Shown in pieces: positions 1 to 63,665 of a DNA stretch of 63,665 nucleotides (the stretch's first letter is position 1; every line of letters begins with the position of its first letter). The stretch covers positions 1-63,665 of the forward strand of contig CBDBZY010000042.1 of assembly GCA_965213685.1 (NCBI GenBank), given 5' to 3'. Below the pieces are notes generated by a model. It was not told where the DNA came from. It was given only the letters and a program-made list of their open reading frames with translations, and searched no databases. Source of the DNA: a bacterium (GTDB lineage Bacteria > UBA8248). The position numbers and the translations under genes are program-made.

Positions 1-29
1 TTGCCCGGCCGGGCAAAACGCGGAATAAT
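1..29 (+). promoter_or_regulatory. Possible sigma70 promoter of the AOR gene, overlapped by a 16-bp palindrome
   Basis: TTGCCC-N17-AATAAT; positions 1-16 TTGCCCGGCCGGGCAA are a perfect palindrome; at the window edge. Confidence 0.35.
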
Positions 30-120
30 CCTCCCCTGAGAAAAGAACAACTGCTGACAAGATAGCGAAAATCCAGAACCCCATGCGTCGCGGCATATTC
101 AGAGGAGGCTGGCACAAAAA

Positions 121-1989
121 ATGTGGACAGACGCCAAAAACGGAACCACCTCGGCAGCGGACTACAGGTACAGGAGCGCCTCTGTTGACCTCGGCAGCGG
201 AAGCATCGCGATAGAGGACAAGCCCTGCGCGGATTTGGAGGATTTCCTGGGAGGAATCGGCCGAATTTTCAAAATCCTCTCTCACCATGACGTGCCCGAC
301 CCCTATGCCCCCTCCGCTCCGCTCGTTATGGAGCTCGGCTGTTTTTCCGGCACCAACCTGATGACGGGGCTGCGAACTTTCTTTGGCGGCTACAGTCCGC
401 TCAAGAGCACGCGCGCGGGCGCCCCCTCGGCCATGTATTCGGCGGGCTCCGGCAAATTCGGCACCAAGGTGGCCTGCGCCGGCATAGACGAAATCATCTT
501 CACGGGCAGGAGCGACGCGCCCGTCACGCTGGTGATCCGAAGCGACGCCCTCGGCGGTCCGGCGAGCCTGGAGCTGGTGGACGCCGCACCCCTTCTCGGG
601 AAGGATTCGCACGAGAAAATCATGGCGCTCGCCGGCGAGTATGACGACGCGCATTTCGCCGTCATCGGCCCGCCGGGTGAGAACTACGAGACGAACCGGA
701 TGGCGTCCATCGTCCTGAGCACGGAAAACCAGCTCAAGACGAACGAGTGCAAGCCGCGGTTCTGCGGGCGCGGCGGATTCGGCGGCGTGATGGGCTCCAA
801 AAACCTCATCGCCATCGTCGCGCAAGCCCCGGACGACAAATCGCCCGTCACGAACGTCGTGAAAGAGGCGAACAAGGTCATCTCCCGCGGCGCCGGCTCC
901 AAAAATTACCGCGACGCCCACAAGGCCGACGGCGGCGGCGGCACGTGGCGAAACATCGCGGGCCTCCACCCGCTGGGCTGTCTGCCCGAGAGAAACTTCT
1001 GGGCACCGGGAAACGATGACGCCGTTCAGCTCTACAGGAGCAGCTTCGAGGAGCCCTATGTCATCAAGGACGAATCGTGCTTCAAGTGCGGCATCGCCTG
1101 CCACAAGAACATCTATGACAGGCCAGAGGGGGAGACGGCCGAAGGGAGAAAGGCGAAAAAAGGGAAATTCCGGGTCAAGTTCGACTACGAGCCCCTCGAC
1201 CTCATCACGGCGAACTGCGGCGTCTATGACCCGGAAGAATCGCTCGATCTCGTCGAGCTGGGCGACCGCATGGGGTATGACGCCATCAGCCTGGGCGCCA
1301 CCATCAGCTACGCCATGGAATGGAACGAAAGAAACCCGGACAAGCCCGTGCTCGACGGCATCCGCTTCGGCGACGCCCGGAAGATGGATGCGCTGATTCG
1401 CCGGGCGGCGGCGGGCGAGTGCGAAGAGCTGGCGCAAGGCACCATGCGCCTGGCCCAGCAATGCGGCGACCTCTCCTTCGCCATGCAGGGCAAGGGCCTC
1501 GAATACCCGGCCTATCTGCCCGAGACCAATCCGGGCTACCCCTGGGCGCTGGCCGGCGGCCACATGAGCATGCGCACGTTTCTGCTGCTCATCCTGGACG
1601 GCCAGAAAACGGACATCGACTATTGGGAAAACGCCATCTTGAACGGCATCTACTATACGAGGGACGACCTCATCGGCACCTGCAAATTCGCAGGCGCGCC
1701 CAACGACAACATCGTCGACAGCCTCAACGACATGTTCGGCCTCTCGTTGACGGAAGACGACGTGAACCAGGCCATCAGGCGCTCCTACCTGAGAGGACGC
1801 TTGCTGGAGAAGAAAGTGGGCTATACCGATGCGGAATACGACGTGCCCGCCCGCGTATATGAAGGGGCGAATGAAAACTTGAAAATGCCCAGCTTCATGA
1901 CGCGCGAGTTCATGGATGAGCTCAAGAAGCGAACCGAGGCGAACTGGGACAGGCTCACGGAGGAGGAGGGCATCGCTCTTCCCGCCTGA
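121..1989 (+). CDS. Aldehyde:ferredoxin oxidoreductase family (W/Mo-bis-pterin, 4Fe-4S)
   Basis: 622 aa; GRGGFGGVMGSKNL, CFKCGIAC plus GTCKF, DRMGYDAIS; GAGGAGG RBS upstream. Confidence 0.9.
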   Translation: MWTDAKNGTTSAADYRYRSASVDLGSGSIAIEDKPCADLEDFLGGIGRIFKILSHHDVPDPYAPSAPLVMELGCFSGTNLMTGLRTFFGGYSPLKSTRAGAPSAMYSAGSGKFGTKVACAGIDEIIFTGRSDAPVTLVIRSDALGGPASLELVDAAPLLGKDSHEKIMALAGEYDDAHFAVIGPPGENYETNRMASIVLSTENQLKTNECKPRFCGRGGFGGVMGSKNLIAIVAQAPDDKSPVTNVVKEANKVISRGAGSKNYRDAHKADGGGGTWRNIAGLHPLGCLPERNFWAPGNDDAVQLYRSSFEEPYVIKDESCFKCGIACHKNIYDRPEGETAEGRKAKKGKFRVKFDYEPLDLITANCGVYDPEESLDLVELGDRMGYDAISLGATISYAMEWNERNPDKPVLDGIRFGDARKMDALIRRAAAGECEELAQGTMRLAQQCGDLSFAMQGKGLEYPAYLPETNPGYPWALAGGHMSMRTFLLLILDGQKTDIDYWENAILNGIYYTRDDLIGTCKFAGAPNDNIVDSLNDMFGLSLTEDDVNQAIRRSYLRGRLLEKKVGYTDAEYDVPARVYEGANENLKMPSFMTREFMDELKKRTEANWDRLTEEEGIALPA

Positions 1990-2011
1990 TCAGCCTCACG
2001 TCCGGGGCGAG

Positions 2012-2044
2012 AACGCCCCGCCAGGCGGTGTCTGGCGGGGCGTT
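2012..2044. terminator. Inverted repeat between convergent genes, probable bidirectional terminator
   Basis: AACGCCCCGCCAGGC-GGT-GTCTGGCGGGGCGTT. Confidence 0.6.
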
Positions 2045-2078
2045 GGGGACCCATCCATCAAACCTCGTCATGACGCTA

Positions 2079-2780
2079 CTAGACCCCCCGTTCATCCCCC
2101 CACAGGATGACGTGCAGCCTGGGAACGAATCGGAAACCGCGATTCATCGAACCTTCCGCCAAAGACGACATCCCGCGCCCCATCCGCTCGCGCGTTTTGC
2201 CGCCGGGGGAGATGATGACGCGGTTTCGCGGGAAATCGCAAAGGCCATATTTTTCGAGGAGGGCTTCAACCTCCTCGAGCTCTTTCGCCTGGTGCGCCAC
2301 GAACTTGAGATACGGCTCCCTGGCCTGGCGCAGCCAATCGAGGGTTCGGGGCTGTTTTTCCTCCGCGATTCGGGCCGACTTCAGCTTGGGCGACACATTC
2401 CACTGATCCACCCACTGGAGAGCGTCTCCCGGTGGCGGGACGTGACCCGCCGTCTCGACCTCCACCCGGACGCCCCGCCGGTGAAGCGACTCGACGAGCG
2501 TTGAAAACAGGGGAGATTCCAGGGGCTCTCCCCCCGTCACCACCGCCTGGGCGCCTCGGTGCTCTCCGCAAAAATCCAGGATCTCCAAAATGGTTTTCTC
2601 ATCCGCCGGGGCGCCCGACCAGGAGTATTTCGTATCGCACCACGCACAACCCACCGAGCAGCCCATCAGACGGATAAAAACCGACGGGCGGCCGATGGAG
2701 GCGCCCTCTCCCTGCAAGGAGAAAAAAAGCGGATCGGCGAGGGGGACCGCCACATCCGCTTTTTCGTTTGCCGCCATCAT
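2079..2780 (-). CDS. queE: 7-carboxy-7-deazaguanine synthase (radical SAM)
   Basis: FFSLQGEG, FIRLMGCSVGCAWCDTKY, TGGEP, VETAG, NVSPK, PRLH. Confidence 0.88.
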   Translation of the reverse strand: MMAANEKADVAVPLADPLFFSLQGEGASIGRPSVFIRLMGCSVGCAWCDTKYSWSGAPADEKTILEILDFCGEHRGAQAVVTGGEPLESPLFSTLVESLHRRGVRVEVETAGHVPPPGDALQWVDQWNVSPKLKSARIAEEKQPRTLDWLRQAREPYLKFVAHQAKELEEVEALLEKYGLCDFPRNRVIISPGGKTRERMGRGMSSLAEGSMNRGFRFVPRLHVILWGDERGV

Positions 2781-2858
2781 CACCCTACGCCCGCCGCCTC
2801 GCATCCGTCCGCGCATTCTCCCTCTGGCGGGAAAAAGGACGCCCGAACTTCCGGCGCA

Positions 2859-3143
2859 CTACCCGAGCGCCGCCGAAACGATGAGCGCCATGCCGAGGAG
2901 TATCGCCCCCACCACGATTCCGACGGCCCTGTTCTGATCTTTGGAGAGCGCGTCGTTCACCGAGAACGGCGTGATCCACTCGAAAATCTTGTACCCGATC
3001 ATCAACAGGATGATGCCGACCAGGCCATACACGATGGAGAGAAAGAGACCTGTCCCGACCCCCATGCGAGGCTCCCCGTTGGCGAAGACCGCGGCAGGCG
3101 TCATCCCAAAACCCAAAGCAGCAGTGATTGCCAGTCTTTTCAT
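2859..3143 (-). CDS. DUF350-family small membrane protein
   Basis: 94 aa; YKIFEWITPF..ALSKDQNRAVGIVVGAILLG; AAGGAG RBS. Confidence 0.75.
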   Translation of the reverse strand: MKRLAITAALGFGMTPAAVFANGEPRMGVGTGLFLSIVYGLVGIILLMIGYKIFEWITPFSVNDALSKDQNRAVGIVVGAILLGMALIVSAALG

Positions 3144-3175
3144 GCGTGAAACTCCTTGTGAGAGATCGGAAAGGC

Positions 3176-3607
3176 TCAACGCCGAGACATGATTCGCAAA
3201 ACAAACAGCAGGATGAGGGGGAGGAGAAGCATCTGCCCCAGTCCGGGAAGGCCCCATCCGCCGCCGAACCCCCATCCCCCGAGAAGCCCCAACCCCATCC
3301 CCAGGCCAAATCCGCGGCGGCCGGAGAACCTTCGGTCGGCGCTCCGGGCGGAGCTGCTTCGCCTCGAGAAAGATCGCCTGCCGAAAGAGCGGGAGCGCGC
3401 GAATCCGCCAAACGAGCGCCCTCCGCCGAAACGCCTGGCCTCCGCGATGGACGGGCGCAGCGCGACGACGGCGAAGGCGCCGGAAAACGCAAGGGTGCTG
3501 CGCACGACGGGCGGCAACGAGGCGGGGGCGGGCGCGATGAACCCGCCGCCCATCATCAGGATGGGAAGGCAACAAACGGAGCGAAGGAAAGGGAGCGCGG
3601 TTTTCAA
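3176..3607 (-). CDS. Small Gly/Arg/Ser-rich membrane protein (start uncertain, probably downstream of 3607)
   Basis: Signal-like segment ending AEA, then RRFGGGRSFGG..RSRSFGRRSFS and a hydrophobic C-terminus. Confidence 0.55.
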   Translation of the reverse strand: MKTALPFLRSVCCLPILMMGGGFIAPAPASLPPVVRSTLAFSGAFAVVALRPSIAEARRFGGGRSFGGFARSRSFGRRSFSRRSSSARSADRRFSGRRGFGLGMGLGLLGGWGFGGGWGLPGLGQMLLLPLILLFVLRIMSRR

Positions 3608-3684
3608 TGCGGCCTCTCTGCAGAGGGTCTCAACACCGTGAAAACAGCCTAGCAGGGAGCGGATGATTTCTCAATCGTCCGCTT

Positions 3685-4464
3685 TCAGTCCCATTTCCTG
3701 CCCGGCATGTGGTTATAGACGCTGTTCAGGATGCCGCCATCGATATCGAGGCGCGAAGCCGTAATCCAGTCGGATTCCCCGGAGAGCAGAAACAAGATGC
3801 CGTGCGCGATGTCCACCGGCTGGCCCACGCGGCCCAGCGGGGTCACGTCGCTTCTGCCTTTCTTGATTTCCGGGTCCTGCAGATAGGCGGTCAGCGGCGT
3901 TTCCGTATGGCCGGGACACACGGCGTTCACGCGAATTCCCTTGCGCGCCCATTCGATGCCCAGCTGCTTGGAGAGCATGATGATGCCCGCCTTCACCGTG
4001 CTGTATGCCCCCGACAGGCCATACGGCTGAACGCCCGCGTTCGACGAGAGGTTCACGATGGCACCCGCCCTTTCGTTCTCTATCAGCCAGCGGCCCGCCG
4101 CCTGGCACATCAAGAACATGCCCGTAAGGCCAACGTCCACCACCATCTTCCAGCTCGCCAGGGGCAGGTCGACCAGGGGGGCGGGGTCCATCCTGATGGC
4201 GCAGTTCACCAGGTGGTCCAGGCCGCCAAACTCGCCCACCGTGCGCTCCACCGCCGCCTGGCAGGATGCTTCATCCGTCACGTCGAGCCTTTGAAATGCC
4301 GCGTTCTCCCTTCCGAGCCTGTCCTCGAGCGCGACGCCCAACTCCTCGTTCACATCCCCGATGAGAACGCGGCCTCCCTGCTCCACATACATCTCGCACG
4401 TTTTGGCGCCGATTCCCCGGGCACCCCCCGCTACGATGCACACATCTCCCTCAAAGCGGCCCAT
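3685..4464 (-). CDS. SDR family NAD(P)-dependent oxidoreductase
   Basis: AGGARGIG, YSTVK, VNAVCPG, DGG. Confidence 0.9.
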   Translation of the reverse strand: MGRFEGDVCIVAGGARGIGAKTCEMYVEQGGRVLIGDVNEELGVALEDRLGRENAAFQRLDVTDEASCQAAVERTVGEFGGLDHLVNCAIRMDPAPLVDLPLASWKMVVDVGLTGMFLMCQAAGRWLIENERAGAIVNLSSNAGVQPYGLSGAYSTVKAGIIMLSKQLGIEWARKGIRVNAVCPGHTETPLTAYLQDPEIKKGRSDVTPLGRVGQPVDIAHGILFLLSGESDWITASRLDIDGGILNSVYNHMPGRKWD

Positions 4465-4481
4465 GGCCAGCCTCCTCTCTC

Positions 4482-5291
4482 TCAAGTCGTCCGATACGCT
4501 ATCCCCCTGCCGCCCCAGCGCCGCCCGGGCGTGTGAATCATCTTGCTCTCCACCTGTCCGCCGTCCACCGGCAGGTTCGCCGCCGTGATGTAGCGCGCGC
4601 GATCCGAGAGCAGAAAAACGCACCCCTCCGCGATGTCTTCCGGCCTCCCCACGCGGCCCATCGGCACCACGGCGGCGCGGCCCGCCGCGATCTCCGGATC
4701 CTGAAACATGGCCTCCGTCATCGGGGTGCGCACCTGGCCCGGGGAGACGGCGTTCGCGCGCACGCCGCGTCCGCCCCATTCCACGCCAAAGAGCCTGGCC
4801 AGCATGATGGCCCCCGCCTTGCACACGCTATAGGCCCCCGCCAGGGGATAGGTCTGCATCCCGCCGATGGAGGACACGAAAACGATCGACCCCTCTCCTT
4901 TTTCGAGCATCACCCGCCCCGCCGCCTGGGCACAGAGAAAATAGCCCTTGAGCCCGATGTCCATCACCATGTCCCAGTCGGCTTCGGGCAAGTCCTCCAG
5001 CCTCCCCGGCACGAGCTTAATCGCGCAGCACACCAGCCCGTCTATCGTCCCGAGGGCGCGCAGCGCCTCGGCCGCCATGCGCTCGGCGTCGGCCTTTTTC
5101 GAGGTGTCCATCTCTATCGCTATCGCCCGCCCCCCCTTCTGCCGGAGCAAGTCCACCGTCCCGGCGGCGGATTTCGGGTTGACGTCGGCCACGGCGACCT
5201 CGGCTCCCTCGTCCGCAGCGAGCAGGCACGTGGCCCGGCCGATGCCGCTCCCCCCTCCCGTCACGACGATCTTCTTGCCGTCGAGCATCAT
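4482..5291 (-). CDS. SDR family NAD(P)-dependent oxidoreductase
   Basis: TGGGSGIG, YSVCK, ANAVSPG, VDGG. Confidence 0.9.
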   Translation of the reverse strand: MMLDGKKIVVTGGGSGIGRATCLLAADEGAEVAVADVNPKSAAGTVDLLRQKGGRAIAIEMDTSKKADAERMAAEALRALGTIDGLVCCAIKLVPGRLEDLPEADWDMVMDIGLKGYFLCAQAAGRVMLEKGEGSIVFVSSIGGMQTYPLAGAYSVCKAGAIMLARLFGVEWGGRGVRANAVSPGQVRTPMTEAMFQDPEIAAGRAAVVPMGRVGRPEDIAEGCVFLLSDRARYITAANLPVDGGQVESKMIHTPGRRWGGRGIAYRTT

Positions 5292-5353
5292 GGCGCAACC
5301 CTCCCTCCACCAGGGGCGATTCCTGAAAAATTAAATTGTTCTTGCGCTTTCGC

Positions 5354-6487
5354 TCACTCCTCGTTCTCGGTGGACGCCTGAACCCGCCACACCTGCACGA
5401 TCGAGCCGACAATGCCTCTCGGAGCCAACAATATCGTGATGATGAAGAACAAGCCGATAATGAGAATCGCCCGCTCGGTATATTCGCCGAGGAAATCGTT
5501 GAGGATATGAACGAAGCTGGCGCCGACGAAGGGGCCGACGAGCGTTCCGAGCCCGCCGACGACCGACCAGATGACAATCTCTCCGGAATGAATGACGTCC
5601 ATCTGTTCGGCGCCGATGATACCGTTTTTCAACAACAGCAATACCCCCGCCACCGAGGTGAAAAATCCAGAAACAGCCGTGTTGAATATCTTGTAGGCAT
5701 TCACGTTGTAGCCGAGATAAGCGGCTCTGCGCTCATTTTCGCGAATGCCCAGAAACACCAGGCCAACGGGCGAGCGGAGAAAGACCCTCAAACACAGGTA
5801 GGACAAGAACACGACACCGAACGTCAAGTACCAAAAATGCGTGAATACTCCGGTGTCGACTATGAACAGGCCGAAGAAATCGAGCGTGGGCAGTTCAATC
5901 GTCATGCCGTCCTCACCGTTGGTCATGGAGACCCAGGAGTTCGCGACGATGAACGCCACGCTGCCGAAAACCAGCGTAATGATGCCGAAATATATGTCGC
6001 GCACGCGGACTGAAAACGCCCCCATGCAGGTCGTGATAGCCGTCCCCGTGACAACCGCGAGCCAGATCGCCGCCCAGGGGCTCCATCCGAACCTGGTGAG
6101 CATGATCGCGGTGGTGTAGGCTGCGACTCCCGCCAACGCGGCATGCGCGAAACTGGCGAGTCCGACGAAACCCATCATGACGTCGAGGCTCATGGCCAGC
6201 AAGCCCAGGATAAGCATCTCGCTGAAAAAACGCTGCCCGAAATCGCTGGCCCAGAGAGGGAGGCTCAGTCCGACCGCAAGGAGTGCGAAGCCGGCGTATT
6301 TGATCCTGAGGAACGGCTGTGCGGCGCGCTTCATCCGGTCGGGGAGCCTGGACAGAAGCCATACGAGGATCGGCAACAAAGCGAGCGTGCCGAGCAGTTT
6401 CACCGCCGCCGGCACCGGCAAAAGCCAGAAGGTCACCCCGATCAGGGTGATCACCGGAACTCCGATCCGAAGCGATAGAGCGATCAT
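5354..6487 (-). CDS. livM: Branched-chain amino acid-type ABC permease
   Basis: GLASFAHAA, YFGIITL, TNGEDG, IRENERRA..LGY, GGLGTLVGP; ATGA overlap with livH. Confidence 0.9.
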   Translation of the reverse strand: MIALSLRIGVPVITLIGVTFWLLPVPAAVKLLGTLALLPILVWLLSRLPDRMKRAAQPFLRIKYAGFALLAVGLSLPLWASDFGQRFFSEMLILGLLAMSLDVMMGFVGLASFAHAALAGVAAYTTAIMLTRFGWSPWAAIWLAVVTGTAITTCMGAFSVRVRDIYFGIITLVFGSVAFIVANSWVSMTNGEDGMTIELPTLDFFGLFIVDTGVFTHFWYLTFGVVFLSYLCLRVFLRSPVGLVFLGIRENERRAAYLGYNVNAYKIFNTAVSGFFTSVAGVLLLLKNGIIGAEQMDVIHSGEIVIWSVVGGLGTLVGPFVGASFVHILNDFLGEYTERAILIIGLFFIITILLAPRGIVGSIVQVWRVQASTENEE

Positions 6488-7368
6488 TCGAGACCTCTCT
6501 CGCCCATCAACCCGTTGGGTCGGAAAACCAGGAAGATCATGAGGACGGCGAGGCTGAGAATCTGCGGTTGAGAACCCGGCAGGAATATCGCGCCGATCGC
6601 CTCCAACTCCCCGATCAGGAACGCGGCGAGCATCGTCCCCGGCAAACTGCCGAGACCGCCGACGACGACGACGATGAAGGCGGCGACGATGATGTCCGAC
6701 CCCATGGAGTAGGAGACGCTGAATATCGGAGCGACGAGGACGCCACTCATCGCGGCAAGCCCGCATCCGACCGAAAAGACCAACTGGTACACCCGGGGCA
6801 CCGGCACCCCCATGCAAGCGGCCATCTCCCGGTTCTGGATGGTCGCCTGGATCCACACCCCCCATTTCGAGCGCGTCATGAACAGCCAGAGCAGGAGCAT
6901 GAGGAGAGCGGCCACCCCCATAATGACGATCCGATACAGAGGGAACTCCAGGTCAAAAAAAGGGATGGAGGATTGGATAGGCGCGGGCATGAATTTGCCG
7001 ATGGTGCCGAAAACCGTCAAAGCCGCCTGCTGGAGCACCAGCGCCAATCCGAACGACACCAAAAGGGGAATAAACGGATTTCCCCCATGCGTCGTCCTGA
7101 ACAAGCTCCGTTCTATGGCGAATCCGAAGGCGGCGACGACGACTCCGGCGATCGCCACGGCGCCCCAAAAACCGACCACGCCGGAGCCGAATTCCAGCGC
7201 GAGCCAGCCGGCGAATGCGCCGGCCATATAGAATTCCCCATGGGCGAAATTGACGATGTTCATGACGCCGAGGATGAGTGTGAAACCCGCGGCGACCAGG
7301 GCCAGCACGAGCCCGTTCTGGAGTCCCATGACGGATTCGATGATCAGGCGCTCGATGAATTGCTCCAT
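6484..7368 (-). CDS. livH: Branched-chain amino acid-type ABC permease
   Basis: GFTLILGVMNIVNFAHGEFYM, VVVVGGLGS, FRPNGL. Confidence 0.92.
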   Translation of the reverse strand: MEQFIERLIIESVMGLQNGLVLALVAAGFTLILGVMNIVNFAHGEFYMAGAFAGWLALEFGSGVVGFWGAVAIAGVVVAAFGFAIERSLFRTTHGGNPFIPLLVSFGLALVLQQAALTVFGTIGKFMPAPIQSSIPFFDLEFPLYRIVIMGVAALLMLLLWLFMTRSKWGVWIQATIQNREMAACMGVPVPRVYQLVFSVGCGLAAMSGVLVAPIFSVSYSMGSDIIVAAFIVVVVGGLGSLPGTMLAAFLIGELEAIGAIFLPGSQPQILSLAVLMIFLVFRPNGLMGERGLE

Positions 7369-8081
7369 CAGGAGACGCCCAGATGCTCGCTGAGAACGTT
7401 CATATCCGCCAAGACCTTATCCGATGCACCGCTATGGACAATTTGTCCTTTGGCCATGATGTAGCACCGTGCGCTGGAGCGCAGCGCCAACCGGCAATCC
7501 TGTTCGACGAGGAGGATGGCGATTCCAGTATCTTCAGACATCCAGCGGATTATCTGCTCTATCTCGTGGACCATGGCCGGCATCAGGCCCTCGGTCGGTT
7601 CGTCGAGCAATATGAGTTTCGGCTTGGTGACAATCGCCCGCGCCAAGGCGAGCATCTGCTGTTCGCCGCCGGAAAGGGTCGATCCGACCTGACCGGCTCG
7701 CTCCTTCAGGCGGGGAAACGACTCGTATATGGAGTCCAGATTCTTCTGTTTCTCGCCTTCGCTCAATCTCAGCAGGTCGAGTCCGATGCGCAGATTTTGC
7801 ATCACCGACAATCTGGGGAACACCTGCCGGTTTTCCGGGACGTAGCCGATGCCTAAGCTCGCCATCTTGTAGGGGGGAACGCCGGTGACGTCGTGCTTCT
7901 CAAAGAAGATATGGCCCTGGCGCGGGGGATTGAGGCCCATGATGGTCCGCATGGTGGTCGACTTGCCCACCCCGTTTCGACCCAGCAGCGAGACGGTCTC
8001 GCCCTTGCCGACCTCGAGGCTCACCCCCTGAAGGACGTGGCTCTTCTCGTAATAGGAGTGAACAGCCTCAAGCCGCAGCAT
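7368..8081 (-). CDS. livF: ABC ATP-binding protein
   Basis: GRNGVGKST, LSGGEQQMLA, LLDEPTEGL, LVEQ. Confidence 0.92.
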   Translation of the reverse strand: MLRLEAVHSYYEKSHVLQGVSLEVGKGETVSLLGRNGVGKSTTMRTIMGLNPPRQGHIFFEKHDVTGVPPYKMASLGIGYVPENRQVFPRLSVMQNLRIGLDLLRLSEGEKQKNLDSIYESFPRLKERAGQVGSTLSGGEQQMLALARAIVTKPKLILLDEPTEGLMPAMVHEIEQIIRWMSEDTGIAILLVEQDCRLALRSSARCYIMAKGQIVHSGASDKVLADMNVLSEHLGVS

Positions 8082-8823
8082 CGGAGCTTCTCAGATATAC
8101 GCGCTGCACGTCATCGTCATTTCTTATCTCGTCGGGAGAACCCTCCGCGATGATTCGCCCCTGGTGAAACACGCTGATCTCCTCGGCGATCGACATCACG
8201 ACTTCCATGTCATGCTCCACAAGAACGATGCTCAGCTTCTCGGACAACCGCCTGATCAGGTCGGCCGTTCGCTTGGTTTCGACCGCACTCATTCCGGCGG
8301 TCGGCTCGTCGAGAAGCAGCAATTCCGGCGAAAGCGCCAGAGCGAGGCCGATTTCCAGATATTTCTGCTCGCCATGCGCCAGGTTGGAAGCCAGCTTCAC
8401 CCTCTTGGAGGCCAACCCGATTTCTTCAAGCACTTCTTCCACTCTGCTCTCGACCTGTCGATGATCGGCGGCGTTGCGGAACGGATTAAAACTCATGGCG
8501 CGATTCTGGACGGCGAGACGCACATTGTCTTCCACGGCAAGGTTCGGAAATATATTGGTGATCTGAAAAGCAAGGCTGACGCCAAGCCGACTGATTCGAT
8601 GGGGCCGCATTCGGGACGTCTCGACTCCGTTGATCCGGATTTGGCCGTCCGACGGTCGCTGCACGCCCATGAGCATGCTGAAAAACGTGCTTTTGCCGGC
8701 GCCGTTCGGACCGATGATGGCCCGCAACTGGCCTTTCGGGAGTTGGAAGTCCACATGGTCGACGGCGACCAACGCGCCGAACACTTTGGTCAGAGATTTC
8801 GTCTCCAGAATGAAACCGGACAT
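8068..8823 (-). CDS. livG: ABC ATP-binding protein
   Basis: GPNGAGKST, LAHGEQK, LLDEPTAGM, VEHDM. Confidence 0.92.
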   Translation of the reverse strand: MSGFILETKSLTKVFGALVAVDHVDFQLPKGQLRAIIGPNGAGKSTFFSMLMGVQRPSDGQIRINGVETSRMRPHRISRLGVSLAFQITNIFPNLAVEDNVRLAVQNRAMSFNPFRNAADHRQVESRVEEVLEEIGLASKRVKLASNLAHGEQKYLEIGLALALSPELLLLDEPTAGMSAVETKRTADLIRRLSEKLSIVLVEHDMEVVMSIAEEISVFHQGRIIAEGSPDEIRNDDDVQRVYLRSSDAAA

Positions 8824-8845
8824 GCGGAACCTCCGTCATGAACGC

Positions 8846-8890
8846 AAAAGCCCCCCCCGCTCGGAGAAACCGGGCAAGGGGGGCGGTTTT
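8846..8890 (-). terminator. Hairpin after the substrate-binding gene (terminator or mRNA-stabilising stem)
   Basis: Minus strand GCCCCCCTTGCCCGG-TTTCT-CCGAGCGGGGGGGGC followed by TTTT. Confidence 0.55.
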
Positions 8891-8905
8891 CACTTCGCGG
8901 CCAGA

Positions 8906-10195
8906 TCAGGCGCAACCCCCGAATTTGGAGTCATAAAGCGTCGTCTTCATCGGCACCTTGTCGCCGATAATCTGGAAATGCAGGTTCTCATCCACAGTCG
9001 TCATGTAAAAATCGACGAAGCCCTGGTGATCGGTGCTGCGCAGATAGATGTCGCCCTGCGGAAAATCGCTGCCCTGCGAGAACAACCGGCCCGGCCCCAT
9101 CGGCGTCTCGCCGCCTTCGAGCCATTCGATCATTCTGGGCGTATCTTCCTTCTTGTTTTGGTATTTGACGGCCTGCATCGCGGATTTCACGACGTTCATG
9201 CCGGTGAACTGCGCTTGGGCGAATCCGCTCGGCAACACGCCTTTGCTCAGTTTCATGAATTCGCCGCGGAACGCGTGGTTCGGGGCGTCATCGAATGGCG
9301 AACCCTTGAGGTCGTTGACCGGGGAATAACGATGCAGATAGAACCCGCCGACCGCGCTCTTGCCCTGTTGGGTGATGGTATTCACGTCGCACACCGACGC
9401 CGGCCCGACAATTTTTGACTTTTTGTTCAGGCCCGTATCGCCCAAAGCGAGCATCGACTTGATCGCCGCACCGCCCGACATCCCCATCACTATCGCGTCG
9501 GCATCGCGCGAGAGCCGGTTCACGTAGGCAATGTAATCCGCCGTCTTGAGGGGAACGGGAACGGGATCGATCCACTGGCCGCCCAGCCGCTTGAACTCAT
9601 CGCGGAAGTCGAACGCGACGGACTGCCCCCAAGCGAAGTCCATATACAACGAGGTGGCGGTCTTGATCCCGTTTTTAATCGCCCAAGGCGCCATGGCGAT
9701 CGCCTGGCTCTTCGTCGTGTTGTAAGGCCGGAACGCATATTTCGGACAAGCGGCCACCGTGCCGCCGGTCAGGTTGGTCGTTTCGCAGCCGGTGCCCAGG
9801 ACGTAGAGGGTTTTATAGCGTTTCACTACCGGTGCGAGTTGAACGCAGATGCCGCTGCTGGAAGTGCCCGTCAGCGCGTCGATTTTCTCCTTCAAAATCA
9901 GCTTCTCGACCTCGCGCACGGCCTGGGCGGGCTTGAAGGCGTCGTCCCGCTCTATCACCTGAATCTTCCGGCCGTTGATTCCGCCAGCCTTGTTGATCCG
10001 GTTGACGGCGACCATCAATCCCCAGCGCCCCTGCTCCCCGAGTGCGGCGAGCGGCCCGCTGAACGTGTTGACGTGACCGATCTTGATGGGGGATGAGGCC
10101 CACGACTTGCGGAGGAAGAAAGGTCCTGCGCTGGCGCTTGCGGCACCGAGCGCCGCGAGTTTCAAGAAATCGCGTCTCGAACTTGGTCTCGTCAT
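8906..10195 (-). CDS. LivJ/LivK-type ABC substrate-binding protein with Tat signal
   Basis: SRRDFLK twin-arginine; IKIG..FSGPLA..G, INKAGGINGRKI..DD. Confidence 0.9.
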   Translation of the reverse strand: MTRPSSRRDFLKLAALGAASASAGPFFLRKSWASSPIKIGHVNTFSGPLAALGEQGRWGLMVAVNRINKAGGINGRKIQVIERDDAFKPAQAVREVEKLILKEKIDALTGTSSSGICVQLAPVVKRYKTLYVLGTGCETTNLTGGTVAACPKYAFRPYNTTKSQAIAMAPWAIKNGIKTATSLYMDFAWGQSVAFDFRDEFKRLGGQWIDPVPVPLKTADYIAYVNRLSRDADAIVMGMSGGAAIKSMLALGDTGLNKKSKIVGPASVCDVNTITQQGKSAVGGFYLHRYSPVNDLKGSPFDDAPNHAFRGEFMKLSKGVLPSGFAQAQFTGMNVVKSAMQAVKYQNKKEDTPRMIEWLEGGETPMGPGRLFSQGSDFPQGDIYLRSTDHQGFVDFYMTTVDENLHFQIIGDKVPMKTTLYDSKFGGCA

Positions 10196-10429
10196 TCTGG
10201 CATCCCCCTCTCTCACAGAAATCTCTCCAAGTTTCTCTATTTAGCTTTCAAGATTATCCGAACCCAGCAGCCCGCTCAAACCGCAAGCGTACCCTCCGGC
10301 ACCCAAGGCTCCCACGTTTAAGCCACGTTTCACTCGCACGCCCCTAAGATAAAATGAAACCTATCACGCCCGCCCTGCGCTTCGCAACCGCGAGTTTCCG
10401 GCGCCCGGGCGTTGGGCGAACGCCGCCTC

Positions 10430-11632
10430 CTAGCGCGCCCCTTCTCCCGCCAGGAAGCGGGACACCGCATCCTCCGGCCAGCCGAGCCATTCCCGCAGCA
10501 CCTCCCCGGTGTGCTGGCCGAGCAGCGGCGGCGGCTGAACCCCGGCCTGCGCACCGCTCATGATCCACGGCGCGCCGACCACGCGGACGTTGCCCGAGAC
10601 CGGATGCGCGACCTCCTCGATGAGGCCCCGGTGCGCGATTTGGGGATCGTCCAGTGCGCGCGCGTAGTCGTTCACCACGGCGAAGCCCACGCGCTCGGCC
10701 TCGAGGCGCTCCTCCCATTCGGCCATGGTGCGCGAGGCGAAAACACCGGAGACGCGCGCGTCGATCTCCTCTCGGTGGGCCACCCGCGCCCGCGCGGTCG
10801 CATAGCGCGCGTCCGCCGTCCAGTCCTCCAGCCCCAGGGCGCGGCAAAAGCCCGGCCAGAATCCGTCGTGCTGCACGATGATGGTGACGTATTCGCCATC
10901 GCTCGTGCGGTAGGTGTTCGCCGGAACCCGCATGGGATTCTCGTTTCCATACCGGCCGGGCGAGACGCCGGCCTGGAGCGTCTCCCCCATCCTGGGGCCC
11001 AGGGCCGCCACCATGGCGGCCTGCATGCTCACGTCGATGTAGCGGCCCCGCCCCTCCCGCCGGGTCGCGTGGAGGGCGCTCACCACGGCATAGGCGGAAA
11101 ACATGCCCGCCAGCACGTCCGCTAAGGGCGCTCCGATCTGGGTCGGCTCCTCCCTGCCCGTGACGCTCATGACGCCCGAGACGGCCTGGAGGATCGGGTC
11201 GAGACCGACGCGATCGCGATACGGCCCCGTCTGGCCGAAGCCGGAGAGCGAGCAGTAGACGATTCCGGGGTTCAGCCTCCGCGCCTCCTCCCAGCCGAGG
11301 CCGAGTTCGGCCAGTTTGCCGGGGGCCATGTTCTCCACCAGCGCGTCCGCCCCGCGCGCCAGCCCCCGAACCGCCTCCCGGCCCGCGCGCGTCTTCATGT
11401 TGACGGCGGCGCTCTTTCTGGAGCGATTGTTCGCGTAAAAATAATCCTCATGCGCATCGCGCCCCTTGTAGCGGGTGATGCGGCGCGTGTCGTCCCCCAC
11501 CCCGGGGCGCTCGATCTTCACCACCTCGGCGCCCATGTCCGCCAGCATGGTGGCGCAATAGGGACCCGCGACCACCTGGGTGAAATCCAGCACCCGAACC
11601 CCGCTCAGCGGGGGCGCCTCCGATTCCGGCAT
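10430..11632 (-). CDS. CoA-transferase family III (CaiB/BaiF)
   Basis: LSGVRVLDFTQVVAGP, LADMGAEVVKIE, NRSRKS, SGFGQTGPY, catalytic Asp in GLD, PPLLGQHT. Confidence 0.92.
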   Translation of the reverse strand: MPESEAPPLSGVRVLDFTQVVAGPYCATMLADMGAEVVKIERPGVGDDTRRITRYKGRDAHEDYFYANNRSRKSAAVNMKTRAGREAVRGLARGADALVENMAPGKLAELGLGWEEARRLNPGIVYCSLSGFGQTGPYRDRVGLDPILQAVSGVMSVTGREEPTQIGAPLADVLAGMFSAYAVVSALHATRREGRGRYIDVSMQAAMVAALGPRMGETLQAGVSPGRYGNENPMRVPANTYRTSDGEYVTIIVQHDGFWPGFCRALGLEDWTADARYATARARVAHREEIDARVSGVFASRTMAEWEERLEAERVGFAVVNDYARALDDPQIAHRGLIEEVAHPVSGNVRVVGAPWIMSGAQAGVQPPPLLGQHTGEVLREWLGWPEDAVSRFLAGEGAR

Positions 11633-11843
11633 CTGCTCCCTCCCCCCGGCAAACGGGACCAGCGCGGGAGGGGACGGAAAGCCGCGCCGCCCCGTCCTTT
11701 CCCCTCCCCGAAAACATGATTTCCCGAAAACGCGAAAGCCGGGCGCCATTCATTGCGCGCCATTCACTCGAGAAGGGGCGGGCGGAGCAACCCGGCGCAC
11801 ATATGCGGCCGCGCCCGCGCCGCCTCCCTGCTCCCGCCCGCGG

Positions 11844-11926
11844 TGCCCGGGGCCGGACTCGAACCGGCACGGCCTCTCGGCCAAGGGATTTTAAGTCCCT
11901 GGTGTCTCCCGTTCCACCACCCGGGC
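11844..11926 (-). tRNA. tRNA-Leu(UAA)
   Basis: GCCCGGG acceptor stem, anticodon arm AGGGA-CTTAAAA-TCCCT, long variable arm, GGTTCGAGTCC T-arm; followed by CCG, not CCA. Confidence 0.95.
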
Positions 11927-12089
11927 AGGGGCGGGGCGAACGCCCCCGCGCAGCAACCGCGCTCTCGCCGGCGGGCCGCCGCTCCCTCTCTCTCCCCCCT
12001 CTCCTCCGCAGCGGAGCGCGCCCCTCCTCAAAGCGGGCGCTGCGGGGGCCGCAGTGTCTTTTTGTCCGCCGCGCGAGGCGCCCGGCAGG

Positions 12090-13364
12090 CTAGCCCGTGT
12101 ACTCCAGGATGTGGAGACCCAGCCCCCAGCGATCCGCCATGTAGATGAGGCCGGTGTCCCTGTCCACCTGAACGTCGTTGCTCTGGGGGCAGCAGCGCTC
12201 CTTCGTGCCGGCCGGGATGTAGTAGCCCACCTCCTTGGGCCGGAACGGGTTCGACCAGTCCACCACGCGAAGCCCCGCGTTGAACCAGCAGATGTACATG
12301 AGGTCGTCGCTCGTCATGTCGAGCCAGATGTTGTGCGCGCCGTGGCGCGAGCCCGTCTCGCTCCACTTCCTGTCGAGCGGCCGCATCTCCACCGGGTCGA
12401 TCTCATAGGGCATGAAGGTGCTCACGGGCAGAGGCTCGTGGATGTTCCTCAGATCGTAGAAGGTCACGAAGGCGGGCGGATGGTCGCAGTTCACCGTGGT
12501 GGTCTCCTGCGTCACGATGCCGAAATCGGACCCCTCCGGCACCAGGAAGCTGTGGTAGCAGCCCGCCCAGCCGTGCGTCTCGTGGGGATTGTGGCGCCAC
12601 ATGAGCTCGGGCCTCGTCGGGTCGGTCAGGTCGAACAGGGCGATGCCTGCGTCCCAGTAGCCCGCGGTGACGTAATTCCCCCAGGGGTTCCCCTCGTGAA
12701 TCCAGGCGCCGTCGCCCACGATCTCCGGGTCCCAGGAGGGTTCCTCCCCCTCCTTTTGGCCGGGGATGGCGCCCATGCCGATGAACTCCGGCGCCCACGG
12801 GTCCTTCATGTCATGGACGAGGAGCACCTTGCCCGCATAGCCGTCCTTGAAGCCCGAGCTGTACATGAGCTGGCGCTTGCGGTCGTAGATCGGCCGGTGG
12901 ATGCCGAAGCCGTCCACCTCCACGTAGTTCACGAATTTGGGGTGGAACGGGTCGCGGTTGTCAAAAACGCGCAAGCCCCCGACGGCGTCGGGGTATTCCG
13001 CCCGCAGGGAGGGCCGCAGCTCGGAGTTCGTGATGAGCACCTCGTCATTGATGCGAAGCACCTTGTGCGTGCGCGCGGCGGGGCTGTCAACGAGCTGGTT
13101 GACGATCCGGGGATTCGCCGGGTCCCGCACGTCGAGAATCGTCATGCCGTCATGCCCGTTCACGCCCGATGCGGCCACGTAGCAGATGCCGCCGCCCACC
13201 TGAATCTGAAACGCATCCCCCCAGCCGTTCAGGTCGGAATGGGCGACGAGGCGGACGTTGCGCGCCTCCTCCGGCCAGGGTTCCGTGAGCACGTGGTCCA
13301 CTCCGGTGTAGGCGTCGTTGCCGCCGCCGCGAATGGGATTTGGGTGATACCAGGGCCTGGGCAT
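12090..13364 (-). CDS. LVIVD-repeat beta-propeller protein
   Basis: Repeated GMTILDVRDPANP / GLRVFDNRDPFHP / GIALFDLTDPTRP / GLRVVDWSNPFRP; GAHN; GLHILEYTG end. Confidence 0.8.
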   Translation of the reverse strand: MPRPWYHPNPIRGGGNDAYTGVDHVLTEPWPEEARNVRLVAHSDLNGWGDAFQIQVGGGICYVAASGVNGHDGMTILDVRDPANPRIVNQLVDSPAARTHKVLRINDEVLITNSELRPSLRAEYPDAVGGLRVFDNRDPFHPKFVNYVEVDGFGIHRPIYDRKRQLMYSSGFKDGYAGKVLLVHDMKDPWAPEFIGMGAIPGQKEGEEPSWDPEIVGDGAWIHEGNPWGNYVTAGYWDAGIALFDLTDPTRPELMWRHNPHETHGWAGCYHSFLVPEGSDFGIVTQETTTVNCDHPPAFVTFYDLRNIHEPLPVSTFMPYEIDPVEMRPLDRKWSETGSRHGAHNIWLDMTSDDLMYICWFNAGLRVVDWSNPFRPKEVGYYIPAGTKERCCPQSNDVQVDRDTGLIYMADRWGLGLHILEYTG

Positions 13365-13506
13365 ACATCCTCCTCGGAAGAAAATGAATGAATGATCGCG
13401 CACGAGGCGAACCAGCAAGACGCTGCGCGCATTCTATGAAAGAACGCGGATGGGGGAAAGCGCCGACCGGGGACGGCGGCACGGGGGCCGCCCCCTCCCG
13501 GAATCC

Positions 13507-14640
13507 TCACCCTTCCCGAAAAAGGCGGACAAAATCGTCAAACGGCGCGGGCGGCCGCCTAGCGACCTCCATGTTCTCCAGAACGTGGGGCAGCCGACGC
13601 ATCCCCACCAGGGCGACGTCCACGCCGGGTGCGCTGCGCGTGAACTGAATCGCCCGCTGCCCATCGGTGGAGAAGCCGGGAAACGCCTCCGCCACGGCGG
13701 CGGGGAGCCCCCGGGCCGCCCGCCCCTGGAGGATCGATCCGCTCGTCATGACGGTGAGACCGCTCCGGGCGGCGGCGGCCAGGAAGCACGTCATTTCGCC
13801 GCCCCGGGCCTGGTTCGGCAGGGAGAAAGCCTCGGTCATCCCGAGGTTCAGGGGCAGCTGCACCGCCCGAAAGTGGTGCCCTTCCCCGCCCGCCGCCCGC
13901 GCGGCGTCCAGGACCTCCTCGAGCGAGAGATACTGCCCATCGCCCGGGCGCAGACGGTACCCCTCCCAGGTAGCCGTGCCGTATGCCCTGATCTTCCCCT
14001 CCGCCACGGCGCCCTCGAGCGCTTCGAAGGCGTCGCGCAGACGCTCCAGAAACGCCGCGCGCGAAACCTCCTGGAGCTGCGTCTCCGGGTTGTGCACGTA
14101 GTAGATGTCGATGGTCTCGAGCCCCAGGTTCTCCAGGCTCGCCTCGAGCTCATGCCGCAGATACGCGGGCGCCATGCAGTGGCAGTTCGCCGCGACCTCC
14201 CCGGGAGCGCAGACGCCGGGCGCGAAATAGGTCTCCCGCATATAGTCCATGAAATCCTCCTGCCCCCGGGGAGGATGGGCGTCGAAGGGGATGAATCCCC
14301 CCTTGGAGGATATGACGAGCGCGTCGCGCCGCGCGTCGCCTGCGGAGAACAAATCGCCCAGGGCCGCGCCAACGCTCCTCTCGCTGCGCTGGAAGCGATA
14401 GTTGATCGCCGTGTCGATGACATTGCATCCGCGGCGGACGGCGGCCGCCACGGATTCCCGATAGGCGGCGTCCGTCCCCTCGTCCGCGTCTCCGAGGTAG
14501 GTGCCGATTCCGACCGAGGAGAGCCAAAGGCCGCCCGATTCCCGGAAATGCGCCGGATGGCAGGCGGAGGAGGAATGGGCACTGGCGTAGCTTCGCGTCC
14601 CTTCGGTCGTGGCGAAACCCGCGTGGGCCGCCGCCCTCAT
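13507..14640 (-). CDS. Aldo/keto reductase
   Basis: SSVGIGTYLG, NVIDTAINYR, ISSKGG, SLENLGLETIDIYYVHNPE. Confidence 0.88.
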   Translation of the reverse strand: MRAAAHAGFATTEGTRSYASAHSSSACHPAHFRESGGLWLSSVGIGTYLGDADEGTDAAYRESVAAAVRRGCNVIDTAINYRFQRSERSVGAALGDLFSAGDARRDALVISSKGGFIPFDAHPPRGQEDFMDYMRETYFAPGVCAPGEVAANCHCMAPAYLRHELEASLENLGLETIDIYYVHNPETQLQEVSRAAFLERLRDAFEALEGAVAEGKIRAYGTATWEGYRLRPGDGQYLSLEEVLDAARAAGGEGHHFRAVQLPLNLGMTEAFSLPNQARGGEMTCFLAAAARSGLTVMTSGSILQGRAARGLPAAVAEAFPGFSTDGQRAIQFTRSAPGVDVALVGMRRLPHVLENMEVARRPPAPFDDFVRLFREG

Positions 14641-14969
14641 AACTCCATACTCCCTCACCCCCTTGTGGCGATGACGCTCCTCCGACTGCAACGGAGCGCG
14701 GGCGGATTTTTCCGGCTCTCTCTCGGCTCGCTCAAAATGCGACGCCGCGAAAACGGGTCGCGCGCGGGCCGCCTCTCCGGCTTGGCGGCCCCGGGGGCCG
14801 CCCGCCGGGGCGAGGAGCACCGCGCCATGACGCCATGCGCCATAAAAGAAACCCTGTGCTTGCGAACTCCCCTCCCATGCTACCGGATTTCCCCGATCCT
14901 GTCATCGGGAAACCGTCCGCCATTCCGCTACAATCAAATAAATAAAATAGGGGCTACCGGATTTTCGTC

Positions 14970-15008
14970 TTGACTCGTCCGCCCGCATCGCCCATAATGT
15001 GGATTATG
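14970..15008 (+). promoter_or_regulatory. sigma70 promoter of coxSLM with an overlapping palindrome
   Basis: TTGACT-N17-CATAAT; CATAAT-GTGG-ATTATG inverted repeat at 14993-15008. Confidence 0.6.
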
Positions 15009-15117
15009 CAACGTTTGTGATGCACCACTTTTCCCAGGCCCCGGACGTTGCGTGACGGGGGCGGGAGGCGTTTTCTCCTTTCGCCGTGCTATCCGCTTCA
15101 CCCGGAGGCGAGCGACC

Positions 15118-15582
15118 ATGGAAGTCAACCTCACCATCAACGGCGAGCACCGAAACTTCGATGTGGAGCCGAGAACGCTTCTGGTTCATCTCCTGCGCGA
15201 CGAGGCGACCCTGACGGGTACGCACATCGCCTGCGAGACGTCCATCTGCGGGGCCTGCACCGTGCTGCTCGACGACCAGGCGGTGAAGAGCTGTACCGTC
15301 CTCGCCCCCCAGGCGGAAGGATGCGAGGTCACGACCATCGAGGGGCTGGCCTCGGGCGACGCGCTCCACCCCCTGCAGGAGCAGTTCTGGGAGAAGCACG
15401 GCCTGCAGTGCGGCTACTGCACGCCGGGAATGATTCTGACGGCACATCAGCTCATTGAGTCGAACCCCGAGCCGACGGATGGGGACATTCGGCACGGCAT
15501 CGAGGGAAACATTTGCCGTTGCACGGGGTATCAGAACATCGTCGACGCCATTTCCGCCGCCGCGGCCCAGATGAGGAAGTAA
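15118..15582 (+). CDS. coxS: Mo-hydroxylase small [2Fe-2S] subunit (form II CODH-like)
   Basis: CETSICGACTV, QCGYCTPG, NICRCTGY; GGAGG RBS. Confidence 0.92.
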   Translation: MEVNLTINGEHRNFDVEPRTLLVHLLRDEATLTGTHIACETSICGACTVLLDDQAVKSCTVLAPQAEGCEVTTIEGLASGDALHPLQEQFWEKHGLQCGYCTPGMILTAHQLIESNPEPTDGDIRHGIEGNICRCTGYQNIVDAISAAAAQMRK

Positions 15583-15585
15583 GCG

Positions 15586-17919
15586 ATGGCACAAGCCCCC
15601 AAGTTCATCGGCGCACCCATCAAAAGACGCGACGACCCGCGTCTCATCCAGGGTCTCGCCCACTACGTGGATGATTTCAGCCCGCCCGGCACCCTGCACA
15701 TGGCGGTGGTGAGAAGCCCCTACGGCCACGCCGCCATACGCTCGGTCGACGCTTCCGGCGCCAGGGAGGCGGAGGGCGTCGTCGCGGTCTACACGGCCCA
15801 GGACACAAAGGGGATCGGCCCCGTGCCGGTGGGCGGCCTCGTGCCCGACGCCAAGGTTCCCGAGCAGCCGGTGCTGGCGGACGACAAGGCGCTGTTCGCC
15901 GGCGAGCCCGTCGCCGTGGTGATCGCGCGGACGCGCTATGGCGCGCGGGACGCGGCGGAGCTGGTGGAGGTCGACTACGAGCCGCGCGACGCCGTAGTGG
16001 ACATCGAGCGCGCCCTGGATGCGGACGCGCCCCGGGTGCACGAGGCGTACGAGAGCAACGAGGCGTTCCGGTGGGGAATATCCGGCGGCGACGTGGAGGC
16101 CGGTTTCCGGGAGGCGGACGTCATCGTCAAGGAGAGAATCACGAACGCCCGCGTCGCACCCCTCGCCCTCGAGCCGCGGGGCGTCCTGGCCCACTACCTG
16201 CCGGGCGAGGACAAGATGACCATCTGGACCTCCACCCAGGTGCCGCACAAGGTGCGCACGCTGGTGGCGGGCCAGATCGGGATGCCGGAGAACCGGATGC
16301 GCGTCATCGCCCCGGAGGTGGGGGGCGGCTTCGGCAGCAAGCTCAACATCTACCGCGAGGAGGCGCTCGCCGCCTGGATCTCGCGCGAGCTCGGCGTCCC
16401 CGTCAAGTGGGTGGAGAGCCGCTCCGAGAACTTCATGACCACCATTCACGGGCGCGGCCAGGTGGGCGAGGTGGAGATGGGACTCAAGCGCGACGGCACC
16501 ATCACCGCGTTCCGCTACGACGTCCTCGCCGATTGCGGCGCCTACTATCAGCTGCTCACCGTGGCCATCTTCACGCTGACGGGCCTCATGCTCCCCGGAC
16601 CCTACAAAATCGGGAACATCGAGATGAACGCCACCGGCGTGTTCACCAACAAGATAGCGACGGACGCCTACCGGGGGGCGGGCCGACCCGAGGCGACCTA
16701 CATCCTCGAGCGGATGATGGACCTCGCGGCGAAAGAGCTGGGGCTCGACCCCGTCGAAATCCGCCGGAGGAATTTTCCGGAGAAAACCGAGTTTCCCTTC
16801 TCCACGTCCGCCGGCCTCCTCTACGACAGCGGGGATTACCACGCCGCCCTCGACCGCGCCCTCGAAGCCGCCGACTACGCCGCCATGCGCAAGGAGCAGG
16901 CGGAGGCGCGAAAGGCGGGCAGATTCCTGGGCATCGGCCTCTCCACCTATGTCGAGATTTGCGGCATGGGGCCCTCCGCGGCCCTGGGCGGCCAGGGGTG
17001 GGAGAGTGCGCGCGTGCGCGTGGAGCCCACGGGCAAGGCCACCGTCTTCTCGGGGGCGTCGCCCCACGGCCAGGGACAACAGACGTCGTTCGCCCAAATC
17101 GTGGCCGACGGCCTCGGCATCGACGCGAACGACGTCACCGTCATCCACGGAGACACCGACGTGGTGCCCTATGGAGTGGGCACCTTCGGCAGCCGGGGCA
17201 CGGTGGTGGGCGGCTCGGCGGTCGTCTACGCCCGCGACAAGGTGCGCGCGAAGATGGCGCGGTTCGCGGCCCTCGAATTCGAGGCGGACGCGGACGACAT
17301 CGCCTTCGAGGACGGCAGGGTTTTCGTCAAGGGCGCACCGGAGAAATCGGCCGGCTTCGCCGACATCGCGGGGCTCGCTTACAGCGCCATCAAACTTCCG
17401 GAGGATACCGAACCGGGGCTCGAGGAGACGCACTTCTTCGAGCCCAGCAACTTCACCTTCCCCTTCGGCGCCCATGTCGTGCTGGCCGAGGTCGACCCGG
17501 AGACGGGGGACGTGGAGATTCTCCGATACGTGGCGGTGGACGACGTGGGCAACATGATCAACCCGTTGCTCGTCCACGGGCAGATTCACGGCGGCATCGC
17601 CCAAGGCGCCGGACAAGCCCTCGAGGAGGAGATGATATACGGCGAGGGCGGGCAGCCGCTCAACGCCTCGTTCATGCACTACGCCCTGCCGAAGGCGAAT
17701 CGCCTGCCCCGCTTCGAGCTGCTGCACACCACCACGCCGACGGACGTGAACCCCCTGGGCGCGAAAGGCGTGGGCGAGGCCGGCACCATCGGCTCGACGC
17801 CCGCCGTGGTGAACGCCGTGCTCGACGCCCTCTCGCCATTCGGCGTCACGCACATCGACATGCCGCTGCGCCCCGAGAAGGTGTGGCGCGCCATCGCCGG
17901 GAGGGAGGCCTCCGCATGA
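15586..17919 (+). CDS. coxL: Mo-hydroxylase large subunit (form II CODH / xanthine dehydrogenase family)
   Basis: GGGFGSK, AYRGAGRPE, HGQG, GTFGSR, GQIHGG, GAKGVGEAG. Confidence 0.92.
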   Translation: MAQAPKFIGAPIKRRDDPRLIQGLAHYVDDFSPPGTLHMAVVRSPYGHAAIRSVDASGAREAEGVVAVYTAQDTKGIGPVPVGGLVPDAKVPEQPVLADDKALFAGEPVAVVIARTRYGARDAAELVEVDYEPRDAVVDIERALDADAPRVHEAYESNEAFRWGISGGDVEAGFREADVIVKERITNARVAPLALEPRGVLAHYLPGEDKMTIWTSTQVPHKVRTLVAGQIGMPENRMRVIAPEVGGGFGSKLNIYREEALAAWISRELGVPVKWVESRSENFMTTIHGRGQVGEVEMGLKRDGTITAFRYDVLADCGAYYQLLTVAIFTLTGLMLPGPYKIGNIEMNATGVFTNKIATDAYRGAGRPEATYILERMMDLAAKELGLDPVEIRRRNFPEKTEFPFSTSAGLLYDSGDYHAALDRALEAADYAAMRKEQAEARKAGRFLGIGLSTYVEICGMGPSAALGGQGWESARVRVEPTGKATVFSGASPHGQGQQTSFAQIVADGLGIDANDVTVIHGDTDVVPYGVGTFGSRGTVVGGSAVVYARDKVRAKMARFAALEFEADADDIAFEDGRVFVKGAPEKSAGFADIAGLAYSAIKLPEDTEPGLEETHFFEPSNFTFPFGAHVVLAEVDPETGDVEILRYVAVDDVGNMINPLLVHGQIHGGIAQGAGQALEEEMIYGEGGQPLNASFMHYALPKANRLPRFELLHTTTPTDVNPLGAKGVGEAGTIGSTPAVVNAVLDALSPFGVTHIDMPLRPEKVWRAIAGREASA

Positions 17920-18788
17920 TTCCCGCCTCTTTCGACTACCTTCGCCCCCGGACGCTCGAGGAAGCCCTCGCGCATCTCCGGGAGTCCGGAGAGGACGCCA
18001 GGCTCCTCTCCGGAGGCCACAGCCTTCTGCCCGTGATGAAGGCGAGGCTCGCCCAGCCGCGCGTCCTCATCGACATCGCCCGGGTCGAGGGGCTCTCGGG
18101 CGTCTCCGAATCGGAGGGCGCCATTCGCATCGGCGCGATGACGACCCACGCGGAAATCGAGCGCTCCCCGCTGGTTCAGGAGAAATGCCAGGCCCTCGCC
18201 GAGGCGGCGGGCGCCATTGGCGACATGCAGGTCAGAAACCGGGGCACGCTGGGCGGCTCCCTCGCCCACGCCGACCCCGCCGCCGACTACCCGGCGGCCA
18301 TGCTGGCGGCGGGAGCGGAAATCGTCGCGGCGGGAGAGGATGGCGAGCGCGCGATCGGCGTGGACGATTTCTTCACCGGAACCTACGAGACGGCCCTCGC
18401 ACCGACCGAGATTCTCACCTCCGTCCGGATACCGCTTCCGCCCGCGCGGGGCGGCGGCGCGTATCTCAAGGCGGCCCAGCAGGCCAGCGGATTCGCCGTG
18501 TGCGGCGTGGCCGCCCAGCTCACCCTGGGGGAGGACGGCGCCGTCGCGTCGCTCCGCGTGGGCGTCACCGGCGTGGCCTCGCCCGCCTATCGCGCCAAGA
18601 GCGCGGAGGCCGCCCTCATCGGCGGCGCACCGGGTGCGGAGGAGGTCCGGGCGGCGGCGGCGGGAGCCGGCGAAGGGGTCGAGGCGATTGATGATTTTTA
18701 CGCCAGGGCGGACTTCCGGCGCCACCTGGCCGGCGTCTACGCCGCGCGCGCCATCGCCAAGGCACTGGAGCGCGCCTCGGGCGTCTGA
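17916..18788 (+). CDS. coxM: Mo-hydroxylase FAD-binding medium subunit
   Basis: MIPASFDY.RP, SGGHSLLPVMK, QVRNRGTLGGSLAHADPAAD; ATGA overlap. Confidence 0.92.
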   Translation: MIPASFDYLRPRTLEEALAHLRESGEDARLLSGGHSLLPVMKARLAQPRVLIDIARVEGLSGVSESEGAIRIGAMTTHAEIERSPLVQEKCQALAEAAGAIGDMQVRNRGTLGGSLAHADPAADYPAAMLAAGAEIVAAGEDGERAIGVDDFFTGTYETALAPTEILTSVRIPLPPARGGGAYLKAAQQASGFAVCGVAAQLTLGEDGAVASLRVGVTGVASPAYRAKSAEAALIGGAPGAEEVRAAAAGAGEGVEAIDDFYARADFRRHLAGVYAARAIAKALERASGV

Positions 18789-18950
18789 GGAAATCCGCAC
18801 CCAGGGTGTCTTGGCTCCGTGCGTCTTATGCCTCTGCACATCAGAAAGAGCGCCCTGCCGCTTCTCCCACTCGCTCCCCCGCAAAGCGGCCTGAGACGTA
18901 TGGCCGATATCCTGACCAGCCCCTTTTCAGGACGTCTTTGAGGCTATCCG

Positions 18951-19472
18951 ATGCGACTCGTCATTGATGGATACAACCTCATTCCCGCCATCCCGGAGCT
19001 CCGGCGCGTCCTTCACCAGGACCTTGAAGCCGGGCGGGACGGCCTCATCGAGATGCTCCGGAGCTACCGGAGGAATGCGGGCGGAAATTCCCGAATCACC
19101 GTCGTGTTCGACGGGAAGTCTCACCACGACCACCAGCGGGGGCCGGGGGGGAGTGCGGAGGGGATCGAGGTGTTGTTCTCCAGACACGAAATCGCCGACG
19201 ACCTGATTTTGCGCCTCCTGAAGGATCGGCACAGAGGCGCCATTCTGGTCACGTCGGACAGGGCGCTCGGAGAGGCGGCGGCGCCCCATGCATCGGCCGT
19301 CGTGCGGACGGGCGAGTTTCGGGAGCGCCTCTATGAGGCGTCGTTCATGGATGGGGACGCGCCGGAGTCCGAGGCGACCCGGACGCCCAGGCGCGACACC
19401 TGGAAAAAAGGAAACCCGAGGCGCGCGTCCAAGAAAGAGCGCAGGCGCAGCCGGCAGATCAGGAACCTGTAA
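18951..19472 (+). CDS. NYN/YacP-like PIN-domain ribonuclease
   Basis: LVIDGYNL, VVFDG, ADD, VTSDR, basic C-terminal tail. Confidence 0.82.
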   Translation: MRLVIDGYNLIPAIPELRRVLHQDLEAGRDGLIEMLRSYRRNAGGNSRITVVFDGKSHHDHQRGPGGSAEGIEVLFSRHEIADDLILRLLKDRHRGAILVTSDRALGEAAAPHASAVVRTGEFRERLYEASFMDGDAPESEATRTPRRDTWKKGNPRRASKKERRRSRQIRNL

Positions 19473-19633
19473 TTCTCCTGCGGACCCGGGCGCGCGTCAT
19501 GCCCGCGCGCTTTCGCGATCCGCCTCCTGGTGACCAGGACGATTCTTGCGGTTTTTCCCGAAAAACTCCCGCGCCGCCAAGGCGCACGGCTCCCTCCTCC
19601 CTCCTGGCGGCCCGGCGAGAGGCGCGGCGGAGC

Positions 19634-20553
19634 CTACTCCGAGCGGAGTCTGGGGTCGAGGGTGTCGCGCACGGCGTCGCCGAACAGGTTGAAGGCGAAG
19701 ACAGCGGCCGTGATGGCCAGACCGGGGAAAACCGGAATCCAGGGCGCGCTCTCGGCGTATTCCTCCGCACCCCCCTGGAGCATCAGGCCCCAGGCCGCCG
19801 TGGGCTCCTGCACCCCGAGCCCCAGATAGGAGAGCGAGGCCTCGAGCAGTATCGCCTGGCCCAGAAACGAGGTGAGCATGATGAGATAGGGCGCCATGAC
19901 GTTGGGGATCATGTGCCGGAAGATGATGCGCACGTGCGCGAAGCCCAGCGCCCTGGCGGCGTCCACATAGGGAATCTCGCGAATGGACAGCGCGCTCGAG
20001 CGCACCACCCGGGCGCATTCGGGATGAGGGGAATCAGTGATCGCGACGATCACGTTCTCGGTGCCGGTGCCGAAGCACGGCAACCACCGCAGAGGGCCAG
20101 GATGATGCTCAGGGAAGGCGATCCAGATGTCGATGATAGCGCTGGAAGATGATATCGATCCATACCGCCGAAATAGGCGCTGGCCACGCCCAGGATGAGG
20201 CCGATGGAGGAGCCGCAGGATGCGCCGCCGTGAAACCGACCAGCATGGCGGTTCGCGCGCCGTAGATGAGCGCTGGAGAAAATATCACGGCCGAACTCGT
20301 CGGTGCCGAGCCAGTGGTCCGGCAGATTGGGCGACGTCAGCATGGCTGGCGAAATCGTTCTCTTCCGGATCGTACGGCGCGATGAAGTTCGGCGAAGACC
20401 GCCGCGAAGATCATCATCGAGAATGAGGAACGCGCTCGCCGCGCCGAGCGGCTTTCGTCTCGCGAGGTCTTTCAGCCTCCTCGCCAGGGAGGGCTCGGAC
20501 GGAGAGTCGTCGAAATCCGCTCCGGAGACGGCGGCATCGGTGGGAGACGCCAT
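19634..20553 (-). CDS. Peptide/nickel ABC permease (DppC-like), several frameshifts
   Basis: HWLGTDEFGRDIFS, YVDAARALG, RHMIPN, EASLSYLGLG, FNLFGDAVRDTLDPR spread over different frames. Confidence 0.8.
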
Positions 20554-20567
20554 CGAGAAATCTCCGC

Positions 20568-21543
20568 TTAGCTGTAGCGAATGCGCGGGTCGAGCCAGGC
20601 ATAGAGAGCATGTCGATGACCAGGTTCGTCACGATGAAAACGTCACGGCCACGATCATGACCAGGGCCTGGGTCATGGTGTAGTCGTGGTTCGTCACCGG
20701 CTCGACGAAAAGTTTCCCGAGGCCGTTCAGGTTGAACACCTGCTCCGTCACCACCAGCCCGCCCATCAGGAAGGCGAACTCGATGCCGACCAGGGTCGCC
20801 ACCGGCAGCAGCGAGTTTTTCAGGGCGTGGCGGTTGATGATGAGTTTCTCCAACAGCCCCTTGGCGCGGGCGGTGCGCACATAGTCCTCCCGCAGCACCT
20901 CCAGGAGTGCCGAGCGGGTCATGCGCGTGGCGACGGCCGAGTATCGGTAGCCGGTGGCGACGGCCGGCCAGATGAGCTGCGACAGGTTGGCCAGCGGATC
21001 CTCCCATATGGGGGTGTAGTGAATGGGCGGCATCCAGGGGGAGCCGAAGAACTTCTGGGTCATGATCAACAGGCCGAGAATGATGAGGATGCCCAGCCAG
21101 AAAGAGGGCATGGCGATGCCCGCGATGCTGAACGAGCGCACGAGGTAGTCTATCCAGGTGTCCTGCTTGATGGCGGAGATCGCCCCCAGCGGAATGGCGA
21201 TGATGGTGGCGGTGAGAGTCGCCATGATCGCCACCTGCAGCGAGAGCTCGAACCGCAGGCCGATCTCATGCAGAATCGGCTTGCCCGTCCACATGGAATT
21301 GCCCAGGTCGAACGTGAAAAATCCCGTGATGAAATCCAGAAACTGCGCCGGGATGGGCGCGTCGATGCCCAGGTTCTGCTGGCACGTCCGTATCGCGTCC
21401 TGGTCCACATACATGCCCGTGCCGGCCATGCGGAGCTCGCACACGTCGCCGGGTATCAGGCGCAGCATGAAAAACACCAGCACCGCCGCCCCTAGGAGCG
21501 TCGGAAACATCAGGAGGATTCTCTTGAGCGCGTACTTGTACAT
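20568..21543 (-). CDS. Peptide/nickel ABC permease (DppB-like), frameshifted near the C-terminus
   Basis: RLIPGD, TRSALLEVLREDYVRTARAKGL, HALKNSLLP; natural end YAWLDPRIRYS* in another frame. Confidence 0.85.
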
Positions 21544-21671
21544 CTAGTATGGCCCCTGCCCTTCACGCCGCGCGCGCGATCCCGCGCTCCTCGCCCGGAA
21601 GCGTCCCCCCTCTCCCCCTGCCGACGCGACGACCGGGCGGGCGGGGGAGGCGGGGACGCGATCCGCGCCGG

Positions 21672-23296
21672 CTACTGGTCGAGCCAGACGTTGTCCAGGT
21701 GCTGGTTCAGATAGTGGCTCGGCGCGATCTTCCAACCCTTCACATAGCTGCGGTGCGGGTTGATCTTGTACCACCAGAGCGTCACGAACTGATGCGCCAT
21801 CTCGTCGAGTGCGCGCTTCTCGTATTTGCGCATGATCGCGCGCTGCTTCTTCAGGTCGGGCTCGCGGTTCATCTGCTCAAACCACTTGTCGAGCTGGCGA
21901 TCCTGGTATTGCGCGTACTGGTTGCCCGCCTTGTCGTCGGAGATGAATTTCGACACATCCACCAGGGGGTTGATGACCGACTGGCAGTTGAAGTCGATGG
22001 ACACGTCGAAGTTCTTCTTCTTCCGGAGCGTGGCGTAGAAGGGGCCGGAGGGCTGCACCCACTGCTTGGCCTTCAGGCCGACCTTCCGCCACTGGTCGAT
22101 GACCCAGGTGCCCACGACCTTGTAGGGCTGATCCACGCCGCGGTTGTGCAGGGTGAACTCGAAGCCGCCCGGGAAGCCGGCCTCTTTCAGGAGCCTTTTT
22201 GCCTCGGCGCGGGATTTCTCGATGTCCGGCCAGTAGCCGGCGATCTTCGTCAGCTCCTCTTTCGTCGCCGCCAGCGGATGCTTGGGGGAAACACCACGCC
22301 GCCGACGGTCTTCACGATGGCGATGCGGGACAGGTATTTGGAGCCGCCCCAGCGGTCGATCGCCAGGGTCAGGGCCCGGCGGACGCGCGCGTCGTCGAAA
22401 GGCTTGCGCTTGTGGTTGGGCGTGATCATGAGGTTGCAGTTCCAGTCGCTCTCCTGGACCGTGAGCTTATCCCCGAGGGCGCGCTTGAGGTCATCGCGCG
22501 CCTTGGGCGGGAAGCCGCGAAATTCGATGGCCGCGCGGTCCCCTCGGATGGCCTGGAGACGAATGGCCATCTTGGGCGCGGAAATCGCCCGATAGCCGTC
22601 GATGTAGGGCTTTCCCTTGTGATGGTATTTGGCGTAGCGCTTGCCCTCGACGAACGCGCCCGGCTGGTGCTGCACGAACCGGAAGGCGCCCGTTCCGTTC
22701 ACGTTCTTCTGGTGCCATTTGTGGCCGTGCTTGTCGAGGTCGGCCTTGGAGTAGATGAAGTTGTAGGGCAGTGCGAGCGCCGGAACGAAGGCGCCCGTCG
22801 GGTATTTCAGCTGGAAGACCAGCGTTTCGGGGTCCGGTGCCGTGACCGACTTCACCATGCTGAAAAACGCCTTGCGGTTGCTCTCGATGCCCTTGGGCGG
22901 GTTGATGATCTTGTCGTACGTCGCCTTGACGTCCGCAGAGGTGAGCTTCTGGCCGTCGTGGAACCAGATGTCCTTGCGAATTTTGAAGGTGTATTTCGTA
23001 TGTCCTTCGGTGGGCTGGGGCACGCCGCCCGCGCACACGTCGCAGACGAAATCCGTCGGCGAGGAGGGATTGTCCGGATTCACGCGAATCAACAGGCTGT
23101 AGAAAGGACGAATCGGGTGAATCATCCCGAACGTGGATTCGATGTGGCCATCGTATGAGGGAATCTTGCTGCCGACGACGAACTTCAGGACGCCGCCCCT
23201 TTTGGGGGCCGCCTCGGCTGTGGGGGCGAGGCTCCAGAGCGTCAGGGCGAGTGCCGACGCCATGGCGCAGAAGAGCCTGAAACGGGAGTTCCGCAT
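21672..23296 (-). CDS. Family 5 ABC substrate-binding protein (DppA-like), frameshift near 22285
   Basis: Signal peptide, PKRGGVL, FHDGQKLTSADV, NGTGAF, PFDDARVRRAL, C-terminal LDNVWLD. Confidence 0.85.
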
Positions 23297-23423
23297 GTGA
23301 GTATCTCCTCTTGGGATTATTCCGGTGGAGTCCATCCACCACCAAATCACGGCGACATGGAGCGATGAAAAAAAGACAAACGCGATCCGGACATTTCAAC
23401 TCTTCAAATTTAAAATTTAGAAT

Positions 23424-24437
23424 TCAAACTTCCGTGCAGGCCACCCAATGGCCTGGCCGCAACTCCCGCAGCGCGGGCGTCTCTGTGGCGCAACCCTCCA
23501 CGGCGATGGGGCAACGCGGATGAAACACGCAGCCCGGCGGCGGGTTGATCGGGCTGGGCACCTCTCCCGCCACGATGCTGATGTCCCGCTTCTGCTCCAC
23601 GTCCGGGTCCGGCACGGGGACGGCGGAGAGCAACGCCTGCGTATACGGGTGCATGGGATTATCGTACAATTCATCGCAATCCGCCAGTTCCACGATCCGG
23701 CCCAGATACATGACCGCCACGCGATGGCAAAGGTGGCGCACCACGCTCAAATCGTGCGCGATGAACAGATACGTCAGATTGTATTCATCGCGCAGATCCT
23801 CGAGCAAGTTGATGATCTGCGCCTGAATCGACACGTCGAGGGCCGAGACGGGCTCGTCGCAGATGATGAACTCGGGCCGCAGGCTCAACGCCCGGGCGAT
23901 GCCCACGCGCTGGCGCTGCCCGCCGCTCATCTCGTGGGGGTATCTGTCCGCCATCCCGGAGCTGAGTCCGCAGACGCTGAGCAGCTCGCCGATTCTCTCC
24001 TTCCGCTTCCGGGCGTCCGGTTCGACTCCGTGCACATACATGGGCTCGTCTATCATCTCGCCTATCTTCATGCGCGGATTCAGGGAGCTGTAGGGGTCCT
24101 GAAAGATGACCTGTATCTTCCGCCGATACGCGCGCAACGCGACATGATCGAGTTTCGTCAAGTCCACCCCCTCAAAAACGATCTCCCCCTCCGTGGGCCG
24201 CTCCAGCTGGAGGATGCACCTTCCCGTCGTCGTCTTCCCGCAGCCGCTCTCTCCCACGAGGCCGAGCGTCTCGCCCCGCCTGATGTGAAAATCCACCCCG
24301 TCCACCGCCTTCACCAGGCCGACCAGCTTGTTGAAAATCACGCCCTCGGTGATGGGGAAGTGCATCTTGAGGCCCCGGACGGCGAGCAGGACGTCGTCGG
24401 CCTCCTCGTTGCGCGAGGTTCGCGCATCCGCCTTCAC
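23424..24437 (-). CDS. Oligopeptide ABC ATP-binding protein (DppF/OppF)
   Basis: [42 protein letters not shown]; GTG start after GGAGGAG. Confidence 0.92.
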
Positions 24438-24465
24438 GATGGCTCCTCCGCCGCCGCCCATTCGC

Positions 24466-25455
24466 TCATCCTCCGCCCTTTTGGAGATTCCGCTTCTCCC
24501 AGCAAGCGGAGAGGCGCCCGTTCCCTATCGTTTCGAGCGGCGGCGTCTCGCGCCCGCACCTGTCCACGGCGAACTTGCACCGGGGCAGAAAAGCGCAGCC
24601 CGCGCCCAGGTGCGTGAGGTCGGGCGGCTGGCCCTCGATGGGGTCCAGGCGCTTTTTTCTGGGCCGGTCCAGCCTCGGCACGGAGCCCAACAGCCCGAGC
24701 GTGTAGGGGTGGCTGGGGTCGCGGTAGATGTCTGCGGCGGGGCCGCGCTCGATGATCTTTCCGGCATACATGACGTTCACCCGATCCGCGTAGCGGGCCA
24801 CCACGCCGAGGTTGTGCGTGATGATGATGAGCGCCACGCCCAGGTGCTTGGTGAGGTTTTTCATCAACTCGAGAATCTGGGCCTGGATGGTGACGTCGAG
24901 GGCCGTCGTCGGCTCATCCGCGATGATGAGACTGGGCTCGCAGCAAAGCGCCATCGCGATCATCACCCGCTGGCGCATCCCGCCGCTGAGGTGGTGGGGG
25001 TATTGGCGAATGCGCCGCTCCGGCTCCGAGATGCCGACGAGGTGGAGATATTCCACCGCCTTCCTCTCCGCGGCGGCCCTATCCATGCCCAGGTGATGCT
25101 CCATCGTCTCGGTGAGCTGCAGGCCGATGGTCAGGACGGGATTGAGGGACGTCATCGGCTCCTGGAAGATCATGGCGATCTGGCGTCCCCGGACGCGCCG
25201 GATTTGCAGGTCGTCCAGCTGGAGCAGATCCTCGCCGAGAAATCGTATCGCCCCGCCGACGATGCGCCCGGGAGGATTCGGAATGAGGCGGAGAATCGAG
25301 AGTGCGCTGACGGATTTTCCGCAGCCGGATTCGCCGACGATCGCCACCGTCTCCCCCTCCTCCACATCGTAGGAGACGCCGTCCACCGCCTTCACGACGC
25401 CGGCGGCGGTGAAGAAATGGGTGTGAAGACCCTCGATTTCCAAAAGCGCGCTCAT
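24466..25455 (-). CDS. Oligopeptide ABC ATP-binding protein (DppD/OppD)
   Basis: [38 protein letters not shown]. Confidence 0.92.
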
Positions 25456-25546
25456 CAACCCCTCACCCCTGCAAGACCAGGAGATCGAACACGTTGCGTA
25501 AAATGTAGGCGGAAGTTTGCATTGTGAACTCAGGACAAGAGGGACA

Positions 25547-25575
25547 ACCCTACATCCTGCGGGAGGCAAAGTCAA
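25547..25575 (-). promoter_or_regulatory. Possible sigma70 promoter of the dpp operon
   Basis: Minus strand TTGACT-N17-TAGGGT. Confidence 0.35.
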
Positions 25576-25646
25576 TCGCCAAAAACCAGGCACACGGCCG
25601 CATGCCCTGCCCACAGGACGAAGGGGAGGAGTGCGCGGAGCGCGCG

Positions 25647-27764
25647 TCAGGCGAGGTCTCCGGCGGTGAGGAAGAGCGCGTCGGCGACGAGGCACCCGCG
25701 CCCCTCCTCGCGGACGAAAACGGGGTTCAGATCCACCTCCCGAATATGTTCGCGGTGGGCGAGAGCGAGGTCTCCCAAAAGACGGATCGCCTCGGCGAAG
25801 GCCGCCCTGTCCAATGGCCCGCGTCCCCGGTGGCTGCCGAATATGGCGCTGCACCGCAGCTCGTCCATCATCTCGTAGGCGTCGTCCAGCGCCAGGGGCA
25901 CCGCGCGCACGCTCACGTCGTCGAGCAGCTCCACGTTGACGCCGCCGAGCCCGATCGTCACCATCGGGCCGAATTGCGGGCTCATCTTCGCGCCCAGCAA
26001 AAACTCGACGCCGTCCCGCACCTCCTCCTGCACCAGATAGCCCGCCAGCGCCTCCCCCTCCCATCGACCCTCCATTTTCGCCAGCGCGGCTTCGAGGCCC
26101 GCCCCATCCCGTATCCCCGTTTCCACCAGCCCCCATTCCGTCTTGTGGCGAATCCGGGGGGAAACCCCCTTGAGAACGAGCGGGAAGCGCAAATCCCTCC
26201 CCGCGCGGTCGACGTCTTCCCTGGAGCGGCAGAACCGATGGGGCGCCACGGGCAAGCCAAAATCACCCGCGAGCCTCAGGCATTGCGCATCATCCAGCGG
26301 GCGCGCGCCCGACAGCGTCGGAGGGGACGGGAGCGATGCCGCCTCGCCATCGCGCCGGGAGCCGCGCCGGCCCCTCCTCTCCAGAACCCTCCCATACCGA
26401 ACGAGGGCCGCAGCGGCGGCGGCGCACCCGGAGACGGAGTGAAACGAGGCCACCCCCTCCCTGGCCAGCAGCCTGTGGGCGTCCTCCGCGTGGGGGTTGA
26501 GATAGGCGAGCATGGGAACGTTCGGGGTTTTCGCCCTGGCGCGCACGATGGGTTCGACGCCCATCTCGGGCCGGAACTGGGCGCTGGAGCCCACGATGGG
26601 GATCACCATGTCGAATGCTCCGCTCTCCAGAAAAGACTCCAGAAAATCCGCATACAGATGAATGTCCGCGATGGTGGTGTCCAGCGGGTTTTCCAGCCGC
26701 AAAAACGCAAGGGGCGCCCTCTTCTCCATCCGGCGCCTGAGGGCGCCATCCACTCCGGCGACATCCAGACCGAGCGCCCCGCACCTGTCCGCCATCAAGG
26801 CGCCGGCACCGCCCGTCGTCGTCACGATGCCCACCCTGCGCCCTCGGGGAGGCGACGAGACGCAGAACATGTGGGCGACCTCGAAAAGCGCGTCGAGATC
26901 ATCCACCCGCGCGACGCCCCATCCCCGAAACAGCGCCTCGTAGTCCCTCTCCTCGCCCACCAACGCGCCCGTATGGCTTCGGGCCGCTCGCCTCCCCGCC
27001 CCCGTCGCGCCCACCTTCAGGACGACCAGGGGCTTCTTCCGGCGCAGCGCCTTCTCCAGTACCTTTCGGAACTTCTCCCCGTCGCGCACCCCCTCGAGAT
27101 AGACGGCGATGGCGCGGGTGCGGGAATCATCGACCAGGTAATCGAGATAATCCGACACGTCCAGGTCGGCCTCGTTGCCGCAGGAAACCAGGCAGCTGAA
27201 CCCGATGCCGCGCTGCGTCGCGCGAGAGAGCAGTGCTGCGCCGACGCTCCCGCTCTGGCAGACGACGCCGACGCTCCCCGGAATCATTTTTTCCGCGTCC
27301 AGCGCAATCAGGCCCGCGAGGTGAAGATTGCGGTGAAAGTTGTGAACGCCCGCCGTGTTCGGCCCGCAAACGCGAACGCCAGCGCTTCGGGCGACCGCCA
27401 GAACCTCAGCCTCCAGGCGCGCGCCCGCCTCATCCGCCTCGGAGAAGCCGGCCGTGTAGATGATGGCCGCCCCCACCCCCGCTTGCGCGCATTCGCCGAG
27501 GACGCCGGCCACCCGCTCTCTTCCCACGGCGATGAAGACGGCGTCCGGTGCCTCGGGAAGTGCCGCGAGCCTCGGCCAGCAGCGCACGCCGGCCACTTCC
27601 TCATACTTCGGGTTGACGGGATACACCCGCCCCTCGAACCCGTGGCGCAGCAGGTTGCTCACCACGCGACCGTTGAATTGCTCCAGGTTCGCCGACGCTC
27701 CGACCACGGCTACCGACCGCGGCGAGAGGAGACGCGCGACGCCCTCAGCGGCGGTTGGTCGCAT
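25647..27764 (-). CDS. ADP-forming acyl-CoA synthetase (fused alpha/beta)
   Basis: PRSVAVVGAS, PVNP, GPNT.G, QSGS, SCGNEAD, SHTGAL phospho-His, HKTE ATP-grasp. Confidence 0.9.
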   Translation of the reverse strand: MRPTAAEGVARLLSPRSVAVVGASANLEQFNGRVVSNLLRHGFEGRVYPVNPKYEEVAGVRCWPRLAALPEAPDAVFIAVGRERVAGVLGECAQAGVGAAIIYTAGFSEADEAGARLEAEVLAVARSAGVRVCGPNTAGVHNFHRNLHLAGLIALDAEKMIPGSVGVVCQSGSVGAALLSRATQRGIGFSCLVSCGNEADLDVSDYLDYLVDDSRTRAIAVYLEGVRDGEKFRKVLEKALRRKKPLVVLKVGATGAGRRAARSHTGALVGEERDYEALFRGWGVARVDDLDALFEVAHMFCVSSPPRGRRVGIVTTTGGAGALMADRCGALGLDVAGVDGALRRRMEKRAPLAFLRLENPLDTTIADIHLYADFLESFLESGAFDMVIPIVGSSAQFRPEMGVEPIVRARAKTPNVPMLAYLNPHAEDAHRLLAREGVASFHSVSGCAAAAAALVRYGRVLERRGRRGSRRDGEAASLPSPPTLSGARPLDDAQCLRLAGDFGLPVAPHRFCRSREDVDRAGRDLRFPLVLKGVSPRIRHKTEWGLVETGIRDGAGLEAALAKMEGRWEGEALAGYLVQEEVRDGVEFLLGAKMSPQFGPMVTIGLGGVNVELLDDVSVRAVPLALDDAYEMMDELRCSAIFGSHRGRGPLDRAAFAEAIRLLGDLALAHREHIREVDLNPVFVREEGRGCLVADALFLTAGDLA

Positions 27765-27801
27765 GGCGGGCGAATCTCCCGAAGTTCATGGCGTACGGAA
27801 A

Positions 27802-28953
27802 CTACGCCCCCGGCGGGCGCTGGCGGAAGGGACGCTCATAGATCAGGGAGGCGATGCGGTTTCGCAGCATCTCGACGGAACCGCCCGCGATGGACCACCC
27901 GCGAATTTTCCGGTAGAGAAACTCCAGCGGCATCTCGGTCGAAAAACCATAGCCGCCATGCAGCTGAATGGCGTCGTCCGCCACCTGGCGCGCCATCTCG
28001 TTGCAGTAGAGCTTCGCGCTGCTCGTCTCCAGGGCCGAGGGCAGGCCCGCGCGCGCGTTGGAGAGGGCGCGATACAACAGCAGGCGCGCCGCCTCGAGCT
28101 TCACCCGCATGTCCGCCACCATCCACTGCACTCCCTGAAACTCGCAAAGCGGGCGGCCGAACTGGCGCCTCTCCCGGGTGTGCGCCACCGTCATGTCGTA
28201 GGCCGCTTGGGCCAGGGCGAGGCAGCGCGTGGCGTTTCCCAACCGCTCCACGTTGAACACGGGCATGAGAAGCCGAAAGCCCTCCGCATCCACCAGCACG
28301 TTCTCCCTCGGGACGCGCGCGCCATCGAAGCGCAACGCGCAGTGCGCCTCCCCGCTCATGTAGTGCTCCGTCCTCCCCTTTGTGAAGCCGGGCGTTCCCG
28401 TCTCCACCACCACGGCCCCGCAATCCCTCGTCTGCGGGCCGAAGCGCACGTAGACGACGAACAAGTCCGCGTGCGGTGCGTTGGAGCTGAAGCATTTCTG
28501 GCCGTTGATGAGGACGCTCTCCCCGTCATATTCCGCCGTGGTCTGCAGGTCCGTGGCGGCGGAGCCGGCGTCGGGCTCCGTCATGCTGATGGAGATCACC
28601 CTCTCGCCCCGGCATATCGCAGGCAAAAACCGCTCTTTCTGGGCGGCGGTGCCCAACTCGTCAATCACCCGGATGGGACCCATGTTCCCCATCTGCACCA
28701 CGTCGCCGCTGTGGGGGCATACCTGCGAGACCGCCTCCATCACCAGGCACGCCTCGAAGATGGACCGCCCCGCCCCGTGGGGTTCCGCCACCGTCATGCC
28801 CATCATGCCGTGTGCGGCCAGCGTCCTCATGGAGCGTCTCGGGTATGCGCCCGTGCGCTCATAGGAGAAGGCGTCCCGGGCGAACTCCCGCACGGCCAGC
28901 TCCCGCGCCGTCTGCTGGAGCAGGCGGTCTGACTCTTCCATCTGGAAATCCAC
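27802..28953 (-). CDS. Acyl-CoA dehydrogenase family protein
   Basis: MTEPDAGS, NGQKCF, NVERL, RRQFGRPL, AIQLHGGYG; start uncertain (28953 GTG or 28974 ATG). Confidence 0.9.
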   Translation of the reverse strand: MDFQMEESDRLLQQTARELAVREFARDAFSYERTGAYPRRSMRTLAAHGMMGMTVAEPHGAGRSIFEACLVMEAVSQVCPHSGDVVQMGNMGPIRVIDELGTAAQKERFLPAICRGERVISISMTEPDAGSAATDLQTTAEYDGESVLINGQKCFSSNAPHADLFVVYVRFGPQTRDCGAVVVETGTPGFTKGRTEHYMSGEAHCALRFDGARVPRENVLVDAEGFRLLMPVFNVERLGNATRCLALAQAAYDMTVAHTRERRQFGRPLCEFQGVQWMVADMRVKLEAARLLLYRALSNARAGLPSALETSSAKLYCNEMARQVADDAIQLHGGYGFSTEMPLEFLYRKIRGWSIAGGSVEMLRNRIASLIYERPFRQRPPGA

Positions 28954-29246
28954 GAAAAACAAAACCTCGCGCATGGATACACGGGGGACGGGCTGCCCCC
29001 CGAACGGGGGCGCGCCATCGCCCCGCACACGGCGCATCCGCCCTCTCCCCCACCTTTTACAATACCTTGGGCTGCAAGGCGACGCCCCGGCGCGAGAAGC
29101 GCCGCGCCCATCCCGCACCCATTTTCCGGGCGAACGGCGAACGGGAAGCGCCCGCGAGGGGAGGAAATTCCGCCGGCGGGGCGCTTGGGATGACGCCCCG
29201 GTTGTTCTACAATTGGGGGAATCCGCCATTCGCCCGGGAGTCCGCC

Positions 29247-29954
29247 ATGACCGCCGCCGATGACGCGTCATTTCGCGTGGGCCTGCTGGTACCCTCGTCC
29301 AACGCCACGATGGAGCGCGATTTTCACAGGAGCCTGCCGGCGGCGGTCTCCGTTTCCACCTCCCGGATGTTTCTGGACGAGACGACCAGGCGGGCCGAAA
29401 TCCGCATGCTCGAAGAGTCGCTGCCCGAGGCGAGCCGGATGCTCCGGACGGTGCGCCCCCGGTTTTGCGTTTTCGGCTGCACGTCGGGCGGCGCCCTCTT
29501 CGGACGGGCCCACGACAGGAAGATACAGGCGCGAATCGAAGAGGCGACCGGCGCCGAGACGTCCACCATCCTCTCGGCGCTATCGAGAGAACTCACGGAG
29601 ATGGACGCCCGAAAAATGGTGGTGCTCACCCCCTACGTCGACGAGTTGAACGCGCCCATACGCGACGCGCTCGAAGAGGACGGACGCGAGGTGCTCTCGA
29701 TAGACGGCATGGGGATAACGGACAACATCGCTATCGGAAACACGGGGGCGAACGCCATTCTGCGCTTTGCGGACGAGCGGCTCTCCGGTCGGAATCTGCG
29801 GGAGGCGGATTGCCTTTTCATCTCCTGCACGAACCTGCCCGCCCTCGACGCGCTGCCCAGGATTCGCGCGCGCTATCCCGGCCTGCCGGTGATGACGAGC
29901 AATCTCGCCGCCCTCCTCGCGGTGCGGAGAAAACTCGAGATCGAGAGAGGATGA
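29247..29954 (+). CDS. Maleate isomerase / Asp-Glu racemase superfamily protein
   Basis: GLLVPSSNATME, GCTS and SCTNL two-cysteine site, TPY, TSN. Confidence 0.85.
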   Translation: MTAADDASFRVGLLVPSSNATMERDFHRSLPAAVSVSTSRMFLDETTRRAEIRMLEESLPEASRMLRTVRPRFCVFGCTSGGALFGRAHDRKIQARIEEATGAETSTILSALSRELTEMDARKMVVLTPYVDELNAPIRDALEEDGREVLSIDGMGITDNIAIGNTGANAILRFADERLSGRNLREADCLFISCTNLPALDALPRIRARYPGLPVMTSNLAALLAVRRKLEIERG

Positions 29955-30138
29955 TGGGGAGGGGGGGGCGTATCCCCCGCGGATGCGCGCGCGCCCTCCC
30001 CTTTTATCTCGCGGAAAAACCGGGGTAGGATGGACTCCCGCCTCATCGTAGCGCGGGGGCAGCCCGGCGGGTGGCCCGCTCCCCGGGGCGGCGGGCACCT
30101 GAACCCATGGCGACTCCCCAGGATGGAGTGAACCCCTC

Positions 30139-31515
30139 GTGGAAGCGCGCGTCCTTTCCCCTTGCGGCGTCATCGGCTCCGGTTTCCCCGAAACCTCCTT
30201 CGATCGCGGGTTGTCCATGGCCCCCCACATCATCGCCTGCGACGGAGGATCGACGGACAACGGGCCCGCGTTCCTCGGCGCGGGAAAGCCGAACTTCTCC
30301 CGCTCGGCGACCAAGCGCGACTTGCAGCTCATGCTCGAGGGGCGCGAACGCCTGGGAATCCCGCTGGTGGTGGGCTCGTGCGGCACGGCGGGCGGCGACG
30401 CGGGGCTCGCGTGGATGCGCGAGATTTGCCTGGAAATCGCCCGCGAGAGGGGCCTGCGCTTTCGTCTCGCGCTGATTCGGGGCGAGCAGGAGAAAGCGTA
30501 TCTCCTGAAAAGATACCGGGAGGGGCGGGTGAAGGCGCTTGTGCCGGCCCCTCCGCTCGATGAGGGGGTGATCGGCAAGAGCGCGCACATCGTGGGCATG
30601 ATGGGCGATGAGCCCATCGCCCGCGCACTGGATGCGGGGGCAGACGTCGTGCTGGCGGGCAGGGCTTCGGACACCTCGCTCTTCGCCTGCCACCCCGTGC
30701 GCATGGGCGCCGATCGCGGACTTGCCTGGCATGCGGCCAAGATACTCGAATGCGGCGCGGCCTGCGCGGTGCGCCGCGCGCGGCCGGACGGTTGCTTCGC
30801 CTGGATACGCGACGACCATTTCGTGGTCGAGCCGCTGAATCCCCGGATGCGCTGCACCCCGCAGAGCGTGGCCTCCCACACCCTGTATGAGAACACGGAC
30901 CCTTTCTACATCACAGAGCCCGCGGGAGTGCTCGACACCAGCCGCTCCACCTACGCGGCCGAGAGCGCGCGCGCCGTGCGCGTCGAGGGCTCCGTCTTTC
31001 ATCCGGCGGAAACATACTCGATCAAACTCGAGGGGGCCGAGCTCGTCGGCTACCAGTCGGTGATCATCGGCGGGGTGCGCGACCCGATGATCCTCAAGCA
31101 GCTCGACTCCTGGCTCGACGGCGTTCGGGAGGGCTTTGCGGAGCGCGCCGCGGAAATCTTCCCCGACCGGCGGAGGCCGCCCGCCTATCAGCTCCACGTC
31201 CGCGTGTTCGGGCGCGACGCCGTGATGGGGAGGTTGGAGCCCGAGGCGGGCCAGACGCCCCACGAGGTGGGCGTCCTCTTCGAGGTGACGGCCGACGACC
31301 AGGCGGCCGCCAACACGATGGCGGCCACCCTCGCCCATTTCGCGCTCCACTATCCGGTTCCGGAGTGGAGCGGCCTCATCTCGACCCTGGCGTTTCCCTT
31401 CGCCCCGGCGGAGCTCGAGAAGGGCGCCGTCTATCGCTTCAACCTGAACCACGTCGTCTATCCGGACGACCCGTGCGAGATGTTCCCCATGGAGATGATG
31501 GAGGTGGCGGATTGA
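30139..31515 (+). CDS. AtuA-like (DUF1446) protein
   Basis: IACDGGSTDNGP, GSCGTAG, AGRASD, WHAAKILECGA, SHTLYEN, RDP. Confidence 0.8.
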   Translation: MEARVLSPCGVIGSGFPETSFDRGLSMAPHIIACDGGSTDNGPAFLGAGKPNFSRSATKRDLQLMLEGRERLGIPLVVGSCGTAGGDAGLAWMREICLEIARERGLRFRLALIRGEQEKAYLLKRYREGRVKALVPAPPLDEGVIGKSAHIVGMMGDEPIARALDAGADVVLAGRASDTSLFACHPVRMGADRGLAWHAAKILECGAACAVRRARPDGCFAWIRDDHFVVEPLNPRMRCTPQSVASHTLYENTDPFYITEPAGVLDTSRSTYAAESARAVRVEGSVFHPAETYSIKLEGAELVGYQSVIIGGVRDPMILKQLDSWLDGVREGFAERAAEIFPDRRRPPAYQLHVRVFGRDAVMGRLEPEAGQTPHEVGVLFEVTADDQAAANTMAATLAHFALHYPVPEWSGLISTLAFPFAPAELEKGAVYRFNLNHVVYPDDPCEMFPMEMMEVAD

Positions 31516-31829
31516 TGGCCACGCTCGGCGAACTCGCCAGGCTCATTCGCTCGAAAAACGCAGGGCCCTTCCATCTCACCTTCGACATCATGTTCGACGA
31601 GGAGGAGACCTACCGGCACGTGGTGGACTCCGGGGCACTCACCAGGGAGGTCTTCTGCCGGATATACAACCTGGTCGAAGAAGACGTGCTGCTCGTGTGC
31701 CACGACGCCGCGCGCGCCATCAAGATATCCATTCCCCGCCCCGTCTTCTCCTGCGACCTCGAGGATGGCGACTGCTATGGCGGTCAGCAGTTCGGCCCCC
31801 TCGTCGGCGTGGAGGTTCCCGACCGATGA
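31515..31829 (+). CDS. DUF4387 family protein
   Basis: IRSKNAGPFHLTFDIMF, AIKISIPR, DCYGGQQ; TGATG overlap with the upstream gene. Confidence 0.82.
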   Translation: MATLGELARLIRSKNAGPFHLTFDIMFDEEETYRHVVDSGALTREVFCRIYNLVEEDVLLVCHDAARAIKISIPRPVFSCDLEDGDCYGGQQFGPLVGVEVPDR

Positions 31830-31853
31830 ACCAGACCGCGCGGAGAGAGAAAC

Positions 31854-32462
31854 ATGGCGATTCACACGAGTGCGGATGAGATTCGCGCGCTACTCCCCGA
31901 GGTGGAGCAGATCGAGGACGCCGCCTTGTGCCGGGGGGTCGTCGACATCTGGCTGGAGCTGGCGGCGGAAACCGTCTGGGAGCGCTTCGAGGACATCCCC
32001 AAGAACCTGAAAGAGGAAAAGCACATGACGCTCATCGGCCACGTTCGGGGCGTCACGCAGGTGGCCCTCGCCGCGGCCGACGTCGTCCGGAACCACCATG
32101 GCGTCGCCGTGGACCGCGACCTGCTCATCGCCGCCTGCCTCCTGCACGACATCTCCAAGCCGCTGGAGTCCGCCCCCAACCCGGGCGGCGCCCCCACGGG
32201 CAGCCGGGTGCCGCCCGCCCGGCCCACCGAATTCGGCGAGAAAATCCAGCACGGCGTCTACGGGGCGCATAAAATCTGGGCGAAAAACCTCCCCCGCGCC
32301 CAGGAGCTGGCCCACCTGGTCATCACCCACACGCGCGCGAGCAACACGCGCTCGAGAAGCTACGAGGCAGCCCTGCTCTTCTACGCCGACTGGGTGGACT
32401 CGGACGCCGGCATCGTCCTGGGCGGAGGCGCGCCCTTCGCCGCCAAATGGGTGGCGGGGTAG
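31854..32462 (+). CDS. HD-domain metal-dependent phosphohydrolase
   Basis: H..VRGV, CLLHDISK, QHGVYG, ITH, YADW. Confidence 0.78.
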   Translation: MAIHTSADEIRALLPEVEQIEDAALCRGVVDIWLELAAETVWERFEDIPKNLKEEKHMTLIGHVRGVTQVALAAADVVRNHHGVAVDRDLLIAACLLHDISKPLESAPNPGGAPTGSRVPPARPTEFGEKIQHGVYGAHKIWAKNLPRAQELAHLVITHTRASNTRSRSYEAALLFYADWVDSDAGIVLGGGAPFAAKWVAG

Positions 32463-32592
32463 GCGAGGAGGCCCCGGCCGACGAGAGTGGCCGACATCCC
32501 GGATCGCCCCCCCCCCTCCCGTCAGGGTCGCGAAACCGGCAACCGGCGTCCACGCCGGCGCATCGCGCGCCGTTTTCCGGCTCCCCTTCCGC

Positions 32593-33480
32593 TTACTTCC
32601 CCCACGCGATGGCGAACGCGCCGACCACGGACAGGACGCCGCCCATGACGATCTGCGGCGTGATGCGCTCCTGTTTGCGCAGAAACAGCCCGGAGAAGAT
32701 GATGACCCACAGGACGGAGAGGCGGTTGATCGGTATCACCTCCACCACGTCTCCCTCGCGGAACGCCGTCCAGAAGAACAGGGCAGCCAGCGTGTTCGCC
32801 ACGACGCCAAGGCCCATCGCCGCGAATCCCCTGGCGCTCCAGCCCTTCCGCCCTCCCCTCTCCCCGGTGAACGGCATCGCCAGAAGGAGCAGGCACGTCG
32901 CCGTGGTGGTGGAGATCGCGATTCCCAAAGACTCTGAGGGGATGAGGGCAAGGGCGTATTTTCTGAAAACGAACGTGAAGGAAAACAGGAAAGAGGCCAG
33001 GACCGGCACCAGGAAATGGGCGGGCGAGACGCCTTTTTCGAGCGTCTCGCGCTTGTAGACCAACAGGATGGCCCCGACCATGATGGCGAAAGTGCCGACG
33101 GCCACGCCCGCCGAGAGTCGCTCGCCCAGGATGAGCACGCCCAGGAGCGCCGACCAGACGAGTATCGACTGCACCATGATCTGCGTTCGCGCCAGGCCGA
33201 TGAGACGCATCGACCCGAAAATCATGTAGCGCCCGACAGAGCTGCCGAACAGGCCGATCAGCATGAACCACGCGACGCCCTCCAGGGGCCACGCCATCCC
33301 CTCGTCCAGGAGGAGGTAGAGCACTATCGCCAGCGTCGCGGTGAAGGCGTTCATCGCCACGGTCGCCACCGCCGGCCCGATGTGGACGAGCGCCTTGCGA
33401 TACAACACCTGGGAGATGGCGACGAAAAACGCCGCGATGAACGACAGGAGTCTCGGGTCCAGGGATTTGAGCAAAATCAC
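32593..33480 (-). CDS. EamA/DMT family transporter
   Basis: About 10 hydrophobic segments, LGERL, two-domain repeat; start uncertain. Confidence 0.82.
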   Translation of the reverse strand: MILLKSLDPRLLSFIAAFFVAISQVLYRKALVHIGPAVATVAMNAFTATLAIVLYLLLDEGMAWPLEGVAWFMLIGLFGSSVGRYMIFGSMRLIGLARTQIMVQSILVWSALLGVLILGERLSAGVAVGTFAIMVGAILLVYKRETLEKGVSPAHFLVPVLASFLFSFTFVFRKYALALIPSESLGIAISTTTATCLLLLAMPFTGERGGRKGWSARGFAAMGLGVVANTLAALFFWTAFREGDVVEVIPINRLSVLWVIIFSGLFLRKQERITPQIVMGGVLSVVGAFAIAWGK

Positions 33481-33624
33481 CCTACCAAATGAGGGAGCGA
33501 CCGGCTGGCGACGCCTGAACATTGCTGACGATGCGCCTGTTCAGCGAAGCGGAAAGGGTTTTCGGGCGGCGACCGGCCGGCGACGCCTCATCGGGGGGAT
33601 GCGCGCTCCCCGCAAGCCGTCGGC

Positions 33625-35521
33625 CTAGCCCGCCGGATAGCCCAGCCCCCCGAGCGCCTCTTCGATCTCGGGCAGAACGGCCGGATCTTCGATGGTGGCC
33701 GGCGTCCTGTATTCCTCGCCGTCGGCGATGTTCGCCATCGTTCCCCGCAGAATCTTCCCCCGAGCGCGTCTTGGGCAGGCGCCTCACCACCGCCGCCTGC
33801 CGAAACGCCGCCACCGCGCCGATCTGGCGGCGAACGAGCCGCACGACCTCGCCGACGACCTCCTCCTCCGGTTTCTCCACCCCCGCCTTCAGCACCAGAA
33901 AGCCGAGCGGCAGCTGGCCCTTGAGCTGATCCTTCACGCCGATGACGGCGCACTCGGCCACGTCGGGATGGGAGGTCAGCACCTCCTCCATCGCGCCCGT
34001 GGAGAGCCTGTGCCCCGCCACGTTGATGATGTCGTCCGTCCGCGACATCACATAGACGTAGCCCTCCTCGTCCATGTATCCGGCGTCGCCCGTCTTGTAG
34101 AATCCCGGATATTCGCTCAGATACGAGTCGATGAAGCGCGCGTCCGCGTTCCAGAGGGTGGGGAGGCAACCGGGCGGCAGCGGGAGCCTCACGCACAGCG
34201 CGCCCATCTCCCCCGCGCCCAGGGGGCGGCACTCGCTATCGAGAACCTCGAACGCATAGCCCGGCACCGGCTTCGTGGGGGAGCCGTGCTTGACGGGCAG
34301 ATGCTCGATGCCCATGGGATTCGCCAGCATCGGCCAGCCGGTCTCCGTCTGCCAGTAATGGTCGATGACGGGAACTTTCAGGTGCTCCTCCGCCCACTGC
34401 ACGGTGTCCGGGTCGGATCGCTCCCCCGCCAGAAACAGGGTGCGGAAGCCGCTGAGGTCATGCTCCCGCATGAGCGCGGCGTCCGGGTCGTCGCGCTTGA
34501 TGGCGCGAAACGCCGTGGGCGCCGTGAAGAACGCCCTCACCCCATGCTCGGCGATGACGCGCCAGAAGACGCCCGCGTCGGGCGTGCCCACGGGCTTCCC
34601 CTCAAAGAGGATGGTGGTGCAGCCGTGAAGCAGCGGCGCATACACGATATAGGAGTGCCCGACCACCCAGCCGACGTCGGACGCCGCCCAGAACGCCTCG
34701 CCCGGCGCCACGCCGTATACGTTCTGCATCGACCACTTGAGCGCCACCATGTGGCCCCCGTTGTCTCGCACCACCCCCTTGGGCTCCCCCGTCGTTCCCG
34801 AGGTATAGAGGATGTAGAGGGGGTCCGTGGCGGCGAGGGGAACGCAGTCGGCGGGCGCGGCGTCCCGCAGGGAATCGCCCCACTCGACGTCGCGGCCCGC
34901 GATGAGCTCCGCCTCGACCTGGGGGCGCTGCAAGACGATGCAGGCGTCCGGCTTCGCGCTGGAAAGCGCGATCGCCTCGTCGAGCAGCGGCTTGTAGGCG
35001 ATGACGCCCGAGGGCTCCACCCCGCACGATGCGGACACGATGAGCTTCGGCTTCGCGTCGTCGATCCGCGTGGCCAGCTCCCTCGGCGCGAACCCGCCGA
35101 AGACGACGGAGTGCACCGCGCCGATCCGCGCGCAGGCCAGCATGGCTATCGCGGCCTCCGGCACCATGGGCATGTAGATGATGACGCGGTCGCCCTTCTC
35201 CACCCCCAAGGACCGGAGCGCGCCCGCGAAATGCGCCACCTCGCCCAGCAACTCCCCGTAGGTGAACTTTCGGGTGGGCGCCCCCGTGATGGGGGTGTCG
35301 TATATCAGGGCGACCTGCTCCGCCCGTCCCGACTCGACGTGGCGGTCCAGGGCGTTGTAGCAGGTGTTGACCTCGCCTCCGGGGAACCAGCGGTAAAACG
35401 GCGGGTTGGAGTCATCCAGCACCCTCTCCCATCCCTTGTACCAGTGAATCTCCCGCGCCGCCTCCGCCCAGAACGCCTCCGCATCCGTCAGGGAGCGGTC
35501 GTACACCTCCGCATAGCCCAT
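33625..35521 (-). CDS. prpE: Propionyl-CoA synthetase (acyl-CoA ligase); one extra G near 33760
   Basis: NTCYNALDRH, YTSGTTGEPKG, SDVGWVVGHSY, WQTETG, AGHRLSTG; removing one G gives LPKTRSGKILR..PATIEDP ending at TAG 33625. Confidence 0.85.
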
Positions 35522-35736
35522 GCCCTGTCCTCCCATCCACATTTTTTGTTTTGCTCAGCCCCCAACCGGCAACCGATGGCCCACATACTACCAAACTCCG
35601 CCCCTCTTTGCGCCTCCGGCCCGAACCATTCGCCGCGAGGGGCGGGGGGAGGCGCCAAGGCCGCCGCGATTCCGCGCGCGAGGGGGGGGCATTCCGGGAA
35701 TTTCTCCGGAAATTCTCTCCCGGCCAAAGCATTTTC

Positions 35737-35765
35737 TTGCCATCGATCCGCCCAGGATATACATT
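35737..35765 (+). promoter_or_regulatory. Possible promoter of the Rieske/cyt b/HAO operon
   Basis: TTGCCA-N17-TACATT; inverted repeat GAATTTC-TCCG-GAAATTC at 35698-35715 just upstream. Confidence 0.35.
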
Positions 35766-35821
35766 GAATAAGAGGAACTATTCGCTTTCGCCCGTGCTTT
35801 TCCTTATCAGGCGGTGGGCAG

Positions 35822-36277
35822 ATGGCGTCATCCGAAACAAGAAGGGAGATCGAGCGGCGCGGCTTCATGGCCACGCTCTTCATGGCGGGCGGTCTGATCG
35901 TCAGCTACGGCACCGCCGCGATCTACGGGCTGCGCTACCTCTTCGGCAGGCAGCAGCCGCCCCGCATGGTACAGGTGCTCACCGGCACGATGGGCGACAT
36001 CCCCGACGGGGGAAGCATCCTCGGCCGCGACCTGAGCGGCAGAAAATTCCTCCTCGTGCGCGCGGGCGGGACGGTGCGCGCCTTTTCCACCGCGTGCACG
36101 CATCTGGGATGCCAGGTCTACTGGCAGGGAGAGAAAAAGGTGTTCTTCTGCCCTTGCCACAACGGTTTTTTCGACGCCGACGGAAACCCCACGGCGGGCC
36201 CTCCCCCGACCCCGCTCGCCCAATACCCCGTCGAGGTGCGTGGGACGAGCGTTTTCGTCACCATGCCGGAGGCCTAG
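35822..36277 (+). CDS. Rieske iron-sulfur subunit of a Rieske/cytochrome b complex
   Basis: ERRGFM Tat-like anchor, CTHLGC, CPCHNG, AGPPPTPL. Confidence 0.93.
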   Translation: MASSETRREIERRGFMATLFMAGGLIVSYGTAAIYGLRYLFGRQQPPRMVQVLTGTMGDIPDGGSILGRDLSGRKFLLVRAGGTVRAFSTACTHLGCQVYWQGEKKVFFCPCHNGFFDADGNPTAGPPPTPLAQYPVEVRGTSVFVTMPEA

Positions 36278-36282
36278 GCGCC

Positions 36283-37338
36283 ATGGACAGCCGAATCCCC
36301 CGTTGGATGGGCGAGCGGATTCCCTTCGACTGGGATCACCTCCGACACATCACGAGCGAGCCGATTCCGCGCCACCTGAAAAAATGGTGGTTCTGCGTGG
36401 GCGGCACGCCCCTGTATCTGTTTTTCATTCAAATCATCACGGGCATCGCCCTCGCCTTCTACTACGTGCCAGAGCCGGGCAAGGCGTACGAGTCGGTGCG
36501 CCACATCACCGAGGCGGTGCCCTTCGGCTGGTGGATTCGCGGGATACACCGCTGGGCGGCGGAACTGATGGTGGTGACCGTCATCCTCCACATGATGCGG
36601 GTGTTCTTTACGGGGGCCTATCGCAAGCCCCGCGAGATCAACTGGCTCATCGGCATGGGCCTCCTCATCACCGTGTTCACCTTCGGGTTCACGGGCTATT
36701 CGCTGATCTACAACCAGGTCTCCTACTGGGCCGCGGTCGTGGGCACGAACATCGCGGCGGCGGTGCCCGTCGCGGGCCCCTACCTGGCCGGCTTCCTGCG
36801 CGGCGGGCCCGTCATCAGCGCGAACACGCTCACGCGCTTCTACGTGCTCCACATCGGCATCCTGCCGACCACCGCCTTCGCCCTGCTCGCCCTCCACATC
36901 TTCTTCATCCGCATTCACGGGGTGAGCGAGTTCGTCGACCCGCGGGACGAGGGCGCGAAGCGGGACAGGTTCTTCCCGTTCTTTCCGGACCACTTTCTGA
37001 CGGAGGTGGCCCTGGGCGTTTTTCTCATATTTCTGGTCAGCCAGCTGGCCATCATCTTCCCCGCCCAGATGGGCGAGGCGGCGAATCCGGCCGTCACGCC
37101 CGAGCACATCAAGCCGGAGTGGTACTTCTATCCGGTGTTCCGCTGGCTGAAGCTGTTCTCCTTCGAGGCGGGCATCGTCGGCGCGATTCTCGTCGTCCTC
37201 GTCATGTTCGCCTGGCCGTGGCTGGACGCCGCTATCGAACGCCGCGCACCCGGCAGGGACATCAGCGTGTATGTGGGCATCCTCGCCGTCGTCACGATGA
37301 CGATATTCCTCATCATCGAGGGCGTTTCCGGACATTAG
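36283..37338 (+). CDS. Cytochrome b (b6 and subunit IV in one chain)
   Basis: WWFCVGG, HRW..LHMMRVF, YRKPREINW, FTGYSL, YVLH..LH, KPEWYF. Confidence 0.93.
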   Translation: MDSRIPRWMGERIPFDWDHLRHITSEPIPRHLKKWWFCVGGTPLYLFFIQIITGIALAFYYVPEPGKAYESVRHITEAVPFGWWIRGIHRWAAELMVVTVILHMMRVFFTGAYRKPREINWLIGMGLLITVFTFGFTGYSLIYNQVSYWAAVVGTNIAAAVPVAGPYLAGFLRGGPVISANTLTRFYVLHIGILPTTAFALLALHIFFIRIHGVSEFVDPRDEGAKRDRFFPFFPDHFLTEVALGVFLIFLVSQLAIIFPAQMGEAANPAVTPEHIKPEWYFYPVFRWLKLFSFEAGIVGAILVVLVMFAWPWLDAAIERRAPGRDISVYVGILAVVTMTIFLIIEGVSGH

Positions 37339-37359
37339 AGAGCAGAAAGGAGGGAGCCT

Positions 37360-38700
37360 ATGCAGCTGCAAGCCAAGCAATGGATAGTCGCCATTTTGAG
37401 CCTGTTCTTCCTGGCCTCCCTCGTCATCGTCGGCCTCATCGAGAGCGAGCGCCTCGTGCCCGAGCGCGAGAGGAAAGCCGTCGTCACCGCCAGGAACGAG
37501 GGGTGCGTGAACTGCCACACGGAGAAGTCGCCGGGCATCGTCGCCCAGTGGAAGGACAGCCGTCACTCCGAGGTCGGCGTGGGCTGCATGGACTGCCACG
37601 AGGCGCAGAAAGAGGACAAGGACGCCTGGCAGCACGAGGGCTCCCTGGTGGCCGTCATCGTATCGCCCAAGGACTGCTCGAAGTGCCACGCCCAGCAGGC
37701 GAAGGAGTTCACGGCCAGCCACCACGCCAAGGCGGCGCAGTTCATCGGCAGCCTCGACAACTTCCTGGGCGTGGTCGTCGAGGGCGTGCCCGCGGCGGTG
37801 GGCGGGTGCCAGAAATGTCACGGCTCGACGATCAAGGTGCTCGCGAACGGAAGGCTCGACCCGGCCACCTGGCCCAACACGGGGATGGGGCGAATCAACC
37901 CCGACGGCAGCAACGGCGCGTGTTCGGCCTGCCATGCGCGCCACCAGTTCTCCCCCGCGCAATCGAGACGGCCCGAGAACTGCGGGAAGTGCCACATGGG
38001 GCCGGACCATCCCCAAATCGAGATCTACGAGGAGTCCAAGCACGGCATCGTCTTCCACGCGCGCGAGGCGGAGATGAACCTCGACAGCAAAACCTGGGTG
38101 GTCGGCAAGGACTACACGGCGGCGCCCACCTGCGCGACGTGCCACATGAGCGCGGCGCCGAAGCTCGTCACCACGCATGACGTGGGCAAGCGCATCAGCT
38201 GGACGCTGCGCCCCGTCGTCTCGAAGAAGCTCCCCAACTGGGAGCAGAAGCGCGACGACATGAAAAAGGTGTGCGGGGCCTGTCACGGGCCGGCGTTCGT
38301 GAACGCCTTCTATACGCAATACGACAACGCCATCGACCTCTACAACGAGAAATTCGCGGTTCCGGCCCAAAACGTCATGAAGGCGCTCCGTAAGGAGAAG
38401 AAGATCACGCCCATGCCTTTCGACGAGAAAATCGAGTGGACCTTCTTCGAGCTGTGGCACCACGAGGGCCGCCGCGCGCGGATGGGAGCGTCCATGCAGG
38501 GGCCGGACTTCACCCAGTGGCACGGGTTCTACGAGGTCGCCAAGCACTTCTACTTCAAGTTCCTGCCGGAGGCCGAGGAGCTGTTGCCCGGCGTGAGCGA
38601 GAAGTTCGTGAAGGGCAAGCACCACACCTGGCGCAAGGGGATGAGCAAGGCGCAGATTCAGAAGATGCTCGATTTCTACCAGACCCGCTACGGGAAATAG
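37360..38700 (+). CDS. Membrane-anchored octaheme cytochrome c, hydroxylamine oxidoreductase (HAO) family
   Basis: Eight CxxCH (CVNCH, CMDCH, CSKCH, CQKCH, CSACH, CGKCH, CATCH, CGACH); CHMGPDHPQIEIYEESKHG, APTCATCHM, WHHEGRRARMG; N-terminal TM; AAGGAGG RBS. Confidence 0.92.
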   Translation: MQLQAKQWIVAILSLFFLASLVIVGLIESERLVPERERKAVVTARNEGCVNCHTEKSPGIVAQWKDSRHSEVGVGCMDCHEAQKEDKDAWQHEGSLVAVIVSPKDCSKCHAQQAKEFTASHHAKAAQFIGSLDNFLGVVVEGVPAAVGGCQKCHGSTIKVLANGRLDPATWPNTGMGRINPDGSNGACSACHARHQFSPAQSRRPENCGKCHMGPDHPQIEIYEESKHGIVFHAREAEMNLDSKTWVVGKDYTAAPTCATCHMSAAPKLVTTHDVGKRISWTLRPVVSKKLPNWEQKRDDMKKVCGACHGPAFVNAFYTQYDNAIDLYNEKFAVPAQNVMKALRKEKKITPMPFDEKIEWTFFELWHHEGRRARMGASMQGPDFTQWHGFYEVAKHFYFKFLPEAEELLPGVSEKFVKGKHHTWRKGMSKAQIQKMLDFYQTRYGK

Positions 38701-38858
38701 GGGCGCGCGCTGAGGCCGAGGCGCCGGGGGGAGTTCTTTCAACCGGCGGAAGGCGCGCTTGACGGCCGATTTAATTTCTCTCGGTGCCGGAAACGAACGG
38801 GCCGTCTCCCCCCTCCCCCCCCCTACTGCCGCGCATTCGCGCGCGTCCGGCCTGTTTG

Positions 38859-40160
38859 TTATAGCTCGATCACGTCCATCGCGTCGGGGTTCAGAACGCG
38901 GGGGCCGCCCTCCTCGACGATCACCTGGGGGCCGAACGCGAGGGACATCCTGTCCGCATGCGCCGCCTTCACCTCGACGGCGAGCGTCATGCCCGCCTCG
39001 ACCTCGAAATCCTCCAGGAAGCCATAGCGCCCGCCAGCCAGCGCGCGCCACTCCGGGTTCTCCGCCAGGCTTCCCTCCACGAAGGGCTCCCGCCACGGAG
39101 CCCCCCGGGGGATATCGCCCGCGCATATCGTCGTCATGGGCGGCTCGATGCCGTCGATTCCCACCCCGTGCACCTGGGGGATCTCGTGATAATACCCGCT
39201 CCGCACGACCGCCTCGCCGGAGACGCGGTCCACCTCCGACCAGGGCGTCCCCGGCTTGAGCGCCCCGAGCGTGGCGTGGAGGCTCTCCCGCACCGCCTCG
39301 CGCAGCGGCTTGTACTCCTCGTCCACCGGGCCAATCGACATGGCGGTGTGCGGGTGGCTCCAGTAGCCGCCGTAGCGCGCATAGTAGCCGATGCACAGCA
39401 TGTCCCCCGCGCGCAGAATCCGGTCCGTGGGCCTTCTGTTCACCGGATAGCCCTTCCCGGAGGAGAGAATCAGCCAGTTGTCGCGACCCGGCTCCGCGCC
39501 CGCCCGCAGGCTGGCGTCGAAGAGCGCCGCGTATATCTCGTTCTCCCGCACGCCCGGGCGGCAGCACGCGAGCACGGCGTCTATCTCGACGTTCGCCATC
39601 TCGCCCGCCTTCTCCATCATCGCGATCTCCTCGGGACTCTTCACCACGCGAAGGCGCGCGAGGATGTCCGAGGCGTCCGAGAAGGCCGCATCCGGCAACA
39701 GGCGCAGGAGATTCCGGTAGGTCATGTAGGGAATCGCGCCCTCCGCGCCGTATCCGCCGCCGATGAGGCCGACGATTCCGATCCGCCCCCCCTCGCAGCC
39801 CAGCTCCCGGATGGCGTCGGCGGCCACGACGCTCACCTTGCCCTCGTGGCCCCGGTAGCGCACCCCCTCGAAGCAGGACTCGGTGTACCACTTTCCCCAG
39901 TTCTGCAGGAGCCAGAAGGTGACGGGCGCCCCCTCCCGGGGAAACACCATGCTGCGCTCCCCGTAATCCCCCCCGTCGAGCCAGCGGACGTTGCCGCTGC
40001 CGTTCATCCCCCGCCCCACGACTACGAGGCAGTCCAGCCCCCGCTCGTCCATGACGGCGCGAACCGCGCGCCACCTCCTGTCGCGCTCCCCGGTCGAAAA
40101 CGCGGCCGCCGCGTCGCCCAGGCGTCCATCCTTGGGAAAAAACCTCGGGTCGGTTACCAT
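38859..40160 (-). CDS. M24 (creatinase / Xaa-Pro peptidase) fold protein
   Basis: RRWRAVRAVMDERGLD, LRVVKSPEEI, RPGVRE, YGGY, HGVG, GMTLAVE. Confidence 0.8.
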   Translation of the reverse strand: MVTDPRFFPKDGRLGDAAAAFSTGERDRRWRAVRAVMDERGLDCLVVVGRGMNGSGNVRWLDGGDYGERSMVFPREGAPVTFWLLQNWGKWYTESCFEGVRYRGHEGKVSVVAADAIRELGCEGGRIGIVGLIGGGYGAEGAIPYMTYRNLLRLLPDAAFSDASDILARLRVVKSPEEIAMMEKAGEMANVEIDAVLACCRPGVRENEIYAALFDASLRAGAEPGRDNWLILSSGKGYPVNRRPTDRILRAGDMLCIGYYARYGGYWSHPHTAMSIGPVDEEYKPLREAVRESLHATLGALKPGTPWSEVDRVSGEAVVRSGYYHEIPQVHGVGIDGIEPPMTTICAGDIPRGAPWREPFVEGSLAENPEWRALAGGRYGFLEDFEVEAGMTLAVEVKAAHADRMSLAFGPQVIVEEGGPRVLNPDAMDVIEL

Positions 40161-40299
40161 TGTCGTCTCCTGAACGCCTGGGGGGAGGATGTTGTCCATG
40201 CGCACGGCTGCGGACGCCCACGCGCGGAATCGCTTCATTTCGCCCGGAGAGAATACAGGCAGCGGGCCGCATTATACAGAACGCCCCGGGAGCCCGAAA

Positions 40300-41463
40300 A
40301 TGAATGACGGCGAATTCACCTGCCTGGACTGCGAGAGGAGATACCCCTGGAGCGTCCCGCGCTGGCGATGCGCCTGCGGCGGGCCTCTGGAGGTGGAGCC
40401 GGGCCGCATCTTCACGCGCGAATCCCTCGCGGGGCGGCCCGCCAGCCTCTGGCGCTACCGCGAGGCCATCCCGATCCTCCACGACGCGAGCGTCGTCAGC
40501 ATGGGCGAGGGCATGACGCCGCTCGTCCCCGTCCCCTTCTCCGGCATGGAGGCGCTCTGCAAGCTCGATTTCCTGTTCCCCACCGGCTCGTTCAAGGATC
40601 GCGGCGCCGCCGTGCTCATCAGCAAGCTGCGGGAATGGGGAATCGCGCGGGCACTGGCCGATTCCTCCGGCAACGCGGCCGCCGCCATCGCCGCATACGC
40701 CGCCCGCGCCGGAATCGGGTGCGACATCTACGTCCCCGCCTCCACCTCCGCCGCCAAATGCGCGCAAATCGCCGCCTACGGCGCAGCGCTCCGAAAAATC
40801 GCCGGCCCCAGGGACGCCGCCACGTCCGCCGCCATGGAGGCGGCGGGGGAGCGCTTCTACGCCTCCCATTTCTGGAACCCCTGGTTCCACCACGGAACCA
40901 AGACCTGGGCGTTCGAGACGTGGGAGCAGCTCGGCTTCCGCGCCCCGGACGCCGTCGTCGTCCCCGCAGGGCAGGGGTCGATGCTCCTCGGCGCACACCG
41001 GGGCTTCGCCGAACTCCTCCGGGCGGGCTTCATCGGCGAACTTCCCCGGATATTCGCCGCGCAGGCGGCCGGCTGTGCGCCCATGGTGCGGATGTGGGAG
41101 GAGAACCTCGAAACCCTCCCCGCATTCCAGGCCTTGCCCACGATGGCGGAGGGCATCGCCACATCCCGGCCCGTCCGCTGGAAGCAGATGCGCACGGCCG
41201 TGCGCGAGAGCGGGGGACGCTTTCTCGCGGTCGAGGACGCGCGGCTGCCCCCCATCCTCCGGGCGTTCGCCCGCAAGGGAATCTTCATGGAGCCCACGAG
41301 TGCCGTCGCGTTCGCCGCCGCCACCCTGCTGCGGGAGGAGGGGGAGATTCGCCCCTCCGACGCGCTCGTCATTCCGGTGACGGGCCACGGCCTCAAGGCC
41401 GCCGACAAGATGGAGAAATGGACGGGCGGCGCATCGAACGAACCCGGCGGCGGGTGTGCCTGA
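40300..41463 (+). CDS. Threonine synthase-like PLP-dependent enzyme
   Basis: CxxC..CxCG N-terminus, GEGMTPL, PTGSFKDRG, SSGNAA, EPTSA, TGHGLK. Confidence 0.88.
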   Translation: MNDGEFTCLDCERRYPWSVPRWRCACGGPLEVEPGRIFTRESLAGRPASLWRYREAIPILHDASVVSMGEGMTPLVPVPFSGMEALCKLDFLFPTGSFKDRGAAVLISKLREWGIARALADSSGNAAAAIAAYAARAGIGCDIYVPASTSAAKCAQIAAYGAALRKIAGPRDAATSAAMEAAGERFYASHFWNPWFHHGTKTWAFETWEQLGFRAPDAVVVPAGQGSMLLGAHRGFAELLRAGFIGELPRIFAAQAAGCAPMVRMWEENLETLPAFQALPTMAEGIATSRPVRWKQMRTAVRESGGRFLAVEDARLPPILRAFARKGIFMEPTSAVAFAAATLLREEGEIRPSDALVIPVTGHGLKAADKMEKWTGGASNEPGGGCA

Positions 41464-41534
41464 CGGATTTCTTTCCCCGGGCGGAGAGGAGCGCGAAGGC
41501 TCGTTTCCGGCCGGGCGTCCGGTCTCCCGGCGCA

Positions 41535-41564
41535 TTGACTCCTGCGCCCGCGATTCCCTATCAT
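41535..41564 (+). promoter_or_regulatory. Possible sigma70 promoter of the M20 gene
   Basis: TTGACT-N18-TATCAT. Confidence 0.4.
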
Positions 41565-41624
41565 TACCGCCCGATGGACGGAGCAGAACCGGCGCATGGA
41601 ACCGCCTGGAAGGGGATGCTTTTC

Positions 41625-42833
41625 ATGGACAACGGCACCATCGCCCCCGTTCCCGTGGACGGGGACTACATCGTCGAGCTCGCGCGCGAGCTGATTCGGA
41701 TACCGGCGGAAAACCCGCCGGGCGACTGCTCCGCCATCGCGGAGCGCATTCTGGCGGAGCTCCGGTCGATCGGCGTGGACGACGTCGCCACCCACGAATA
41801 CAAGGCGGGGATGCCGAACTTCATCATTCAGACGGGCGACGGAGGCGCGGGCGGCCACTTCGTCATCGGCGGCCATATGGACACCGTGCCCGTCCATCCC
41901 GACGAGGTGGACGCATGGCAAGCTCCCCCCTTCGGCGGCGAACTCCGGGGGGACGAAATATGGGGCCGCGGCGCAGCCGACATGAAGGGGGCGCTCGCCT
42001 CGACCATCGGCGCGCTCAAGGCGCTGCGGGATGAAAACGTCCGCCTGCGCGGCACCCTCACCTGGGTGTTGCTCTCCGACGGGGAGAAGGGCGACTACTA
42101 CGGCGCGCAATCCCTGGCGGACAACGGCATCCTCAAAGGGCTGGGCGGCGACATGGTGCTCTACACCGAATCGACGGGCAACAACATCATCCGCTCCTTC
42201 AAGGGGCGGGTGTTCTTCGAGGTCAGGACGCGCGGGCGGTCGGTGCACGTGAGCGTGCCAGAAAAGGGGGTCAACGCCATCGAGAAAATGGCGAGAATCA
42301 TCGACGCCTTCCGCGCCGAGCGCATCGCGCCCCCGCCGCACCCGTTCCTGGGGCCCGCCACCCTCGCCTTCTCCACCATCCGGGGAGGCTCGGCCGTCAA
42401 CGTCGTGGGCGGGCGCTGCAGCGCCACGTTCGACGTGCGGATGCTGCCGGGCCAGACCGCAGCCGGCGTTCAGGAACAGCTCGAAGGCATTCTGGCGGAA
42501 CTCGCGCGGGAGGACCCGGATTTCGACGCATCCATCGAGATCATGCCCAGCGGCGCGCGCGAGGTGACGGAAATCGCCGAGGAGGAGCCCGTCGTGCAGC
42601 TCATGCGGCGGGTCGTCCCCGCCGTCCGGGGAACGCCGAACGAGTATCTGCCCGGCATCGAATCCCCGGGCGCGCTGCGGCTGTTCATCGAAAACGGCAT
42701 TCCGGGGATATTCTTCGGCCCCGGCGAGTTCATCTCCGAGGCGCACCTGCCAAACGAGCGCGTGCCGGCGCAAAACCTCATCCACGCCGCAGGCATGTTC
42801 GCCACGGCCGCCAAGGCGCACTGCGGCGCATAG
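41625..42833 (+). CDS. M20 family (ArgE/DapE-like) deacylase
   Basis: ENPPG, GHMDTVP, GRGAADMKG, G.NAI, GPG..AHLPNE. Confidence 0.87.
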   Translation: MDNGTIAPVPVDGDYIVELARELIRIPAENPPGDCSAIAERILAELRSIGVDDVATHEYKAGMPNFIIQTGDGGAGGHFVIGGHMDTVPVHPDEVDAWQAPPFGGELRGDEIWGRGAADMKGALASTIGALKALRDENVRLRGTLTWVLLSDGEKGDYYGAQSLADNGILKGLGGDMVLYTESTGNNIIRSFKGRVFFEVRTRGRSVHVSVPEKGVNAIEKMARIIDAFRAERIAPPPHPFLGPATLAFSTIRGGSAVNVVGGRCSATFDVRMLPGQTAAGVQEQLEGILAELAREDPDFDASIEIMPSGAREVTEIAEEEPVVQLMRRVVPAVRGTPNEYLPGIESPGALRLFIENGIPGIFFGPGEFISEAHLPNERVPAQNLIHAAGMFATAAKAHCGA

Positions 42834-42853
42834 ACGCAGGCCGCCGCATCCGC

Positions 42854-42870
42854 GGGGGGGGGGGGGGGGG
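42854..42870 (+). repeat. Poly-G tract (17 nt) between convergent genes
   Basis: Read directly from the sequence. Confidence 0.85.
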
Positions 42871-42872
42871 CT

Positions 42873-43250
42873 TCAATACCCCTCGTCTATCACCTCCTTG
42901 AGCTGCGTGCACCCGGCCACCAACGCCGTCATTCCGCACGGAGGCAGCATGCACTCCAGCGCCTCGGTCGCCTCCTCGACCGTCGCGCCGAGCTGGAGGG
43001 CTTTCTTCAGGTGGTTCCGGATGCCCTCCGTGTCGGACGGGTCGCGCGAGGCGCTCGCCACGGCGATAAACAGCTCCTTGTATTTTTCGGGAAACGGCCC
43101 CTGCTTCTTCATGATGTGGTTCTTCAGGTTCTCGTAATTCTCCAGAAGGTCCGGGTCCACCTCGCACAAAAGCGCATAGGCCGGATAAATGAACCCGCGG
43201 GCCGCCTTCATTTGCTCATACAGCGCCTTGCCGCGCTCGCTCATCGCCAT
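42873..43250 (-). CDS. Carboxymuconolactone decarboxylase (CMD/AhpD) family protein
   Basis: DPDLLENY, PEKYKELFIAV, HLKKALQLGATVEE. Confidence 0.8.
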   Translation of the reverse strand: MAMSERGKALYEQMKAARGFIYPAYALLCEVDPDLLENYENLKNHIMKKQGPFPEKYKELFIAVASASRDPSDTEGIRNHLKKALQLGATVEEATEALECMLPPCGMTALVAGCTQLKEVIDEGY

Positions 43251-43301
43251 CGTGAATCCCCCCCGGCGCGCGCGTCCTGGCACCGCGCGCCTCCGATCGG
43301 T

Positions 43302-44072
43302 TTATGGATACACTTCCTTCTCCAGCACGGAGGCCTCATGCCCGGGCAGGATGTACTCCTCCTTGCTCGCCCGGTTGATGCACTTCCAGATCGAATCCAT
43401 CGCGTCCTTCATGCTCGACATCTGGCCGGCGGGGACGCGGCGCTCCAGACCCTCCTGGATCTGAATCACGTCGGCGGCGATCACGTATGTGCCCACGCGC
43501 GTCTCCACGGCGACGGAACAATGTCCCGGCGTGTGGCCCGGCGTGTGGAAATAGGTGACGCCCGGCACGATCTCGAAATTGTCCGTCCAGATGGGCTCGA
43601 AGATGATGCCCTGCTGCGCGACCATCGGCCAGCGGGTGTTGGGGTGAATCGGCGCGTCATAGGGCTTGGACTGCAACGCGACCGGACAGATGGAGTATTG
43701 GAGCTCATACGCCCACACGTATTTGACGGCGTTGGTGAACAGGTCGCAGTTCTGGGAATGATCCCAGTGCAGGTGGGTGAGAATCAGGATGTCCACCTCC
43801 TCGGGCCTCCAGCCCGCCCCCTCGAGCTGCTCCCGCACGCCCTGGCCGGGCTCCCTGCTCGCGGGCCAAGGGGCACCGCCGCGCTCGGGGTCCAGAAAAC
43901 TGGTGTCGACCACGATTTTCACGTCCTTCCCCTCGTGATCCTTCGCCCCCTCTATCATGTAGATGAACGAGGGGATGGCGAGCTTCGTCCCGAAATTCGT
44001 CCAATACACCATGTTGGAGTAATCGGTATGAATGGTGCCGCAGTTCAGCGGACGGATGGTGAGGTCTGGCAT
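43302..44072 (-). CDS. Metallo-beta-lactamase fold, N-acyl homoserine lactonase-like
   Basis: VVDT, THLHWDH, TPGHTPGH, AAD, PGHE. Confidence 0.87.
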   Translation of the reverse strand: MPDLTIRPLNCGTIHTDYSNMVYWTNFGTKLAIPSFIYMIEGAKDHEGKDVKIVVDTSFLDPERGGAPWPASREPGQGVREQLEGAGWRPEEVDILILTHLHWDHSQNCDLFTNAVKYVWAYELQYSICPVALQSKPYDAPIHPNTRWPMVAQQGIIFEPIWTDNFEIVPGVTYFHTPGHTPGHCSVAVETRVGTYVIAADVIQIQEGLERRVPAGQMSSMKDAMDSIWKCINRASKEEYILPGHEASVLEKEVYP

Positions 44073-44191
44073 GGATCTGTCCTTTCCGGGTTGGTTTGTC
44101 CCGCGACCGCACGAGGGCCGCAATCAAACGATGGCAACGGTTGCCTGATAATCGCCGGGCCGGGCGGGGCCGGCGACGGGGTATGCGGCTG

Positions 44192-44791
44192 TCAAGCCCG
44201 CGCGGTGCGGGAGAAGCGGACGACCTCCATCAGTTCATCGGGGCCTTCGGGCGCCACCGCGTCGAGGCCGAGTGCGAGATTCAGCCGATTGCTCATGTTG
44301 CGATACGCCACGGAGCCGATGATGTCCACGAGATTCTCCTCGCTGAAGCCCGCCGCGCGCAGCGCGTCCACATCCTCTGCGCTCATGGCATGGTGATCCA
44401 GCGTGAGCTTCTCGGCGAAGGCGAGCATCGCCTTGTCCGCGTCGTTCAAAACCGGGGAATTCTCCCTGTCCGTCACCACGGTGGCCACGTCGGCCAGCGT
44501 GATGTCCTCGCCGCTTTCAGCACGGAAAGCCTGGCCGTGGTTCATCGTTCAGCCATAACAGCCGCCGACCGTCGCCACGTAGTAGGAGAGGAGCTCCTCG
44601 CGCCTTCTGCCCAGGGTCGTATTCCCGCCGTGAACGGCCAGGTTCATCGTCTGGCGTCCGTTCAGCACGCCGGGGCTGCGCGCCATGGCGAGCAACAACT
44701 TGGGCACGGCGCCTCTTTTCGCCCGGATGCCCTCGAGTATCCCGCGCGCGGGTTCTTTCGCCTCGTTCAGCCTGACAGGGGATATCCACAT
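44192..44791 (-). CDS. AhpD-like peroxidase-related protein with in-frame UGA (putative selenocysteine, CxxU)
   Basis: ORFs 44549..44791 and 44192..44545 share a frame: GGC TGT TAT GGC TGA ACG ATG AAC CAC = G-C-Y-G-U-T-M-N-H; both halves match AhpD-type patterns (RREELL; AFAEKLT..DVDALRAAGFSE..NMSNRL). Confidence 0.8.
44510..44535 (-). promoter_or_regulatory. Candidate bacterial SECIS hairpin
   Basis: GCC-(AG bulge)-GCTTTC-[CGTGCT]-GAAAGC-GGC; loop starts 25 nt after the UGA, with G at loop position 2. Confidence 0.55.
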
Positions 44792-44803
44792 TCTCCTCTC
44801 TCC

Positions 44804-45859
44804 TCACTCATTCGACGCCGCCGCGCGCTCCTCCTGGAACGCGGGCATCACCTCCCTGGAGAATCTCTCTATCGAGCGAATCGCCTCGTCCTGGGCGATG
44901 CCGCGCAGCACGAAGATCATGACGTGGTTCACCCCGAACGCCGACTGCAGACGCTTGAGGTCGGCGATCACCTTCTCGGGCGGGCCGATGACGCCGCCCC
45001 CCTCGATGACTTCGCGGATGTTGACGTCGTAGCTCCAGTTGCGCTTGAGCGCCTCTTTCTCCTCGATGGACATCTCAATGGAATTCACCGCGCTGCGATA
45101 GGAGAGATACCAGGATTCCGAGGGCTCGATCTGCCTCCAGGCGCGCTCCGGGTCGTCGCAAACGTGCACGTGATGCGCCATGAGGGCGGGATGCGCATCC
45201 GGATCGCCGCCGCGCTTCCGCACGGCCTCGCGGAACAGCGCCATTTTCTCCAGATACACCTCGGGTCCCTTGAAAGTCCCCGAGGCCATGATGTTGAAAC
45301 CCCGCTCCCCGGCGAACACGTAGGTTTCCGGACTCGTGCCGGCCAGCCAGATGGGGGGGCGCGGCTTCTGGATGGGCTTGGGGAAAATCTCCGCGTCGAT
45401 GCAGCTGTAGTGCTTCCCCCGGAAGGTGAGGCACTCCCCCTCGAGGAGGCGGGTCAGCACCTCGATGCCCTCCTGCATCTTCTCCCTGCTGTCCGTGGGG
45501 GAGACGTCGAAGCCCTGAAACTCCTTGGGCTGGGAGCCTCGGCCTATCCCCAACTCCAGACGCCCGCCGCTCAGCACGTCGACGAGGGCGGCCTGCTCGG
45601 CGAGACGCACCGGGTTGTGAAAGGGCATGATGCAGATGGCGGTGCCGATTCTGATTTTTCTGGTTCTTTGCGCGATGGCGAGCGCCACCATGAGGGCGTC
45701 CGGGCACATGCCCACGCGCGAGAAATGGTGCTCGGCCAGGAACACGGTGTCGTAGCCCAGCGCGTCGGCCACCTCGCATTGCTCGATCAGCTGCGCGAAC
45801 TCATGCTGGTAGGTCTCCCCTTCCTGGCACGCCGGAATATAGAAAAGCGAAAATTTCAT
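44804..45859 (-). CDS. LLM class flavin-dependent oxidoreductase
   Basis: AEHHF, IRIGTA, P.HNPVRLAEQAALVDVLSGGRLELGIGRG, PKPIQKPRPPIW. Confidence 0.9.
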   Translation of the reverse strand: MKFSLFYIPACQEGETYQHEFAQLIEQCEVADALGYDTVFLAEHHFSRVGMCPDALMVALAIAQRTRKIRIGTAICIMPFHNPVRLAEQAALVDVLSGGRLELGIGRGSQPKEFQGFDVSPTDSREKMQEGIEVLTRLLEGECLTFRGKHYSCIDAEIFPKPIQKPRPPIWLAGTSPETYVFAGERGFNIMASGTFKGPEVYLEKMALFREAVRKRGGDPDAHPALMAHHVHVCDDPERAWRQIEPSESWYLSYRSAVNSIEMSIEEKEALKRNWSYDVNIREVIEGGGVIGPPEKVIADLKRLQSAFGVNHVMIFVLRGIAQDEAIRSIERFSREVMPAFQEERAAASNE

Positions 45860-45909
45860 CCCCTCCCCCACCTCTCCCTGCGAAGCCGGACAGCCAGCCG
45901 GCCGACGGG

Positions 45910-46308
45910 CTACGCGCCCATGGTGAACACCTTGTCCGCCCGAATCCGGTAGATGACGCGCACCTGGCCCGGCTGGCGGTTCGGGTAGGTGTCCTTATCC
46001 AAATACTTTTTCGACAAGGCGTCAATGTGCTCCTCCGCCCCCTGCTCGGTGATCTCCTCCACCGCCCCCTGCATCCCCACCCAGCGGTAGGCGTTTTCCG
46101 GATCGACGATGGCCATCGAGACCCGGGGGCGGGCCCGCATGTTGATGTCCTTCAAGCGCCCCTTGGCCGAATTGACGCGGAGGAAATCGCCATCGGTGTC
46201 GAACCAGACGGGCGAGACCTGGGGGGAGCCGTCCTTGTTCTGGGTGCCCAGATACAGGAGAGCCTTGGTGTCGAGAATGCCGATGTGGGAATGCGGTATC
46301 TGTGCCAT
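45910..46308 (-). CDS. PPOX-class (pyridoxamine 5'-phosphate oxidase-like) probable F420-dependent protein
   Basis: DGSPQVSPVW, GRLKDINM, DPENAYRW, HIDALSKKY. Confidence 0.85.
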   Translation of the reverse strand: MAQIPHSHIGILDTKALLYLGTQNKDGSPQVSPVWFDTDGDFLRVNSAKGRLKDINMRARPRVSMAIVDPENAYRWVGMQGAVEEITEQGAEEHIDALSKKYLDKDTYPNRQPGQVRVIYRIRADKVFTMGA

Positions 46309-46362
46309 CGAAGGAAACCCTTTATGTGAAATGGCGGCGGAGAAACGGCCCCTGGCGCGAGG

Positions 46363-47343
46363 TCATGCGCATCGGGGCAACACTTCTTCGGTGAACATTC
46401 GGAGGGATTCGTCAAAATCCTGGACCGGCGGGTCGATCATGATGCTCCGCACCCCATAGGACTCGATCTCCTGGATGCGGTCGACGCATTCGGCGGGCGT
46501 TCCCGTGATGGTGAAGCGGTCGAGTATGTAGTCGGTGATGAGGGGGACGTGCTTCGGGTCGCGCCAGTTGCTCACGTCAAAGTTCTCGAGGAGGTTCCGT
46601 ATCTCGGGCCGGAACTCCTCGGGCACGGAGTCGAGCGTCATCCGAAAATTGTGATGCGCGCGATTCGCCACCCGCGCCCGAACCTTCTCCCGGGCGCGGG
46701 CGCCGTCGCTATCGACGGAGACGACCGCGCCGAAAATGACGTCCATCTCGCCGAGGGAGGCGTCTCGGTTCGCAATCCCCTGGTTCAGATGCTTCAGAAC
46801 CCATTCCACCGTCTCCCGATAGACGCCCGAACCGACGATGACGCCGTCCGCGATTTCCCCGGACATGGCCAGCGTCCTGGGGCCTTCGGCGGAGGTGTAT
46901 ATGGGAATCTCGCGCGCGCACCACATGTTGACGTTCACGCCCTCGGCGTATTCCACCGTCTCGCCGCGCGTGAACGCGCGGACGTTTGCGATGGACTTTC
47001 GCATCGTGGCGAGCCGGGCCATCTTCTTGCCCAGGGTATAGACGGGCGTGTCGCCCGAGCCGATGCCGAATATGACGCGGCCTCCCGAGAGTTCGTCGAG
47101 CGTGGCGATGGCACTCGCCGCAACGCTGTCGTCGTGCAGAACCGGATTCGTCACCCCCGGGCCGATTTTCACGTGGTCGGTGCGCTCGATGGCCAGGGCG
47201 AGGGCGACGTTGTGATCCCGGCAGGTGAGGTGGCTCTCCGCTATCCACACCTGCGCGAAGCCGTTGTCCTCGGCATACTTCGCGCGTTCCGCCACCAGCC
47301 GGACGTCATCCGGCACCAGATGAAGACTGAAGCTCATTCCCAC
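46363..47343 (-). CDS. LLM class oxidoreductase, Mer-like (possibly F420-dependent)
   Basis: WIAESH, IGPGVTNP, ATLDELSGGR..GIGSGD, GPRTLAMSGEIADG. Confidence 0.85.
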   Translation of the reverse strand: MGMSFSLHLVPDDVRLVAERAKYAEDNGFAQVWIAESHLTCRDHNVALALAIERTDHVKIGPGVTNPVLHDDSVAASAIATLDELSGGRVIFGIGSGDTPVYTLGKKMARLATMRKSIANVRAFTRGETVEYAEGVNVNMWCAREIPIYTSAEGPRTLAMSGEIADGVIVGSGVYRETVEWVLKHLNQGIANRDASLGEMDVIFGAVVSVDSDGARAREKVRARVANRAHHNFRMTLDSVPEEFRPEIRNLLENFDVSNWRDPKHVPLITDYILDRFTITGTPAECVDRIQEIESYGVRSIMIDPPVQDFDESLRMFTEEVLPRCA

Positions 47344-47381
47344 GCGCAGACTCCTCCCGAATTCTCAGATGCGACGCGCCC

Positions 47382-48452
47382 TCAAGAGGGATTCCCCCTC
47401 GCTCCGGCGGGTTCAGCTGCGTTCACCAGCGGCATGACGTCCCTGGCGAAACTCTCGAGGGACTTCATCACCGCAGCATGGTCCGGCCCCCGCCAGGGCG
47501 CCAGTATGACATGATTGACCCCATACTCGTCGCGCAGCCTGCAGACGTCCTGCGCGACAGCCTCCGGGTCTCCGATGACGCCGCCGCCCCGGACAATTTC
47601 CGCAACGCTCAGCTCATAACTCCAGTTGCGCTTCAGGTGTTTCGCCTCCTCCTCGGGCAACTCCACCTGGTTCACGCGCGCCCGGCAGCGCAGGTATTCG
47701 CCCTCGCCCTCCTCGGTGAGCCGAACGTATTTGTCCGCCTCCCCCTTGTCGCACACGTGCAGGTGGTGAACGAGCAGCCTTTCTATCCGGGAAGCGTCGC
47801 GGCCCGAATTTCTGAGGGCGTCCTCATACAACTGGTACTTTTGTTTATAGACATCCGGCCCCGTGAACCCGGCCGAGGCCATCACCTTGTATCCGTTCTC
47901 CCCGGCGTAGGCGTATGTTTCCGGGCTCGTCCCGGCCAGCCAGACGGGAGGCCGGGGCTTCTGCAGCGGCTTCGGGAAAATCTCCACGTCCCGGCACTGG
48001 TAATACCGCCCCTGAAACGTCACCTTCTCCCCCTCCAGAAGACGCGAGAGAACGTGCAACCCCTCCTGGAGGCGCGCGCGGCTCTCCGAGGGCCTGGCGC
48101 AGAACGCCTGAAACTCCTTGGGCTGAGAGCCCCGCCCGATCCCCAGCTCGAGCCTGCCGCCGCTCAGCAGATCGACCATGGCGGCCTGTTCCGCCAGCCG
48201 GATGGGGTCATGAAACGGCATGATGGAAATGGCCGTTCCCAGATGGATGCGCCTTGTTTTTTGCGCCACCGCAGCACAAACGAGGAGCGGATCCGGCATC
48301 ATCCCGACCCGGGAGAAATGATGCTCGGCGTACCAGACGCACGAGTAGCCCAGCGCATCCGCCAGAACGCTCTCCTCCATCATCTCCCCGTACGCCCGGG
48401 CTTCGCTCACCCCTTCCGGACGATACAGGATGTAGAACAAGGAAAAATCCAT
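47382..48452 (-). CDS. LLM class flavin-dependent oxidoreductase
   Basis: AEHHFSRVG, PFHDPIRLAEQAAMVDLLSGGRLELGIGRG. Confidence 0.9.
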   Translation of the reverse strand: MDFSLFYILYRPEGVSEARAYGEMMEESVLADALGYSCVWYAEHHFSRVGMMPDPLLVCAAVAQKTRRIHLGTAISIMPFHDPIRLAEQAAMVDLLSGGRLELGIGRGSQPKEFQAFCARPSESRARLQEGLHVLSRLLEGEKVTFQGRYYQCRDVEIFPKPLQKPRPPVWLAGTSPETYAYAGENGYKVMASAGFTGPDVYKQKYQLYEDALRNSGRDASRIERLLVHHLHVCDKGEADKYVRLTEEGEGEYLRCRARVNQVELPEEEAKHLKRNWSYELSVAEIVRGGGVIGDPEAVAQDVCRLRDEYGVNHVILAPWRGPDHAAVMKSLESFARDVMPLVNAAEPAGARGNPS

Positions 48453-48718
48453 TCGACAACTCCTCGACTCCCGCGGGACGAAACGCTCCCGGACGGATTC
48501 TTCTCCATCGGCCGCAAGAGCGTCCCGCACCAGGGAGGAAACACTGGCCCTTCGCATTTCCCGCATCCGGGATTGGCGATTATAATGCCGACAGAACCAC
48601 GATGCCGTCAAGGATGCGCGACCCTTTCGTCCATCTTCCCGGATGATGAAACATCCTTACCGCCCCGCGCGCGACGGGGTGCGCCCGGTGCGACGTTCTC
48701 CCGGAAAGGGGGCAGTTT

Positions 48719-49477
48719 TTGACTTCTTTGGCCTTCATCGCCGTCTTTTGCGCCGCGTTCATCGGCTCCGGCCTCAAGGCGGTGGGCGGATTCGGCTTCG
48801 CCACCCTGACGACGCCCACCGTGGCCATTTTCTGGGACGTGCCCACGGCGATTGCCGTCATCTCCGTCCCCACCCTCTGCACGAGCCTCCTGAACGCCTG
48901 GCGCACGCGCGGGGCGGTTCAAGAGGGGCTCGCGCCCTTCGTCCCCTTTTTCCTGATGAGCCTGGTGGGCCTGGCCGCGGGCCTGACGATTCTCCTCAAC
49001 GCCGACCCCCGTCTGATGAAGCTCATCCTGGGCGCCTTCCTGATCTGCCAGCTCACCTGGCAATGGATGCGTCCCGAAAAATCCGCGCCCGAGGATTCCC
49101 TGAAACGCTCCCTGGGCATGGGAGCGGTCGCCGGGCTGATGCTGGGCACCATCAACATCCCCTCCCATGTCATCGCCTCCTACCTCACGGGGATGAGAAT
49201 CTCGAAAGAGCGGTATCTGTTCGTGCTGAGCACCAGCCAGGTGGTGCTTCGGGTCGCGGCGATCGCCTCCATCGCGGCCGCGGGATTCATCACCCCGAAA
49301 GCCGTGTGGCTCATCCTCGTGCTGACGACGCCGGTGCTGCTCGGGTTTTTCGTGGGGACGAAGATATATGGCGTTTTCACGGACCAGCTGTTCTTCCGCA
49401 TCGTCACGCTGGCTCTGTTCCTGATGGGCGTCGTGCTCGTCGCCATGAACGCGAAAGCACTCGCCATCTTTCATTGA
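48719..49477 (+). CDS. TauE/SafE (sulfite exporter) family membrane protein
   Basis: KAVGGFGFATL..P, about 8 TM segments; TTG start. Confidence 0.8.
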   Translation: MTSLAFIAVFCAAFIGSGLKAVGGFGFATLTTPTVAIFWDVPTAIAVISVPTLCTSLLNAWRTRGAVQEGLAPFVPFFLMSLVGLAAGLTILLNADPRLMKLILGAFLICQLTWQWMRPEKSAPEDSLKRSLGMGAVAGLMLGTINIPSHVIASYLTGMRISKERYLFVLSTSQVVLRVAAIASIAAAGFITPKAVWLILVLTTPVLLGFFVGTKIYGVFTDQLFFRIVTLALFLMGVVLVAMNAKALAIFH

Positions 49478-49633
49478 ACCCATCACAAGGCGCGAGCGGG
49501 GGTGGGGGGCTCCTCAGGCGCTCCCGGGCCCGAGGGCAGGCGGTGCGGGCGCGGGAATTGACGAGGGCGAAGCACCTGCGGTATTTTCTTCCGTACCCAT
49601 TGCGGAAAATTGAAAATGCGAGGCCGCGCGCGC

Positions 49634-49663
49634 TTTCATCAAGGTATTTCATCAAAGTATTTC
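49634..49663 (+). repeat. 13-bp tandem repeat upstream of the ABC ATPase
   Basis: TTTCATCAAGGTA-TTTCATCAAAGTA-TTTC. Confidence 0.7.
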
Positions 49664-49680
49664 TAAAAGGACCGAACAAA

Positions 49681-50433
49681 ATGCCAGTGAAAGTAAGCAT
49701 CAAGAATCTGCACATGGAATACTATCTGAAGGACAGAAGGGTTCACGCCCTCCAGGACATCAACCTCGACATCCAGGATGGGGAATTCATATGCGTCGTG
49801 GGGCTGTCCGGATGCGGCAAGACCACCCTGCTGAACATCCTGGCCGGCTTCCTGGAGCACACGGCCGGCTCGATTCTGCTGGACGGCAAGCCCATCTCGG
49901 ATGCGGGCCGCATGAACCGGGGCGTCGTGTTCCAGGAATACGCCCTCTTCCCCTGGCGCACGGCGCTGCGAAACGTCGAATTCGGCCTGGAGATGAAAGG
50001 CCTGGGCAAGGCGGAACGCATCCAGAAAGCCCAGGAATATCTGGCGCTCGTCCATCTCGAGAAGTTCACCCACCTCTATCCCCACAACCTGTCGGGCGGC
50101 ATGAAACAGCGCGTCGCCGTGGCGAGGGCGTACGCCTATGAACCCCAGTTCATGCTGATGGACGAGCCCTTCGGGGCACTGGACGCGCAGACGCGGGAGA
50201 ACCTCCAGTCGCTGACGGTCGAGGTGTGGGAGAAGACGAAAAAAACCATCTTCTACGTCACGCACAACCTCAGCGAGGCGGTCTATCTCGCGGACAGAAT
50301 CATCGTTCTGGCGGGCCAACCGGGGCAAATTCACAAGGAGATACGAGTGGACATGCCCAGACCGAGGGACCCGTTCGACCCCAAGGTGGTGGACCTCGAG
50401 CATCAGGCGACCGAGGCGGTGCGCGGCAACTAA
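49681..50433 (+). CDS. Nitrate/sulfonate/taurine-type ABC ATP-binding protein
   Basis: GLSGCGKTT, VFQEYALFPW, LSGGMKQR, MDEPFGALDAQTR, VTH. Confidence 0.92.
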   Translation: MPVKVSIKNLHMEYYLKDRRVHALQDINLDIQDGEFICVVGLSGCGKTTLLNILAGFLEHTAGSILLDGKPISDAGRMNRGVVFQEYALFPWRTALRNVEFGLEMKGLGKAERIQKAQEYLALVHLEKFTHLYPHNLSGGMKQRVAVARAYAYEPQFMLMDEPFGALDAQTRENLQSLTVEVWEKTKKTIFYVTHNLSEAVYLADRIIVLAGQPGQIHKEIRVDMPRPRDPFDPKVVDLEHQATEAVRGN

Positions 50434-50480
50434 TCGGGGGAGCGCGCTTTCGCCCGCAAGATTCGCGCGCCCCGGGAGGC

Positions 50481-50518
50481 GAAAGAGCCGGCCCCCCGAG
50501 CGGGAGCCGGCTCCTTTC
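50481..50518. terminator. Inverted repeat between convergent genes
   Basis: GAAAGAGCCGGCCCCC-CGAGC-GGGAGCCGGCTCCTTTC. Confidence 0.6.
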
Positions 50519-50627
50519 CTGTGGCTACCGGTTCTGTTCGCTATCTATATCGCCGCCTCTTGTCGGATGCGAGAGGCGACGCCTCCCTAGCAGCTTTTTT
50601 GTGCGCCTGCTGCCGCTCTCGTTCGCG

Positions 50628-51500
50628 CTACCGCCGCTGGCCGCCGACCTCCTCCATCATGCCCCACTTCACGACGGTCACCTTCTCGAATTTCTCGAAG
50701 ATGAACTTCTCCATCACGAAGCCGACGAAGGCGATGGCCGCGATTCCCACCAGCATGAAGGCCGTATCGAGGTCCTCGCGGCTGTCGAAGATGGCGTATC
50801 CCAGCCCCCAGTCGCTCGCCGCCACCATCTCGCCGGCGATGCCGGCGCGCCAGGCGCGCGCCAGGCCGATGCGGATGCCCGAGAGGATGAACGGCAGCGA
50901 GCCCGGGAAAATGACCTTCCAGAACAGCGTCATCCCCTCCGCGTTCATCGACCGCGCCGCCCGCACCCAGATCGGATTGATGGTTTTCACTCCCGTCCAG
51001 GTGGAGGAGATGGCGGGCAGCGCCGCGGCGAACGCCGTGATGAAAATCATGGTGGTGTTGCCGAGACCGAACCACAGGACGAGAATCGGGCTCCAGGCCA
51101 GGGCCGGTATGGGCAGAAGCATGCTCATGATGGGAATCATGAATTTCTCGAACCAGCCGACGCGGCCCATGGCGATCCCGATGGCGATGCCCACGATGCC
51201 GGCGATGATCATCCCCACCATGATCCGCCATGCGGTGTGGTAGGAGTGCACGCAAAGGACACAGGTAGTTTCGCCGGACACCAGAAAGGTGACCTCGTAG
51301 AAGCGGTGGAAAATGGGAAATACGCGCGGGAACAGGGCGGGTTCGCCCACGAACCAGGCGATGAGCTCCCAAATCACGAGCACCGCGATGAAACTGGGGA
51401 TGTTGTCCCTGATCCACATCCAGACCTTCTCGCGCGCGGTGTATTCCGTAGGCAGCCTGACATCGTCCCTTCTGATTTCACTCGTTGCCGTGGCCATCAA
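50628..51500 (-). CDS. Nitrate/sulfonate/taurine-type ABC permease
   Basis: PIPALAWSP..LWFGLG, RAARSM, PGSLPFILSGIRIG..AW, EM, GLGY. Confidence 0.9.
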   Translation of the reverse strand: MMATATSEIRRDDVRLPTEYTAREKVWMWIRDNIPSFIAVLVIWELIAWFVGEPALFPRVFPIFHRFYEVTFLVSGETTCVLCVHSYHTAWRIMVGMIIAGIVGIAIGIAMGRVGWFEKFMIPIMSMLLPIPALAWSPILVLWFGLGNTTMIFITAFAAALPAISSTWTGVKTINPIWVRAARSMNAEGMTLFWKVIFPGSLPFILSGIRIGLARAWRAGIAGEMVAASDWGLGYAIFDSREDLDTAFMLVGIAAIAFVGFVMEKFIFEKFEKVTVVKWGMMEEVGGQRR

Positions 51501-51665
51501 TCAGCCTCCCAAATCACGCAAATCTCCAAACTCCGGATACGTGCCCCATCCGCAACCCGGGGGATGGAGCCATCCTCTCCGCCTTCGGCTTCATCGCAAG
51601 AACGCCATTTTCACAAAAATAGCCTCTCAAGTCAAAATATCCCCGCGCTTCCGCTCCGGAAGAGC

Positions 51666-52133
51666 CTATCGCCCGTTTTCCGCCGACGCTTCTCCCCCCG
51701 GCTCGGGGCCCTTTTCGGCGATCTCCCGGAACCGGGCGGCCACGCTCTCGCTGGCGCCCGCGCCGATATAGGCGCCGTAGGTCGAGGCGTCCTCGGCGAC
51801 TCCCTCGATCTCCCAGGCCGTATCCTTCGCCACGACAAAAATGACGTCCTCATCGTCCGCGGCCACCATGCTGTGCAGCGCATTCGCCGGTATGTGAATG
51901 ATCCCCCCCGCAGGGACGGTTTTGCGCTCGCCCTCGATCATCGCCTTCAGTTGGCCCTGCTGAACGAGAATGAACTGCTCGTTCGGATGGCGATGCGGCC
52001 TGCTCCCCGTGCCGGCGGGCTTGTGGATGACGCCGAATATGATGCGCTCGCCGTCGACCCAGACGCCCTCGGAGGTGCTGTAGCTCGCCCCGGCCAGTTT
52101 TTGCTCCATCGTCTCGGGATTGTAGAAAGGCAT
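51666..52133 (-). CDS. Cupin domain protein
   Basis: GTGSRPHRHPNEQ..G, IIHIPANALH; GGAGGAG RBS. Confidence 0.85.
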   Translation of the reverse strand: MPFYNPETMEQKLAGASYSTSEGVWVDGERIIFGVIHKPAGTGSRPHRHPNEQFILVQQGQLKAMIEGERKTVPAGGIIHIPANALHSMVAADDEDVIFVVAKDTAWEIEGVAEDASTYGAYIGAGASESVAARFREIAEKGPEPGGEASAENGR

Positions 52134-52294
52134 CGTTTTCCATCTCCTCCAATCGGTGATTCCGAACGCGCGAAAAATAAACGCTCCAGCAGCCCCCCCA
52201 AGTTCGGGGGGAGACTCCACATTCTTCCCGTCGGCCGCCATTCGCCCGACCCGGGCGCCCGGGGCGCAAAGAAATCCGAGGGCTCCGGCGCGTC

Positions 52295-53326
52295 TCAGCG
52301 CATCTCCCGGCATTGCGTGGCGACGGCGAATCCCTTGTTTCCCGCCTCGAGCGGCCCGCTGCAGCGGCTGAAAAAAAGCACGCCGGCGGCGGGGCTGCGC
52401 AGCTCCTCCACCACTTCGAGGCGGAAAGGGTCCAGCATCTCCCCCAGCAGTTCTCCTTCGCTCACCTCCTTCCCCAGATCGGAGAAATGCGTTTTCCGGG
52501 AGAGGAGATAGCCCCCGTTCGATGGGTTCGCCTCGGCCCGATGGGCAACGTCGAAATAGATGATCTTCTCTCTTCTCTCCTCCCCGGAGACCATCCCGAG
52601 GTGGACGAGAAGGTTCCAGAAACCCCGCTCCAGGCTGTCGCGGTAGAGATTCTCCTCGCATTCGGGCAGATAGGCGCCGCCGATTTCCACGCTGATGGCC
52701 GGTATATTTCGGGCGAGCGCATAGCCGGGCGCACTCGACGCGCTCAGGGGGGCGCCGTGCACCATCCCCGCACCACCGCTCGCGAAAGCCATCGCCAGCC
52801 GACGCGCCTCCTCCCCGGCCGGGATTTCGGGGTTCGGGTCCGCATCGACGCGCCTCTGGATTCTTCCCGCCAGCCCGCCGGAGTGAAACTCCACGAGACA
52901 ATCCGCACGATCGATCAGGGTTTCGCGGATCGCGGACGCGAAGCGCTGCGTCAGCGTCCCCGTCGCCGAACCGGGGAAGGCGCCCCAGAGATTCGTCTGC
53001 TCGTGCTGATCCGGTGACTGGCGCGAGAAATGGGCGAACGCGAAAGGGTTCGCCACCGGGATGAGCAGCAAGGCGCCCCGAAAGCGCCGGGGGTCGATTC
53101 GCGCCAGGAGGTTGCGAAGCGCGCGAATCGGCTGCGGCTCATCCCCGTGGACGCAAGCCAAGACGGAAAGGGTGGGCCCCGGCTCCACCCCCCTCACGCA
53201 ATGGAGGGGCAAAGCCGTCTCGGAGCCGGTGAGCATCCGCGCCACGGGAAGGCGGACGTATTCATATGCTCCGGGGAGCACCTCCGCCCCGCCGATTCTC
53301 CAGGCATCCCCCTCCGTTCCGATCAC
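52295..53326 (-). CDS. Succinylglutamate desuccinylase / aspartoacylase (M14) family
   Basis: GPTL..ACVHGDE, PVANP, FPG, FHSGG, VEIGG, SPAAGV; GTGA overlap. Confidence 0.85.
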   Translation of the reverse strand: MIGTEGDAWRIGGAEVLPGAYEYVRLPVARMLTGSETALPLHCVRGVEPGPTLSVLACVHGDEPQPIRALRNLLARIDPRRFRGALLLIPVANPFAFAHFSRQSPDQHEQTNLWGAFPGSATGTLTQRFASAIRETLIDRADCLVEFHSGGLAGRIQRRVDADPNPEIPAGEEARRLAMAFASGGAGMVHGAPLSASSAPGYALARNIPAISVEIGGAYLPECEENLYRDSLERGFWNLLVHLGMVSGEERREKIIYFDVAHRAEANPSNGGYLLSRKTHFSDLGKEVSEGELLGEMLDPFRLEVVEELRSPAAGVLFFSRCSGPLEAGNKGFAVATQCREMR

Positions 53327-54330
53327 GCCCGTCCTTCCCGGACTTCCGCCACGTCGACCACCCGCCCGCTCCTGGCGCTCTCGACGATCGACTCCAGAAC
53401 GGCCACGACCTCCTTCGCGGCCGCCCCGTCCGTCTCGGGTGCGGCCTCCCCCCGAATGCACTTTCCGAACTCCGCTATCTCCTCGGCGAGCGCGTCCCCG
53501 CCATCCACGGACAACTCGCTCCTGCGGGTTTCCTCCTTTTTCTGCAGGAACAATCGCTCCCCCTCGTCCTCACTCCACGCGGCCGCCTCCGTGCCGTGGG
53601 CGGCCGTGGTGCACTGCTTGGGAATGACGTAGGTGGTGTTGATGTATCCGAGCGGCCCGCTCTCGTATTCGAGAATGACGCTCGTCACATCGTCGAGATT
53701 CCCCCTGCCGAGCAGCTTCTTGCTGAATGCGCTCACCCGCTTCACCGGGCCGCCGAGGTATTGGAGGTTGTCCACCATGTGCACGCCCAGCCCCGTCATC
53801 CCCCCGGCCGGGCATTCCTCCGGGTCGTTTCGCCAGCCTCCCCGAGGGTTCTGCCCGTTGGGGTTGGAGAGATTCGCCTCCAGCACATGCACCATCCCCA
53901 ACTCCCCCCGGTCGATCATCTCCCGGAGCCTGCGGTTCGCCCCCTGCCGCCTGCGGTGGTGTCCGACCAGAAGCGTCACCCCGGCCCTCTCCGTGGCGTC
54001 GATGCACGCATTCGCGTCGGCCACGGTCAGGGCGAGCGGCTTTTCGACAAAAACGTGCTTCCCGGCGGAGGCGGCCGCGGCTATCAAGTCCGTATGCGTG
54101 GAATGGGGCGTGGCGAGCAAAACCCCCTCCACCTCGTCATCCTTCAGAACCTCTTCATAAGACTCCGCCGGACGGCACCCGAACTTCCCGGCGAACTCCC
54201 CGCGGGCGGCTTCCGTTCGCGCGAAGCACCGGATGATCTCCACGTTCCCCGCCCTTTGGGCGGCGTTCGCCAGCATGGTGCCCCAGTTGGCCAGGCCAAC
54301 CGACGCCAACCGCGCCTTCTCATGTGTCAT
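53323..54330 (-). CDS. Gfo/Idh/MocA family oxidoreductase
   Basis: ATPHSTH, GKHVFVEKP, GHHRR, GWR, GVHMVD. Confidence 0.9.
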   Translation of the reverse strand: MTHEKARLASVGLANWGTMLANAAQRAGNVEIIRCFARTEAARGEFAGKFGCRPAESYEEVLKDDEVEGVLLATPHSTHTDLIAAAASAGKHVFVEKPLALTVADANACIDATERAGVTLLVGHHRRRQGANRRLREMIDRGELGMVHVLEANLSNPNGQNPRGGWRNDPEECPAGGMTGLGVHMVDNLQYLGGPVKRVSAFSKKLLGRGNLDDVTSVILEYESGPLGYINTTYVIPKQCTTAAHGTEAAAWSEDEGERLFLQKKEETRRSELSVDGGDALAEEIAEFGKCIRGEAAPETDGAAAKEVVAVLESIVESARSGRVVDVAEVREGRA

Positions 54331-54573
54331 GACAGCCTCCGATAGGTTTAATAATGTAATATGCGATATATGCGACCTGAAAGCGGATTGTCCCCGACGG
54401 CGTCATGGGGATGGCGCCGGGTGCCCCGTCGTTTTTTCTGGAACGCAAATTGTCAGGCCCACCAAAAAAGGATACCATCTGCGCTTGGCGTTTCACAAAC
54501 CGGACAGCCCCGTTTTTTCGACTTGCTACGACAACGCCCTCTCCGCGCGACTCGCGGCGGGAGGGGGAAACCT

Positions 54574-54690
54574 CCCGATAGGCCATTTCTTCGTGAAAGA
54601 AAAAGGAGTTTGCTGGTCGCCACCGCCGCCGATACGATGCCCATCATGGGGAGCCCGATAGACCATTTCGTGAAAAAAGGAGTTTGCTGG
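54574..54690 (+). repeat. Imperfect direct repeat (about 40 bp, 2 copies) containing the RBS
   Basis: 54574-54616 CCCGATAGGCCATTTCTTCGTGAAAGAAAAAGGAGTTTGCTGG versus 54654-54690 CCCGATAGACCATTTCGTGAAAAAAGGAGTTTGCTGG. Confidence 0.85.
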
Positions 54691-55518
54691 ATGCCATTCC
54701 ATCGTTTCGAGGAAATAGAGAAAAAAGCCGTCTCGCCCCACCTCTCCTCCGGACAGGGCGCCATCGTCGAGGGGGATTACATGTATTTCTGCCAGGTCAG
54801 CAAGGTGGCCGGGACGGGTTCGCAAATACATTACCACCCCAACGAACTCATGATTTTCCCGATCCGGGGGAAGATCAACGCGCTGGTGGGAAAGGACAGG
54901 AGGGTCGTCTCCCCGGGGACCTTCGTGCACGTGCCCGCGTATGCGCAGCACCAGATGATCGCCACCGAGGACGGCGACATGGATTACCTCTATGTGAAGG
55001 ATCGCTCCTGGACGGTCGTGGGACTGGACAGGGATCAGGTGGTGCCGGACAAGGCCCCCACCGTGGAGGAGATCAACGAGCAATACGATACGGGCGCCAC
55101 GGAAAACCTCGAGAAGGACGCGAGCAGGGCCCAAATCATCGTCGAGGGCCTCAAGAACTCCTATTATCCGATACTCCCCTCCCTGGACGCTCCCGCGTGC
55201 TCCGGACGCCACGCCGTCTGGATAGAGGGGGAGCGGCTCGCATTCGGCTACGGCGAGATACCCGCGGGGTTCGAGGACGCGACCGCCGAGAACGCCCACG
55301 AGCAGTTCGTCTATGTCCTCCAGGGCAAAATAGACGCCCAGGTGGACGATGATCGACGCGAGGCGGGACCGGGCACCATCATCCACATCCCCAAAGGGTC
55401 GAAGAGGAGCCTCTCGTCGGGGAGCGGACAACACGCGCGCTACGCATCGGTGCGGGCGATGCCGAGGCTCGAGGAGATGCTGGCCGAGAAGGCGGCGGGT
55501 TCGGGGGCGCGGCAATAG
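54691..55518 (+). CDS. Bicupin protein
   Basis: GTGSQIHYHPNE..FVHVPAYAQH; second cupin AHEQFVYV..IIHIPKG. Confidence 0.82.
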   Translation: MPFHRFEEIEKKAVSPHLSSGQGAIVEGDYMYFCQVSKVAGTGSQIHYHPNELMIFPIRGKINALVGKDRRVVSPGTFVHVPAYAQHQMIATEDGDMDYLYVKDRSWTVVGLDRDQVVPDKAPTVEEINEQYDTGATENLEKDASRAQIIVEGLKNSYYPILPSLDAPACSGRHAVWIEGERLAFGYGEIPAGFEDATAENAHEQFVYVLQGKIDAQVDDDRREAGPGTIIHIPKGSKRSLSSGSGQHARYASVRAMPRLEEMLAEKAAGSGARQ

Positions 55519-55535
55519 GGCGGAGCGAACCGCAG

Positions 55536-55935
55536 ATGGCGAAGCACCTGGTGTGCAAACTATCCGAATTGCCCCCCGGCGCGCGAAAGATCGTCGAGAT
55601 AGGGGGCCGCTCCATCGGCGTGTTCCACATCAAGAGCGGCCTGTATGCGGTGCGAAACGCCTGTCCGCATCAGGGCGCGCCGCTTTGCCTCGGCAAGGTC
55701 AAGGGAACGATGAAATCCTCCCGGCCGCACACCTATGATTACGTGATGGACGAGCAAGTTCTGGTATGCCCGTGGCACTGCTGGGAGTTCGACATCACGA
55801 ACGGGCGCTCCGTCTTCAACCCCCCACAGGATGCGCGTGAAAACCTACGAGGTCACCCTCGAGGCGGAGGAGGACCCATCCATCGAAACCTATGAGGTCA
55901 CCCTCGAGGAAGGCCTGGTGATGGTGCACGTCTGA
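55536..55935 (+). CDS. Rieske [2Fe-2S] ferredoxin-like protein; one extra C near 55825
   Basis: NACPHQGAPL, CPWHCWEFD; corrected end HRMRVKTYEVTLE..GLVMVHV*. Confidence 0.85.
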
Positions 55936-55964
55936 TTCCTTTTGACTGGAGGGCCTGCGCACCG

Positions 55965-57062
55965 ATGCCCAAAATGGAAAAAATAGAGATATTCCCCGTC
56001 GCCATCCCCCTCACGCACCCCTATAAAAGCGCCACGCGCACGGCCACGCATTCGGAGGACATCGTCGTGAAAATCACCTGCGACGGCGTCTCCGGGTGGG
56101 GCGCCGCCGCGCTCCGCTCGTTTCCCACCGGCGAAACCCTGCGGAGTGCCTACCAAATCCTCCGCGAATACCTCGTTCCCGCCGTCTCCGGCCTGCGCCC
56201 ATTTGACCGGGAGCGCATCGTCCGGCGGATGGACAAGGCCATCCCCTTCCACCATTCCCCCAAGGCGGCGATCGACTGCGCCGTCCACGATCTCCTCGGG
56301 CGCATGCTGGGCTGTCCGGTCCACGATCTGCTCGGCGGAAAAATTCGGGACGAGATGCCCGCTTTCGACATATTGCCCCTCGAATCGCCCGAGAGGACGG
56401 CGGAGCTTGCGGCGGAGTCCATGGCCATGGGCGTCAGGTCGTTCAAGGTGAAGATGAACCGCGATACGAAGACGAGCGTCGCGCGCGTGGCGGCGGCGCG
56501 CGAAGCGGCGGGGGAGGAGGCGCGCATCGTCGTGGACGCGAACATGAGCTGGACGCCCAAGCTCGCCGTGGGAATGTGCGCGCGCATCGAGGAGTTCGGA
56601 ATCACGATGCTGGAGCAGCCGGTGCCCGGAAACGATCTGGAGGGACTCGAATTCGTCACCAAGAACTCGCGCATTCCCATCTGCGCGGATGAGTCCTTTC
56701 GGCCCGACTACCTGGCCGAAATCGCCCGCAGGCGCGCCGCCGACATCGTGAACCTGAAGGTGAACCGGGAGGGCGGTCTGCTCCACGCGAAAAAAGCCGC
56801 CGCCCTCATCGAGATTCACGGCATCGAGGGGCTTTGCGGCAGCGTGATTCACAGCGCGCTGAACGACGCCGCGTGCGCCCACCTTTTCGCCTCGACTCCC
56901 GCGATCGTCTACAACGAGTCCGGCAAGGCACCGGCCTGGCACGAGGAGGACATCGTGGCCGGCTTCGAGGCCGAAGGCGGCGTGGTCAAGGTGCCCGAGG
57001 GGCCGGGCCTGGGCGTGGAGGTGAACGAGGAGGCGGTGCGAAAATTCCGCCTCGACATTTGA
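55965..57062 (+). CDS. Enolase superfamily, muconate lactonizing enzyme / dipeptide epimerase subgroup
   Basis: KAAIDCAVHDL, FKVK, VDAN, LEQP, ADES, NLK, GPGLGV. Confidence 0.88.
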   Translation: MPKMEKIEIFPVAIPLTHPYKSATRTATHSEDIVVKITCDGVSGWGAAALRSFPTGETLRSAYQILREYLVPAVSGLRPFDRERIVRRMDKAIPFHHSPKAAIDCAVHDLLGRMLGCPVHDLLGGKIRDEMPAFDILPLESPERTAELAAESMAMGVRSFKVKMNRDTKTSVARVAAAREAAGEEARIVVDANMSWTPKLAVGMCARIEEFGITMLEQPVPGNDLEGLEFVTKNSRIPICADESFRPDYLAEIARRRAADIVNLKVNREGGLLHAKKAAALIEIHGIEGLCGSVIHSALNDAACAHLFASTPAIVYNESGKAPAWHEEDIVAGFEAEGGVVKVPEGPGLGVEVNEEAVRKFRLDI

Positions 57063-57114
57063 CATCTGACATCTAGGGAGCGCGCGGGCGGCGCCCCGGC
57101 GCGGCGCGAAGCGG

Positions 57115-58261
57115 CTAGAGCTTGTGGCCATACAGCTCCTCGGCGCTTTCATGATAAATGCGGCGCCTCAGCTCCTCGGATATCTCCTGAAAAACCAGCC
57201 TCGGGTTGTCGAAATCCCAGTGCGGATAATCGGACGCGAACAACAGGGTCTTCTCCGCCCTCGCCATCCGGAGAATCTGGCGGTGGTCCTCCCGCGCCGG
57301 AGGCTCCGCGATGGGCTGGGAGGTCAGCCGAATGTGGTCGACGACATATTCGCTGGGCGGACGCTCCAGCCAGGGAACCTCCGCGCGCAACGAGCGCCAT
57401 TCCTGGTCGAAGCGCCACATGATGCTGGGCAGCCAGGCATAGCCCATCTCCTGGAAAACGACCTTCAGCTTCGGAAAACGCACGAACACGCCCTCGCACA
57501 CCAGACTGAGGACATGGGGCCTGCGCCACGGTCACCGCACCGGTGTGCACCTCGATGTAATACGAAGGGATTCCCGTCGGGTTCATCGGCGTGTTCACGC
57601 CCGCCGACTCTCCCGCGCCGTGCATCCCGACGGGCAGGCCCATGGCCTCGGCCGCTTCGTATATGGGATAGAAATGGCGATTGCCCATCAACATGTCCAT
57701 CTGCGGGAGTTGCACCTGCACCACGTCGGGATGCGCGCCGATCCTCTCGATTTCCCGGACCGCGAGCGCGGGGTCGCGCGGGCCGACGTGCATCGCCAGC
57801 TTCAGGCGGGGCTCCTCTTCGCACCATTCATGAAGCAGCCAGTCGTTGTTCGCCGCGATGAACGCGGCCGCCATGTCCGCGTCCGGCAGCCCCCCGATGC
57901 CGAACAGATCGCCGGCGATCAGAACGCCGACGTCGATCCCGTATTTGTCCAGATGATGGGAGCGCAGCATCTCGAGGCTGGAGCCCGGGCGTCCGCCATC
58001 GGGCGGCAGGGCGTCCGGGCGCTCCGCGCCGTGGGGATGGTAGTACCAGCGCTTCGGTATGGAAAACACGTTGCGCGCGGTGCTCGGGTCTTTTGCGGAA
58101 CTGAGCGGCACCACGCCCATGCGCTTGCGCCACGCCTCGGACAGATAAGGGTAGAGCTGGAACATGCCGTTCATCCGCGGATGAATGTCCGCGTCGATAA
58201 TTCTCAGCCCGACCGCATCCGCCGCCTCCCGCGCCGGCGCTTCCAGTCCCGTCTCGTTCAT
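57115..58261 (-). CDS. Amidohydrolase family 2 protein; one extra base near 57517
   Basis: IIDADIH, NDW, YPIYEAA..LPVGMH; then EGVFVRFPKL..E.G..W, FASDYPHWDFD in the shifted frame. Confidence 0.85.
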
Positions 58262-58298
58262 TCCCGTCCCTCCTCGCATCGCAAAGCGCGCGGGCGCC

Positions 58299-59645
58299 CT
58301 ATAGTTCCGGAAACTCCGCGCGCCAGCCCATCTCATCCTCGAGCCAACCCGCCATCGCCAACAGCTTCTCCTCTCCGCAGCGCATGGCGCCGAGCTGGAT
58401 TCCCAGGGGAAGATTCATGTCCCCCCGCCCCAGGGGCAGGGTGAGGGCGGGGTGTCCCGAGAAGGTGAGCGGCTGCAAAAACGCCGGACTGCCCGTGGAC
58501 TCTTCCCAGGGCGGCGGCGCCTCGTCAAAGGCGGGCAGCACCAGCAGATCATACCGGCGCATCATGTCGTCCATCTTCCGGATGAAGTTCGACCGAACGC
58601 GCATCGCCTTCACGTAATGGACGGCGGGCGTCATGTATCCGATGGTCAGGCTCCTGCGCACGTAGGGCGGGAGGTCGTCCCTGCGCGCCGCATACAAATC
58701 CTGATGATACGACGCGGCGTCCACGCAACGGCCGATAAAATGCGCCGCGTTGATCTCCTCCATACGCAAGGGCAGCTCCGCTTCCTCTACGACGACGCTC
58801 CTCCCCCTGATTTGAGACACGGCCCGCTCCGTCCACTCGGAAACCTCCGCGCTGGCCAGGGAGAGAAGTCCCTTGAGATACGCGATCCGCGCAGGCTTTC
58901 GGGGCGCCGCGGCCGCCGGAGGGGGCGGTGCCTGCGCGGCGGCGTGATCGGCCCCGTCCGGCCCGGCCGCCACCGCCAGGATTCTGGCGATGTCCTCCAC
59001 CGTGCGCGCGATGACGCCCACGTGATCGAAATTCCAGGAAACCGTGATGAGTCCCGTCCTCGGAATGCGCCCGTAGGTCGGCTTGAGGGCCGGGGACGCC
59101 GCAAAACGCGGCCGGCCGAAGGGTGGAGCCCGTCGTCTGGCTGCCGAACGCGGCGGGAACCATGCCGGCGCCCACCGCCGCCGCCGACCCGCTGCTGGAG
59201 CCGCCCGGGCTGCGCTCCAGGTTCCAGGGGTTGCGCGTGATGGACGGGTCCCCCCTGGGCGAAAGGCGTCGTCACCGTCTTGCCCAGGGCGATCGCGCCC
59301 GCATCCCTCAGGCGCGCCACGCACGCGGCGTCATCGGCGGCGGTCTCCCCCCGGAGAATCTCCGTCCCCCCCCTCGCGCATGAGACCCCGAATGTCGACG
59401 ATGTCCTTGGCCGCATAGGGCGCCCCGGCCAGGGGGCCTTGCGCTTCGCCGGCGGCCCGCGCGTCGTCCGCCTTCCGCGCCGCCTCGAGTGCGCCCTCGC
59501 GATCCACCTGCACCCAGGCTTTCACCTTCTCCTCGCACGCATCGATGCGCGCCAGAAGAGAGCGCAGCCACTCCGTCGCGCCGAGGGTGCCCTCCTCCAT
59601 CCTGCGCAGCCCCTCGCTCAGCGAGAGTTTCCAGTATGCGCTCAT
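58299..59645 (-). CDS. Amidase signature (GatA-like) protein, several frameshifts
   Basis: [62 protein letters not shown] across frames. Confidence 0.85.
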
Positions 59646-59860
59646 TGGACAACACCCCCGCCGGGCGCGGCTTCGGGGAGCGGCGGCAGAAACGGCTCAT
59701 CGCCCGGCTCCACCGCCATTCCGGAGAGAACCTGCAGCATCCGGGCGCAATCATCCGCCGTTTTGCGGCCAAATGCATCTTGAGGAACGCCATAGATTGC
59801 CGAGGCCATCTCGCTGATTTGCGCCGCTGTTTCCGCGTGGCCTCCCTGCGGTTCGGACAT
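59642..59860 (-). CDS. Small protein coupled to the amidase (possible AtzG/GatC-like accessory subunit)
   Basis: 72 aa; ATGA overlap with the amidase start; GGAGAG RBS; DEP-F near the C-terminus. Confidence 0.55.
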   Translation of the reverse strand: MSEPQGGHAETAAQISEMASAIYGVPQDAFGRKTADDCARMLQVLSGMAVEPGDEPFLPPLPEAAPGGGVVQ

Positions 59861-59971
59861 GGGACTCTCTCCCCATCGCGTGGAAGTTGCTCTCACCCGC
59901 ATACCGTATTAGATACATCATACTACAAGGAACACGCGGTGGCTGCACCCCCCGGCGGGAAGGGAAGGCGC

Positions 59972-60424
59972 ATGAAAATCTGGGTGGACGCGGACGCATG
60001 CCCGCAGGAGGTCAAGGAGATTCTATACAGGACTGCTGAGCGGCTCGACATTTCCACCGTGCTGGTGGCGAACATGAAACTGCGGACGCCGGATGTTCCC
60101 TCCCTCTCCATGGTGCGGGTTCCCGGCGGTCCGGACGTGGCCGACGGATACATCATCGAGCACCTGGAGGCGGGCGATTTCGTCATCACCGCCGACATTC
60201 CCCTCGCGGCGAAGGCGGTGGAAAAAGGCGCACTGGCCATCGACCCCCGAGGGGACGTCTATACGGAGGAGAACGTGGGCGAGCGGCGCTCGCTGCGGGA
60301 TTTCATGATGCAGATGCGCTCGGACGGCCTCGCACGGGGCGGCCCGCCTCCGATGGGCGGGACGGACCGCCACAAGTTCGCGGCGGCACTCGACCGGGAA
60401 TTGACGAGGGCGAGGAGCCGCTAG
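59972..60424 (+). CDS. YaiI/YqxD (UPF0178) family protein
   Basis: MKIWVDADACP, DVAD..I, VITADIPLA, PRG, GGPP. Confidence 0.9.
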   Translation: MKIWVDADACPQEVKEILYRTAERLDISTVLVANMKLRTPDVPSLSMVRVPGGPDVADGYIIEHLEAGDFVITADIPLAAKAVEKGALAIDPRGDVYTEENVGERRSLRDFMMQMRSDGLARGGPPPMGGTDRHKFAAALDRELTRARSR

Positions 60425-61407
60425 GCGTTCACGTCAACGACCACGCGGCCTCGTATCCGCCCCTTCAATATGTCCGCGCCCAAGCCGGGCAAGTCGTCGA
60501 GCGTGGCCTCCGTGATCATGGATTCGAGCTTGTCCATGGGCATCTCGTCCGCGAGCCGCGCCCACGCCTTCTCACGGCGCGCACGGGGGCACATGACGGA
60601 ATCGATGCCCAGGAGGTTCACCCCCCGGAGGAGAAACGGGAGCACCGTCGTCTGTAGCGCGCTCCCGCCGGCCAGGCCCACCGCCGCCACGGAGGCTCCA
60701 TACTGCATCTGCGTCAGCAGGCGGGCGAGCGTCGTGCCGCCCACCGAGTCGACGCACCCCGCCCAGCGCTCGCTCTCGAGCGGACGCCTCGTCGCCTCGG
60801 AGAGTTCCCCGCGATGGATGATCCGCGAGGCGCCCAGCGATTCCAGGTACGCATGGGTCCCCTCGCGCCCCGTCGAGGCGGTGACGGAATACCCCCTGCC
60901 CCCGAGAAGGGCCACCGCGACGGAGCCCACCCCGCCGGCTGCGCCCGTCACCAGGACTTCCCCGTCGTCCGCGCCCAGTCCGTGCTCCTCCAGCACCTGA
61001 ACGGAGAGCATGGCGGTGAACCCGGCCGTTCCGAGGGCCATCGCCTGCCGCGTCGACAGGCCATCCGGCAGGGGAACCAGCCAATCCGCACGAACGCGCG
61101 CTTTTTGGGAAAATCCCCCCCAGTGCGCCTCGCCGACCCGCCAGCCGGTGAGAATCACCTTGTCGCCGACGCGATAATCCGGGTGCCCGCTCGACTCCAC
61201 GACGCCCGCGAAATCAATGCCCGCCACATGGGGATAACGGCGCACGAGGCGCCCGAGGCCGCCCAGTATCATTCCATCCTTGTAGTTGAGCGTGGAATAC
61301 TCGACGGTGACCGTCACGTCGCCATCCGGCAGACTCCCCTCATCGAGCACCTGAACCGACGGGCGAACTGCGCCGTCCGCCTCCTCTAGAACCAAAGCCT
61401 GAAACAT
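60421..61407 (-). CDS. acuI: Acryloyl-CoA reductase, MDR family (YhdH/AcuI)
   Basis: YSTLNYKDG, GIDFAG, GTAGFTAML, TGAAGGVGS, PFLLRGVNLLGIDSV. Confidence 0.88.
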   Translation of the reverse strand: MFQALVLEEADGAVRPSVQVLDEGSLPDGDVTVTVEYSTLNYKDGMILGGLGRLVRRYPHVAGIDFAGVVESSGHPDYRVGDKVILTGWRVGEAHWGGFSQKARVRADWLVPLPDGLSTRQAMALGTAGFTAMLSVQVLEEHGLGADDGEVLVTGAAGGVGSVAVALLGGRGYSVTASTGREGTHAYLESLGASRIIHRGELSEATRRPLESERWAGCVDSVGGTTLARLLTQMQYGASVAAVGLAGGSALQTTVLPFLLRGVNLLGIDSVMCPRARREKAWARLADEMPMDKLESMITEATLDDLPGLGADILKGRIRGRVVVDVNA

Positions 61408-61425
61408 CGCCCGCTCCTCATATCC

Positions 61426-61912
61426 TCAGCTTTGTTTGACCGCCTCTCTCAGCAAACCGAGCACCGCCCGGGCGAACGCCCACATGTTCGCCTCCCGGTC
61501 CGCACTGCCCGTCTCCAGCGTTATCCGCCTGTTCATCGGGCCGGAGACGGCCATGCACGAATGTCCCGGCGCATCCCCATATCTGTTTCCGGAGGGACCG
61601 GCGGCCCCCGGTCTCCGACACCCCCCAGGTCGCCCCCAGCCTGTGCCGCACCGCTTCGGCCAGCCTCGCCGCATACTCCTCCGTGCAGGGCCGCATTCCC
61701 TCGAAGGCGTCTTCGGGCAGACCGAGCAAAATGCTTCTCGAATCATAGGTGTAGAGCACTCCGCCCCCCGCATAGTAGGCGGAGGCTCCCGGAACGGCGA
61801 GCAGGGCGGACGACACCAGGCCGCCGGCGGACGTTTCCGCGACGGCGACCGTCTGCTTTCTCCCTTTCAGCAACCCTCCGGCTTCGGCGGCCATTCGCGC
61901 GAGCAAATCCAT
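61426..61912 (-). CDS. CinA C-terminal / PncC family protein; one extra G near 61608
   Basis: AVAETSAGGL, VPGASAYY, SETGAAGPSGNRYGD after correction. Confidence 0.82.
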
Positions 61913-62127
61913 ATGCTCTCTCCATAATCAAGCGGACAGGAAAACCCTCATCCAGGACGTGATCCACGTGCGCATCCGCCCCGATATGCGGACTCTCCAT
62001 AATGAAGCGGACGTGAAACCCTCATCCTGCGCAGAACCTTGGCACATTCCGTCCCGAAAATCACCCCGTCGCCGGCCTCTCGGCACAGCCGCATCCGGAC
62101 AGGGGGGGACAACGCATCCCCTTGTCG

Positions 62128-62136
62128 TGCTATACT
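62128..62136 (+). promoter_or_regulatory. Extended -10 promoter candidate
   Basis: TGcTATACT about 70 nt before the Mo-enzyme start. Confidence 0.35.
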
Positions 62137-62202
62137 CCGGGCTTGGACCCCACGCCGCACGATAGCCTGGACGCGCATTTGCGGAGCGGAGGAAACCTTT
62201 CA

Positions 62203-63665
62203 GTGACGACCCCCGGGGCGGAAGACGGAGTGGAGAAACGCCACCACAGCTCCCACTGGGGGGGCCTTTCGGGCGCACGTGCGGGACGGGCGCATGGTGG
62301 GCTTCGAGCCGTTTGCCAAGGACCCGGCGCCCTCCCCCATCCTGGAGTCGATTCAATCCGCCGTATATGACGAGAGCCGCATCCGCCGGCCGATGGTGCG
62401 CGCCGGCTGGCTCGAGCACGGGCCGGGAAAGCGGACGGACGGACGCGGGGCCGATCCTTTCGTCCCCGTCTCCTGGGAGCGCGCCCTCGATCTGGTCGCC
62501 GAGGAGATCAGGCGGGTGAAGGCCCTCCACGGAAACGCCTCCATTTTCGCGGGCTCCTACGGCTGGGCGAGTGCGGGCCGCTTCCACCACGCCAACACCC
62601 TGGTGAAGAGATTTTTCAACGGCTATGGCGGCTTTACGGATCAGGTGACCACCTACAGCATCGCCGCCGGATACGTCATCCTGCCGCATATCCTGGGAAA
62701 CGCGGAGGCCTGCTCGGGCCCCCATCACGACGTGGGACAGCATCGCCCGGGACACCCGGCTGTTCGTCATGTTCGGGCGGGATTCCCGTCAAGAACGCGC
62801 AAGTGTCTTCGGGGGGCGCCGGAGAGCACACCCTGGCGCTCTGGCTCGAAAAGGCGAAGTCGAGCGGCGTGGAATTCGTCAACGTCAGCCCGTTGCGCGA
62901 CGACGCGCCCGATTTTCTGGACGCCCAGTGGATCGCCGTGCGCCCCAACACGGACGTGGCCCTGATGCTCGGCCTCGCCCATGCGCTCTGGGACGAGGAT
63001 TTGCACGACAGGGATTTCCCTCGCGCGCTATTGCGTGGGGTTTGACAGGTTTCGGGCGTATCTGACGGGAGAGAGCGACGGGCAGCCCAAGAGCGCCGAC
63101 TGGGCGGCGCGCATCACGGGAATCGAGGCGTCCGCGGTGCGGGGCCTCGCCCGGCGCATGGCGTCCACGAGAACCATGCTCAACACGAACTGGTCTCTTC
63201 AGCGCGGGGATCATGGGGAGCAGACGTTCTGGATGACGGTCGCCCTCGCCGCCATGCTCGGGCAAATCGGCCTGCCCGGCGGCGGGTTCGGCTTCGGCTA
63301 CGGGAGCATGGGCGGACGCGGGACTCCGCGCGAGCACATCGCGTCGCCCAACATGAGGAGGGGGGAGAATCCGACCCGCAGCTTCATCCCCGTCGCCCGC
63401 ATAGCGGACATGATGCTCCGCCCCGGGGAGGCGTATGACTTCAACGGCGAGCGGCGCGCCTACCCGGACATCCGGATGGTGTACTGGTGCGGCGGCAATC
63501 CCTTTCATCATCACCAGGATTTGAACCGCCTCGTCCGGGCATGGCAGAAACCGGAAACCATCATCGTTCACGAACCCTGGTGGACGCCCACGGCGCGCCA
63601 TGCGGACATCGTGCTGCCCGCAACCACCACGCTCGAGCGCAACGACATCGGGTCGAGCTCCAGGG
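62203..63665 (+). CDS. Mo-bisPGD S/N-oxide reductase (BisC/DMSO reductase type), frameshifted, cut by the window end
   Basis: SSHWG, RIRRPMVRAGW, GSYGWASAGRFHHA, TYS, RPNTDVALML, QRGDHGEQ, GGNPFHHHQD, ADIVLPATT; no Tat signal. Confidence 0.88.

Follow-up and report, generated by a model that had tools for sequence, protein, structure and literature searches.

A Rieske, cytochrome b and octaheme cytochrome c operon, a probable quinol:nitrite reductase module set among genes unrelated to nitrogen

Described modules and the operon in the window

The octaheme/Rieske/cytochrome b module of Nitrospira is said to trace back to Koch et al. 2015, and IhOCC, an octaheme cytochrome of known structure (PDB 4QO5), is reportedly the Ignicoccus hospitalis protein Igni_0955 (Parey et al. 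2016). The Nitrospira OCC/ONR module consists of a Rieske protein, a cytochrome b and a periplasmic octaheme enzyme, is proposed to link nitrite reduction to the quinone pool, and is embedded among genes for nitrogen assimilation (amt, glnB, cyanase, urease), where it replaces NirA. According to the results given in PMC6606698, the N. moscoviensis "ONR" gene and the two Rieske/cytochrome b genes upstream of it show high and similar expression with nitrite as the sole nitrogen source, and N. japonica expresses the octaheme enzyme on nitrite, not with ammonium. The gene cluster is also reported in N. japonica (NJ1) (PMC5767232), and a review states the link of the Nitrospira octaheme to the quinone pool (PMC6311188). 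In Caldithrix abyssi, Cabys_2558, Cabys_2557 and Cabys_2556 encode a Rieske protein, a cytochrome b and an epsilonHao beside napMADGH, and transfer from Rieske/cytochrome b "directly to the octaheme epsilonHao" has been proposed (Kublanov et al. 2017, PMC5317091). The R/b-3 complex of the anammox bacterium Kuenenia stuttgartiensis (Kuste4569-4574) likewise joins Rieske/cytochrome b to an HAO-like octaheme thought to reduce nitrite (PMC12954380, PMC12485887). Its subunits, HAO-like Kuste4574 included, are all described as comigrating, and among its six genes are separate ones for b6 and subunit IV, one for a further hexa- or octaheme c subunit and one for an NAD(P) oxidoreductase (PMC12954380); NO has been proposed as its product, together with electron bifurcation to NAD(P)H.

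The window, by which we mean the whole 63,665-nt stretch of DNA analysed (contig CBDBZY010000042.1), carries the following features in and around a module of this kind.

33482-35542, strand opposite to the operon: AMP-binding acyl-CoA synthetase gene (Pfam)
35737..35765, + strand: candidate promoter-like site (TTGCCA, 17 nt, TACATT), its end 57 nt upstream of the Rieske start
35822..36277, + strand: Rieske 2Fe-2S protein, 151 aa (PF00355, E = 8e-14)
36283..37338, + strand: cytochrome b, 351 aa (PF00033, E = 5e-53; PF00032, E = 3e-13)
37360..38700, + strand: octaheme cytochrome c of the HAO/IhOCC clade, 446 aa (PF13447, E = 7e-28)
38859-40238, strand opposite to the operon: M24 peptidase gene (Pfam)

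The Rieske protein, the fused cytochrome b and the eight-CXXCH cytochrome are encoded by one operon (35822-38700, + strand), which is self-contained because both flanking genes lie on the opposite strand. Shine-Dalgarno sequences accompany both spacers: the first spacer has 5 nt (GCGCC), with GGAGG within the 3' end of the Rieske gene, and the second has 21 nt, with AAGGAGG inside. The original prediction of this operon was exact in its coordinates and spacers, and it was also right that cytochrome c1 is absent, for no c1/f-type gene (monoheme cytochrome c1 or cytochrome f) occurs in the operon or its flanks, and the third gene is the octaheme. The promoter-like site lies in a 279-nt divergent intergenic region and is not above chance (one found, where shuffled sequences average 0.6); it is accordingly given only as a candidate. 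A Pfam check of ten genes at 25.6-44.1 kb of the window returned acyl-CoA ligase and dehydrogenase, AtuA, HD, EamA, M24, PLP enzyme, M20 and MBL matches and no nitrogen genes, in agreement with the earlier view of a compact unit among heterotrophic genes. The predicted absence of nrf from the window extends to the whole 94%-complete genome, in which NrfA, NirK, NirS and Hcp were not found and NapA and NarG were not above the cut-off. A NirA/Sir-family protein is encoded on another contig of the same genome; the octaheme thus need not be its only nitrite reductase. The genome also has a second Rieske/cytochrome b6/subunit-IV cluster and a single heme-copper oxidase. Because just 5 of the 22 other species of the genus carry the octaheme gene, it is accessory and not a core complex III.

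The anammox cluster had been put forward as the best-known analogue, a claim that does not stand, as the published Nitrospira and Caldithrix modules are closer. Compared by description with the known Nitrospira proteins, the window module has the same parts; unlike the Nitrospira cluster, it is found among acyl-CoA and peptidase genes, with the NirA/Sir-family gene elsewhere in the genome. It can be likened, also by description, to the Caldithrix genes, but no nap cluster accompanies it, whereas Caldithrix-like modules with nap loci (napA, napG, napH, napB) do exist among its relatives (L067 and others). Unlike anammox R/b-3, it has three genes, a fused cytochrome b, no extra subunits and unrelated flanks. 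The module is real and widespread but not new, having been described from genomes since about 2015-2017 (Nitrospira, Caldithrix); the window adds a further carrier, unusual in that its surroundings are free of nitrogen genes, but no new principle.

The three proteins and their predicted assembly

The Rieske protein fits the bc1/b6f superfamily, with the C-x-H-x-G-C box (CTHLGC, residues 92-97, nt 36095-36112), the C-x-C-H box (CPCH, residues 110-113, nt 36149-36160), a Tat export motif (twin arginines R12-R13) and an N-terminal membrane helix. R12, R13, C92, C97, C110, C112 and H113 are invariant in 20/20 module Rieske proteins, and H94 is conserved in at least 90% of them. Since PF00033 and PF00032 match one ORF, the cytochrome b combines a b6-like N-terminal and a subunit-IV-like C-terminal part in one chain; its best NCBIfam matches are ExtP and cytochrome b6, both under the cut-off. 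H89, H103, H190 and H205 are invariant in an alignment of 20 and, judging by position, are the putative ligands of two b hemes, and the PEWY motif (residues 278-281, nt 37114-37125) is present in 21 of the 23 module loci. Cys38 of the same protein lies within an FCVGG motif.

The octaheme translation has eight CXXCH motifs and no CXXCK. In its AlphaFold2 model (pLDDT 92.6), residues 3-32 (nt 37366-37455), the most hydrophobic stretch of the protein, form one long helix. Searching solved chains with a profile built from 63 octaheme relatives gave the strongest match to IhOCC (4qo5, E = 4.6e-90), followed by Nitrosomonas HAO (4e-48), the nitrite-reducing HAOr (6h5l, 1e-45) and HDH (5e-34), and far weaker matches to NrfA (~1e-7) and ONR (~1e-5), the NrfA/ONR range being 1e-7 to 1e-4. 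IhOCC is also the closest solved relative of the model (TM 0.72, 24% identity); TM is 0.55-0.64 for HAO, HAOr and HDH, with HAOr (0.61) as the second-best match, 0.37 for the Trichlorobacter enzyme, and at most 0.26 for NrfA and ONR. By fold and sequence the octaheme is thus nearer to HAO, HDH and IhOCC than to NrfA, ONR, MccA or OTR and belongs to the HAO/IhOCC clade and, with its N-terminal helix, it is the membrane-anchored HAO-family protein that had been predicted. IhOCC shares with it an eight-heme core in which the P460 cross-link is absent, and PMC9250108 describes IhOCC as a nitrite reductase; it differs in being archaeal, in having Asp-Val where the window protein and HAO have Asp-His, and in ~100 additional residues that lie between hemes 7 and 8, and it is not known to have a Rieske/cytochrome b partner. 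NrfHA and the octaheme ONR (TvNiR) are predicted to share its reaction, probably a quinol-dependent periplasmic reduction of nitrite to ammonium, but the window protein is distant from NrfA and ONR in both fold and profile and lacks the CXXCK heme. Its quinol dehydrogenase is the Rieske/cytochrome b pair and not NrfH, so energy coupling could differ.

A three-chain complex model reached an ipSAE of 0.74 (runs 0.72-0.75) versus 0.13 for the best control. Of 80 solved complexes 58 attain this mark, as do 2 of 110 mismatched pairs; these calibration counts hold only roughly here, because the model was built on alignments made for this analysis. At least 87% of contacts are common to the runs, and partner pLDDT is at least 85. 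In the model, the helix of the octaheme (residues 3-43) lies against Rieske residues 13-35 and cytochrome b residues 77-84 and 235-257, and octaheme residues 71-78 and 108-111, beside the heme 2 and heme 3 motifs, touch the Rieske head; the arrangement may draw on the known placement of the c1/f helix beside the Rieske helix. A docking interface, a point raised by the original prediction, is thus obtained in a model that passes its controls. Together with the co-variation of anchor and synteny described below, the model suggests that the three proteins form one complex.

Distribution and gene context of relatives

The octaheme family is large. The first search returned at least 8000 proteins; the family comprises 1979 clusters at 50% identity (E up to 0.001) and occupies 484 places in species-representative genomes across many phyla, where it is annotated simply as "multiheme cytochrome". 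Among the matches listed, a protein from a Nitrospirota MAG is 59% identical to the window octaheme. To the question of synteny, which had been raised with the original prediction, the relatives give a clear answer: among the best 80 of the 484 places, 68 were assessable, and the same three-gene order, with Rieske and cytochrome b directly upstream on the same strand, is found in 23 of them. Rieske and cytochrome b genes lie elsewhere in the locus in 3/68 and are lacking in 42/68. The recurrence of this order exceeds chance, and the record labels of the 23 linked loci include Nitrospinota, Planctomycetota, Bacteroidota, Chlorobiota, Thermodesulfobacteriota, "Deltaproteobacteria" and other bacteria.

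All 23 linked octahemes bear an uncleaved N-terminal membrane helix with an uncharged run of 18-20 residues and a 19-residue hydropathy of 2.39-3.11, as against a median N-terminal 19-residue hydropathy of 1.92 in the 42 unlinked loci. In a tree of the mature octaheme domains, Rieske/cytochrome b adjacency needs 3 changes, so that the co-variation of anchor and synteny spans only ~3 independent changes. Several unlinked octahemes (e.g., L027 and L018) have an apparent cleavable signal-peptide site, as judged by eye.

A scan of 113 flanking ORFs from 17 loci matched molybdopterin oxidoreductase (7), Fer4 (7), NapB (6), ammonium transporter (3) and Rrf2 (3). In L067 the order is Rrf2, porin, Rieske, cytochrome b, octaheme, NapA, NapG, NapH and NapB. 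In L008 two Amt genes precede the module and a NirB-like gene follows; as the NirB-like reductase adjoining the module is cytoplasmic, an assimilatory role of the module is less likely there. Ammonium transporters flank the module in L010 as well.

Catalytic pocket and proposed function

Conservation was counted in 70 aligned rows, 24 Rieske-linked and 46 unlinked. All 24 Cys/His positions of the eight CXXCH motifs are invariant in 70/70 rows, and the fourth motif (C150-H154, nt 37807-37821) is the counterpart of the one that binds the catalytic heme in HAO. The segment CGKCHMGPDHP aligns with C..CH.G.DH of HAO-type chains, which places Asp216-His217 (nt 38005-38010), behind the sixth heme motif, on the HAO-type Asp-His pair, taken from the HAO literature to be the catalytic pocket at heme 4. 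Both residues of the pair are invariant in all 70 rows and present in 53/63 rows of the wider alignment, and Y223 and Y252 are invariant in 24/24 Rieske-linked and 46/46 unlinked rows. Nine more His outside the motifs are invariant (H69, H92, H122, H195, H228, H273, H367, H368 and H388); besides H217, they would be numerically sufficient for the distal ligands of seven bis-His hemes beside one five-coordinate, substrate-binding heme. Trp387 (nt 38518-38520), again invariant in 70/70 rows, is profile position 385, on which HAO residue 467 falls in an ungapped HMMER block (profile 359-410 versus chain 441-492 of 4fas/1fgj) of a sequence profile and not of a structure. Residue 467 of Nitrosomonas HAO is presumably the cross-linking Tyr. 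The Tyr cross-linking feature of P460 enzymes (oxidative HAO/HDH) is thus replaced by Trp at the aligned site, which indicates a reductive enzyme. It is reported that proteins without the cross-linking Tyr (IhOCC, HAOr) are reductive (PMC9250108), and that HAOr, which lacks the cross-link, reduces nitrite to NO (Soares et al., PMC9250108; PMC12485887).

From genes, motifs and context, we infer the catalytic direction, substrate, product and energy coupling of the module, which is probably a quinol:nitrite (or hydroxylamine) reductase with ammonium as its product. Our main reading, to which we give a probability of roughly 0.6, is that the three genes encode a membrane quinol:nitrite reductase complex in which the octaheme replaces cytochrome c1 and most likely forms ammonium. 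As in bc1/b6f, quinol would be oxidised by the Rieske protein and the two-heme cytochrome b at a Qo site of PEWY type, and one electron per quinol would pass from the Rieske cluster to the heme chain of the octaheme instead of to cytochrome c1/f. The uncleaved N-terminal helix would hold the octaheme against the membrane helices of its two partners. Electrons would end at the fourth heme, in an HAO-type Asp-His pocket without a tyrosine cross-link, where nitrite (probably also hydroxylamine or NO) would receive them on the periplasmic side, with ammonium as the most likely end product. Given a normal Q-cycle through the b hemes, nitrite reduction would be coupled to proton-motive force. As a stand-alone accessory operon in this genome, the module would use external nitrite for respiration, nitrogen scavenging or detoxification. 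The prediction that Rieske/cytochrome b feeds a catalytic HAO-family octaheme directly is in line with the clade, the invariant Asp-His pair, the anchor and synteny, the context and the complex model. More tentatively, and with somewhat less than even expectation, the complex may be an energy-conserving nitrite ammonifier that lets a heterotroph, in whose genome no nitrate reductase was found, respire or scavenge its neighbours' nitrite; the enzyme would sit as a trimer, through single membrane helices, on a dimer of Rieske protein and cytochrome b. As HAO-family enzymes are trimeric and Rieske/cytochrome b complexes dimeric, two different symmetries would have to be reconciled in such an assembly.

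Nitrogen is retained in ecosystems when nitrite is reduced to ammonium, a process surveyed, as described in PMC10716430, by counting nrfA and the ONR gene. Should the Rieske-linked form be a nitrite reductase that generates proton-motive force, nitrite ammonification would have a further route, so far uncounted and different in its energetics, and nature would offer an example of a catalytic enzyme in the place of cytochrome c1. The energy-coupling idea has already been voiced for Caldithrix (PMC5317091), so only its demonstration would be new.

The alternative that survives best, although we consider it unlikely, is that the same complex makes NO from nitrite in a one-electron step or mainly detoxifies hydroxylamine or NO. 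NO, not ammonium, is the reported product of HAOr and the proposed one of Kuste4574, the closest relatives in anammox bacteria (PMC9250108, PMC12485887), and HAOr is the runner-up in the structural comparison. Neither a nitrate reductase nor another gene of nitrogen respiration was detected in the genome, in keeping with a protective or opportunistic role, and the Rrf2-type regulator found in 3 of the 113 flanking ORFs might, at a guess, be an NsrR-like NO/nitrite sensor. However, the octaheme is far closer in profile to IhOCC, which is termed an octaheme nitrite reductase (PMC9250108), than to HAOr. The Nitrospira enzyme is expressed with nitrite as the only nitrogen source (PMC6606698), so ammonium must be the product there, and the ammonium transporters in L008 and L010 also speak for ammonium.

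It is less probable still that the octaheme is a mere electron wire, a c1 substitute passing electrons to NapAB, a terminal oxidase or other reductases through a non-catalytic pocket. The module stands directly before napAGHB in Bacteroidota and Chlorobiota, where no napC was seen, Rieske/cytochrome b is considered by Kublanov et al. as a source of electrons for Nap (PMC5317091), and multiheme c subunits are described as replacing c1 in many Rieske/cytochrome b complexes (PMC12954380). Against this reading, the pocket, with D216-H217 and W387, and the CXXCH motifs are equally invariant in linked and unlinked rows, which argues that the linked form is not a degenerate wire; many of the 46 unlinked octahemes, being apparently soluble and solitary in their loci, cannot stand in for c1. 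Moreover, the second Rieske/cytochrome b6/subunit-IV cluster can serve the single heme-copper oxidase of the genome, and the sparse occurrence of the gene within the genus is that of an accessory function.

Finally, a nitrifier-HAO-like enzyme that oxidises hydroxylamine or hydrazine and delivers electrons to the membrane complex is very improbable: HAO-family membership, the Asp-His pair and the name "hydroxylamine dehydrogenase" given by JGI to several relatives among the matches listed would favour it, but the relatives have nap, amt and nirB as context, with no ammonia monooxygenase seen there, Rieske/cytochrome b takes electrons from quinol and would need energy to run backward, IhOCC and HAOr are reductive without the cross-linking Tyr (PMC9250108), and the residue aligned with the one that defines the oxidative P460 heme is Trp.

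The Rieske, cytochrome b and octaheme gene unit

The original prediction described a three-gene unit at 35822-38700, with spacers of 5 and 21 nt and without cytochrome c1; its coordinates are exact, and Pfam confirmed the families of its products.

Genes of the unit and its upstream flank
33482-35542, - strand: AMP-binding acyl-CoA synthetase, upstream flank
35822-36277, + strand: Rieske protein, 151 aa (PF00355)
36283-37338, + strand: cytochrome b, 351 aa (PF00033 with PF00032)
37360-38700, + strand: octaheme cytochrome c, 446 aa, eight CXXCH motifs (PF13447)

The three ORFs run head to tail on the + strand, and Shine-Dalgarno sequences precede both cytochrome b (GGAGG, inside the Rieske 3' end) and the octaheme gene (AAGGAGG). 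Both flanking genes, the acyl-CoA synthetase upstream and an M24 peptidase downstream, lie on the - strand, and the unit is therefore self-contained. No c1 or f gene was found in the operon or its flanks, and the ten window neighbours scanned with Pfam are acyl-CoA, peptidase and transporter genes, which give no pointer to the substrate of the unit. The promoter/terminator scan returned no terminator-like site and a promoter-like site 57 nt before the Rieske start, which is at chance level (1 weak site vs 0.6 expected). Pfam domains cover the acyl-CoA synthetase ORF only as far as residue 595 of 686, and the Arg/Gly-rich tail overlaps the adjoining EamA gene (32593-33522), which may reflect a frameshift or read-through of the true stop.

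The window Rieske protein bears a twin-arginine motif, a membrane helix and both cluster boxes (CTHLGC and CPCH). The twin-arginine motif and the boxes are kept in all 20 module-type Rieske proteins, with the exception of the first box His, which is replaced by Asp in two Deltaproteobacteria-type loci (L008 and L010). The window cytochrome b is a b6-like part fused to a subunit-IV-like part; H89, H103, H190 and H205 are invariant in the alignment of module cytochromes b, and PEWY is present at 21 of 23 module loci. The substitutions at the two Deltaproteobacteria-type loci are as follows.

Substitutions at L008 and L010 (from alignment)
L008:4299-4742 and L010:1586-2029: Rieske protein with box I CTDLGC, Asp for the first His ligand
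L008:4838-5857 and L010:2048-3067: cytochrome b with PPWY, not PEWY

Judged from these motifs, both the cluster and the Qo site appear to be of a variant type. The best NCBIfam matches of the window cytochrome b, Geobacter ExtP cytochrome b and cytochrome b6, are both below cut-off. Its Cys38, within an FCVGG motif, is found in only 7 of 20 aligned module cytochromes b, namely those of the window's clade and of Delta-type loci, and the others have Ala or Gly; we take this residue to resemble the heme ci-binding cysteine of b6-type cytochromes.

The multimer check proposed with the original prediction gave a predicted docking interface among the three chains, with an ipSAE of 0.74 (runs 0.72-0.75) vs 0.13 for the best control. 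Of 80 solved complexes, 58 reach this ipSAE mark, as do 2 of 110 mismatched pairs; because we used our own alignments, both counts are approximate. At least 87% of contacts are common to the model runs, and partner pLDDT is at least 85. In the model, the octaheme helix (residues 3-43) lies against the Rieske helix (13-35) and cytochrome b residues 77-84 and 235-257, while the Rieske head contacts octaheme residues that adjoin the motifs of hemes 2 and 3. This predicted placement could reflect where the c1 and f helices are known to sit. We consider it likely that the three gene products assemble into a single complex. In such a complex, an enzyme of a trimer-forming family would sit on a dimeric Rieske/cytochrome b core.

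Linkage, membrane anchor and gene context among relatives

A protein search with the octaheme cytochrome gave at least 8000 matches, the best 120 at 56-90% identity, and a representative library contained 1979 clusters at E up to 0.001. Among species genomes there were 484 octaheme places, of which the best 80 were taken for synteny; 12 were dropped (<1600 nt upstream, cut N-terminus or too-short N-terminal piece), leaving 68. Among these loci from the best 80 of 484, the window's three-gene order recurs in 23, where the Rieske and cytochrome b genes immediately precede the octaheme gene in the same orientation (linked loci). Three have the two genes elsewhere in the locus, one of them, an Acidobacteriota locus (L013:5989-8838), in the order octaheme, Rieske, cytochrome b. 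The other 42, mostly Acidobacteriota, lack them, and in the sole unlinked locus read closely (L027) the octaheme gene stands alone. Records of the linked loci are labelled Nitrospinota, Planctomycetota, Bacteroidota, Chlorobiota, Thermodesulfobacteriota, "Deltaproteobacteria" and other bacteria.

All 23 linked octahemes begin with a hydrophobic uncharged helix of 18-20 residues followed by charged residues. Their 19-residue hydropathy is 2.39-3.11, vs a median of 1.92 in the 42 unlinked proteins, several of which have N-termini ending in an apparent signal-peptidase site. On a FastTree of mature octaheme domains (74 rows, with 7 truncated loci omitted and the N-terminus left out of the alignment), Rieske/cytochrome b linkage changes only three times; therefore, the co-variation of anchor and linkage is real but reflects few independent events. 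A Thermoleophilia octaheme (L007:6001-7296) has, in place of a helix anchor or plain signal peptide, a lipoprotein-like N-terminus ending in LAGC. Four long octahemes (P0125, P0142, P0149 and P0216; ~600-730 aa) have a CopD-like membrane domain N-terminal to their eight-heme part, with a cytochrome b5-like domain also in P0125 and P0142. As these domains are not cytochrome b, the long relatives were rejected as "Rosetta stone" evidence of a cytochrome b::octaheme fusion; the CopD-fused form is a different membrane module, of which we know of no earlier description.

Several families recur among 113 flanking ORFs from 17 module loci: molybdopterin oxidoreductases (7), Fer4 proteins (7), NapB (6), Alginate_exp-type porins (6), ammonium transporters (3) and Rrf2 regulators (3).

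Gene orders at three module loci
L067: Rrf2, porin, Rieske, cytochrome b, octaheme, NapA, NapG, NapH, NapB
L008: Amt, Amt, module, NirB-like reductase
L012: module, then molybdopterin enzyme

At these other loci, the flanking Nap, Amt and NirB-like genes connect the module with the metabolism of nitrate/nitrite and ammonium. The Alginate_exp porin gene stands directly before Rieske at L067:3112-4446 and in similar Bacteroidota/Chlorobiota loci, and is preceded by the Rrf2 gene in at least L067. From this arrangement, the module may have an uptake channel of its own and a switch that responds to nitrite/NO.

Earlier genome and transcriptome studies have already described modules of the window's type. 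In Nitrospira, an octaheme gene is co-localised with two Rieske/cytochrome b genes and direct interaction with the quinone pool was suggested (PMC6311188); the gene cluster is also reported in N. japonica (PMC5767232). The three module genes of N. moscoviensis show high and similar expression with nitrite as sole N source, and the octaheme enzyme of N. japonica is expressed on nitrite, not with ammonium (PMC6606698). In Caldithrix abyssi, genes for Rieske, cytochrome b and epsilonHao adjoin nap, and electron transfer "directly to the octaheme epsilonHao" was proposed, with possible generation of proton-motive force (PMC5317091). The anammox R/b-3 complex is larger than the window module, having a further multiheme subunit as well as an NAD(P) oxidoreductase. 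The HAO-like Kuste4574 of this complex, a putative nitrite reductase, comigrates with the other subunits (PMC12954380, PMC12485887). In a search covering few subscription journals, neither an activity measurement nor a structure turned up for a Rieske/cytochrome b/octaheme complex.

Family and probable chemistry of the octaheme cytochrome

The octaheme cytochrome was placed by E-values from a profile of 63 relatives and by TM-scores against solved chains. The profile matches IhOCC, the octaheme of Ignicoccus (4qo5; E 4.6e-90), Nitrosomonas HAO (4e-48), HAOr, an anammox enzyme that reduces nitrite (6h5l; 1e-45), Kuenenia HOX (1e-35), HDH (5e-34) and, at only about 1e-7, NrfA. The AlphaFold2 model (pLDDT 92.6, pTM 0.85) superposes on 4qo5 with a TM-score of 0.72, on HAO, HAOr and HDH with 0.55-0.64, and on NrfA and the Thioalkalivibrio octaheme nitrite reductase (ONR) with at most 0.26. 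The protein is therefore an HAO/IhOCC-clade enzyme; NrfA or ONR is ruled out by the absent CXXCK and the poor fold match. In CGKCHMGPDHP, after the sixth heme motif, Asp-His aligns with the D-H of HAO-type chains, whereas IhOCC has Asp-Val at this site.

The originally proposed mechanism, a Q-cycle core feeding a catalytic HAO-family octaheme, is the best-supported reading. We favor, at a probability of roughly 0.6, a quinol:nitrite/hydroxylamine reductase making ammonium. A complex for NO formation or detoxification is an unlikely alternative use of the same octaheme. Still less likely is an octaheme serving purely as an electron wire: no pocket residue, no heme motif and none of nine further His differs across 24/24 linked and 46/46 unlinked rows, thus, apart from its added anchor, the linked form matches the unlinked enzyme and is no degenerate wire. 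In Nitrosomonas HAO, residue 467 is presumably the tyrosine forming the cross-link with the P460 heme. Oxidative HAO chemistry is highly improbable, because Trp387 stands opposite that residue in an ungapped block of the profile alignment and clade members without the cross-link are described as reductive in PMC9250108.

The module in its own genome

The assembly that contains the window measures 7.97 Mb in 71 contigs, vs 2.9-4.6 Mb in 22 other species of the genus. The excess may point to an exceptionally large genome or to a merging of bins, even though contamination is estimated at only 3.7%. In this 94% complete genome, NrfA, NirK, NirS and Hcp were not found and neither NapA nor NarG scored above cut-off. 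It encodes one heme-copper oxidase and one NirA/Sir-family protein adjoining a siroheme gene; this NIR_SIR protein, on contig C30, scores below all NCBIfam cut-offs and was assigned to neither nitrite nor sulfite reductase. Contig C15 bears a second cluster with Rieske and cytochrome b-type genes.

Second cluster and its neighbour (locus L082, contig C15)
L082:5280-7496, - strand: Rieske/cytochrome b6/subunit-IV cluster with split b subunits
L082:3391-3870: 4Fe-4S ferredoxin-like ORF nearby

No obvious c-type cytochrome gene lies beside this cluster. The second cluster, together with the occurrence of the octaheme gene in only 5 of the 22 congeners, rules out the module as the main complex III. 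The module is accessory in this genome, and its nitrite would have to come from an external source.
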